Source of the DNA: Candidatus Omnitrophota bacterium
Lineage (GTDB): Bacteria > Omnitrophota > Gorgyraeia > Zapsychrales > Fredricksoniimonadaceae
NCBI GenBank assembly: GCA_043798045.1
Contig: JAZDPD010000034.1
Span: 1-37,872, forward strand
DNA: 37,872 nucleotides
Direction of reading: 5' to 3'
Shown one piece after another: positions 1 to 37,872 of the stretch. The notes under the pieces were generated by a model, which was not told where the DNA came from, ran no database searches, and worked only from the letters and a program-made list of their open reading frames with translations. A program made the translations under genes and the position numbers. The number at the start of each line of letters is the position of its first letter. Position 1 is the stretch's first letter.

Positions 1-1933
1 TGATAGCTCGAACAAGACGATCAAACAGCGGACTAACCCCACGAAATACAATTTCCTGCAATACTTCTGCCTGTGGCAACTCTGTACCAATCACATCAAT
101 GCGTGGATTAAGCGCGCTTAAGAACTCTTTCATGTCAATGGTCGTTTGCGGAGGGCTCCCCACCCCGACATCAATGACTGTATAATCACCGCTCGTAAGA
201 TCAACCCCGGTAATTTTCCTGAATTGAGGATGAACAAGCAATGCCTGGACATCGACATTCCTTCCGGCATGCGTGTATTTTGATGTTACAAAAGATTTAT
301 CGTACTGCGCCTGATCTTTCGTTTCATCCATATTGCTGGTTTGTTCCTGTTGCTTTCTTAATAACACCTGGGCCTCTTCGGAAATTTCAACCGTATCCAC
401 AGGATTAACATACGGATTCACAATCTTTGCTTCTTTCAAAGGTTTCTTGTTTAAATCAGATTTCTTTCCATGAGAATATGGTGGCAAATTCTCACCCAAA
501 GCTTCTGCCGGAGATTTACGCCTGATGGATGAAGCAGCATGATCCACCACCATGGAAGCATCAACCTTAAATACCGACCCGACCGGCTTGATTCCAGCCG
601 CATTGTCCGACCTGGTTAAATCAAAATCATAAAACTTTTCTCCACCAGAGAAATATTGGCGGGGTTCACCTTGGTGCGGTAAAAGGTTGGCGACCTGGGT
701 TGTCTCACCTTGTACAGGGCGGACACGTGGGTCCGCCCCTACGATATCCGCAAGTAGTGGCGGCTCATGATCCGCCACTACACCCTCGGATATATAATTA
801 TAAACGCCATTTTTATAGGCCGCGATATATCTCTGATATATCTCTTCTTTAAGCGTTTTCTCATCTGTGGTCACGCCATGAATCATATTCTTCCCAACGT
901 AAACATCGGTCAACAATGTGTTTTTGATCTTCTCTCGGTACCATTTGGCCAGGATCGCTGCATGGTAGATCTGTCGGATGGGGGCAAAATTCTTTCCCTC
1001 GTTGATTTCGTTTTCGATGGCGGGGACAATAACCTCACGTAAAATATTCTTGGCTAATTCCTGGGATGGCTCAATCTGCCCAATGGCATCTATGCCTAAT
1101 ATATGGCCGGCACGGGGGCCGGCCACTGCATTCAACCCCTCAGATGCACGGGCGGCCCCCTGTGGCCGCCCTTTACTCATGGCAACATAATCAGAATCCA
1201 ACAATACTTTTAATCTTGCTTGTGTCACATACACCGCGTTCTCCTTCTCAAAAACCTCTGACTTATCGGGCATGATCCAGACTTTATTGAACGTATCCAC
1301 CGGAATATCTGTCGTCCCGTATTTATCCATGGCCGCGGCATAGACCTTATCCCAGAACTGTTTGCCCAACCCTTTTTCAGGATAAATGAGTGACGCGATC
1401 AATTGTTTTAGTAAATAATCCTGGGCGAGCATATCCCGCCCTAACACGGTCTCGCCAAGATCCTTTTCAATCACACGGTCTTTTTCATGCGGGGAAAGGT
1501 TGACCCATAGGTCTTTTTCAGGAACGGTGAGCGCGGCGAGAAAATATTTTGCCATCTTTAAAGTTTCTTGTTCAATCGTATTTTGGTGAGGCATGCGGTC
1601 GACGCCCTGGGTCGCTTTCGTATCCGTCGCTAGTTTGGGTGGCAGCGTGCTTGGGGACACGTACCCTTCGGGTACATGTCCCCGGGTTGGCAGCGCAGAA
1701 ATATTTCCTGAGTCCACGATAAAGTCAAAATTTAGCGGCCTGTCAGGATGTATCACCATCCCCTTAACAAGAACGGGTGTAAATGACGCTGACCTGTTAA
1801 CCATCATGCCCGGCTCAGGCAGTTGTGCAACAAACAGGCTTTGGGCATAAGCAAATTCTGGACGGATCAGAAAACTGACTACAATAATCAGCACCATCAT
1901 CTGTCGGCAAAATTGGATCATCATATTATTCAT
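1..1933 (-). CDS. Sec-signal multidomain protein, paralog of the adjacent 1648-aa gene. The 3' end runs off the window (644 codons visible).
   Basis: It is absent from the ORF track because it has no in-window stop. Hand translation of the minus strand from the ATG at 1931-1933 (alternative ATGs at 1922-1924 and 1919-1921) is stop-free down to position 2. The N-terminus MNNMMIQFCRQMMVLIIVVSFLIRPEFAYA|QS looks like a signal peptide. Nt ~638-1810 align with the N-module of the 1965..6911 protein (FLAALTVPEKDLWVNLSP, GTTDIPVD.FNKVWIMPDK, NAVYVTQA.LKV.LDSDY, ENE.NEG.NF, RQYFSGG). The tail (nt 1-637) is unrelated to the neighbour and contains VIDVGVGSPP...DVIGTEL, a weak class-I methyltransferase-like motif. 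Confidence 0.75.
   Translation of the reverse strand, partial: MNNMMIQFCRQMMVLIIVVSFLIRPEFAYAQSLFVAQLPEPGMMVNRSASFTPVLVKGMVIHPDRPLNFDFIVDSGNISALPTRGHVPEGYVSPSTLPPKLATDTKATQGVDRMPHQNTIEQETLKMAKYFLAALTVPEKDLWVNLSPHEKDRVIEKDLGETVLGRDMLAQDYLLKQLIASLIYPEKGLGKQFWDKVYAAAMDKYGTTDIPVDTFNKVWIMPDKSEVFEKENAVYVTQARLKVLLDSDYVAMSKGRPQGAARASEGLNAVAGPRAGHILGIDAIGQIEPSQELAKNILREVIVPAIENEINEGKNFAPIRQIYHAAILAKWYREKIKNTLLTDVYVGKNMIHGVTTDEKTLKEEIYQRYIAAYKNGVYNYISEGVVADHEPPLLADIVGADPRVRPVQGETTQVANLLPHQGEPRQYFSGGEKFYDFDLTRSDNAAGIKPVGSVFKVDASMVVDHAASSIRRKSPAEALGENLPPYSHGKKSDLNKKPLKEAKIVNPYVNPVDTVEISEEAQVLLRKQQEQTSNMDETKDQAQYDKSFVTSKYTHAGRNVDVQALLVHPQFRKITGVDLTSGDYTVIDVGVGSPPQTTIDMKEFLSALNPRIDVIGTELPQAEVLQEIVFRGVSPLFDRLVRAI
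717..738. repeat. GC-rich palindrome GGGCGGAC-ACGTGG-GTCCGCCC, in frame inside a CDS.
   Basis: An 8-bp stem pairs 717-724 with 731-738. It is translated as GADPRVRP, a segment absent from the homologous position of the paralog at 1965..6911. Confidence 0.8.
754..781. repeat. GC-rich palindrome GTAGTGGCGG-CTCATGAT-CCGCCACTAC, in frame inside a CDS.
   Basis: A 10-bp stem pairs 754-763 with 772-781. It is a near copy of the element at 21347-21374, with a compensatory T/A versus G/C change in the stem. It is translated as VVADHEPPLL. Confidence 0.85.
1104..1125. repeat. GC-rich palindrome TGGCCGGC-ACGGGG-GCCGGCCA, in frame inside a CDS.
   Basis: An 8-bp stem pairs 1104-1111 with 1118-1125. It is translated as VAGPRAGH, inside a segment inserted relative to the paralog. 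Confidence 0.75.
1150..1171. repeat. GC-rich palindrome GGGCGGCC-CCCTGT-GGCCGCCC, in frame inside a CDS.
   Basis: An 8-bp stem pairs 1150-1157 with 1164-1171. It is translated as GRPQGAAR, inside a segment inserted relative to the paralog. Confidence 0.75.
1653..1683. repeat. Palindrome GGGGACACGTACCC-TTCG-GGTACATGTCCCC, in frame inside a CDS.
   Basis: 12 bp pair with one mismatch (C1660/A1676). It is translated as RGHVPEGYVSP, in a segment with no counterpart in the paralog. Confidence 0.75.
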
Positions 1934-1964
1934 GAAAACCTTTTCAACCTTAAACAATACGCAT

Positions 1965-4900
1965 TCAATAACTAATGTTCATAAATTCTGCAAGCGACGT
2001 TCTTAAAGGGATGATATCCACGATCATCGACTTTAACCCAAGAAGCCGTGACATTTTCTGAACCATGCCTGAATCGGCCACCACACGATCTTCTACCCTA
2101 TCCAGACCCGCCTTCATGTGCCGGCGGGCTTGTGCCAAATCAATACCACCTGTATTTTCTGCATGATCTGTTCCTTGTTGCAGCAAAAGGCGCTTGGGCA
2201 GAACCTTGACCGTTACCTGCACCCCGTCTCTATTTTCCAGAAATGGCTCTGTCAAATAATGAACATCTCCTGATTCCTGCATTTTCTGGAAATCAACATC
2301 TTTCACCACATCAGGCAAAAAATCCGGCACCATCCACCACATATTAAACCTTAAATTCTTAAACCTTCGGTCATCCTGCCCTACGATCACACCATAAGAA
2401 CCGTTAAAACGAAACCATTTCCTTAATGCCTCCATTTCACGCATGTTCATCCCGAAATTCGACCCAGCCAATCCTCCAATGATCCCGCGTATTTTTTGAA
2501 TATCCTCTTGGGGAATTTCCGGCGAGAGCATTTCCATGGTTTCATTGCCATTTACGTCAAAACGCACCAGCGTCCTGCCCCCGTTCACATACATCAACAA
2601 CCGTTTCAGATCCCCAACCCCATTAAGAGGCGCAGCGATCCTGGTCGTCTGCATAACCCTGGAATTCGCTGATATAATCCCCACCGGGAATTGAGCCAAA
2701 AAACGGACAAATTCTTTCCCCACTAAAGAATCCGGTAAAAGGTCATCTTCCCTTTTATTGATTATTGTCCCATCCACATCAAAAAGGGCTATGCCTTGGC
2801 CGATCAGTTCTTTCAGAGGAATCGTTACACTTTTGCCGGAATCCATTCCCTCTCCCTGGATCGTAACGTCAGTCAGATCATCCGCTATCGCATCAGCAAT
2901 GCGCCGCATTACGCGGGCCGAGGCCTCTTCTCCGGTCCCCACCCAGATCGTCGCTTCCCTGGCCAACTTCGAACGCTCTTCAGGATCGTCATCAACAGAG
3001 AAAACAAGTACCTTTCTTCCTCCATCCTCCAGAGATTTCTTCTTGTGCACCACGCTCATATCATTTCCAAAGGCAAAGAACTCATTACCAAAATACAGTA
3101 CTGTTTTTAATGCCGGATTTCCTGCCATAACCATGCCAACAACATCGCCTTTATTGTAATTCTCTGATGCAATATCTATGGCCCCGAATCCTCCTGGCTC
3201 AAATAAATAGCGCCCATTGAACTCCTTACGCAAAACATCAATAATCTTCCCCCTAAGATCCCGTGAAGATTTCATCCAGGCCGCGGACGCATTGCGATGA
3301 TCCACATACAAGGACCCCGATGCAATTTCATCCCTGACCACACGCGGCAAATATATTTTATGTCGGTCAATATCACGTATATTCGAAGAACTAATAGAAT
3401 TTTCAGACAACCCGATCACGGTCACCGGGAACAATCTCGATCCTCCTGTAATAAAGCCCTGCAAACCATGCGGTGTGGTATCCGTCAAACGCAACCCTGG
3501 GGCAACCCGCTCCAAAGAAAAATCAGTACGTTTAGCAACAACAAAATTAACATCAGAATCCTTCTTATTCCCGTCAGGGAATAAATCCAGCAGCGCATCC
3601 CCGGCTACTTTGGCATGCCGCTCCAGAGCATCACTGCCGCTTAAAAAAAACATTTGGAGCCCCTTCACCCCATCATTCAACCTCATATGCTCCAGTGCCT
3701 GCGCCATCGGTAAAAGATCACCGCGGTCCATGCCAACAGGAGAATACTTTATTAAGGGAAAAAACGGCGCAATGGCGCTCTGAACAAGGTGATGCCGCAA
3801 CTCGACATTGAGTTTGTCATCTTTATACCCGTTGATATCCCCGTTAGGTGACACCACAAGCAGGCTGTTATACGTATTGATAAACTCAAGCCAGAAATTG
3901 ATATGCCCCCAATGCACAGAATCAAATGTCCCGGGCGCAACGCCTATCCTAACCTGACGGGAAGAAGCTTCAGCTGCCGGCAAATCTTCTAAGGGACCTA
4001 AACGAACAGGCATATTCAGATCAAAGGTCCCGTTATCAATTTTCTTTTTAATGGACGATAGATTCTTTTTAATATTCGCAACAACCGCCCTTATATCCTG
4101 ACGGACCGCAGCATCCATTTCCTCTTCTATTTCTTCTTCGGCCGGCAAAGATCTTTCCATCTTCTCAAAATCAATGACCTGCTGCGCGTTATCAGCCACA
4201 ACAGCAACATCCCCTGCCGCATTCTTGAGCGTAGCTGCGACAGGAAATTCAGGTAAATCAAAACCATACGCCTCAAATGCCTCGCCGAAGCTGAGCGCCC
4301 CGCCGATACGAAAAGGAATATACCCTTTAAGCAAGCCTGAGCCACGGGTGATCTTTTGAGCCTCCGCAATATTGAACAACCCGATACCATTTTCTTTCAA
4401 GAATCTCTGCAATTCTTCAGGTGTGTTGGCCACCGCAACAGCATTTGTATTGGACCCACCCCCGCCGACCATAAATAAGCCGATATTATTCTGTTTTGCC
4501 TTTGCCACCACATCCTCTGAATAAAATGAATACAAGCTGATCTTCTTAAGGCCATCTTTATATGTATTATAAAAATCTGAGAGCACCGGGTCCTGTTTCA
4601 AGAACGCAGCATACCTATCGGCATATGAAGGGCGCTCCGGTGAGCCTTCCGGCATCAGGGCCAACTCAAACCAGCGAAAATTAAGTTCATCCCGGATGTC
4701 CATATATCGATTCATGCTATCAATGACACCTTGCATGTCCCTGGCCTTCAACGCTGCGGCAAATTGATGCGCCAGCTGTATACGCTCCCTGTACAATTTC
4801 AAACCAACAGGGTCCATATCCGCCAAAAGGTCACGGCCCATAACACTCGTCACTTCAGCCGTCCTTGGATGCGCGTAACCACCATTGATAAATTCTTTCC

Positions 4901-6911
4901 CAAGCTGGATAAATGCCATCCGCGATTCAAAATACAGATAATCTTCTTCACGGATGATGTCCCGCGAAAATACCTCATCACCGAACAAACGCGCCCCTTC
5001 AGGAGATGTCAGGCTTGAAAGCCAGACATTTTGATAAACACCCCCCAATACATATGGAAAATGCCCCTGCCCTCCGGTAGCCCCGTCAAAAACATTATTT
5101 TCCAAATACGTGGCCCGGTTATAAATATCGGCAAAACTCCAACCAGCACCTTTAAGGATACTGGCGAGCATTAACTCCGCAGCCAGCATCACGCTCGAAC
5201 TCTCCACACCTCCGGCCAAAATGGCCGGATGCGAAACCCGCACCGAAATCTTGATCCCAGAGATCTGAAATAAGTTCTGAAATATATACGCACCTGAACT
5301 GGCCAATCCTTTGGGAATAAACACTTTTCTGTCAGTAAACGGCAATGGCCCATACACCACATAAGGCTGCTCTTCCGGAAAACCATAGTCTTCTGCCACA
5401 TACACCGTTGCCTGAGGATCGTCAGCCGCCTCTAAAGCAACTTCTATAAAAAGATCCTGGTGGGAAAAAGTTAACGTGGAAGGGATCTCTTCAAATGCAA
5501 TAAGGCCTTTTTTAGTGATCAAGTCACGACGATCATTCTTGTCAAGCCCCGATCCTGGGCCATCAAAGGCCCTTATCGGAAGCTTAACCATAAGCCTTTT
5601 CCCATCATTTTTCATGTGCAGCAAGATATTCCGGATCTCTTGCGACGATCTTATCCCTGCATAAATGCCCGTATCATCCCGCACCACAGCTTCACGGGGT
5701 TTAAACAAAACACCCGTTGCTGTTTCCTGGGCCGCATCACTGCGGATGCCAACAGGCTCAAGATCACTGACCACGATCATGGCGCGATCAGGGTCGATCC
5801 CGGATAACAGGCCATCGTCACGGGTACGGCCCATGATCTGGCGCACGCCTTCCCCGGAAAACCCGCCGGAGAAATATTGACGGGGCTCAGAGCCGTCATC
5901 CCGGATAAAATTAAAAACGCCATGCTGAAAAGCCTGCACATACCGTGACCAAATTTTCTCGCCAACATGTTTGTCCTGGATCTCAATGCCGGATATTTTT
6001 TCCTGGTCTACATACGCCACCCCTAATAATGACGAACGAACCTTATCTTTAAACCATACCGCCAGAATAAGGGCATTGTAGATCTGTCGTAACCGCGCAA
6101 AATTTCTGCCTTCGTTAACCTCGTTTTCAAGGACAGGGATGATGATCTCGCGAAGAACAGATTTGCTCAACTCAGACGTAGGGGCGAACCTTGTGTCCGC
6201 CCCTACAACAGCATGAGACATTGCCTCATAATCAGAATCGAGCATCACCTTAAGCTTCGCCTGGGTAACATAGACGGCATTATCTTTTTCAAAAACATCA
6301 GCCTTGTCGGGCATGATCCATACCTTATTAAAAGCATCAACCGGGATATCGGTCGTGCCAAATTTAGCTTGAGCCTGCGCGTATACTTTCGCCCAAAATT
6401 CTTTTCCAATTTTATCGTCGGGATTAATAATGGAAGCCGTTATCTGTTTGAGGATGTAATCCTGTGACAACAAGTCGCGCCCCATTTCCGTTTGACCCAG
6501 CGCATCGGGCACAATACGATCTTTCTCATAAGGAGACAAGTTGACCCAGAGGTCTTTCTCCGGAACGGTCAATGCCGCAAGGAAATACTGGATAAGACGG
6601 TTGACATCATCATTAAGGGCACTGCGGGCGGTTCGCACATTTGACGCATCATCTCCTTGATCCAATACAAAATCCAAGCGGAAAGGATTATCAGGATGGA
6701 TCTTAATACCCTTAAGCAGCACCGGCATGAATGCAGGGCTTAAACCCACAGCCACCCCTGGTTGGGGCAGCTGGAACACTTCCTGGGCCAGAGAACACCG
6801 AGGTCCTCCAACATCCAGCATCAGAAAAGACGCCGTAACAAATGCGGAAACTATTCTGCGACAACGACTTATTGAATGAAAAATCATGCCCAAAACCTCA
6901 GCTGCCATCAA
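1965..6911 (-). CDS. Giant (1648 aa) exported multidomain protein: shared N-module, GHMP-kinase-like domain, HxGH/ISxxxIR nucleotidyltransferase and HAD-IIB-like phosphatase.
   Basis: One uninterrupted ORF. The codon at 6909-6911 is TTG. An ATG lies at 6906-6908, and the ATG at 6885-6887 has GAGG 8 nt upstream, so it is the likeliest start (MIFHSISRCRRIVSAFVTASFLML...SLA|QE, signal-like). Motifs: GHMP motif II-like AGGVESSSVMLAAEL (nt 5187-5216); fucokinase/HddA-like LENNVFDGATGGQGH; motif III-like VGGGGSNT (4446-4469); GTFDSVHWGH (3903-3932) plus ISSSNIR (3375-3395), the cytidylyl/adenylyltransferase superfamily signature; HAD motif IV-like YFGNEFFAFGND (3060-3095); HAD motif I FDVDGT (2766-2783). 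Confidence 0.85.
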   Translation of the reverse strand: MMAAEVLGMIFHSISRCRRIVSAFVTASFLMLDVGGPRCSLAQEVFQLPQPGVAVGLSPAFMPVLLKGIKIHPDNPFRLDFVLDQGDDASNVRTARSALNDDVNRLIQYFLAALTVPEKDLWVNLSPYEKDRIVPDALGQTEMGRDLLSQDYILKQITASIINPDDKIGKEFWAKVYAQAQAKFGTTDIPVDAFNKVWIMPDKADVFEKDNAVYVTQAKLKVMLDSDYEAMSHAVVGADTRFAPTSELSKSVLREIIIPVLENEVNEGRNFARLRQIYNALILAVWFKDKVRSSLLGVAYVDQEKISGIEIQDKHVGEKIWSRYVQAFQHGVFNFIRDDGSEPRQYFSGGFSGEGVRQIMGRTRDDGLLSGIDPDRAMIVVSDLEPVGIRSDAAQETATGVLFKPREAVVRDDTGIYAGIRSSQEIRNILLHMKNDGKRLMVKLPIRAFDGPGSGLDKNDRRDLITKKGLIAFEEIPSTLTFSHQDLFIEVALEAADDPQATVYVAEDYGFPEEQPYVVYGPLPFTDRKVFIPKGLASSGAYIFQNLFQISGIKISVRVSHPAILAGGVESSSVMLAAELMLASILKGAGWSFADIYNRATYLENNVFDGATGGQGHFPYVLGGVYQNVWLSSLTSPEGARLFGDEVFSRDIIREEDYLYFESRMAFIQLGKEFINGGYAHPRTAEVTSVMGRDLLADMDPVGLKLYRERIQLAHQFAAALKARDMQGVIDSMNRYMDIRDELNFRWFELALMPEGSPERPSYADRYAAFLKQDPVLSDFYNTYKDGLKKISLYSFYSEDVVAKAKQNNIGLFMVGGGGSNTNAVAVANTPEELQRFLKENGIGLFNIAEAQKITRGSGLLKGYIPFRIGGALSFGEAFEAYGFDLPEFPVAATLKNAAGDVAVVADNAQQVIDFEKMERSLPAEEEIEEEMDAAVRQDIRAVVANIKKNLSSIKKKIDNGTFDLNMPVRLGPLEDLPAAEASSRQVRIGVAPGTFDSVHWGHINFWLEFINTYNSLLVVSPNGDINGYKDDKLNVELRHHLVQSAIAPFFPLIKYSPVGMDRGDLLPMAQALEHMRLNDGVKGLQMFFLSGSDALERHAKVAGDALLDLFPDGNKKDSDVNFVVAKRTDFSLERVAPGLRLTDTTPHGLQGFITGGSRLFPVTVIGLSENSISSSNIRDIDRHKIYLPRVVRDEIASGSLYVDHRNASAAWMKSSRDLRGKIIDVLRKEFNGRYLFEPGGFGAIDIASENYNKGDVVGMVMAGNPALKTVLYFGNEFFAFGNDMSVVHKKKSLEDGGRKVLVFSVDDDPEERSKLAREATIWVGTGEEASARVMRRIADAIADDLTDVTIQGEGMDSGKSVTIPLKELIGQGIALFDVDGTIINKREDDLLPDSLVGKEFVRFLAQFPVGIISANSRVMQTTRIAAPLNGVGDLKRLLMYVNGGRTLVRFDVNGNETMEMLSPEIPQEDIQKIRGIIGGLAGSNFGMNMREMEALRKWFRFNGSYGVIVGQDDRRFKNLRFNMWWMVPDFLPDVVKDVDFQKMQESGDVHYLTEPFLENRDGVQVTVKVLPKRLLLQQGTDHAENTGGIDLAQARRHMKAGLDRVEDRVVADSGMVQKMSRLLGLKSMIVDIIPLRTSLAEFMNISY
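6178..6206. repeat. GC-rich palindrome GTAGGGGCG(AAC)-CTTGT-(GTC)CGCCCCTAC, in frame inside the giant CDS.
   Basis: A 9-bp perfect stem pairs 6178-6186 with 6198-6206, extendable with one mismatch. It is translated as VVGADTRFAPT. It sits at the same alignment site (after DSDY.AMS) where the paralog carries different palindromes. Confidence 0.8.
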
Positions 6912-7085
6912 CCAGTTTATAATCCATTAAAATCAGCGATTTCAATAGAAATCAACACCGCGCAATCCGGATTTATATATATGTTAATGTTTAACATATA
7001 TTCTTATAAAATGCCAAGTCCAGGGATATTCCGGATAGAAATGATCGGATTATCATTCACAAGGATTTACTCAAATGTGTGGGTA

Positions 7086-8258
<1,173 letters not shown>

Positions 8259-8266
8259 TCATTGTT

Positions 8267-8434
8267 ACTTTGCATCTCAAGGTTTCGGCATCTTCTTACG
8301 CCGATCGTTTGCCGTCCCCTGCGAGGCCGGCTGCACTCAAAGCTCGGCCTCACTCTTGGGCCTTCGGCCCAATCCATGCCCGTTCGGCCGAGCAATGTCG
8401 GCTTTAAGAAAATGCCTCAACCTTAATGCAAAAC
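8267..8434 (-). ncRNA. Unclassified structured RNA domain (multi-helix), or a tgt leader.
   Basis: Long closing helix on the minus strand: TGCAT(8430-8426)/ATGCA(8275-8271) and AAGGTT(8424-8419)/AACCTT(8284-8279). A tandem GA/GA follows (8418-8417 with 8286-8285), then GGCATTTTCTTA(8416-8405)/TAAGAAGATGCC(8298-8287). That last helix is 12 bp with one G.U that would be a C/A mismatch on the plus strand. Inner helices are GCTCGGCC/GGCCGAGC and GGGCC-GAA-GGCCC. No coding potential. Confidence 0.4.
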
Positions 8435-8446
8435 CTTAACTCAAGC

Positions 8447-8645
8447 AAAAGCATGTTTGGATATCGCGAAAGCGGGTTCCCTGTTAATCTTGCGACGACG
8501 GTCAAGCTCAATCCTTCCCGACTTGCCGTCGATCGATCTGTTATTTACCAACATCAACAGGCCAACCCATGAGTCAGATGCATCAACCAGAGCCGGCGCG
8601 CAAGATAAACAGGGTGCTGCAGCGATATCAAACAAACATGCCCTT
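8447..8645 (-). ncRNA. Candidate 6S-like (SsrS-like) rod-shaped RNA of ~190-200 nt.
   Basis: Minus-strand fold. Closing stem: AAGGGCATGTTTG-(TTT bulge)-GATATCGC (8645-8622) pairs with GCGATATCCAAACATGCTTTT (8467-8447), including two G.U pairs. Second stem: CCCTGTTTATCTTGCG (8614-8599) pairs with CGCAAGATTAACAGGG (8494-8479), 15 of 16 positions. A short CGCCGG/CCGTCG stem follows, then a large asymmetric internal loop (~15/17 nt), then an apical stem (CTGACT/AGTCGG, GTTGAT/ATCGAC). Length and rod-plus-central-bubble shape match 6S architecture. No primary-sequence check was possible. Confidence 0.4.
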
Positions 8646-8665
8646 CCCCATGTAAAATCCAACGC

Positions 8666-9715
8666 TCATTTAAATATCCCCTGCAAATTCGGATCCGTGT
8701 CCATGATCCTGATCAGATCATCCGTATGATCCTTTTCAGACAAGATCGTATAAAAATCATTCTTGATCGTCGGCGCCATCTTGATGGCATCGATCCATTC
8801 CTGCCGGATAAAAGGATCTTTCTTGATCTCATCCCAAAAACCGGTATTCGTGAAAAGTTCAGCAATGCGATCCGCGCCGCGGCCCTGCAGCTGGCTGATC
8901 ATGTAAGTCGACACACCGACCTGAAGCCCATGCAGCCGCGGTTTGACTGTCAGCTGATCCAAAGCATGCGAAATCAAATGTTCACTACCGCTCGCAGGAC
9001 GGGATGTGCCACAGATCTCCATGGCCACACCGTTTAGCATGAGCGCTGTTCCCAGAAGACGAATCCCCTCCAGGTCATGATCAGGCTTGGCCATCAACTG
9101 AAATACTGTCGCATCCGAAAGGAGGGCTGCAAAATCATCCACCTGCGTCCCCTTCTTTTTATAGGCCAACTTCCAGTCATAAACAGATGTGATCTTGGCC
9201 ACAGAATCCCCGACCCCCGCCAGCCACAACACACGCGGCGCGCCTAAACAAACCTCTGTATCGATCACAACGCCATACGGCATGGCCGCCGGAAAAGACC
9301 TTTTCTTCCCTTTAAAATCAAGGCTGCACTGAGGAGAACAGAACCCGTCATTAGAAAGGGCTGTGGGCAGGGCAAAATACGGCAGCCTTGTAAGATAGGC
9401 AACATATTTGGCCACATCCAGCGCCTTGCCGCCGCCAATCCCGATGATCACATCTGTTCTCTGCGGCAAAGCCTGAAAAATCTCCTGTGCCTGCTCAAAA
9501 GTCGATGCTGTCACCGCTATATGCTCAAGCGTACCCACCCCGTTGGACGCCAGACTCCAATCCACCCGATCAATGAGCGTCTTATCCAATTCCTTGTTAA
9601 AAACAAGTGTGGCATTCTGAAACTGCCCGCGCTGGGCATAAACACCCACCCGGTCCAAAGCCCCAGGCTTGATCCGCACAAGTGTTGGAATAACAATCGA
9701 TGTATTTCTCATCAT
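8666..9715 (-). CDS. sn-glycerol-1-phosphate dehydrogenase-like protein (AraM/EgsA family, iron-ADH/DHQS fold).
   Basis: 349 aa. GIGGGKALDVAKYVA nucleotide-binding loop, LSNDGFCSP, DWKLA and SRPASGSEHLISHALD (metal-binding His pair). These are all blocks I recall from archaeal G1P dehydrogenases and B. subtilis AraM. ATGA overlap with the upstream HAD gene. Confidence 0.7.
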   Translation of the reverse strand: MMRNTSIVIPTLVRIKPGALDRVGVYAQRGQFQNATLVFNKELDKTLIDRVDWSLASNGVGTLEHIAVTASTFEQAQEIFQALPQRTDVIIGIGGGKALDVAKYVAYLTRLPYFALPTALSNDGFCSPQCSLDFKGKKRSFPAAMPYGVVIDTEVCLGAPRVLWLAGVGDSVAKITSVYDWKLAYKKKGTQVDDFAALLSDATVFQLMAKPDHDLEGIRLLGTALMLNGVAMEICGTSRPASGSEHLISHALDQLTVKPRLHGLQVGVSTYMISQLQGRGADRIAELFTNTGFWDEIKKDPFIRQEWIDAIKMAPTIKNDFYTILSEKDHTDDLIRIMDTDPNLQGIFK

Positions 9716-10371
9716 AAAATATTCTCCCGGATCAATGCCTCACCCACTTCATTCCAGTGATCAAAAGGCCTGAATCCTTCACCGATCTCATGCAGTTTCT
9801 TGGCCAACCAGCTTTTGGCAAACCGCCTTTCCGGTGGCACCAAAAGTGCCGCCGCCAAATCAGGCCGGCCATCGCCAGCAAACGCCACACAGGAGGATAC
9901 CTTGATCGCCTCACGCACCACCGCCACTTTATTAACGCCCAGTTCAGCAGAAAAGAACGGAGACGGTTCCGGCAACTGCATCACAAGACCCTGTTGAGGC
10001 AAGAAAACACCGGGATTGGCATAAACAGTAAGCATGACACCCTCTTTGGCCAACAATCTCTTGATATACCAGTCACATCCCGCAGACGCCACCAACACAT
10101 CCCACCCGGTCTGGCGAAGCGCATCCACACAAGGCCTGATCCGCGAACATATCTGCATCGATGCAATGATTTCAAGAAGACGTTCCTCCGAAGCACGGAT
10201 CCCGGCAAAAATAAGCCGCAAGGCTTCAAAATGTGTTATCTTGCCGCTTTCATATTGCTGCCAGTACCCGCCGGAAATTTCAGGAAAAGCCTGACAAACA
10301 AGGTCATAAAAATCATACTGCGTGATCGTGCCGTCAAAATCAGAAACAAGGATACCTTTGACCTGTGTCAT
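9712..10371 (-). CDS. HAD-IB phosphatase, MtnX/phosphoserine-phosphatase-like.
   Basis: DFDGTIT motif I, SAGCD (motif II region) and AGDGRPD motif IV. C-terminal FAKSWLAKKL...F..W.EV resembles the MtnX tail. ATGA overlaps at both ends (10368-10371 and 9712-9715). Confidence 0.8.
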   Translation of the reverse strand: MTQVKGILVSDFDGTITQYDFYDLVCQAFPEISGGYWQQYESGKITHFEALRLIFAGIRASEERLLEIIASMQICSRIRPCVDALRQTGWDVLVASAGCDWYIKRLLAKEGVMLTVYANPGVFLPQQGLVMQLPEPSPFFSAELGVNKVAVVREAIKVSSCVAFAGDGRPDLAAALLVPPERRFAKSWLAKKLHEIGEGFRPFDHWNEVGEALIRENIL

Positions 10372-10820
10372 AACCCGTACACTTTCATATAATGTCCGAA
10401 ATTCCTTTGAATATACTCATGCGGCAAACGGCAATCCTTGGCACCTTTTAGAATCTTCTCCAAATACAACCGTGCCGGCATGCCTGTGGGTTGTGCCTCC
10501 CGGCCATAAATACTGGCCTCGACCCTGGATCTGGCATCCGCATCCCCAACCTGAAGCGTAAAGCGCTTAAGATATTTAGGATGCCCTTCATCCACATCAA
10601 TGCTATTAAAATCTTGCGCCGTAACCTCAAATAGCCCCCCCCAAACCTCATCATCCATGGAATTATCAATATTGACCACAGCCCCGTTCCAGCGTGTAGA
10701 ATACCCGTCGAAGAAAAGCGCGTACCCTATCAAGGCTGCAGGCCTTATGAACTTTGCCCCTGGACAAAGCGTGCGCATGAGGTCATGATTCATATTATGC
10801 CCATAAGTGAAATAAAACAT
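10368..10820 (-). CDS. Gamma-glutamylcyclotransferase / AIG2-like family protein.
   Basis: N-terminal FYFTYGHNMN (YGSNL-type motif), WGGLFEV and DEGHPKYLKR. Size is 150 aa. Confidence 0.75.
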   Translation of the reverse strand: MFYFTYGHNMNHDLMRTLCPGAKFIRPAALIGYALFFDGYSTRWNGAVVNIDNSMDDEVWGGLFEVTAQDFNSIDVDEGHPKYLKRFTLQVGDADARSRVEASIYGREAQPTGMPARLYLEKILKGAKDCRLPHEYIQRNFGHYMKVYGL

Positions 10821-10926
10821 ACCCTACCCCTTGATTCATCCCACTGACATGTACGAACGGCCTCTGTGGCCGCTCTTAATAACATATATAATGGCCGGCA
10901 CTGAGTCCAACCATTACATGACGACA

Positions 10927-11934
10927 TTATCGCAGAATTATCATCGCATCGCCATAACTATAGAAACGATATTGCTCCCGCACGGCCTGGGCATAGGCAT
11001 GCCGGATCAGATCCATTCCCCCAAACGCCGAAACCAGCATCAAAAGCGTACTGCGCGGCAGATGAAAATTCGTTACAAGAACATCTGTTATTTGAAAATC
11101 TACACCGGGAAAAATAAAGATATTCGTATCATCCTCCCGTTTACCCGAACGCGCAAACGACTCGATCGTCCGGCAACTCGTTGTCCCCACCGCCACAATT
11201 TTCCGACCACATGCTTTTGCCTCGTTAAGCTCTCTCTCTACCGAAGCTGATATGGCGTAATGCTCGTAATGCATGGGATGTGTGATGATATCCTCAACTT
11301 CAACAGGCTTGAACGTCCCGTAATTCACATGCAACGTCACTTGGGCAAAATCATGCCCCGCCTGCTTGAGAGACCCCATCAACCCTTCCGTAAAATGCAA
11401 TCCCGCGGTTGGCGCGGCCACGGACCCGGGATATTTCGCATATACTGTCTGATAATAGATCCTGTCACCAGCATCATCCTTGCGTTTGATGTAAGGTGGC
11501 AGCGGGACATGACCCACTTTCTCAAGAGCTCCCAAAACATCATCCTGATCAAATTCCACCACACGGGCATCGCGGTCCACCACCACGGCGCTGAGATCAT
11601 CAGAAAATTTAATCCTCTCGCCCTCATGAATCTTTTTGAGCGGACGAAGCATTGCCTCATACCGGCGTGCACCAAGGTGTTTCAACAAGAAAACCTCAAC
11701 CTGCCCCTGTGAACGCTCCTTACAGCCCAAAAGCCGCGCCGGAATAACCTTGCTGTTATTAACCACAACCAAACTGGACGGAGGCAAATAATCCCCCAGA
11801 TGTGAAAATATATCATGACGGATAACCCCGTTTCGGACATCCACCACCATAAGCCGGGCATCATCACGTTTAGCGGAAGGATATTGGGCAACAAGCTCTT
11901 CAGGAAGAATATAATCAAAATCAGAAAGTTTCAT
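10927..11934 (-). CDS. queA: S-adenosylmethionine:tRNA ribosyltransferase-isomerase.
   Basis: MKLSDFDYILPEELVAQYP, LPPYIKR, YQTVYA, GSVAAPTAGLHFT, VGTTS.R..ES and FHLPRSTLLMLVSAFGG. The ATG at 11932-11934 was chosen because the 19-codon upstream extension in the track would overlap the response-regulator stop. Confidence 0.95.
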   Translation of the reverse strand: MKLSDFDYILPEELVAQYPSAKRDDARLMVVDVRNGVIRHDIFSHLGDYLPPSSLVVVNNSKVIPARLLGCKERSQGQVEVFLLKHLGARRYEAMLRPLKKIHEGERIKFSDDLSAVVVDRDARVVEFDQDDVLGALEKVGHVPLPPYIKRKDDAGDRIYYQTVYAKYPGSVAAPTAGLHFTEGLMGSLKQAGHDFAQVTLHVNYGTFKPVEVEDIITHPMHYEHYAISASVERELNEAKACGRKIVAVGTTSCRTIESFARSGKREDDTNIFIFPGVDFQITDVLVTNFHLPRSTLLMLVSAFGGMDLIRHAYAQAVREQYRFYSYGDAMIILR

Positions 11935-11941
11935 GAGAACG

Positions 11942-12304
11942 TTATTCCCCAAGACATGCACGGATCCTCTCCAGCATTCTGGGCATATCAATGGGTTTTA
12001 CAAAATAATCTTTGGCACCTTCTCCAAAGAAAACATCCTGCATATTCTCATTGGCCGTCAGCATGATAATTGGAGTACCATTCGCATCGGGAAACGACTT
12101 ATATTCGCTGATGAACTCAAACCCCGACATCCTGGGCATCTGCACATCCAGGATGATCAAATCAGGCTTGAACGTTTTTACGACCTCAAGCCCCTGCATG
12201 CCATCTTCAGCGCTTTCAACCTCATAATGCTGTTCTTTAAGCGCAAACCGGATCAACGTCACGTTCAGACGATCATCATCAACAATCAGGATCTTCTTGG
12301 CCAT
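11942..12304 (-). CDS. Single-domain response regulator (CheY-like receiver).
   Basis: KILIVDDD, DLIILDVQMPRMSG, MLTA and the K in FVKP. 120 aa with no output domain. Confidence 0.9.
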   Translation of the reverse strand: MAKKILIVDDDRLNVTLIRFALKEQHYEVESAEDGMQGLEVVKTFKPDLIILDVQMPRMSGFEFISEYKSFPDANGTPIIMLTANENMQDVFFGEGAKDYFVKPIDMPRMLERIRACLGE

Positions 12305-12329
12305 AATATCAAATCCTCTCTAATAATAC

Positions 12330-12357
12330 TTGCATCCGCCCCCCTTCACCCTACAAT
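12330..12357 (+). promoter_or_regulatory. Candidate sigma70 promoter for the plus-strand small ORF.
   Basis: TTGCAT (12330-12335), a 16-nt spacer and TACAAT (12352-12357), followed by GGAGG (12366-12370) and the ATG at 12374. Confidence 0.4.
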
Positions 12358-12373
12358 ATGGAAACGGAGGAAC

Positions 12374-12739
12374 ATGCTTATGTCTTTTTTCAATAACATC
12401 TCTAATAATATACGCCAATGGGACAACCGCTCGAACCAGTGGTTCAGCAAGAATTTTTCCATCCTGTTCTTTGAACTTATCCTGGCCATAATCTTCATCT
12501 TTTTTGTAAACCATATGATGGATGTTTTCACCATCAGCAGCCAAATCAAACGTTCCAACCTGACCGATCAAATCCTTTTATCCCAGGCAGGTCTCATGCT
12601 CCTGATCGTCCTGCTGCTCATTTTCAATTCGTTCCTAATGCTGTATATGTTCAGCAATATGTTGCGCTTGCGCAACATCCTTAAAAATCTCGATTACAAC
12701 ATGAGCCGGAAACGTAACGATAACAGCAAAGACGATTAG
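12374..12739 (+). CDS. Small hypothetical membrane protein (121 aa, two predicted TM helices).
   Basis: The only convincing plus-strand gene. It is the 3' part of track ORF 11933..12739, taken from the internal ATG preceded by GGAGG. Hydrophobic stretches are FSILFFELILAIIFIFFV and AGLMLLIVLLLIFNSFLMLYMF. It is convergent with ftsA. Confidence 0.5.
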   Translation: MLMSFFNNISNNIRQWDNRSNQWFSKNFSILFFELILAIIFIFFVNHMMDVFTISSQIKRSNLTDQILLSQAGLMLLIVLLLIFNSFLMLYMFSNMLRLRNILKNLDYNMSRKRNDNSKDD

Positions 12740-13996
12740 TTAGAAATATTCATTGCTGAGTTCTTCTGCCTTGGCTTTCATCCGGCCTAACCAATCTTTG
12801 GGCTTCTGCACATCCAGTTTATAACGCACTGTATTCTTATAGCCCATTTCCGCAAGGCCTGTTGATACACAATAAATAGCCGCACTGTTAAGCCCCGGAA
12901 TGTTGCGACCAACAACCACCGGCATATGCATGTCGTTTTCAATGCGTTCCATAAGTCCGGCTAAAAGAGCACCGCCGCCGACCACCACCACCCCCGCCTT
13001 CAGCTGGCCTTCATAATTTGATGCCGTCACAACTTCGCGGAGATTCTCGACAATCACCTTAACATCCGGTTCCATGGACATGATCAGGGCATCGCGCTTC
13101 ACAGGCATAAAACCCTGTTCTTTCTTGATCAATATTTCTTCCGCGCTGGGTATCATGGGAGAAATCCCGTCAAGAACCCTGCCGTATGATTTCTTAATAT
13201 CCTCTGCCAACGCAAAAGGAACATTGATATCCATCGCAAGACGACGTGTCATGGCTTCTGCTCCGACAGGAATCCTGCGGAAGTATTTCAGAAGCCCCTC
13301 TTTATAAACCAGCATCAGTGTTGACCCCGCCCCCAGATCGATGAAAACACAACCCTCCTGGCGCTGGCGCTTGTCAAGCATAAGGTCCGCCGCGGCTGAT
13401 GCATTAAAAAAAACATCATCCACTTCAAAGCCGGCCTGCTGCACCCCCTTGGTCAAATTGCGCAAACGCGTGATATTGGCCAAAACCAGAAGGGTCTCAA
13501 CCTCAAGTTTCCGGCCATAAAGTCCGGCAGGATTAAGCGCAACGTTCACATCGTCCACTTTAAACTGCTGGACCATATCGCAAACAACTTCCTCATCAAG
13601 CTTCACCCCCAGCATCCTCGCCTGCTGGCGCGCCTGCGCCAGATCACGGTTAGTCACGATCTTATTGCCGCGTTCAACCAGTGGAATAAGGGCACGGCTT
13701 TGGCGTATTTCAATGAACTCACCGCCGATCCCCATATAAATGTCTGACACCTTGATCTTGGTCTTACGCATAACGCCATTGACCGCAGCACTGACACAGG
13801 AAGAGAATTCACTGATATCATTGATCGATGCCAGCGCAAGCCCGCGCGTATCCGCGTCGCTAACCGCCAGGAGTTCGAGCGTATACGCGTCAACAACACG
13901 GCTCAAACTTGCCTTGATTTTATCCGTCCCGATATCAAGCCCGCAATAAAACTGATCGCCAAAGAATTGCCCGATAAACCGTTGAATGCCTTTCAT
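12740..13996 (-). CDS. ftsA: Cell division protein FtsA.
   Basis: Actin-fold motifs GLDIGTDKIK, IDLGAGST and VVVGGGALL. Position is after ftsQ. Confidence 0.92.
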   Translation of the reverse strand: MKGIQRFIGQFFGDQFYCGLDIGTDKIKASLSRVVDAYTLELLAVSDADTRGLALASINDISEFSSCVSAAVNGVMRKTKIKVSDIYMGIGGEFIEIRQSRALIPLVERGNKIVTNRDLAQARQQARMLGVKLDEEVVCDMVQQFKVDDVNVALNPAGLYGRKLEVETLLVLANITRLRNLTKGVQQAGFEVDDVFFNASAAADLMLDKRQRQEGCVFIDLGAGSTLMLVYKEGLLKYFRRIPVGAEAMTRRLAMDINVPFALAEDIKKSYGRVLDGISPMIPSAEEILIKKEQGFMPVKRDALIMSMEPDVKVIVENLREVVTASNYEGQLKAGVVVVGGGALLAGLMERIENDMHMPVVVGRNIPGLNSAAIYCVSTGLAEMGYKNTVRYKLDVQKPKDWLGRMKAKAEELSNEYF

Positions 13997-14766
13997 TTCT
14001 TTACCTTTTTCTGCCCAATCACAGGCTCTCCAAACCGCAACTCGATATATTTTACCTGTTCAAGATCAACCCCCCCGCGCGTCAAGACATCCGCCAAGGT
14101 CTTCAACCGCTGGAGCAGATGCTCTTGATCCATAATGACCTGAAAAACAGCTCCGTCTTTTTCGAGATCACATGAAATCCTCGCTGGATCATCCACACGT
14201 ACAGACGAAAGGACAATTCCTGGAAGACGCCCATCCTGATTAAAAAACGCGATAATATCAAGGCCGGTTTTGACATGATCGTCACTAACCCTTGCACCGG
14301 CAACCGCATGCTGGTTTTTCAATCCCCTGATAACCGTAAGGGCCGCCTGGTCTTTGAAAGGAGCTCCCATGAAGAAACCGTTGCGGTCAATCACCCAATT
14401 CCTGTTATCCAAAACAACCCAGGCAAACGGATCGCGACGTATGGCTGTCACATAAAGCTGATCCGGAAACCGGCGCATGACACGCAAACCCGATAATTGC
14501 GGGTATTTCAGGCGGATCTTGGCCTCAACCCTGGCAAGATCAACATCAAAAATATTCTGCCCCTTGAGTTTTAACAGCTCTTGAACTTCCAAAGGCTGAA
14601 GGCTTTCTGCCAGGGAAATATCCCGCACGACAAAAAGCGCGGAAGAACGCAAAAAAGCCAACGCCCCCATCATAAGGAGCGCAGCACCTAATAAAAAGAT
14701 ACAAACAAGCCCGACAATACGGATCCTGTCAGGATTTAACGACAGTTTCTGCTTTTTTCTTGCCAT
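13993..14766 (-). CDS. ftsQ: Cell division protein FtsQ/DivIB.
   Basis: A basic N-terminus and one TM helix (IVGLVCIFLLGAALLMMGALAF), followed by a POTRA-like segment. Position is between ddl and ftsA. Confidence 0.85.
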   Translation of the reverse strand: MARKKQKLSLNPDRIRIVGLVCIFLLGAALLMMGALAFLRSSALFVVRDISLAESLQPLEVQELLKLKGQNIFDVDLARVEAKIRLKYPQLSGLRVMRRFPDQLYVTAIRRDPFAWVVLDNRNWVIDRNGFFMGAPFKDQAALTVIRGLKNQHAVAGARVSDDHVKTGLDIIAFFNQDGRLPGIVLSSVRVDDPARISCDLEKDGAVFQVIMDQEHLLQRLKTLADVLTRGGVDLEQVKYIELRFGEPVIGQKKVKK

Positions 14767-17089
14767 ACGCCATATCTACCAACGTTAAACAAAGTTGTGT
14801 AAAATCAATCCCCGCCGCACGCGCTGCCTTCGGCAAAAGGCTTGTGGCCGTAAACCCCGGGATCGTATTGATCTCCAGAACATACGGTTTTTCATCCTCA
14901 CCCAGAAGCACATCCACACGACCAAAACCTTCACATCCCAGCGCCTGATACGCCTTAAGGGCCTCCTGCTGAACCTGCACGGTGACCTGATCAGAAATTA
15001 TAGCCGGAACAATATACTGGGTCGCCTGGCTTTGGTACTTCGCCTGAAAATCAAAGAAATGATGGTCATCCGCCGCCTTGATCTCGACAACTGGAAGTGC
15101 TTTCTCCCCGAGAATGCCGACCGTCAATTCCCTTCCTTTAATAAATTGCTGAATGACAATATCATCCCCGTAAACAGCCGCCTTCTCAACAGCTGCCGCA
15201 AGTTCCAAACGGTCGAAGGCAAGATTCACGCCGATGCTCGAACCTTCACACGCGGGCTTGACAACCACTGGGAACCCCCCCAGACGGGAAATAACCTGAT
15301 CCATATCAAAAACTACCCTTGCATTAACCAGAACCGTCGCTGGTGTTAGCACTTTATGATCTTCAAAAGCTTTTTGTGTCGCGCCTTTATTGAATGCCAT
15401 GAAACTGGCCAAAGACCCACAGCCATTATACGGAATAGCGCATTCATCCAAAACAGCTTGAATACCGCCATCTTCGCCAAAACGGCCATGAAGCGCAATA
15501 AATACGACATTGATCTTTTCTGCCTTGACCCAAGCCTTAATGAGCTCTTTTTCCTCGCTAACTATATCCAGCGACCTGACGCAACAACCGGCATTCACCA
15601 GGGCGTTGACAACCGCAGCCCCGGAACGCAAGGAAACCTCGCGTTCTGAGGAACAGCCTCCCATGATAACCCCGATCACCCCGTTGTCCTGAGCCCCAGC
15701 CCGGCGGTCAGTAAGACGTGAAACCAGCGCATCAGAAATCTGCGTCACATCACCCGCTCCCAGAGTCAACACCAAATCCCCCGGCTGGACAAAAGCAGCC
15801 AGATGATCCACGATCTGGTCTTTCTTTAAATGAACAAGATACTGCGGCCGTTTTTCCTGGATCCTGGCCATAAGAGCTGCCGTTGTGACACCTTCAATCG
15901 GTTTCTCACTGGCGGCATAAATATCCATCAGGATCAAATGATCCACGAGATTAAAGGATGATGCAAATTCACTCATGAGCGCGGCCGTACGCGAATACCG
16001 GTGCGGTTGAAAGACTACGATCAAACGTTTACGATCCAGTGTTTTGGCTGTCTGTAACGTGGCGGCAATTTCCGTCGGATGATGCCCGTAATCATCCACC
16101 ACCAGGACACCATCCACCTCACCTTTGCGCTGAAACCTGCGCTGAACGCCTTGAAACGTCTTGAGCGTCTTTAAGATCACCGCCATCTCGATCTTTAGTT
16201 CAAACCCAAGCGCAACAATAGCCAGGGAATTCTGGACATTATGCTTGCCAGGGATCATCAATTCAAAACGTCCGATAAAGTTTCCTTTAAAATAGCAATC
16301 ATATGATGAGCCGGCTGAGTCCAGATGAATGTTGGTCGCGATCCAGTCATTGCCCTCACCAAATCCGTACGTAATAATACGGCGACCGCTTTTTTCCACA
16401 ATACCCCGCAACACCTTGTCGTCCCCGCAAGTGATGATAATGCCATTGGGGACAGTCCGGTCAACAAACTTGACATAGGCCTCCTGAATCTTCTCCCAGG
16501 TGTGATAATAGTCCAGATGTTCCATGTCGATATTGGTGATGATCGAAAAATGGGGCGAAAAATAAAGAAAAGATCCATCACTTTCATCAACCTCAGCGAC
16601 CATGTGGCGGCCAATGCCAAGGCTGGCATTATAATCACCCTGATTGACAATCCCCCCAATGGCCGTCGTCGGTTTTAAATCAGCATTGATCAAAAGAAAA
16701 GAAGCCATGGAAGAGGTCGTGGTCTTGCCATGCGCACCGGCCACCGTAATGCCAACCTCCTTGTTGAGCAACTGGGCCAGAAGTTCCGCACGGCGTAACA
16801 GCGGGATATGCCGGGTCACCGCCTGGAACATTTCCGGATTATCCGCCTTGATGGCGGAAGAATACACCACACAATCCGCACCATCAAGATGGCAAATATC
16901 ATGCCCGATAAAAACCGTAGCCCCCTTCTCACGAAGCTGGCGTATAAGCTCGCTCTCTTTCACATCAGAACCGCTGACCTCAAATCCCTTGGCCAGCATA
17001 AGAAGGGCAAGATTTCCCATCCCCATTCCACCGATGCCTATAAAATGGTAACGTCTGATCACTTTTTTTTCCTTACCAGTGCGTTTCAT
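14729..17089 (-). CDS. murC-ddl: Fused UDP-N-acetylmuramate--L-alanine ligase / D-alanine--D-alanine ligase.
   Basis: 786 aa. The MurC part (nt ~15700-17089) has HFIGIGGMGM, GAHGKTTT and DDYGHHPTE. The Ddl part (nt 14729-~15690) starts IGVIMGGCSSEREVSLRSG and has HGRFGEDG, VVKPACEGSSIG and EINTIPGFT. Confidence 0.93.
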   Translation of the reverse strand: MKRTGKEKKVIRRYHFIGIGGMGMGNLALLMLAKGFEVSGSDVKESELIRQLREKGATVFIGHDICHLDGADCVVYSSAIKADNPEMFQAVTRHIPLLRRAELLAQLLNKEVGITVAGAHGKTTTSSMASFLLINADLKPTTAIGGIVNQGDYNASLGIGRHMVAEVDESDGSFLYFSPHFSIITNIDMEHLDYYHTWEKIQEAYVKFVDRTVPNGIIITCGDDKVLRGIVEKSGRRIITYGFGEGNDWIATNIHLDSAGSSYDCYFKGNFIGRFELMIPGKHNVQNSLAIVALGFELKIEMAVILKTLKTFQGVQRRFQRKGEVDGVLVVDDYGHHPTEIAATLQTAKTLDRKRLIVVFQPHRYSRTAALMSEFASSFNLVDHLILMDIYAASEKPIEGVTTAALMARIQEKRPQYLVHLKKDQIVDHLAAFVQPGDLVLTLGAGDVTQISDALVSRLTDRRAGAQDNGVIGVIMGGCSSEREVSLRSGAAVVNALVNAGCCVRSLDIVSEEKELIKAWVKAEKINVVFIALHGRFGEDGGIQAVLDECAIPYNGCGSLASFMAFNKGATQKAFEDHKVLTPATVLVNARVVFDMDQVISRLGGFPVVVKPACEGSSIGVNLAFDRLELAAAVEKAAVYGDDIVIQQFIKGRELTVGILGEKALPVVEIKAADDHHFFDFQAKYQSQATQYIVPAIISDQVTVQVQQEALKAYQALGCEGFGRVDVLLGEDEKPYVLEINTIPGFTATSLLPKAARAAGIDFTQLCLTLVDMAYGKKKAETVVKS

Positions 17090-17909
17090 CCAAATATCTC
17101 CTCCAAGCTTTTTCTAAAGCAGCAAGATTCTCAAATTCCATATAAGAACTCTTCAAGGCCGCCGTGAATTCACGACCCTTTTTAAGTTCCCGACAAAGCC
17201 GTTCAAAACGGTACACTTCATACTTCACGATCAAGAACCTGACAAGGCTGGCCGCCTCACGATAAAAAACACCCACCACAGCCCTGTCCGTTGTGGATCT
17301 TAGCGCCATGGAATTTAATTCAGCCAACGGAATATATGCGTCCCTGGCAATAAGTTCACGAACATCTGCGTCAGCCTCGATGCTTTGAGCCCGTTCCTGA
17401 AACATGGCCACACCTTCATCAAGCCATAAAGGAATATTGCCGTGGCTTCCCGCCGCTTCACGGAAAATAATATGCCCCAGCTCATGCGGCAAAAGCGTAT
17501 CAAAGAAACCTCTTTCCGACGGGAACGTCACAATCTCCCTGGTAGCCAGATTGACTTGACCACCCGACCAGGCATGATGCGACGAGCCGACATAATCCTC
17601 CCGTGAATGATAAATCGAAATCTTAACACGAGACGACCAAGACCATCCCTTATAACGCGTAAATCCCAAAGTAGTCATCGTATGGCGGTAATGCGTTTCC
17701 GCTTCACGCAACACTTCATTGACAAAACTTAACGGCACGTGTTGATGTCGGATAACAAAATGTTCGCTTTGAACCTCCTGCCAGTCCGCACCAGCTTCGG
17801 CCGCAAAAGCCATCCGCGAAGACAAGCCGATAGCACCACCCGCTACAAGCATCCAAGCGATCAATGAAAATAATTTATCCCTTATCATGAAGAACCTTGA
17901 TGGCTTCAT
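17073..17909 (-). CDS. Secreted zinc metallopeptidase-like protein (peptidase MA / gluzincin type).
   Basis: Signal-like N-terminus (LFSLIAWMLVAGGAIGLSSRMAFA|AE), HELGH zinc motif and downstream LDEGVAMF (third ligand Glu). It overlaps both murG and murC-ddl. The start may instead be the internal MIRDK at 17888. Confidence 0.7.
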   Translation of the reverse strand: MKPSRFFMIRDKLFSLIAWMLVAGGAIGLSSRMAFAAEAGADWQEVQSEHFVIRHQHVPLSFVNEVLREAETHYRHTMTTLGFTRYKGWSWSSRVKISIYHSREDYVGSSHHAWSGGQVNLATREIVTFPSERGFFDTLLPHELGHIIFREAAGSHGNIPLWLDEGVAMFQERAQSIEADADVRELIARDAYIPLAELNSMALRSTTDRAVVGVFYREAASLVRFLIVKYEVYRFERLCRELKKGREFTAALKSSYMEFENLAALEKAWRRYLDETHW

Positions 17910-18972
17910 CCGCCAAACGACTAGATCCGTCGGAAATAAAAGCTTCCTTTAGCCTCTTGCGGTTGATCAGACGCCGCCCTGAAGAGAAGTTGTTCCTGAT
18001 CTGTGCGAAAATCTTATCGCGAAGGATATCCTGCCGCAAGCACTTTTCATCAATTATTTCAGCCATTCCCAATTGCTCCAGAACACGCGCATTGTATTTC
18101 TGGTGACCCCTGGCACCGGGATACGGAATAAGCACGGCAGGAATCCCCCAAAGGCCGATCTCCATCACTGTTCCTGCCCCCGCCCGCCCGATCACAAGAT
18201 CGGCCGCCGCATACGCTATTTCAATCTGATCCATATACTCCCTCACCAACGCACGAACACCCTGGGCCGCATAAACGGCTTTAACATGCGCAAAGTCGTA
18301 ACGCCCGGTAACATGGATCACCTGCACATGCATGTCCGGGGGAATCTGTGAAAATGCCAGCACCACTTCCTTGTTAAAAACCCGGCTTCCCTGGCTGCCA
18401 CCAAAGACAAGCACCGTTTGGCAAAGAGGGTCAAGTCCAAGCGCCTCCAGTGCATCCTGTTGAGAAAGTGCCAGATCAAACTCCCGCAATGGATTCCCGA
18501 CCCAGACCGTCTTGTACGCCGGAAAATAGGCCATCGCCTCTTTAAACCCAACACCGACCCGGCAAGCTAGGCGGGCCAGTATCCTGTTGGCCGTGCCAGG
18601 CATGGCATTCTGTTCATGAATCATCGACGGAATGCCAAACAAGAATGCCGCGATGACCACCGGGAAAGAACTGTATCCTCCGAATCCAATGACAAGCGAC
18701 GGACGCCAACGCCAAAGCGCCGCCGCACATGGAATGAAAGCGCTGATCATGGATACAAGTGACCTGATTTTATCAAGCCATCCCTTGGAAACAAAGCCCT
18801 TGGCCTGAATACTGATACAATCAAACCCGGCTTCCCTGATCCTTTCCTGTGCAGATCCCAACACCCCGATGAAACAAACTTCCTGACCTCGCCGGCGTAG
18901 CTCCTGTGCCGTCACAAGCCCGGGATAAATATGCCCTCCGGTACCCCCTGTGGCCATAAAAATCCTAGACAT
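17875..18972 (-). CDS. murG: UDP-GlcNAc:undecaprenyl-PP-MurNAc-pentapeptide GlcNAc transferase.
   Basis: ATGGTGGHIYPG, GGSQGS, GAGT..E. Conserved dcw position. Confidence 0.95.
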   Translation of the reverse strand: MSRIFMATGGTGGHIYPGLVTAQELRRRGQEVCFIGVLGSAQERIREAGFDCISIQAKGFVSKGWLDKIRSLVSMISAFIPCAAALWRWRPSLVIGFGGYSSFPVVIAAFLFGIPSMIHEQNAMPGTANRILARLACRVGVGFKEAMAYFPAYKTVWVGNPLREFDLALSQQDALEALGLDPLCQTVLVFGGSQGSRVFNKEVVLAFSQIPPDMHVQVIHVTGRYDFAHVKAVYAAQGVRALVREYMDQIEIAYAAADLVIGRAGAGTVMEIGLWGIPAVLIPYPGARGHQKYNARVLEQLGMAEIIDEKCLRQDILRDKIFAQIRNNFSSGRRLINRKRLKEAFISDGSSRLADEAIKVLHDKG

Positions 18973-20067
18973 CTACCCTCCCAAATCCTGGATACGTGAA
19001 ACATTCAATAAAAGTCCAACAGCGGCCATGTTAAAAATCAATGCTGACCCGCCATAACTGATAAACGGCAACGGCAAACCTTTTGTCGGCAAAGCCCCGA
19101 TACTGACACCGATATTAACAACCACCTGAATGCTGAGCATCACCATGATCCCCACGCACAACAAATACCCGAACGAATCCCTTGTGTTACGGATGATGCG
19201 CGTCCCGTGCCAGATAAAAATACCGAAAAGAATCACAATCAATACAGCACCCAGGAAACCAAGTTCTTCACCAATAATGGAGAAAATAAAATCCGTGTGG
19301 GCCGCAGGAAGATAGAAAAGCTTCTGCACACTTTTCCCCAACCCGACCCCCCAAAAACCGCCGGATCCAAAGGCCATTTGCGACTGCGATAACTGGAAAC
19401 CGGCACCCTGCGGATCACTCCAGGGGTTCATGAAAGAAACAATGCGCCGCATACGGTACGGCGCGCTAATAACAAGCACCACCAGGACCGGCACAGCCAA
19501 AGCGATAATGCTGGCAAAGACAGTCTTGCGCCCGCCCGCCACAAAATACATGGACATCGTAATGACCGCCACCAAAACTGTATTGCCAAGATCAGGTTGT
19601 TTGATAATAAGCGCGCACATTAAACCCATAACCAAAAACACCGGCGTAAATCCATGCCTGATTGAACGGATAAAAGACCTTTTGCGCGAGAAGAAATCAG
19701 CCAAATAAATAATCATGGCAACTTTGGCAAACTCCGAAGGCTGGAAATTGATCGGCCCCGCACTAAACCAACGCCGGGCTCCCGATGAGACTTTTCCGAT
19801 ATGAGGGATCAGGACCAGCACCAACATCACAAGTGCCGCCAGCAAAATCCACCTGGCATATTTCTGAAGGTTACGGTAATCAATGATCATGACAAACCAC
19901 ATCCCAACGGCACCAATGACCAGAAACATCAAATGCCGCAACAAAAAATACGCGCTGTTGCCCATAACCTCAAGCGCATACACCCCGCTTGAACTGTAAA
20001 TCATCACCATGCCCAGACACAAAAGCATGATATATGACGCGAAAAATGTGATACGAATATCCCTCAT
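18973..20067 (-). CDS. ftsW: Peptidoglycan glycosyltransferase FtsW (SEDS family).
   Basis: FQPSEFAKV, HTDFIFS.IGEELG and GLPLPFISYGGS. The start is set at the ATG at 20065-20067 (MRDIRI...), just after the murD stop. The track's upstream extension overlaps murD. Confidence 0.93.
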   Translation of the reverse strand: MRDIRITFFASYIMLLCLGMVMIYSSSGVYALEVMGNSAYFLLRHLMFLVIGAVGMWFVMIIDYRNLQKYARWILLAALVMLVLVLIPHIGKVSSGARRWFSAGPINFQPSEFAKVAMIIYLADFFSRKRSFIRSIRHGFTPVFLVMGLMCALIIKQPDLGNTVLVAVITMSMYFVAGGRKTVFASIIALAVPVLVVLVISAPYRMRRIVSFMNPWSDPQGAGFQLSQSQMAFGSGGFWGVGLGKSVQKLFYLPAAHTDFIFSIIGEELGFLGAVLIVILFGIFIWHGTRIIRNTRDSFGYLLCVGIMVMLSIQVVVNIGVSIGALPTKGLPLPFISYGGSALIFNMAAVGLLLNVSRIQDLGG

Positions 20068-20068
20068 A

Positions 20069-21322
20069 TCATCCCTGCCAACCGTTAACGATCTCTTTAT
20101 ACACCTTACCACGATGTTCATAGCTGTTGAACATGTCAAAACTGGCCGTCATCGGGCATAACAAAACACATTCACCCGGCTGCGCCAAGGAATAAGCCTG
20201 CGCCACCGCAGCCGCCATATCCCCCTCAACAACCACGACAGAAACAATATCGCCAAACGTTGCCTTAAACTGTTCCCGAATTGCCCCCATGGACACCATC
20301 ACACGCACTTTCTCACGCACAAGCGCCCGTAGCGGCGCATAATCCAAATGTTTATCCGACCCACCCACCATGATGATGGTCGGCTTTTGCATCCGCTCCA
20401 GCGCCCATCTTCCGGATTCAACCGTTGTGGATTTGGAATCATTAACAAACTCAACCCCTCCCATAACCCGCACCCGTTCCAAGCGATGCTCCACACCAGG
20501 AAATTCATCAAAAACTTTTCTGGCAACCGGATCAGGGACATCGAAAACACGCGCCACTTCCAGCACGGCCAACTGATTGGGATTATCCGCTTCCCCCTCA
20601 CAATTAAAAAATCTTACCTGGGAAGATGTCTCACGAGCCAATCTGACCACCCAGGAATCCCGCGCGTTGAGGATAGCCACATCGGATGGTTGCTGATTCA
20701 TCAGGATACGCTTCTTCGCATTAAAATAATCTTCCATGTCGCAATGACGGTCCAGGTGATTCTGGCTGAAATTCGTAACCACAGCAACAGCCGGACGAAA
20801 GGCATCAATCAACTCCAGCTGGAACGAGCTGATCTCAACAACAAAAACATCAACACCTGGCGTCAGCACCTCCTGTGCAAAAGGAACGCCCACATTGCCG
20901 CACAAACACACATTCCTTCCGGAGGCCGCCAGAACCCTGGCGATCAAAGTCACTGTTGTTGTCTTGCCGTTAGATCCGGTCACAGCCACAACAGGCTTCT
21001 GGCAAAAACGCCATGCGAATTCAATCTCTCCCCATACAGGAATCGCCTTTGCGCGGGCCCATTGAAGAGCCGGTGCATCTTTCCAGACACCAGGACTGGC
21101 GACCACCAGATCTGCCTGCTGGATAAATGCCGACGTATGGGCCCCATATTCAATCTGCACACCGGAACGATCCCTAAGCCCTTGCAGGGCAGGTTCCAGC
21201 GCCTCCAGCGGCTTGGCATCTGAAATACCTACAACAGCCCCCATCTGCATGGCCAGATTCGCCGCGGCTATTCCACTGCGCGCAGCACCGATGATAACTA
21301 TTCTTTTACCTTTTATATCCAT
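20069..21322 (-). CDS. murD: UDP-N-acetylmuramoylalanine--D-glutamate ligase.
   Basis: GKRIVIIGAARSG, VTGSNGKTTT and NDSKSTT. The start is set at the ATG at 20320-21322 region, specifically 21320-21322 (MDIKGKR). The track's extension runs into the palindrome at 21347-21374. Confidence 0.93.
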   Translation of the reverse strand: MDIKGKRIVIIGAARSGIAAANLAMQMGAVVGISDAKPLEALEPALQGLRDRSGVQIEYGAHTSAFIQQADLVVASPGVWKDAPALQWARAKAIPVWGEIEFAWRFCQKPVVAVTGSNGKTTTVTLIARVLAASGRNVCLCGNVGVPFAQEVLTPGVDVFVVEISSFQLELIDAFRPAVAVVTNFSQNHLDRHCDMEDYFNAKKRILMNQQPSDVAILNARDSWVVRLARETSSQVRFFNCEGEADNPNQLAVLEVARVFDVPDPVARKVFDEFPGVEHRLERVRVMGGVEFVNDSKSTTVESGRWALERMQKPTIIMVGGSDKHLDYAPLRALVREKVRVMVSMGAIREQFKATFGDIVSVVVVEGDMAAAVAQAYSLAQPGECVLLCPMTASFDMFNSYEHRGKVYKEIVNGWQG

Positions 21323-22469
21323 ACTCTCTCCATTCAAACGCTGCAAGTAGGGGCGGCTCATGAGCCGCCCCTACACACAAACGAATCTTCAATGTCGTCA
21401 ACGTAATCAACGCCAGAATAATCCCGATAATCCAGAAACGAATAACAATCTTGGATTCCTTCCAATTGATCTTCTGCAAATGATGATGATACGGCGCACA
21501 TTTAAATATTCTTCTGCCTGTTAGCTTGAATGAAGCCACCTGCAAAATTACTGATAATGCCTCCCAGACAAAAACACCCCCAAGGATACCCATTAAAAGT
21601 TCTTTCTTGATAAAAATGGCAATGATCCCCAATGTGCCGCCCAGGGCCAGCGAACCCACATCACCCATGAAAACCGTTGCCGGGTATGCATTAAACCACA
21701 AAAACCCGAGGCTGGCACCGATCATGGCCGCACAAAAAACTGTCAACTCACCTGTCCCTGGGATATAAGGAATAAAAAGATATTCACTGATGCGGATATT
21801 GCCGCTGATATAACAAAGAATCCCAAGAGTAATCGCCACCATGAGCGTACAACCAATGGCAAGGCCGTCAAGGCCATCCGTCAGATTCACGGCATTGGAT
21901 GTCCCGACAACCACAACCATGGCAAACAAGATATAGAAAGCGCCCAAATCAATGGCCAAATGCTTAAAGAACGGAACATCAAGCGTTGTACTCACATGAA
22001 GCTGGGTATAAAGAAAAAAGCTGACAAGCCCGGCAAGGATAACCTGCCATATCATCTTGGTTGATGCATTAAGCCCGCTCCTGGACTTACCGGACAATTT
22101 CAGATAATCATCATAGAAACCAAGCACCGAAAGCCATATCATCGTTAATATCGTCAGCAAAATATAAGGATTCCTCAGATCAGACCACAAAAGAACCGAC
22201 AACAGGATACTGCCAATGATCAGGATACCGCCCATTGCGGGAATATTCTGCTTGGTCTTGAGTTCTTCATTAAGCACCGTACCGCGCGCCGAATGCATAT
22301 CCTGCTTGTCCCCTAGATTCCACTCCTGCAATTTTCGAATGAACCACGGCCCGATTATTATGCACACCAAAAACGTCGTCACCGCCGCCATCCCGGCCCG
22401 GAAAGTAATGTACTTGAAAATATTCAGCGCAAAAAACTCGTACCGCAGCAACGAAAGATAATAAAACAT
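21306..22469 (-). CDS. mraY: Phospho-N-acetylmuramoyl-pentapeptide transferase, with a 23-aa palindrome-derived C-terminal extension.
   Basis: NAVNLTDGLDGLA, PATVFMGDVGSLALGG and APYHHH. The canonical end ...TTLKIR is followed by LCVGAAHEPPLLAAFEWREYGYKR, read through the palindrome. Confidence 0.93.
   Translation of the reverse strand: MFYYLSLLRYEFFALNIFKYITFRAGMAAVTTFLVCIIIGPWFIRKLQEWNLGDKQDMHSARGTVLNEELKTKQNIPAMGGILIIGSILLSVLLWSDLRNPYILLTILTMIWLSVLGFYDDYLKLSGKSRSGLNASTKMIWQVILAGLVSFFLYTQLHVSTTLDVPFFKHLAIDLGAFYILFAMVVVVGTSNAVNLTDGLDGLAIGCTLMVAITLGILCYISGNIRISEYLFIPYIPGTGELTVFCAAMIGASLGFLWFNAYPATVFMGDVGSLALGGTLGIIAIFIKKELLMGILGGVFVWEALSVILQVASFKLTGRRIFKCAPYHHHLQKINWKESKIVIRFWIIGIILALITLTTLKIRLCVGAAHEPPLLAAFEWREYGYKR
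21347..21374. repeat. Perfect 28-nt palindrome GTAGGGGCGGCTCA|TGAGCCGCCCCTAC at the mraY/murD junction.
   Basis: The sequence is its own reverse complement (14-nt arms). It belongs to the same family as 754-781 and 6178-6206. Confidence 0.9.
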
Positions 22470-22473
22470 GGAT

Positions 22474-23841
22474 TTATCCTTTCAAAAACCCCTCAAGCAC
22501 TTTTTCCATCCGCATCCCGCGCGAACCCTTGAATAAAATCACATCGCCACAATGAAGATATTTCCGGATCGCCGCTGTCAAACGCAGCTGATCCTCGAAT
22601 GCCTGCACCATGAGCCTCTCCCCCGTCCTCCTGGCCGCCGCCGCAATCAGCTTTGCCTGCTTCCCGTACGTGAAGACAGCATCAATGCCCGCCGCTGCAA
22701 CAGAAGCCCCGACATCCCGGTGAAGGTCATCCGAGCGCTTGCCCAATTCCAGCATATCCGCCGCCACAAGAATACGACGTCCTTTTCCCTGAAACATCTT
22801 CAACGTAGCAAGGGCATTCTTATAAGAAACCGGATTAGCATTATAGGTGTCATCAATGAACGTGATGCCGCCGGATTTGATCAGGCACTGCCGCCCTTTG
22901 GCTGGCTTCGCCCTTGAAATAGCCTGCCGGATAACCGCAGGGCTCAAACGGAAGAAGCGTCCGCAAGCAATGGCCGCCAAGGCATTGTAAACAGCCCCGA
23001 CTGAAGGACTCTTCACAATAAATGACAGCTTCTGATCGACACAAAACGATATCCCGGATGCCTTCAGCTCCAGGTCATGAGCCATCACATCCGCCTTATG
23101 TTCAACCGCATAAGAAATAACATGCTGAGATAACTTTCTTTTCAACAACCCGGCCCAATAAGGATCATCCGCGTTCAAAATAATACACCCGTCCTTGGGT
23201 AAATATTTTATCAGCGAAAGTTTTTCTTCAAACACACCCTTCAAACTTCCCAGCCCCTGCAAATGTGAAGCCCCGACATTCGTCAAAACAGCCACTGTCG
23301 GGCAAGCATTCTGTGCAAGCCAGTCGATCTCGCCGGGATGATTGGTCCCCATCTCGATAACAGCGGCCTCGTGGCGCACCGTCAGCTTCAACAACGTTAA
23401 AGGAACCCCCATATGGTTATTCTCTGTCCCCTTATTAAAAAGGACGCGGTATCCCTGGCGCATGACCGCCGCCACCAGTTCTTTCGTCGATGTTTTTCCC
23501 GCACTCCCCGTAATACCAATAACAGGTATGTTAAATCGCTGACGATGATGCCTGGCGATGCGACCCAACGCCTTAACCGTATCATCCACCAGAACAACCG
23601 CCTTGCCCGCAGGGAACGGCACATCTTGACGGTGAACCACAAAAGCCGAAGCGCCTCCTGCGGCGGCCTGGCCCAGAAAATCATGCCCGTCAAACGCCTC
23701 GCCATGAATGGCGACAAAAAGCTGATGACGTTTGATCAGCCGCGTATCTGTTGATACACCGATAACCTTCTGCCCGGGTTTACCCGTGAGAAGTTTTCCT
23801 CCCGTCGCACGAACAATTTCCTGTAACGTGAATACCGCCAT
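22474..23841 (-). CDS. murF: UDP-MurNAc-tripeptide--D-alanyl-D-alanine ligase.
   Basis: GITGSAGKTSTKE, EMGTNHPGEI and DDTYNANP. Confidence 0.95.
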   Translation of the reverse strand: MAVFTLQEIVRATGGKLLTGKPGQKVIGVSTDTRLIKRHQLFVAIHGEAFDGHDFLGQAAAGGASAFVVHRQDVPFPAGKAVVLVDDTVKALGRIARHHRQRFNIPVIGITGSAGKTSTKELVAAVMRQGYRVLFNKGTENNHMGVPLTLLKLTVRHEAAVIEMGTNHPGEIDWLAQNACPTVAVLTNVGASHLQGLGSLKGVFEEKLSLIKYLPKDGCIILNADDPYWAGLLKRKLSQHVISYAVEHKADVMAHDLELKASGISFCVDQKLSFIVKSPSVGAVYNALAAIACGRFFRLSPAVIRQAISRAKPAKGRQCLIKSGGITFIDDTYNANPVSYKNALATLKMFQGKGRRILVAADMLELGKRSDDLHRDVGASVAAAGIDAVFTYGKQAKLIAAAARRTGERLMVQAFEDQLRLTAAIRKYLHCGDVILFKGSRGMRMEKVLEGFLKG

Positions 23842-25316
23842 CAGTTGCCCTTCTCGATAAAACGCCGCACAATATCTTTCTCAATAAAATCAACCTGACC
23901 GTCCTTTAACACCTGATATGTTTCATGCCCCTTGCCCGCCAGAAGAATAATGTCACCTTTGCATGCCATGGTCAAGGCAGCATGAATGGCCCCCTGCCTG
24001 TCGGGAACAACGTCATACATCCTGCGCGTGAAACCAGGCACAATATCAGCAATAATCGCCCCGGGGTCTTCACCCCGCGGATTATCCGATGTAAGGATCG
24101 CATGATCAGCCAATTCACAGGCCACACGCCCCATCCGCGGCCGTTTGGTTCGGTCACGATCACCGCCACAGCCAAACACCACGATCAAACGCCGATGCGG
24201 CACGGCCTTAAGGCACTCCAGAACATTCTTTAACCCGTCATCCGTATGCGCATAGTCAATGAACACAAAATAATCCTGACCGGCATCAACGCGTTCCAGT
24301 CGCCCGGGAACACAGTCAAGCGATTCAATCCCCTCCTTGATAACACCCGGCGAGAAACCTTCACCAAGGCCCATGGCAAATGCCGCCAGAAGATTATAGA
24401 TATTATGGCGACCGATAAAATGCGTCGTAAAAGCTATTTCCTGACCAAAAAACTTGATCTTAAAACAAGTGCCGTTTAAATCATAACTTTCAATCTGCGC
24501 CCGGACATCGGCAGGGGCTTCAATCCCATAAGTAATCACACGCGCCCGTGTGATGGCTGTCAGCCGCCGGCCATAAGGATCATCGGCATTCACAACGGCG
24601 AAAGAATCCGGTGATAATCCTGTAAAAAGACGCGCTTTGGCCTGAAAATACCCTTCCATTGTTTTATGAAAATCCAGATGATCCCCGGTCAGATTGGTGA
24701 ATGCCGCTCCCCGAAAATCAATGAGTGCCACGCGGGCTTGCGCCAGCGCATGCGAAGAAACCTCCATGACGGCATGGCTAACACCCTCTTTCAGCAACCC
24801 CGCCAGGAATATCTGATTATCCAGAAAACCTGGTGTGGTATTCCTGGAAGGCAATATCTTATCCCCGACACGATAATTCACGGTTCCAACCACCCCGCAT
24901 TTCTTGCCAGCTGCCTTCAAGACAGCTTCCAGAAAATACGTTATTGTCGTTTTACCATTTGTCCCTGTAACACCCCAAACGCGTACTTTCTTGGACGGAT
25001 GGCCATAAAAACGGTCCACCACAACACGAAAAAGGCTACGTGGATCATGGGCCGTGATGAAACAAATCCCGGGAAATCTTGAACGCAGGGTTTCCACCGA
25101 AAACGGCGGAACAACAACAACTTTAGCGCCCTTGATCACAGCATCTGCCAGAAATTTAACGCCATCCTGCGTTGCGTCAGTGACCGGCGGCAATGCCGCA
25201 AAAAGGCAGCCTGACGTTACACGGCGGGAATCATCCCAGACAGCCTGGATCTCCAGCCCTTCCCAGGCCGGCTCCACATCCGCATACCCGTCTACCAGGT
25301 CTTTTAACCGCATCAA
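23841..25316 (-). CDS. murE: UDP-MurNAc-L-Ala-D-Glu--2,6-diaminopimelate ligase.
   Basis: GVTGTNGKTT, EVSSHAL, DYAHTDD and the DNPR motif (TSDNPRGE), which is typical of meso-DAP-adding enzymes. Confidence 0.95.
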   Translation of the reverse strand: MMRLKDLVDGYADVEPAWEGLEIQAVWDDSRRVTSGCLFAALPPVTDATQDGVKFLADAVIKGAKVVVVPPFSVETLRSRFPGICFITAHDPRSLFRVVVDRFYGHPSKKVRVWGVTGTNGKTTITYFLEAVLKAAGKKCGVVGTVNYRVGDKILPSRNTTPGFLDNQIFLAGLLKEGVSHAVMEVSSHALAQARVALIDFRGAAFTNLTGDHLDFHKTMEGYFQAKARLFTGLSPDSFAVVNADDPYGRRLTAITRARVITYGIEAPADVRAQIESYDLNGTCFKIKFFGQEIAFTTHFIGRHNIYNLLAAFAMGLGEGFSPGVIKEGIESLDCVPGRLERVDAGQDYFVFIDYAHTDDGLKNVLECLKAVPHRRLIVVFGCGGDRDRTKRPRMGRVACELADHAILTSDNPRGEDPGAIIADIVPGFTRRMYDVVPDRQGAIHAALTMACKGDIILLAGKGHETYQVLKDGQVDFIEKDIVRRFIEKGN

Positions 25317-26998
25317 TTGCCTCCCTGGCGACTATCCAAATAACGCAATGAATTCTCCACGATCTCCTTGAACACCGGCGCCGAAACAAGCCCGCCATAA
25401 TACACCGGGTGCGGCTCGTCCACCGTCACAACAATCGCCAGGCGTGGATTTTCCACGGGGGCAAACCCGATGAACGACGCCACAAATTTACTGTGCGAAT
25501 ACGTCCCTCCGACAACCTTCTGTGCCGTCCCTGTCTTGCCGCCCGCTGTTATATCTTTCATTTTTCCGGCCGTCGCGGTCCCCTCATCAACAACAGCTTG
25601 TAAAATAGCCTTCATGCGATGCGCTGTTTCAGGATGCAGTACCCGATCCAGCATCTGCGGCTGAAATTCCCGGATAATGGCACCTGAAGGGTCCATGATA
25701 GTTTTAACATAATACGGCTTCATATATCGGCCGTCATTGGCAATAGCCGCGATCGCCGAAACCAGCTGAATGGACGTCACGGTCACTTCCTGCCCAATGG
25801 GTATGGCCCCAATACTCGTTTTCGACCATTTCGACGTCGGTTTTAAAAGACCCGAAACTTCTCCCACCATCCCGATGCCGGTTTTCATGCCGAAATGAAA
25901 GCGGTGCGCATACTGATAAACCTTCTCCGCCCCAATCTTCTGTGCAATCTTGGTAACACCAATATTACTGGAATGCACCACTACCTGCCGAAAGGTCAAG
26001 TTGCCTTCCGGTTCATGATCGTGTAAAATATGGTTTCCCACACGATACGCGCCATTTTCACAAAAGATAATATCCTCTTCCATAAATGCATTTTCTTCAA
26101 GGCCCGCAGATGCCGCCACAATCTTGAAAACTGACCCGGGTTCATACACAAAAGCTACAGCACGATTAGTCCTGTTCTCCGCCGGAGATGCTTCCGGCTG
26201 ATCAGGCCTGAATGTGGGCCGATTCGCAAACGCAAGCACTTCGCCTGTTTTAGGATCAAGCACAATAACAGAAGCGCTTTGCGCATGATATTTCTGATAC
26301 GCCTTGTCCAACGCTTTCTCGGCAATATACTGGATCGTCTCATCAATGGTCAAAACCACACTTGAACCGTTGACAGGTGCAACGAAATCCTTTTCGATCA
26401 ACAAATCACGCATGCGCGCATCACGCAGGAACTGAGCCATGCCCTTTCTCCCGCGCAAATACTTGTCATATTCAAGTTCAACTCCCTGCAAGCCGGCATT
26501 ATCAACATTGGCAAAACCGATAACATGCGCCGCCAAATCACCATTGGGATAGAAACGTTTGCTTTCTTTAACAAAACTGATGCCCGATACTTTCAGGGCC
26601 TTTAAAGCCTCATACTGCTCCGGCGTCACTTTCCGCTCTATCCAGACGAAATATTTTTGTTTCTCCATACGCTGGGCGTAAATCTGCACAGCACCGCCCA
26701 ACACTTTAGACAAGCTTTTGGCAGCCGCCTTTTTCTGGTCATCTGTCATGCTGCGGGGATTCGCAAATACGGAATACGCCGCCACATTAAGTGCCAGAGA
26801 ACGGATATTACGGTCATAAATCGTCCCACGAATCGGATCAATTTCTACAATATGATTATGCTGTTTTTCCGCTTTATCTGCAAGATAATCCGCACGAAAC
26901 ACCTGAATCAGCGACAATTTGATCAAAAACAGGATAATACAAAACAGAAAGAGAAAGAAAATTAGAGCAACACGTGGGGGGTATTTTTGAAAATGCAA
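25313..26998 (-). CDS. ftsI: Penicillin-binding protein 3-like transpeptidase FtsI.
   Basis: N-terminal TM helix, SVFK (SxxK), SSN and KTGT motifs. The only available start is TTG (26996-26998), with no obvious SD, so the start is uncertain. Confidence 0.9.
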   Translation of the reverse strand: MHFQKYPPRVALIFFLFLFCIILFLIKLSLIQVFRADYLADKAEKQHNHIVEIDPIRGTIYDRNIRSLALNVAAYSVFANPRSMTDDQKKAAAKSLSKVLGGAVQIYAQRMEKQKYFVWIERKVTPEQYEALKALKVSGISFVKESKRFYPNGDLAAHVIGFANVDNAGLQGVELEYDKYLRGRKGMAQFLRDARMRDLLIEKDFVAPVNGSSVVLTIDETIQYIAEKALDKAYQKYHAQSASVIVLDPKTGEVLAFANRPTFRPDQPEASPAENRTNRAVAFVYEPGSVFKIVAASAGLEENAFMEEDIIFCENGAYRVGNHILHDHEPEGNLTFRQVVVHSSNIGVTKIAQKIGAEKVYQYAHRFHFGMKTGIGMVGEVSGLLKPTSKWSKTSIGAIPIGQEVTVTSIQLVSAIAAIANDGRYMKPYYVKTIMDPSGAIIREFQPQMLDRVLHPETAHRMKAILQAVVDEGTATAGKMKDITAGGKTGTAQKVVGGTYSHSKFVASFIGFAPVENPRLAIVVTVDEPHPVYYGGLVSAPVFKEIVENSLRYLDSRQGGN

Positions 26999-27154
26999 AG
27001 GAATTAATACTGTTAATTTTTTTATAATATGTTTATATACTAATTCTAAGTTATCTTGGAAGGATGAAAAGTAAAAACATCAAAATTTTTAAATCCGGAT
27101 ATTTAACCCGCTTTCCTGGACAACTAAAGCGTGAGGATAACAATACGGATTAAA

Positions 27155-27505
27155 TCATTGCTGTGATGAAAATGCCAACGTCATCACCTTGCCCAGGAAA
27201 CCCTGTCCCTGCTCCATCCCTGCACCGATCACATCCATCGGCCCCTGGGACTCAACCTCCAGCACACGATTCTTACTGGCAAACTGATAAGTGCTTTCCT
27301 TATTCAAAAGCTCACGGCCAATATGATCCGAAGACTTCAAACGTAAAATATCATTATGAACCACTGCATTATGCTCCGCGAGTTTCTCAATGCGCACTTC
27401 TTTCTTTTTCCCCTGATACGCCAAAGCATAAATATTCATTTGCAGATGGATATATAAAATGGCCATAATTGTTACAACTGCCATGCTTTTAAGAAAATTC
27501 ACCAT
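27155..27505 (-). CDS. ftsL: Cell division protein FtsL-like.
   Basis: 116 aa with a single TM helix (AVVTIMAILYIHLQMNIYALA) followed by a coiled-coil-like segment. Position is between rsmH and ftsI. Confidence 0.7.
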   Translation of the reverse strand: MVNFLKSMAVVTIMAILYIHLQMNIYALAYQGKKKEVRIEKLAEHNAVVHNDILRLKSSDHIGRELLNKESTYQFASKNRVLEVESQGPMDVIGAGMEQGQGFLGKVMTLAFSSQQ

Positions 27506-28407
27506 TATGCTACTGCCCTTTCCAATGCCCTCAATTTTGCGCTACGGGCACGCGGATTGTCCGCAGCCTCTGTTTCTGCCGGTATTAATGGTTTCTTGGT
27601 CATAAGTACAGCGTCACCCTGACGTGACAAGGTTTTAAATGCGGCCTTCACAATCCTGTCCTCAAGCGAATGAAAGGAAATAACCGCCATACGCCCTCCG
27701 GGCTTTAACGATGAAAAAGCCAGCGCCAATGCCTCAGGCAAAACATCAAGTTCACGGTTAACCGCAATGCGCAACGCCTGAAATGTCCGTGTGGCCGGAT
27801 GAAGCCTGTCACGCTGGTAACCACGGGGCAATGACCGAAGGACAATATCCGCCAGCCGGGTTGTTGTGGCTATCCTTTCGCCCGCCCTTGCCGCCACCAA
27901 ATGCCGCGCGATCCTTCGCGCAAAACGTTCTTCACCATATTGAAAGATCAAATCCGCCAATTCCTTCTCGGATGCATCATTCACAATATCTTCAGCGGTG
28001 ACAGCCCCCTGCACATCCATGCGCATATCCAAAGGACCTTCGGCTCGAAAACTGAATCCCCTTTCCGGTGAATCAAACTGCATGCTGGATACGCCAAGGT
28101 CAAAGAGAACCGCATCAACGGACGCTACCCCTAAACCCAAAAGCACTTCGTTGATCCTGCAAAAATTGCTTTTAACGATATCAAGCCGCCCCGTAAAATC
28201 CTGCAAGCGACTTTTCGCGATCATAATGGCCGCTTCATCCTGATCTATCCCGATCAAATGCCCCTGAGGTCCAATCTTTTCCGCCATCAAAAGTGAATGC
28301 CCGCCCAACCCTAAAGTGGCATCCACGACCACTGATCCCGGCCGCAATGCCAACGCTTCATCCACTTCCAACGGCATCACGGAAACATGCTGCACAACAT
28401 CACCCAT
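27505..28407 (-). CDS. rsmH: 16S rRNA (cytosine1402-N4)-methyltransferase.
   Basis: HVSVM..EV, DATLGLGGHS, FDLGVSS.Q.D...RGFSF, SFHSLEDR.VK and NPRARSAKLR. Confidence 0.95.
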   Translation of the reverse strand: MGDVVQHVSVMPLEVDEALALRPGSVVVDATLGLGGHSLLMAEKIGPQGHLIGIDQDEAAIMIAKSRLQDFTGRLDIVKSNFCRINEVLLGLGVASVDAVLFDLGVSSMQFDSPERGFSFRAEGPLDMRMDVQGAVTAEDIVNDASEKELADLIFQYGEERFARRIARHLVAARAGERIATTTRLADIVLRSLPRGYQRDRLHPATRTFQALRIAVNRELDVLPEALALAFSSLKPGGRMAVISFHSLEDRIVKAAFKTLSRQGDAVLMTKKPLIPAETEAADNPRARSAKLRALERAVA

Positions 28408-28429
28408 AGGACATCAACCCTTCACATGC

Positions 28430-28717
28430 TCATAACAACGCCAAATCACCTGAGGCCGCGACAAAACTCGGAATCTTACGCTCCATCACCGCCTGTTCAA
28501 AACCTTCCCAGACAATGTTGTGCTCCTCGACATTCGTTACTTCTTCCCAGTTACCTTTAATACCATTACGCACATAAACCTTCTGCCGCTCCTTGAACAC
28601 CAAGAAAATCCTCGGACGCCCTGTCTGCTCTTCCTGTGTCGAACAAAAGACACACGCGCAGTGCGGCAGCTCGACCATGTGCTTGAAGATCAGTCTTTGT
28701 TGTGTGTAGGTGGTCAT
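28430..28717 (-). CDS. Hypothetical 95-aa protein inserted between mraZ and rsmH.
   Basis: Strong SD (GGGAGGTG, 5 nt before the ATG). It has a CxCxxC cluster (HCACVFC). No family recognised. Confidence 0.55.
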   Translation of the reverse strand: MTTYTQQRLIFKHMVELPHCACVFCSTQEEQTGRPRIFLVFKERQKVYVRNGIKGNWEEVTNVEEHNIVWEGFEQAVMERKIPSFVAASGDLALL

Positions 28718-28750
28718 GCTTCACCTCCCGGAAATTAGGTTAATCGAAAG

Positions 28751-29188
28751 CTACAGGCTTAAAATATTTTCCGCTGTCTGCTCAAACAGCTTGCTTGACT
28801 TGTTGAAATACTCCTGCCAGCGCTCATGATCCCAAATCTCGATACGGTTTGAAACACCGATAATCACACTCTTTTCCTTAATACCTGCAAAATCCTTCAA
28901 ATATTGGGGAATGATAAACCGACCCTGCTTGTCCGGCATAACATCCACCGCACCTGCAAAGAACATACGGTTAAATGTACGCGAATCCTGTTTAGTAAAA
29001 GGAATTTCACGGAACTTCTGTTCATACTGCTTCCATTCGGCTTCCGCAAACATAAACACACACGCCTCAAGCCCGCGTGTCACAAAAAACCTGGAAATGC
29101 TGTTATGCTCGGCAACCTCACGGAATCTCGCCGGCAGGATCAGCCTGCCTTTGGTATCCAGATTATGGGTGTATTCGCCGTAAAACAT
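28751..29188 (-). CDS. mraZ: Transcriptional regulator MraZ.
   Basis: Duplicated SpoVT/AbrB-like halves: DTKGRLILPARFRE and DKQGRFIIPQYLK. It is the first gene of the dcw cluster. Confidence 0.95.
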   Translation of the reverse strand: MFYGEYTHNLDTKGRLILPARFREVAEHNSISRFFVTRGLEACVFMFAEAEWKQYEQKFREIPFTKQDSRTFNRMFFAGAVDVMPDKQGRFIIPQYLKDFAGIKEKSVIIGVSNRIEIWDHERWQEYFNKSSKLFEQTAENILSL

Positions 29189-29221
29189 TTCCGCCCCTTT
29201 TACTCTTTGCTGTCAGTTAAA

Positions 29222-29247
29222 CCACTTTGCTCCACTTTCCTCCACCG
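29222..29247 (-). promoter_or_regulatory. Candidate MraZ operator: three direct (A)AAGTGG boxes with a 10-nt period.
   Basis: The minus strand reads cGGTGGAGGAAAGTGGAGCAAAGTGGttt. On the plus strand, CCAC cores lie at 29242-29245, 29232-29235 and 29222-29225. The boxes sit just downstream of the predicted -10 and about 35 nt upstream of the mraZ ATG. Confidence 0.5.
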
Positions 29248-29256
29248 ACATTGACA

Positions 29257-29285
29257 AGTATAGTAGTGCACGATAGGCGTGTCAA
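29257..29285 (-). promoter_or_regulatory. Sigma70-type promoter of the mraZ/dcw operon.
   Basis: Minus strand: TTGACA (29285-29280), a 17-nt spacer and TATACT (29262-29257). An A/T-rich tract lies upstream. Confidence 0.65.
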
Positions 29286-29390
29286 CAGATAAAAAGAGCT
29301 TTTCACCCATTTTTATAGCCCCCTGGATTATTTCTATTTGTCGTCGGAGAATCAAAAACTCACAGGCTGTGCGGTCCAATGCCGGGGGCA

Positions 29391-29417
29391 TAAAAAAGCC
29401 CCCTAAGAAGGGGGCTT
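29391..29417 (-). terminator. Rho-independent terminator downstream of ribF.
   Basis: Minus strand: AAGCCCCCT-TCTT-AGGGGGCTT followed by a T run (GGGGGCTTTTTTA). The stem pairs 29396-29404 with 29409-29417. Confidence 0.8.
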
Positions 29418-29530
29418 GGCTTATTAGCATGGCCTGATCAACTCACTCCACCTGATCAATCCAGGCAAACAGAACAAATATAAAACACAACGGAAGGGGG
29501 AAGGGAAAAATAGAACCCGGCCATGATACG

Positions 29531-30496
29531 TTATTGAATACGACTAAAAAAACGTCGGGCACTTTGCACATCGCGTGCAATCTGTTGGGTCAATGCTTTC
29601 TCGTCGAGAAACAACCTGTCGTCACGCTCCTTCTTCAAGAACTCCATGAGGATCCTTTGCCCGTAAAGACGTGCATCACAATCCAGCAAATGAAGCTCGT
29701 AAACCACCGGCGCATCCGGACTTTTAAAGGTCGGTTTATGCCCCACATAACAAAGCCCCTGCAATGTCTTTGAGCACATCCGGACGCTGCCATCAAGGCA
29801 CCTGGCATGAACAAAATAAATTCCGGACGGAAGAATAACAACGTTTTCTTTCTTGAAGTTTGCCGTTCGATACCCCAGCTTGCGTCCGCGCCCCTCACCA
29901 TGCTCAATCACTCCAAGAAAGTCATACCGACGGCCCAAAAAAGACTTCAACTGTCTAAAATCAGCAGCACATACTAATTTTTTTATATAAGTAGATTTTA
30001 TATTTATATTATTCTTTTTTAATAGCTTTATAGTTTCAACTGAAAATCCATTCATCCGGCCAAAATCATTCAATAATGCCAGGGTCCCGGAACGCTGACG
30101 TCCAAAGTGAAAATCACTTCCCAGAATAATTTTCCTGACCCCCAGCTGCCCCAGCAACAGGTCCTGGATAAACTCCGCAGGATCCTGGGCCGCAAATGCT
30201 TCACTGAAAGCAATCACAACACACGCATCAACACCCAGCGCCTCAATAAGCTGCAACCGGCGCTCGATGGTTGTGATATAAGAAAAATCCCTGCACGGAG
30301 CAAGGACCTTGACAGGGTGCGGATCAAATGTGACAACCACCGACGGAAGCCGAAGCCTTTTGGCCTCGGCAACAGCACGTAAAATGACCTTCTGGTGCCC
30401 GCGATGCACACCATCAAAGACCCCGACAGCAACCACAGACCCCTTGAATTTACACGCCGTATCGCCAGGCGCGCAGATGCGTTTCATTAACATCAT
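29531..30496 (-). CDS. ribF: Bifunctional riboflavin kinase / FMN adenylyltransferase.
   Basis: VAVGVFDGVHRGHQ (HxGH), GSDFHFG and GEGRGRKLGYRTAN. The start is placed at the MMLMKRI cluster (ATGs at 30494-30496, 30491-30493 and 30485-30487). The longer track ORF overlaps truB out of frame. Confidence 0.92.
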   Translation of the reverse strand: MMLMKRICAPGDTACKFKGSVVAVGVFDGVHRGHQKVILRAVAEAKRLRLPSVVVTFDPHPVKVLAPCRDFSYITTIERRLQLIEALGVDACVVIAFSEAFAAQDPAEFIQDLLLGQLGVRKIILGSDFHFGRQRSGTLALLNDFGRMNGFSVETIKLLKKNNINIKSTYIKKLVCAADFRQLKSFLGRRYDFLGVIEHGEGRGRKLGYRTANFKKENVVILPSGIYFVHARCLDGSVRMCSKTLQGLCYVGHKPTFKSPDAPVVYELHLLDCDARLYGQRILMEFLKKERDDRLFLDEKALTQQIARDVQSARRFFSRIQ

Positions 30497-31118
30497 CCAA
30501 CCTAACAGCTTCCTGTATCGTGAACGGGCCGACTTTGGTGCGCCGGATATCGGTGATACATGCGCCGCACCCCAAATCCTCTCCCACATCCTCGGCCACC
30601 TGCCGCACATACGTCCCCTTGGAACAATCAAGATGAAACGCCACCAAAGGCGGCTCAAAAGAAAGAAGGTCGAGCACATCGATCCTCACCTGCCGTGCAG
30701 GTCTATCGACGGAAATTCCCTGACGTGCAAGCTTGTAAAGACGCTCCCCCTTATGCTTGACCGCTGAAACCATGGGCGGCACCTGGTCAATCGTACCGGT
30801 GAATTTCTTAAATGATGCCTCCACCATCTCACGCGTAATCCCCTCAAAAGGACGCTCCATAAGCACATCCCCCTGAATGTCCGCACTGTGCGTTTTAAGC
30901 CCCAGCTTCAACGTAGCCCCATAGCCCTTGTCAAAAGCAACAAACTTATCGAACAACCGCGTTGAAGCCCCTACCAGGATCACAAGAACGCCCGTTGCCA
31001 AAGGATCTAGTGTCCCGGCATGCCCGACACGCTTCTGTTTTAATTTACGGCGGATAATAGCCACCACATCATGCGATGTCATCCCCGATGGCTTATCAAC
31101 AACGATGATCCCGTCCAT
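30450..31118 (-). CDS. truB: tRNA pseudouridine(55) synthase.
   Basis: GIIVVDKPSGMTSHDVV, GHAGTLDPLATGVL and KGTYVR. The ATG at 31116-31118 forms an ATGA overlap with the upstream stop. Confidence 0.95.
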   Translation of the reverse strand: MDGIIVVDKPSGMTSHDVVAIIRRKLKQKRVGHAGTLDPLATGVLVILVGASTRLFDKFVAFDKGYGATLKLGLKTHSADIQGDVLMERPFEGITREMVEASFKKFTGTIDQVPPMVSAVKHKGERLYKLARQGISVDRPARQVRIDVLDLLSFEPPLVAFHLDCSKGTYVRQVAEDVGEDLGCGACITDIRRTKVGPFTIQEAVRLDDVNETHLRAWRYGV

Positions 31119-32077
31119 CACAACTCCTTTGCCATAGCCGCCAGCACACACGCCTTGGCCTTGCCCAAAGGCAGCTTCACAAAACCACCGCTGGCTTTCT
31201 TGTGTCCGCCCCCGTTGAATTTCGACGCGAACCTTGCCACATCCACAACCCCGCGGCTGCGCAGATTCAACCGTGTTATTTTCTTGTCCTGCTGGGCAAG
31301 GATCATGATAACCTCAAGCCCCTTCACAGCACGCAGGAAAGAAAACACCTTGTCCTTAAGATCAAAATTACTGGAAAACCGCTTCGCCTGCTTAAGTGAT
31401 ATGGTCAAACATGCGATTCTTTCATCAGCATGCAATGTGACCATATTCATAAGTGCCAAAAACGGTTTTAAATCCGTCCTGGGGAGCGTTTCATAAACCT
31501 GACGATAAAGATCGCTCACCGAAAACCCAAGCTTCAGCAAATCCGCAATAACCCGGTGAGTATGGGAACTGGTGCTGTCAAAACCAAATGAACCCGTATC
31601 TGTTAAAATACCCAGGTAAAGAAGGACCGCCATATCGCGTGTGAATTTACAACGGGCCGCCTTCAAAAGATCGTAAAGGATCTCCGAAGTCGATGACTTG
31701 GCTGTCTGAACAAGGTTAAGGTCTCCAAACCTTGTGTTGGTCACATGATGATCAATATTAATGACTTTAACGCCAGGTGTCATGATGGCCGCCACAGCAC
31801 CAACACGCTCCTTGTCACCGCAATCCAGCACCACCACCACTTCAGGCTTGAAAACATCCTTGGCCTGAAAAGGTTCGCACAAGCCGCTCTCCGGCATAAA
31901 ATCCAGCCACTGCGGATGAGGACCATCGTTCATAAGCCTGACAGTCTTGCCGATTGACTTTAAATAAAGCGTCATTGCCACCGCGGACCCAAGGGCATCC
32001 GGATCCGGATTAACATGCATGGTAACAACAAACTTCCTGTACTTCCTAAGCGCCTGAATAATGGCACGGTTCATCAT
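31118..32077 (-). CDS. nrnA: DHH/DHHA1 phosphoesterase (NrnA-like oligoribonuclease / pAp phosphatase).
   Basis: HVNPDPDALGS, VVLDCGD, NIDHH and GGGHKKASG. Confidence 0.85.
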   Translation of the reverse strand: MMNRAIIQALRKYRKFVVTMHVNPDPDALGSAVAMTLYLKSIGKTVRLMNDGPHPQWLDFMPESGLCEPFQAKDVFKPEVVVVLDCGDKERVGAVAAIMTPGVKVINIDHHVTNTRFGDLNLVQTAKSSTSEILYDLLKAARCKFTRDMAVLLYLGILTDTGSFGFDSTSSHTHRVIADLLKLGFSVSDLYRQVYETLPRTDLKPFLALMNMVTLHADERIACLTISLKQAKRFSSNFDLKDKVFSFLRAVKGLEVIMILAQQDKKITRLNLRSRGVVDVARFASKFNGGGHKKASGGFVKLPLGKAKACVLAAMAKEL

Positions 32078-32487
32078 TCACCATCCTGTTTCTCGTCATC
32101 ACCTTCAGGCGTCTCCGGCAAGGGGTCTACCCCGCGCGCCACGCGTTCTTGCTGAAGATCATTGAAAATATTTGACAAATGCACACTGCGCACAATCGAA
32201 TCATCGTAAACAAATTTGACCTGGGGAATATGCCGCAAGGTTATCCGCTGCCCCATCAGGCGGCGCACCATGCCACTGGCTGAATCCAACCCCTGCTGAA
32301 CACTTTTAATATCCTCGGGTTTATCCGATAAGATACTGAAACCAATATGCGCCCAACTGAGGTCCTTGCTCACATCGGCAAAAGTAATCGTCACAAACTT
32401 AATGCGCGGATCCCTGATCTCACCTAAAAGGATCATGCCGCCAATCTCACGCTTGAACATCTGATTGATTTTATCCATCCGTTCCAT
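32074..32487 (-). CDS. rbfA: Ribosome-binding factor A.
   Basis: KINQMFKREIGGMI...IRDPRI.FVTIT..DVS.DL..A.I.FS with an acidic C-terminal tail. SD is GAGGTGAGG. Confidence 0.9.
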   Translation of the reverse strand: MERMDKINQMFKREIGGMILLGEIRDPRIKFVTITFADVSKDLSWAHIGFSILSDKPEDIKSVQQGLDSASGMVRRLMGQRITLRHIPQVKFVYDDSIVRSVHLSNIFNDLQQERVARGVDPLPETPEGDDEKQDGE

Positions 32488-32548
32488 AATACCTCACCTC
32501 GCTAATATACTGTTCCAGCCTGCGCCCAAAGCATACCAGAACAGCGCT

Positions 32549-33439
32549 TTATTGCCTAGCTCCCATGATTCTTTTCTTCGACGCGCACGGAATATTAAAT
32601 CCGGCCAACATTTCCTGAACTCTGGAAGGCGTCAATCCGCTCAGCAGCCCTGCCAGACGCTCTTCCCATCCCCCCGCACCTGCCTGGATCAGCTGCGCAC
32701 GAGCCTGTGCATGATACGGAATATATCGAACAGCATTCCAGGAAGCCAGGCAATCCAATGCCGGAACAGGATCCGGTTCTTCAAGGATGCGGCGAAACTC
32801 AAGAAAATACCGGGGCTGCGTGATCGACTTAAAAACATCCATCATAACCGCCTGGTCCAATAAATCCTGTGTTAGCGCATCAAGCTGAAACCCAAAACGC
32901 ACGGCGTAGCGCGCTGCACGCAAAATGCGTGTAGGATCATCAATAAAACTCGCGGCATGAAGCACGCGGATCAGCTTGGCCTGGAGATCCTTGAACCCAC
33001 CGGCTTGATCATACAAAACACCAAAATCCCCCGTATTAAGTCCGATAGCCATAGCATTGATCGTAAAATCCCTCCGCAGAATATCATCCTTCATCACAGA
33101 CGGCACAACATCAGGAAGGGCCCCACCTTTTGAATATGTTTCACGGCGCGCCGTAACCAGATCAACCACAAGCCCGCTTTTAAACACCAAGGTCGCTGTC
33201 CGGAATTTTTCGTGCGATGTCATCTGCGCATTGAATTGTTTGGCTAATTTCCGGGCTGTTTGAAACACATCCTCCTCAATCACAACATCCACATCCGTGC
33301 TAGCGACCCCCAGCAAAAGATCACGAACCATACCACCGACCAGGCAGGCACGTACCCCGCGGGAATCCGCAACCGCACCAGCAGCACGCAAGAAATCCCG
33401 AATACTCCCGGAGAGCAATGTCAAAGAAACTTTTTTCAT
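32549..33439 (-). CDS. cca: tRNA nucleotidyltransferase / poly(A) polymerase family protein (short, 296 aa).
   Basis: Head-domain motifs LVGGMVRDLLLG, DVDVV, RRDFTINAMA and DPTRILRAARY. Confidence 0.8.
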   Translation of the reverse strand: MKKVSLTLLSGSIRDFLRAAGAVADSRGVRACLVGGMVRDLLLGVASTDVDVVIEEDVFQTARKLAKQFNAQMTSHEKFRTATLVFKSGLVVDLVTARRETYSKGGALPDVVPSVMKDDILRRDFTINAMAIGLNTGDFGVLYDQAGGFKDLQAKLIRVLHAASFIDDPTRILRAARYAVRFGFQLDALTQDLLDQAVMMDVFKSITQPRYFLEFRRILEEPDPVPALDCLASWNAVRYIPYHAQARAQLIQAGAGGWEERLAGLLSGLTPSRVQEMLAGFNIPCASKKRIMGARQ

Positions 33440-34326
33440 TTAACCCCTTGGATGAAACTGTTGATGGACCGTACGCAACCTCTCTTTATCCACATGCGTA
33501 TAAATCTGAGTCGTTGAAATATCCGAATGCCCCAGCATCTCCTGAACACTGCGCAGATCCGCCCCATGTTCCAACAGATGCGTTGCAAAGGTATGCCGCA
33601 ATGTGTGCGGCTTGATCGTTTTCTTGATATGGGCCTTGCGTGCGTAGAACTTGATAATCTTCCACAGGCTCTGACGTGAAATCTTCTTGCCCTGCCGACT
33701 TACAAAAATCTCAGCCACCGACTTTCCTCCCAATAATTTCAAACGCGCCTTTGTCAAATATTTCTCAAGCGCTTCACGGGCTTTACCGCCGACAGGAATC
33801 AACCGTTCCTTACTGCCCTTACCCATGCACAACACAATACCCGTTTCCAGGTTCACATCCTCCAGACGCAGTGCCGCCAGTTCCGAAACACGCAACCCCG
33901 AAGCATAAAACAATTCCAGCACCGCGCAATCTCGAACGCTTTGTGCATCGCGCCCATTGGCCGCATTGATCATGGCCATAACTTCGACCTGGGTCAACAC
34001 ATCCGGAATACGTTTCCACAATTTTGGCGTATCAACAAGGCCCGTCGGATCTTCCTTCGCAAAAGACTCCCTCACCATAAAACGATGAAACATCCTTACC
34101 GCTGCCAGACTCCGGCAAATAGATGTCGCTGCCATTTTATCTTTCTTCTGCACCATCATATAAGCGCTGATATGATCATGCCCGATGGCATCCGGTGATT
34201 TTATCCCAACAACCTCCTGAAGATAAGAAACATACGCTGTCAAGTCCCTTTCATAAGCCATAAGGGTGTTCTTGGCAAGCCCCCGCTCAACAGACATATA
34301 ATTCAGGAATTCCGCAATCAATGCCT

Positions 34327-34330
<4 letters not shown>
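33440..34330 (-). CDS. xerD: Tyrosine recombinase XerD/XerC.
   Basis: N-terminal SAM-like domain (FLNYMSVERGLAKNTLMAYERDL) and catalytic HTLRHTFATHLLEHGADLRSVQEMLGHSDISTTQIYTH. XerD versus XerC cannot be settled by eye. Confidence 0.85.
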
Positions 34331-36851
<2,521 letters not shown>

Positions 36852-37133
36852 TTAATACCGTATTTCAAAAGTATCACCCATGGCCATAATTGCGCCTTGG
36901 CTTACATGCACATCGTAAATAATAAAATAAGACTTAAGCTTTTCAACCAACTCGGCGATCCGTGCCGCATCCCCCTGAACCCATAATTCAACCGACTCAT
37001 CCGGCAAATTCTTAACCCAGCCGCTTAGTCCAGTATCATGCGCCAAACGCTGGGTTGTAAAACGAAAACCCACTCCCTGCACCCGGCCGGTGAATATCAT
37101 ATGAACTGATTGTACTGAATTAGACGGCGCCAT
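36852..37133 (-). CDS. acyP: Acylphosphatase.
   Basis: FTGRVQGVGFRF and GWVKN motifs. The track start at 37160 is TTG; the ATG at 37131-37133 gives a typical length of 93 aa. Confidence 0.85.
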   Translation of the reverse strand: MAPSNSVQSVHMIFTGRVQGVGFRFTTQRLAHDTGLSGWVKNLPDESVELWVQGDAARIAELVEKLKSYFIIYDVHVSQGAIMAMGDTFEIRY

Positions 37134-37177
37134 AGCAATTCTATTATCAAAGGCGCTCAAGGAAAGGGACTGAATAA

Positions 37178-37254
37178 TGGTCGGGAGGGGGGGGCTTGAA
37201 CCCCCGACCTCAACGTCCCGAACGTTGCGCGCTAGCCAACTGCGCTACCCCCCG
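37178..37254 (-). tRNA. tRNA-Pro (anticodon CGG), with the CCA end encoded.
   Basis: Minus strand: CGGGGGG-TA-GCGC-AGTTGGCTA-GCGC-G-CAACG-TTCGGGA-CGTTG-AGGTC-GGGGG-TTCAAGC-CCCCC-CCTCCCG-A-CCA. All four stems pair (one G.U in the acceptor stem). C1-G72 and A73 are typical of bacterial tRNA-Pro. Confidence 0.93.
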
Positions 37255-37320
37255 AAAAAACACATTTTGAACAACCAACCTCAAAAAGGTGCGACATTGT
37301 AGCATCGAAGGTAAAAAGCG

Positions 37321-37755
37321 TCAAACTTCTTTAATACCAAAACCAATTTCAGCCTCAACCGCAATCTGGTCACCCACATACGCCTTACACTCAAGGAATC
37401 CTGCCTTGGCCATAAGTTTCACCGTCTTAACCTCAATGCGCAGCTGATCACCCGGCACAACAACACGGTGAAACTTCGCTGTTGTCTTGGCCAAATAATA
37501 AATCAGCTTCTTCCCCTGCATGTTTTTGGAGTAATAAAAATAAATGCACCCTGCCTGGGCCATAGCCTCGACCATCAGGACGCCGGGCATCACCTTCTCA
37601 TCCGGAAAATGCCCTTGGAACTGAGCCTCGTTGACCGACACATTCTTGATCGCCACCAATTTTTCATTAGGCACAAGTTCAATAACCCGATCAATCATTA
37701 AAAACGGGAAACGGTGCGGAATAATCTTCTGAATTTCCTGGGTATTCAATTCCAT
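37321..37755 (-). CDS. fabZ: 3-hydroxyacyl-ACP dehydratase.
   Basis: IPHRFPFLMIDRV, FQGHFP..PVMPGVL.VEAMAQ. SD is AAGGAG. Confidence 0.95.
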   Translation of the reverse strand: MELNTQEIQKIIPHRFPFLMIDRVIELVPNEKLVAIKNVSVNEAQFQGHFPDEKVMPGVLMVEAMAQAGCIYFYYSKNMQGKKLIYYLAKTTAKFHRVVVPGDQLRIEVKTVKLMAKAGFLECKAYVGDQIAVEAEIGFGIKEV

Positions 37756-37871
37756 ATTAGCTCCTTGATTTTAAGAAACTGCCCTGTAAATTCTAACAAT
37801 GTTCCCTTGTTTAAGGCTTTAGGCATACCGCAGCTGCGAGTTTGGAAAACAAGCTTTCCATAATGGTGTTT
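37746..37871 (-). CDS. 3' end (41 codons) of an unidentified upstream gene.
   Basis: A stop-free minus-strand frame enters from the window edge and ends at TGA (37746-37748), overlapping the fabZ start by 10 nt. It is too short to identify. Confidence 0.3.
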   Translation of the reverse strand, partial: KHHYGKLVFQTRSCGMPKALNKGTLLEFTGQFLKIKELIWN

Positions 37872-37872
37872 T

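Follow-up and report, generated by a model that had tools for sequence, protein, structure and literature searches.

We found that the two minus-strand genes at the beginning of the analyzed stretch of Omnitrophota DNA (37,872 nt in total, hereafter the window) are, judging from their sequences, tandem paralogs of a very large and previously unannotated protein family that occurs almost only in Omnitrophota. Its members show a four-part architecture, with a predicted signal peptide, a head module of ~300 aa, a hypervariable cassette, and a tail module of ~62 aa. ORF A (1965..6911, minus strand) is a full-length member matched by both a head HMM and a tail HMM; it measures 1648 aa when counted from a TTG at 6911, and the ATG at 6887, with a GAGG 8 nt upstream, is its likelier start. 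At this length it is large, and not giant as an earlier note on this DNA had it. ORF B (1..1933, minus strand) runs for 644 codons before it is truncated at the window edge, and because its reading frame is open to that edge, it is missing from the ORF list, just as the earlier note had reasoned. The two genes follow one another directly, as had been described, with a spacer of 31 nt (1934..1964) in which an AAAGG lies 5 nt upstream of the ATG of ORF B and no terminator-like site was found. They may form one operon.

The head module spans aa 43–350 of ORF A (5862..6785, minus strand) and aa 31–431 of ORF B (641..1843, minus strand), the latter with three in-frame inserts, and ends in PRQYFSGG in both. 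BLASTP aligned the two proteins with 42% identity over A14–350/B6–431 (E 1e-106), in an alignment that contains every sequence block from which a homologous module of ~300 aa had been proposed, and the similarity stops at PRQYFSGG (A nt ~5862–5882; B nt ~641–661). When the window sequences were kept out of a head HMM, it recovered ORF A at E 1e-164 and ORF B at E 2e-146, and gave no further match among the remaining ORFs of the window. The head of ORF B is 52% identical to that of the second gene of another family locus (L081), which lacks the inserts, and across the family the head ends in the motif (R/K)(K/Q)YF(S/A)GG. The earlier note had been unable to assign the module to any family, and indeed its sequence has no match in Pfam, NCBIfam, PADLOC, or the PDB. 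The structural check that the note had proposed points the same way: AF2 modeled the ORF A head with high confidence (pLDDT 85.4, pTM 0.82) as mostly helices with two hairpins, and Foldseek returned no significant relative, either in the PDB with two models or in BFVD. The head is a strongly conserved module with, according to these models, a novel fold. Members of the ClyA family (MakA/B/E, NheA, SmhA) lead both Foldseek lists with insignificant scores (E 0.17–0.44, TM ~0.1, rmsd >20 Å); this resemblance, the sole structural hint at membrane insertion, is treated here as a lead and not as evidence.

The family is found in large numbers. A word-indexed search gave 885 head matches, and 1402 when the minimal member P0003 was used as the query; among 1.84 billion cluster representatives (50% identity clusters), 10,297 belong to the family at E<=1e-3 and 6,874 at E<=1e-30. 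In GTDB genomes, at least 586 family loci were identified, nearly all of them in Omnitrophota, with several MAGs containing at least 6–8 family genes each and with frequent tandem pairs. Only 3 family loci were present among 2.9 million viral contigs, by which a viral origin was ruled out. In the literature that we searched, neither the head nor the tail is described.

ORF A closes with the tail module (GGIDLAQARR...GLKSMIVDIIPLRTSLAEFMNISY; 1968..2156, minus strand), which was recognized over the last 62 aa (E 6.2e-9) by an HMM built from 52 other members, with ORF A left out. This tail of ~62 aa, beginning with GGIDL, is present in 63 of the ~76 complete members; since ~17% of complete members do without it, it is not strictly required. 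Like the head, it has no sequence or profile match in Pfam, NCBIfam, PADLOC, or the PDB. Searches with the tail profile, covering proteins up to roughly 1.75 times the query length, gave fragments of 39–139 aa only, and these apparent 'tail-only' proteins were ruled out as contig-edge or frameshift fragments (e.g., L082 on a nanopore contig). A natural cargo-less member exists in P0003, in which the head is joined to the tail via 15 residues, and in whose AF2 model the tail has a pLDDT of ~56–81. Head identity and tail identity are correlated (Spearman 0.72). Considering that ORF A also ends in the conserved tail, what varies is a cassette enclosed by constant modules on both sides and not a swapped C-terminus, as had been supposed. 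The complete divergence reported after RQYFSGG is correct insofar as the similarity between ORF A and ORF B ends there, but it does not extend to the end of ORF A, where the conserved family tail returns.

The cassettes range from 15 to >2600 aa in length, and their diversity is such that 94 family tails (here, the regions after the head) represent 92 architectures. Of the member pairs whose heads reach 65% identity (11,272 pairs), only 53 have cargo in common, and heads that are 88–94% identical flank middles that are unrelated or ~30% identical. Near-identical heads with unrelated cargo suggest cassette replacement, and the sequence comparisons as a whole show cassettes exchanged between a constant head and tail that covary, in line with the exchangeability that had been proposed for the region after the head. 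To describe the cargo, we tabulated Pfam matches for sets of 74, 48, and 17 members, listing the best 25 families of each. Enzymes of central metabolism include PGK (E 1e-107, full length), ADK, isocitrate lyase together with malate synthase, and Glu/Leu dehydrogenase; these are accompanied by LpxC (E 2e-69), Bac_transf (E 5e-55), radical SAM/B12 proteins, methyltransferases, kinases, nucleotidyltransferases, HAD proteins, signaling-type domains (GGDEF, HATPase_c, Pkinase, PP2C), and repeat scaffolds (HEAT, ANK, WD40, TPR). Several steps of one pathway are often fused within a single cassette. The cargo had been characterized as ATP/NTP-dependent and of a cytoplasmic type, and the tabulations, with their ATP-, NTP-, and SAM-dependent enzymes, agree with this.

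This repertoire bears on the idea, put forward in the earlier note, that the proteins have the architecture of polymorphic effectors or toxins, in which a constant N-terminal trafficking domain is followed by exchangeable C-terminal toxins with cognate immunity proteins. The family does resemble CdiA, Rhs, and MafB in having a constant N-terminal region, hypervariable downstream sequence, many paralogs, unrelated cargo behind near-identical heads, and a sharp junction (RKYFSGG) reminiscent of VENN or PxxxxDPxGL; a weak Zeta-toxin match was also found, in one cassette only (E 1e-5). However, the variable region lies inside the protein here, with a conserved module following it at the C-terminus, the head has no relationship to TPS, RHS, or LXG domains, and the cargo is dominated by housekeeping-type metabolic and regulatory enzymes and repeats, with no nuclease, deaminase, ADP-ribosyltransferase, or pore-forming toxin families among the best 25 families listed per tabulation. 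The gene neighborhood also argues against such a system. Between ORF A and ORF B there is only the 31-nt gap and thus no immunity-sized gene, no T5, T6, or T7 secretion genes lie near them in the window, and their neighbors are housekeeping genes (dcw cluster, tgt, queA). Around 80 family loci, no secretion-system gene or chaperone recurs beside the family genes, and no partner gene recurs at all (maximum 7/80, a count in which variable immunity genes would evade clustering). Given that no immunity genes, classic toxin domains, or linked secretion genes were found, we consider it very unlikely that this is a classical polymorphic toxin family.

The cassette of ORF A (aa 351–1585; 2157..5861, minus strand) had been read as carrying three sugar/nucleotide enzymes. 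Among the 94 tails, its only relative is that of L005 (56% and 48% identity in two blocks), which is without the nucleotidyltransferase segment, with partial similarity in L002 and L023. A GHMP-kinase-like block (aa 421–885; 4257..5651, minus strand) contains the motif PAILAGGVESSS, degenerate in comparison with the PxGSGLGSSAA type, and matches Pfam GHMP_kinases_N at E 0.028; three homologs match the same model at the aligned site with E-values of 0.091, 0.0045, and 0.0014, and a profile search matched PDB mevalonate kinases at E 0.05–0.17, all of these being below curated cut-offs. The second region (aa 985–1206; 3294..3959, minus strand) resembles NadD/cytidylyltransferase-like nucleotidyltransferases, whose HxGH and ISxSxxR motifs are both present (GTFDSVHWGH and ISSSNIR). 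Its matches to NCBIfam NF000840 (NadD, E 7.5e-8) and Pfam CTP_transf_like (E 1.4e-3) are below curated cut-offs, and the assignment therefore holds at the superfamily level only; PDB NadD chains were matched at E 0.013–0.06. The third, HAD-like region (2622..3266, minus strand) has weak matches to PDB phosphomannomutase 2 (E 0.047) and NCBIfam HAD-IB (E 0.031), and a weak Hydrolase_3 match occurs at the aligned site of L005 (E 0.038). Here, a PMM2-like C-terminal half (aa ~1216–1288) precedes the DVDGT motif (aa ~1375), which suggests a permutation or two partial domains. Of the three proposed enzymes, the nucleotidyltransferase thus stands at the superfamily level, and all three rest on sub-threshold matches. 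It is plausible that this combination serves the synthesis of a nucleotide-activated sugar or a related metabolite. The partial cassette of ORF B (aa 432–644; 2..640, minus strand) contains the stretches VIDVGVGSP and DVIGTE in a domain that is cut by the window edge. The methyltransferase-like character suggested in the earlier note was not confirmed here, as the cassette matched no Pfam or NCBIfam HMM and no PDB sequence, and no relative was found among the 94 tails or in metagenome contigs.

Both proteins begin with what looks like a cleavable Sec signal peptide, as had been noted, with a basic n-region, a hydrophobic core of ~13 residues, and a small-residue site. In ORF A (MIFHSISRCRRIVSAFVTASFLMLDVGGPRCSLA / QE; 6786..6887, minus strand) the n-region has a charge of +3, the core measures 13 residues, and the predicted site is SLA|QE; in ORF B (MNNMMIQFCRQMMVLIIVVSFLIRPEFAYA / QS; 1844..1933, minus strand) the predicted site is AYA|QS. 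We scored these features with our own heuristic, which could also be applied to the N-termini of 159 homologs. The same pattern was found there: the n-region charge has a median of +2 and is at least +1 in 91% of members, the h-region has a median of 13 aa, and a −3/−1 small-residue (AXA-like) site is present in 99%. In addition, the N-flank is more positively charged than the C-flank in 88% of members. Prepilin signals and lipoproteins were both ruled out, as the family N-termini contain neither a G|FTLIE motif nor a lipobox Cys.

Topology is informative about the side of the membrane on which the cargo resides. No TM-like segment follows the head in 135 of 182 full-length members (74%), ORF A among them, nor in the available part of ORF B, and with no second TM helix, head and cargo would lie on one side of the membrane. 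A TM-like segment occurs within 120 aa after the head in 16 of the 182 (~9%), and the cargo of those members would sit in the cytoplasm. One may ask whether the family comprises membrane-tethered cytoplasmic enzymes or receptors, in which an uncleaved anchor and a periplasmic, sensor-like head would be connected to a cassette in the producer's cytoplasm, acting as the output of a transmembrane sensor or as a tethered metabolon. The cargo, which includes the signaling outputs HATPase_c, GGDEF, Pkinase, and PP2C, is suited to the cytoplasm, the ~9% have a sensor-type topology, and the family genes lie among housekeeping genes. Yet in most full-length members head and tail are not separated by a TM-like segment, the distribution of charges puts the N-terminus on the inside and what follows it on the outside, and Foldseek found no Cache, PBP, or 4HB sensor fold in the head. 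We therefore regard this explanation as improbable.

The reading that we favor, tentatively and at somewhat less than even confidence, is that head and tail together form a Sec-exported carrier with which enzyme cargo leaves the cytoplasm of the producer. The protein would be exported through Sec via its signal peptide, with head and tail acting as one constant carrier unit into which the cassette is inserted between two glycine hinges. This unit would be a common handle recognized by a shared downstream step, most plausibly type II secretion or another secretin-type machinery, or else insertion into a target membrane, so that the cargo would do its work beyond that cytoplasm, most likely at or within the cells of a host or of prey. 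Omnitrophota nanobacteria are thought to depend on host or prey cells. One preprint reports that a type II secretion locus is conserved throughout the phylum, and proposes a predatory lifestyle (10.1101/2023.11.21.568195). Long Omnitrophota proteins in which signal peptides occur together with the same Pfam repertoire (10.64898/2026.06.07.730766) also fit this reading.

Several observations weigh against this reading. The cargo is cofactor-dependent (radical SAM, NAD(P)-, CoA-, and ATP-dependent enzymes, LpxC, PGK), with no obvious extracytoplasmic substrate or cofactor supply, and Sec exports unfolded chains. The absence of a recurring partner gene at the 80 loci, the housekeeping context in the window, the ~17% of complete members without a tail, and the ~9% with a TM-like segment after the head also count on this side.

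Export could also end at the producer's own envelope. Head and tail would then act much as SLH or CWB2 modules do and keep the variable domains periplasmic or surface-bound, resulting in an enzyme-decorated envelope or in extracytoplasmic metabolism without delivery. We judge this possible but doubtful. SLH-domain proteins and the CWB2 proteins of Clostridioides difficile likewise combine a signal peptide, a constant module of ~200–300 aa, and a variable domain, and a genome may encode tens of such paralogs, dispersed or in tandem; the architecture and per-genome paralogy of the present family match such anchoring-module families. The very strong conservation of the head is as expected for a single invariant envelope partner, and no linked secretion genes were found. 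Moreover, signal-peptide-bearing long proteins of Omnitrophota, in which signal peptides are combined with the same Pfam repertoire, are read as surface or periplasmic proteins in the second of these preprints (10.64898/2026.06.07.730766). On the other hand, the cargo of SLH and CWB2 proteins is of an extracellular type (amidases, proteases, adhesins), whereas here it belongs to cytoplasm-type metabolism and needs ATP, NTPs, SAM, NAD(P)H, CoA, or Fe-S clusters, which are not known to be available outside the cytoplasm. Neither module type has sequence or fold similarity to the present family, and Foldseek matched the head to no known wall-, lipid-, or glycan-binding fold.

Other systems share some features with the proposed carrier. 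TpsA proteins of two-partner secretion have an N-terminal, β-helical TPS domain of ~250 aa and an adjoining TpsB gene; the head studied here differs in having no Pfam match at E<=1, Haemagg_act included, a mainly helical AF2 model, and no recurrent neighbor. Cargo proteins of the T9SS also combine a Sec signal peptide and variable functional domains with a short conserved C-terminal domain (CTD) in many paralogs, but the tail of ~62 aa has no match to Pfam or NCBIfam CTD models (P0003, ORF A), and the present family has an extra conserved head of 300 aa and belongs to another phylum. MARTX toxins resemble it in having conserved N- and C-terminal regions around central, exchangeable enzymatic effector domains; the glycine-rich repeats of MARTX toxins, their use of type I secretion with no Sec signal, and their cysteine protease domain for processing were not detected here. 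The long or giant multi-enzyme proteins of Omnitrophota (West-Roberts et al. 2023; 2026 complete-genome preprint) share the phylum, the frequent signal peptides, and the Pfam repertoire (methyltransferase, HATPase_c, HAD, radical SAM, HEAT/TPR/WD40, sugar enzymes). They are described there as at least 10–30 kAA long and mostly with many TM helices, in contrast to the 0.4–3 kAA of the present family, and the passages that we searched contain no description of a conserved head or tail module or of a family in this size range.

If the carrier reading is right, the family would open the interactions of uncultivated, host-dependent Omnitrophota with other cells to direct tests. Its constant part would be a tag for secretion or delivery, with a novel fold, that marks >10,000 protein clusters and with which the exported 'effectorome' of the whole phylum could be listed. 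A bolder and more speculative version, to which we attach distinctly less credence, holds that one universal, phylum-specific carrier (signal peptide, head, and tail) exports whole blocks of central and sugar-nucleotide metabolism, such as PGK, adenylate kinase, the glyoxylate shunt, and kinase-nucleotidyltransferase-phosphatase sets, together with signaling enzymes. They would operate in a compartment other than the producer's cytoplasm, for instance inside a host or prey cell or at an interface shared with it. The host-dependent nanobacterial lifestyle would then rest on an extensive set of 'metabolic effectors', or on outsourced metabolism, and the invariant GG hinges (FSGG/GGIDL) may serve as processing or release sites. 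Cofactor- and ATP-dependent enzymes, even pathway fusions, behind Sec signals pose a biochemical puzzle, and the family may also explain the modular logic of the giant multi-enzyme proteins of the phylum. Even if the delivery model is wrong, the head and the tail are two new conserved domains worth describing, and between them lies a natural permissive insertion site for 15 to >2600 residues, with potential use in protein engineering.

Both minus-strand genes that the earlier note had described are present in the window, including the 31-nt spacer between them. ORF A spans positions 1965-6911 (1648 aa counted from a TTG), with an ATG at 6887, preceded 8 nt upstream by GAGG, as the likelier start, while ORF B runs from an ATG at 1933, with AAAGG 5 nt upstream, through 644 open codons to the window edge, and was missing from the ORF listing because its frame is open to that edge. 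No terminator-like hairpin was found in the spacer, and co-transcription of the two genes is plausible. BLASTP aligned the two proteins at 42% identity (E 1e-106, A14-350 / B6-431), and every block noted earlier as shared falls inside this alignment, which ends at PRQYFSGG. An HMM of this N-terminal module (the head), built from proteins of other organisms, matched ORF A (E 1e-164) and ORF B (E 2e-146), and had no further matches in the window.

The earlier note had read the pair as a constant head with swapped C-termini, and had missed a conserved tail. It came to light as a C-terminal block in an alignment of 74 post-head regions, GGIDL(T/N)..M.LQ....G..I.F..DPAM...LQNA.GF.PVIINIQPM..L..FLG, which is present in 63 of the ~76 complete members at genome loci and forms the last 62 residues of ORF A (E 6e-9, with a tail HMM from which ORF A had been left out). 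ORF B reaches the window edge before its C-terminus; its relative, the second gene of locus L081 from another genome, has the tail, carries a head 52% identical to that of ORF B, and remains similar to ORF B for ~30 residues beyond RQYFSGG. At L081 (2704-7425), this 1110-aa member, whose variable middle region (the cassette) gives 2'-5' RNA ligase-like and HAD-like matches, lies in tandem with P0003, and a GH5 cellulase comes next. P0003 (438 aa) is a natural minimal member with only 15 residues between head and tail, and the tail is moderately confident in its AlphaFold2 model (pLDDT ~56-81). Head identity and tail identity are correlated over 23,264 pairs (Spearman 0.72); the two are novel conserved modules that covary. 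As read from these sequences, the architecture is a predicted signal peptide, head, FSGG, cassette, GGIDL and tail, and we infer that the cassette is inserted into a single carrier unit, with a glycine hinge on either side.

The region after the head is indeed exchangeable. Cassettes range from the 15 residues of P0003 to ~2400 in complete members (median 627), and those running off their loci exceed 2600 residues. At 60% mutual coverage, 94 post-head regions fell into 92 architectures, and of 11,272 pairs whose heads have 65% identity or more, only 53 had cargo in common. Even heads that are 88-94% identical, with tails 51-91% identical, enclose middles that are unrelated or ~30% identical, and where cargo is common to a pair, it is more diverged (median identity 35%) than the head (73%). 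Among six full-length paralogs of one MAG, with heads 55-81% identical, cargo similarity of any kind was seen in 1 of 15 pairs. The cassettes consist of cytoplasm-type enzymes and related domains, as assigned with Pfam: central metabolism (a full-length phosphoglycerate kinase at E 1e-107, adenylate kinase, Glu/Leu dehydrogenase, alanine dehydrogenase, and malate synthase plus isocitrate lyase within a single protein); an acyl-metabolism set of acyl-activation, acyltransferase, dehydratase and PPTase domains; envelope and sugar functions (LpxC at E 2e-69, bacterial sugar transferase at E 5e-55, UDPGP, trehalose synthase and glucan-water-dikinase-like domains); radical SAM with a B12-binding domain; signalling (GGDEF, HATPase_c, Ser/Thr kinase, PP2C); transferases (SAM methyltransferases and Pol-beta nucleotidyltransferase, with a weak Zeta-toxin match); and repeat scaffolds (HEAT, ankyrin, WD40, TPR). 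Two members of over 3000 aa run off their loci (L059, 9051-17057; L057, 9024-17021); one joins malate synthase and isocitrate lyase, and the other contains PPTase, AMP-binding, acyltransferase, MaoC dehydratase and HpcH aldolase domains. Such members may grade into the described "giant multi-enzyme" proteins of the phylum.

For ORF A, the proposal of three sugar/nucleotide enzymes broadly holds at the superfamily level only, with scores that are weak or below curated cut-offs. Its GHMP-kinase-like block gives weak matches that are repeated at the aligned site in 3-4 homologs, and mevalonate kinases of the PDB match it at E 0.05-0.17. The NadD/cytidylyltransferase-like nucleotidyltransferase has intact HxGH (HWGH) and ISSSNIR motifs and scores below all curated cut-offs (NCBIfam E 7.5e-8, Pfam E 1.4e-3, PDB NadD E 0.013). 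In the HAD-like region (window ~2622-3266, aa ~1216-1430), a PMM2/Hydrolase_3-like C-terminal half appears to precede the DVDGT nucleophile motif. This non-canonical order, shared by the ortholog at L005, may reflect either circular permutation or the presence of two partial domains. This L005 protein, from a MAG labelled Ca. Elulimicrobium, has the closest cassette (two blocks of 56% and 48% identity) and is without the nucleotidyltransferase segment, showing that a cassette can gain or lose individual domains. The visible part of the ORF B cassette contains VIDVGVGSP followed by DVIGTE, which resemble methyltransferase motifs I and post-I; Pfam, NCBIfam and PDB gave no confirming match, and no relative was found in 94 tails or in metagenome contigs.

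These genes belong to a very large, phylum-restricted paralogous family. A word-indexed search with the ORF A head, covering proteins up to ~1.75 times the query length and so under-representing the real size of members, yielded 885 proteins, for which all informative source names but one, a 1.7-kb contig labelled Pacearchaeota, are Candidatus Omnitrophica/Omnitrophota. A head-plus-tail profile searched against 1.84 billion cluster representatives (50% identity) matched 10,297 of them at E<=1e-3, of which 6,874 reach E<=1e-30; the best 150 are 627-2816 aa long and mostly match in two stretches, head and tail. In GTDB species representatives, the head is encoded at at least 586 loci, whose titles name Omnitrophota, apart from exceptions of four kinds among the matches listed: Ca. 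Elulimicrobium (Patescibacteria group at NCBI), Ca. Aceula, "Uncultured Planctomycetales" placeholder bins and one Bacteroidales bin. Several MAGs supply four to six loci each to the best 80 alone, which with tandem copies amounts to at least 6-8 genes per MAG, and one MAG has at least eight family locus tags. Two or three members in tandem, as seen here with ORF A and ORF B, are a common arrangement. Only 3 loci were found in 2.9 million viral contigs; these IMG/VR contigs (L083-L085), with heads of 47-48% identity, may be cellular sequence wrongly classed as viral, or may flank prophages. On a nanopore-derived contig (L082, 1495-6351), a member is broken into ~7 ORFs that follow one another on the same strand, probably as a result of frameshift errors, and such split members account for many "tail-only" database fragments.

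The Sec-type N-termini proposed earlier are a family-wide pattern, as scored with our own heuristic rather than SignalP. Across 159 N-termini, the n-region has a median net charge of +2 (at least +1 in 91%), the uncharged core a median length of 13 residues, and 99% have a small-residue -3/-1 site. All of the best 120 homologs proceed from a basic segment to a hydrophobic core, a proline or glycine, (S/V/A)(Y/Q)A and Q/E/D, followed by LPxPGxMVxLSPxFxPxxLKG. This is the pattern of a cleavable Sec signal (signal peptidase I), which would place the mature protein outside; neither a lipobox nor a prepilin motif was found in the family N-termini. The head, which the earlier note could not assign to a family, belongs to none that is known: Pfam, NCBIfam, PADLOC and PDB gave no sequence match, and its confident AlphaFold2 model (122-sequence alignment, pLDDT 85.4, pTM 0.82), with long helices and two beta hairpins, had no significant Foldseek match in PDB or BFVD. 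ClyA-family pore-forming toxins (NheA, MakA/B/E, SmhA) top both PDB lists at only E 0.17-0.44 and TM ~0.1, a resemblance of the predicted model that we treat as a lead, not as evidence. Around 30 head positions are invariant across the 122 sequences, many of them polar (N116, S118, E121, K147, N187, K188, D219, E256, R267, Q268).

We tentatively favour a reading in which Sec exports the protein, head and tail would form a carrier through which all members enter the same downstream trafficking step, and the cargo would act outside the producer's cytoplasm. It is favoured because the signal-peptide pattern is kept in thousands of members, and because constraint is much stronger on the head than on the cargo, which is what a module having to fit a single unchanging partner should show. 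In addition, the cargo depends on cytoplasm-like conditions; a host or prey cell provides these, and the periplasm of the producer is not known to do so. One study proposes predatory or host-dependent lifestyles and reports a type II secretion locus as conserved across the phylum (10.1101/2023.11.21.568195); another notes signal peptides on long Omnitrophota proteins with the same Pfam repertoire (10.64898/2026.06.07.730766). That the family instead comprises membrane-tethered cytoplasmic enzymes or receptors seems improbable: the N-flank is more positive than the C-flank in 88% of 274 members, and 135 of 182 full-length members have no TM-like segment in the cassette. In favour of that reading, 16 of the 182 have such a segment within 120 residues after the head. 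Polymorphic toxins, T9SS cargo (with its conserved C-terminal domain), MARTX toxins (with constant ends and a variable enzymatic centre) and the SLH/CWB2 anchoring families are all similar in layout, and the family belongs to none of them by sequence or predicted fold. Envelope anchoring or display, the role suggested by the last of these, is doubtful. The earlier polymorphic-effector model stands as to a constant trafficking part with exchangeable payload. Its toxin label does not, and classical polymorphic toxins are a very unlikely explanation: there is no C-terminal toxin, the tabulated cargo holds no toxin classes, and there is no immunity gene or linked secretion system. Neighbours were compared across 80 loci: no non-family gene cluster recurred in more than 7, and family members adjoin neither a conserved partner or chaperone gene nor one for immunity or secretion. 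We describe a modular, probably exported protein with exchangeable payload, unusual in its bipartite carrier and its metabolic, pathway-level cargo; no description of head or tail was found in the searchable literature.

The head of ORF B also holds three in-frame, hairpin-rich inserts (window 1580-1708, 1058-1177 and 662-787), which neither ORF A nor the B-type homolog at L081 has. The DNA of the first is 82-91% identical to head-module inserts of other MAGs (L022, twice, L058 and L056), despite a protein identity of only ~50% between the heads that carry them, and part of the third is found again at 21343-21376. In appearance these are small, palindromic mobile elements that surface loops would tolerate as long as the frame is kept.

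The genes of the window itself form a co-directional, minus-strand array of housekeeping type. It comprises dcw-type genes (mraW, ftsI, murE, murF, mraY, murD, ftsW, murG, a murC-ddl fusion and ftsA), then queA, a group of three small genes (8666-10820, minus) encoding an Fe-ADH_2 family dehydrogenase, a HAD hydrolase and a GGACT/AIG2-like protein, then tgt, ORF A and ORF B, with ribF, a DHH protein, ligA and tRNA-Pro further upstream. The Fe-ADH_2 family includes glycerol-1-phosphate dehydrogenases. The fusion (14729-17089, minus) is a single 786-aa ORF joining a complete three-domain MurC-like Mur ligase to a D-Ala-D-Ala ligase, as is also known in Chlamydia. The minus strand carries almost all substantial ORFs as well as the tRNA-Pro, and GC skew is negative in all 1-kb bins of window 1-37872 (-0.08 to -0.29).

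What the first reader, a model, noticed from the sequence alone, without database searches (positions are those of the whole stretch)
717..1683. GC-rich palindromes inserted in frame inside the paralogous giant genes
Aligning the two N-modules shows that the left paralog carries extra peptide segments, and each one coincides with a perfect or near-perfect GC-rich palindrome. RGHVPEGYVSP matches 1653-1683. GRPQGAAR matches 1150-1171 and VAGPRAGH matches 1104-1125. VVADHEPPLL matches 754-781 and GADPRVRP matches 717-738. After the DSDY-AMS block, where the paralog has two of these, the 1648-aa gene has its own palindrome at 6178-6206 (VVGADTRFAPT). These elements look like REP-type hairpin repeats that normally live between genes. 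Here they sit in loops of an ORF without breaking the frame. For GTAGGGGCGGCTCATGAGCCGCCCCTAC only one of the three frames is stop-free, and that is the frame used. This is either mobile-hairpin colonisation of tolerant protein loops or selected mRNA structures inside these genes.
Basis: seen in the sequence. Interest (0 to 1): 0.6.

Follow-up and report, generated by a model that had tools for sequence, protein, structure and literature searches.

The report
Mobile hairpin repeats translated inside genes
Small GC-rich hairpin repeats of the selfish REP type sit in frame in floppy loops of a many-copy protein domain of an uncultured Omnitrophota bacterium; this kind of event is already known, but here it is unusually concentrated in one domain family.

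Summary
All the named palindromes exist, fold as hairpins, and code exactly the peptide segments by which the left paralog is longer.

- **What they are.** They are GTAG-headed REP/REPIN elements. There are about 148 in this 2.3-Mb Omnitrophota MAG, against 6-18 perfect hairpins in simulated genomes. A REP-type tyrosine transposase (RAYT) is present and itself carries an in-frame REP dimer.
- **A second element.** The 1653-1683 hairpin belongs to a different repeat of about 117 nt, found only inside this domain family.
- **Where they sit.** 70 of 148 REPs lie in the ~330-residue N-terminal "head" shared by about 48 paralogous exported-cargo genes. Heads make up 2.1% of the genome. The 128 kb of cargo in the same genes holds no GTAG REP. 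Three relatives show the same bias, more weakly.
- **Evidence of insertion.** Close paralogs differ at the same loop: empty, REP, or long element. Only stop-free frames are used.

Best reading: mobile hairpins colonise disordered loops and then spread among heads by paralog recombination. Intragenic REPs are published (PMC3733652), and this scan has noted the same in other Omnitrophota genomes. This is a new member of a known kind.

The parts
2..1957 (-). Left paralog (P0001, runs off the window). It has a signal peptide and the ~330-residue 'head' domain at 641-1846, lengthened to 402 residues by repeat-coded inserts.
1965..6911 (-). 1648-aa paralog (P0002). Head at 5856-6791, then unique cargo with a weak cytidylyltransferase-like match.
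713..742 (-). GTAG-headed REP (GTAG + GGGCGGAC..GTCCGCCC), read as VGADPRVRP in the last head loop.
754..781 (.). 'Double-foot' REP (GTAG...CTAC, one stem mismatch), read as VVADHEPPLL.
651..700 (-). Tail fragment of the long hairpin element, running into the conserved head end (PRQYFSGG). It is 92% identical over 50 nt to the copy at G000 C161:26041-26200.
1100..1129 (-). REP of the TGGCCGGC..GCCGGCCA subfamily, read as VAGPRAGH in the loop after DSDY.AMS.
1146..1176 (-). REP of the GGGCGGCC..GGCCGCCC subfamily, read as KGRPQGAAR in the same loop.
1595..1692 (-). Truncated copy of the ~117-nt head-specific hairpin element. It has a short hairpin at 1653-1683 (RGHVPEGYVSP) and the tail STLPPKLATDTKATQGVDRM.
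6178..6206 (.). Double-foot REP (one stem mismatch) in the DSDY.AMS loop of the 1648-aa gene, read as VVGADTRFAPT.
21347..21374 (.). Perfect 28-nt double-foot REP at the mraY/murD junction. It is read as VGAAHEPPLL in a ~22-codon extension of the mraY ORF and overlaps the murD ORF start.

Best explanation
The palindromes are copies of a genome-wide family of GTAG-headed REP/REPIN elements. These are small non-autonomous hairpin DNAs mobilised by a REP-associated tyrosine (HUH) transposase. A second, ~117-nt hairpin element accompanies them. Both have inserted into disordered surface loops of the conserved N-terminal 'head' domain shared by about 48 exported cargo genes of this Omnitrophota bacterium.

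Insertions that keep the frame and bring no stop codon survive and are translated as short Gly/Ala/Pro/Arg-rich loop peptides. The others are lost. Once inside one head, an element is passed to the same loop of other heads by recombination or gene conversion between paralogs and by gene duplication. This concentrates the elements in heads.

- Shown: family membership, the distribution, filled and empty sites, and frame use.
- Inferred: transposition by the RAYT, spread by gene conversion, translation, and neutrality.
For: **REP family.**
- 131 GC-rich perfect hairpins occur genome-wide. Most have the form (GTAG)GGGCNNNN-loop-NNNNGCCC(CTAC), with the tag on one side or both, and there are several inverted dimers.
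- The working set holds 148 elements; 123 are perfect, against 6-18 in simulations.
- The stems differ between subfamilies but stay complementary.

**Transposase.**
- In relative G008, two RAYT genes are flanked by these REPs and a REPIN.
- The G000 homolog (C189, 195 aa) has NHIH, WQ and YIVTNP motifs and an in-frame REP dimer between them. Its best NCBIfam match is REP_Tyr_transpos.

**Both compartments.**
- 70 of 148 elements lie in heads and 59 of 148 in contexts with little or no ORF. In-frame copies also sit inside panB and tatD, with the Pfam match running across them.
- Every larger subfamily occurs both in heads and outside them.

**Insertion after paralog divergence.**
- Among four heads 67-79% identical in DNA, the first loop is empty, holds two REPs, or holds the long element. 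One head has a clean 27-nt REP insertion.
- Heads C27 and C28 are 93% identical yet carry different REPs at the same loop.
- The long element sits at five or more different loops at 84-94% identity.

**Frames.**
- In heads, five of the six orientation/phase classes are used. The sixth would read TAG.
- Subfamilies with an extra TGA use only their open frame. The long element has 1 of 6 frames open, and 18 of 18 copies use it.

**Loops.** In the AlphaFold model the element-coded stretches (56-84, 227-258, 347-402) have pLDDT below 50 and lie between secondary-structure elements.

**Spread between heads.** Pairs of heads that share an element at a loop are 6.6 points more alike in the 60-nt flanks than overall. 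Other pairs are 0.9 points less alike.
Against: - Tolerance alone does not explain the density. Heads are 2.1% of the genome (2.7% with flanks) and hold 47% of the elements (binomial P about 1e-67). The 127.9 kb of cargo in 45 of the same genes holds no GTAG REP.
- The long element was never found outside heads. A freely transposing element should also leave intergenic copies.
- Stems in heads are as intact as elsewhere: 47 of 57 GTAGGGGC sites in heads are perfect, against 32 of 61 elsewhere. Selection on the hairpin could therefore also be at work.
- The flank-identity signal comes from non-independent pairs and carries no valid P value.
- No transposition event, no empty or filled allele of the same gene, and no protein evidence was seen.
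- The G000 RAYT scores 56 bits, below NCBI's cut-off of 80.
- The genome is 76.6% complete in 276 contigs, so intergenic repeats may be under-assembled and the head share inflated. The 10-contig relative G010 still gives 21-35 of 62.
Confidence: 0.7

Rival explanations
1. Selected function. The hairpins are kept in the 5' part of these genes because they do something there: as mRNA or DNA structures (translation pausing after the signal peptide, mRNA stability, topology of long transcription units), or as a source of variable surface loops on the exported head.
For: - The concentration in heads is extreme and repeated: 70/148 in G000, 21-35/62 in G010, 11/64 in G008 and 3-8/73 in G014, in 0.7-2.2% of each genome.
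- Stems remain perfect inside paralogs that are only about 50-60% identical as proteins.
- Double-foot REPs also sit about 38 nt upstream of the start codon of three heads (C216, C82, C158). A fourth (C237) has two REPs further upstream.
- The cargo parts of the same genes have none.
Against: - Positions, numbers, types and orientations differ between close paralogs, and some loops are empty.
- Many heads have no REP at all.
- The same elements lie between genes and in panB, tatD and the RAYT gene.
- Decayed copies are common, such as VGGIHESP and VGTLRATSLQ.
- Frame use is what a stop-codon filter alone predicts.
Confidence: 0.15
2. Inheritance and paralog recombination only. A few old insertions were multiplied by duplication and gene conversion of the head. 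There is no ongoing transposition, and the resemblance to intergenic REPs is historical.
For: - The same REP dimer sits at the same loop in a clade of five heads.
- Flanks of shared elements are more alike than the rest of the head.
- The long element occurs only in heads.
Against: - The same elements occur at non-homologous loops. The dimer is at two loops, VGARHGVPEM at two loops, and the long element at five or more.
- Identical units occur between genes and in unrelated genes.
- C76 has a clean 27-nt insertion that its sister heads lack.
- An intact-looking RAYT is present.
Confidence: 0.12
3. Ancestral loops or assembly artefact. The segments are old parts of the protein that happen to be palindromic, or repeats were mis-joined during assembly.
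For: The MAG is fragmented (276 contigs), and several contigs end inside heads or at REPs.
Against: - Heads from 28 loci of relatives have gaps at all three insert regions of the left paralog.
- The reading frames stay open across every element.
- Perfect 8-14-bp stems are far above chance.
- The same pattern appears in a 10-contig relative.
Confidence: 0.03

Closest known systems
GTAG-tagged REP/REPIN elements, including intragenic ones (Di Nocera et al. 2013, PMC3733652; passages read)
   Same: - 20-28-nt GC-rich hairpins with a GTAG foot.
- Many subfamilies, and frequent inverted dimers.
- Copies near gene ends.
- Some copies read in frame inside genes, where dimers code about 20 residues.
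   Different: In the paper's species most REPs are intergenic, and the intragenic ones sit in unrelated genes, many of them DNA-repair genes. Here about half sit in one paralogous domain, and none sits in the rest of those genes.
TnpA-REP / RAYT subclass 2.4 with 'double foot' REPs (Quentin et al. 2018, PMC6006769; passages read)
   Same: - About 194 aa, with HuH motif NH[IFV]H and a WQ motif.
- The G008 copy has a YIxNNP-type Tyr motif.
- REPs tagged at both ends (GTAG...CTAC).
- REPs inserted inside the transposase gene itself. All of this was seen here.
   Different: - The G000 protein has YIVTNP.
- It scores below NCBIfam's cut-off.
- Subclass membership was judged from motifs, not from a tree.
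Rickettsia palindromic elements, RPE (Ogata et al. 2000; seen only as cited in PMC3184786 and PMC3733652)
   Same: The ~117-nt element is a long hairpin repeat always read in the same frame and orientation. It adds about 40 residues inside otherwise conserved proteins.
   Different: RPEs are described in many unrelated genes. This element was found only in the head domain of one family. Sequence relatedness to RPEs was not tested.
Omnitrophota long and giant multi-enzyme proteins (bioRxiv 10.1101/2023.11.21.568195 and 10.64898/2026.06.07.730766; term searches only)
   Same: Same phylum and gene class: a signal peptide, an unannotated N-terminal region, and varied enzyme cargo.
   Different: Neither text contains 'palindrom' or 'hairpin' (0 occurrences each). 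REPs inside these genes are not described there.

Membership tests
GTAG-tagged REP/REPIN superfamily | Short (20-40 bp) GC-rich imperfect palindrome able to form a stem-loop | tested here: met
   Stems of 8-14 bp. DNA folds of -9.9 to -15.9 kcal/mol, z -2.7 to -7.0.
GTAG-tagged REP/REPIN superfamily | Conserved GT[AG]G tetranucleotide at the foot of the hairpin | tested here: met
   GTAG, GTAC or GTAA on one or both sides in 120 of 148 elements. GTAG (40) and CTAC (64) are the commonest flanks.
GTAG-tagged REP/REPIN superfamily | High copy number, dispersed, well above chance | tested here: met
   123 perfect hairpins against 6-18 in three simulated genomes. Pattern hits 96 against control 2.
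GTAG-tagged REP/REPIN superfamily | Frequent inverted dimers (REPINs) | tested here: met
   Dimers at C100, C17, C189, C253, C52, C79, C97, C216, C237 and others.
GTAG-tagged REP/REPIN superfamily | Cognate RAYT gene flanked by the same REPs | tested here: met
   - Met in relative G008: REP and REPIN on both sides of two RAYT genes.
- In G000 the homolog carries the REP dimer inside the gene. No GTAG REP lies in the 350 bases 5' of the gene, where the contig ends, nor in the gene-overlapped 3' flank.
GTAG-tagged REP/REPIN superfamily | Predominantly extragenic location | tested here: not met
   83 of 148 lie deep inside long ORFs, 64 of them in heads; 65 of 148 are at ORF ends or outside. This concerns location, not the element's build.
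TnpA-REP (RAYT) subclass 2.4 | HuH motif NH[IFV]H, a WQ motif, and a Tyr motif YIxNNP, in about 194 aa | tested here: inconclusive
   - G000: 195 aa with NHIH, WQ and YIVTNP.
- G008: 197 aa with NHIH, WQ and YILNNP.
- No phylogeny was made.
TnpA-REP (RAYT) subclass 2.4 | REP inserted within the tnpA-REP gene | tested here: met
   In-frame dimer VVGAPLVGALNKRAGTRPAPT between the HuH and Tyr motifs.
NCBIfam NF047646 REP_Tyr_transpos (equivalog) | Score at or above the curated cut-off of 80 bits | tested here: not met
   56.4 bits (G000 C189), 79.3 and 71.8 bits (G008), 75.5 bits (G000 C257). It is the best family in every case.
RPE-like in-frame palindromic element (for the 117-nt element) | ~100-150-nt palindromic repeat, read in one frame, inserted in many unrelated genes | tested here: not met
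   Length, hairpin and single frame are met: 1 of 6 frames is open, and 18 of 18 copies share strand and frame. All copies lie in one domain family.

The most novel reading that the evidence does not exclude
The head domain is not just a tolerant landing pad but the preferred home of these elements. In this reading, the RAYT or paralog gene conversion swaps hairpin cassettes in and out of fixed loops of about 50 heads per genome. The result is a built-in generator of loop diversity, and perhaps of head-cargo recombination, on an exported or handling domain. REP-type elements would then be nearly the only source of length variation in this domain across a whole Omnitrophota family.
Probability: 0.15. 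Interest if true: 0.75.

Novelty: new member of a known kind. Interest (0 to 1): 0.42.

Why it matters
The finding shows that the 'extragenic' label of REPs fails in this lineage. Up to half of a genome's REPs can live inside coding sequence, as translated loop peptides in one hugely expanded domain.

Three practical consequences follow:
- **Annotation.** Peptides such as VGAIHESPL or VGARHGVPEM in Omnitrophota proteins are repeat-derived.
- **Alignment and tree building.** The larger indels among these heads are largely made of these repeats.
- **REP biology.** The family gives a natural test bed, with dozens of paralogous filled and empty sites per genome, for how REPs choose or keep their sites.

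Tried and rejected
- **Ortholog comparison.** The cargo part of the 1648-aa gene (1261 aa) found no counterpart in 8 genus relatives; only three weak tail matches appeared. Presence or absence in true orthologs could not be scored, so paralogs were used instead.
- **Public sequencing runs.** One DNA holder was found, kept as Logan contigs with a 0.14 share of words; no RNA holder is listed. Laying it gave short low-depth pieces of relatives and no usable filled or empty site.
- **Head identity.** Pfam and NCBIfam give no family for the head. Foldseek against the PDB gave no match at E <= 0.001 for the head model.
- **Rfam.** Only two sub-threshold chance hits on 1-7200.
- **One-mismatch hairpin definition.** Without a tag it was too noisy (308 real against 173-189 simulated) and was dropped in favour of perfect or tagged elements.
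- **The C257 Y1 transposase.** It was first taken as the cognate RAYT. It is flanked by a different inverted repeat, so it was set aside.
- **Homology break between C27 and C28.** I considered that it marks REP-mediated head-cargo recombination. The break coincides with the natural end of the head, so it cannot be told apart.
Full report
**Observation.** The window is a whole 37,872-base contig (C274) of a 2.30-Mb, 276-contig, 76.6%-complete genome with 47.4% G+C.
- Two ORFs on the minus strand, 2..1957 (runs off the window) and 1965..6911 (1648 aa), share an N-terminal module: 181 of 430 positions identical, 97 of 430 gap positions.
As single-stranded DNA they fold into hairpins of -9.9 to -15.9 kcal/mol, z -2.7 to -7.0.
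- The peptides quoted are the ones encoded.
- In a 30-sequence alignment with heads from relatives, the three insert regions of the left paralog face gaps in nearly all other rows.
- The perfect 28-mer used for the frame argument lies at 21347-21374, in a C-terminal extension of the mraY ORF.

**What the elements are.**
- A genome-wide scan found 579 perfect hairpins (stem >= 8, loop <= 8), 131 of them with GC-rich stems. Most share the build (GTAG)GGGCNNNN-loop-NNNNGCCC(CTAC), with the GTAG tag on one side or both ('double foot'). Several form inverted dimers.
- I defined a working set as perfect 8-bp outer stems of the form NGGC..GCCN, or one mismatch plus a GTAG, GTAC or GTAA tag. It has 148 members. 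The real genome has 123 perfect ones, against 6, 18 and 10 in three third-order Markov simulations.
- Subfamilies differ in the inner stem but stay complementary; examples are GGGCACGCCATGGCGTGCCC (19 copies) and GGGCGATTCATGAATCGCCC (12 copies).
- This is the anatomy of GTAG-tagged REPs and REPINs (PMC3733652, passages).

**The transposase.**
- In the genus relative G008, two Y1/HUH transposase genes are flanked by these REPs and a REPIN.
- G000 has a homolog at C189:10194-10781, matched in two pieces at E 2.5e-26 and 4.2e-17. It is 195 aa with NHIH, WQ and YIVTNP motifs, and an in-frame REP dimer (VVGAPLVGALNKRAGTRPAPT) lies between them.
- Its best NCBIfam family is REP_Tyr_transpos, at 56 bits, below the 80-bit cut-off.
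- These traits, including REPs inside the transposase gene, are those described for TnpA-REP subclass 2.4 (PMC6006769, passages).

**Organism and host genes.**
- Source names in the protein search say Candidatus Omnitrophota/Omnitrophica. 3442 proteins match the module at E <= 0.001, and they are fused to many different enzyme domains.
- G000 has 53 tblastn segments of the module, about 48 heads, covering 48,336 bases or 2.1% of the genome.
- Genomes of the same family hold 10-76 matches each.
- The head has no Pfam or NCBIfam family and no Foldseek match in the PDB.

**Distribution.**
- Of the 148 elements, 70 lie in heads (64 deep inside the ORF) and 3 lie close by. A further 19 are deep in other ORFs, and 56 are at ORF ends or outside ORFs.
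- Counting heads plus 150 nt on each side (2.7% of the genome), the binomial probability of 70 or more is about 1e-67.
- The exact 8-mer GTAGGGGC occurs 57 times in heads and 61 times elsewhere.
- The cargo parts of 45 of these genes (127,917 bases) hold one set member, and it is not a GTAG REP.
- I counted relatives by hand from the paired tables; double-foot copies count on both strands.
  - G010 (10 contigs): 21 pattern hits strictly inside heads plus 14 at their edges, of 62.
  - G008: 11 of 64.
  - G014: 3 inside plus 5 at the 5' edge, of 73.
  - Heads are about 0.7-2.2% of those genomes by my sum of match lengths.
- Outside heads, in-frame REPs lie inside panB and tatD, where the Pfam match runs across each in one stretch. 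They also lie in a UPF0489 protein and in two GNVGIGT-repeat proteins. REPs extend the 3' ends of hydF and mraY.

**Evidence for insertion.**
- In an alignment of 42 full heads, the element-coded residues fall in a few loops, after core columns 47, 161, 193/200, 253/256 and 304. The larger inserts there are mostly intact or recognisably decayed elements.
- A tree built from the 260 other columns shows the same REP dimer at the first loop in two distant clades. Within the larger of these, the two nested heads carry other REPs and the long element at that loop.
- Four heads 67-79% identical in DNA show the first loop empty, holding two REPs, or holding the long element. One of them (C76) has a clean 27-nt insertion that its sisters lack.
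- Heads C27 and C28 are 93% identical over 391 nt, yet one carries a REP dimer and the other a double-foot REP at the same loop.

**Frames.**
- Among the 70 head elements, five of the six orientation/phase classes are used. The missing class would read the TAG of GTAG.
- Subfamilies with TGA in a further frame use only the frame left open.
- Three of the 70 lie upstream of the start codon and contain stops in the gene's frame.

**The second element.**
- The 1653-1683 hairpin is part of a ~117-nt repeat with an 18-bp stem and a conserved tail; the peptide is LPTRGHSAPLQ..RGSVSPSTLP..DTKATQG.NRM.
- 18 copies at 83-95% identity to the query copy lie in G000. All are in heads, all on the coding strand in one frame, and they occupy at least five different loops.
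- Only one of its six frames is open.
- The window has a truncated copy at 1595-1692 and a tail fragment at 651-700.
- Related copies at 71-86% identity occur in 7 of 30 relatives, all of the same family.

**Structure.** An AlphaFold model of the left head (30-row alignment, mean pLDDT 65.3) has pLDDT below 50 at 56-84, 227-258, 347-371 and 375-402. These are the element-coded stretches, and they lie between helices and strands. They are therefore predicted to be disordered loops.

**Mechanism.**
- The evidence supports mobile REP/REPIN elements that survive in coding sequence only where the loop tolerates them and the frame stays open.
- Tolerance alone does not explain a density in heads far above that of intergenic DNA, nor the lack of copies in cargo.
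- Heads are the only sequence present in about 50 similar copies. Pairs of heads that share an element at a loop are 6.6 points more alike in the 60-nt flanks than overall (7.5 points for pairs below 70% overall identity). Other pairs are 0.9 points less alike.
- I therefore infer that recombination or gene conversion between heads spreads and swaps the elements. The pairs are not independent, so this is a hint and not a test.
- A selected role of the hairpins remains possible, but nothing seen here requires it.

**Comparison and novelty.**
- Intragenic GTAG REPs, often dimers coding 20-30 residues, are published (PMC3733652). So are in-frame palindromic elements in Rickettsia, seen here only as cited in PMC3184786 and PMC3733652.
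- The two Omnitrophota giant-gene preprints do not contain 'palindrom' or 'hairpin'.
- Earlier notes of this scan report the same kind of in-frame REPs in heads and junctions of giant genes in other Omnitrophota genomes. The phenomenon has therefore been found before on other DNA.

**Limits.**
- No gene caller was available. 'Deep in an ORF' means at least 50 codons on both sides in an open frame; 2013 of 3000 random sites pass this test.
- Heads were found with one query.
- The MAG is incomplete.
- No expression, protein or population data could be obtained.

Noticed in passing
G000 contig C189:10194-10781 (locus L048 1477-2064, minus strand): The REP-type tyrosine transposase of this genome carries an in-frame REP dimer (21 residues) between its HuH and Tyr motifs. 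A tRNA-like sequence lies just upstream.
   Followed up: partly
G000 contig C257 (locus L001 1118-1786, plus strand): A second RAYT-like gene (222 aa, 75.5 bits to REP_Tyr_transpos). It is flanked not by GTAG REPs but by inverted copies of GAAACTGGGACACACAAAGTTTT, at about 1000-1022, 1800-1822 and 1873-1896.
   Followed up: no
window 21306-21400: The perfect 28-nt double-foot REP sits at the mraY/murD junction. The mraY ORF reads through it for about 22 extra codons after the usual ...LKIR end, and the murD ORF start (21361) lies inside the palindrome.
   Followed up: partly
G000 C216:1901-1920, C82:5610-5629, C158:240-259, C237:14477-14541: In C216, C82 and C158 a double-foot REP lies about 38 nt upstream of the ATG of a head gene, next to a conserved AT-rich promoter-like stretch (TATATAGTTTATATTTA). 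In C237 two REPs lie further upstream, about 56 and 100 nt from the ATG.
   Followed up: no
G000 C266:3059-3859 and C266:6079-6954: Housekeeping genes panB and tatD each carry one in-frame REP (KMAGTGAGQYM and VGAIHESPLR) inside the Pfam domain.
   Followed up: partly
G000 C205:6167-10189 and C68:2649-4307: Two large proteins with GNVGIGT-type repeats and no Pfam family carry the same in-frame REP (VGAGSPSP..) at equivalent positions. A similar protein is the RAYT's neighbour on C189.
   Followed up: no
G000 C82:11538-12479: One head copy has an in-frame stop and a very long branch in the tree (length 1.0). It may be a decaying paralog.
   Followed up: no
window 6977-7001 and 29396-29417: An AT-rich perfect palindrome (ATATATGTTAA..TTAACATATAT) lies just upstream of the 1648-aa gene. 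A terminator-like hairpin AAGCCCCC..GGGGGCTT also occurs. Neither belongs to the REP family.
   Followed up: no
relatives G001-G030: The head domain is present in 27 of 31 genomes searched (G000 included), with 10-76 matches per genome in the window's family and 0-10 in other families of the order. GTAG-GGGC REP counts are patchy: 96, 64, 62 and 73 in four genomes, and near the control level in most others.
   Followed up: partly
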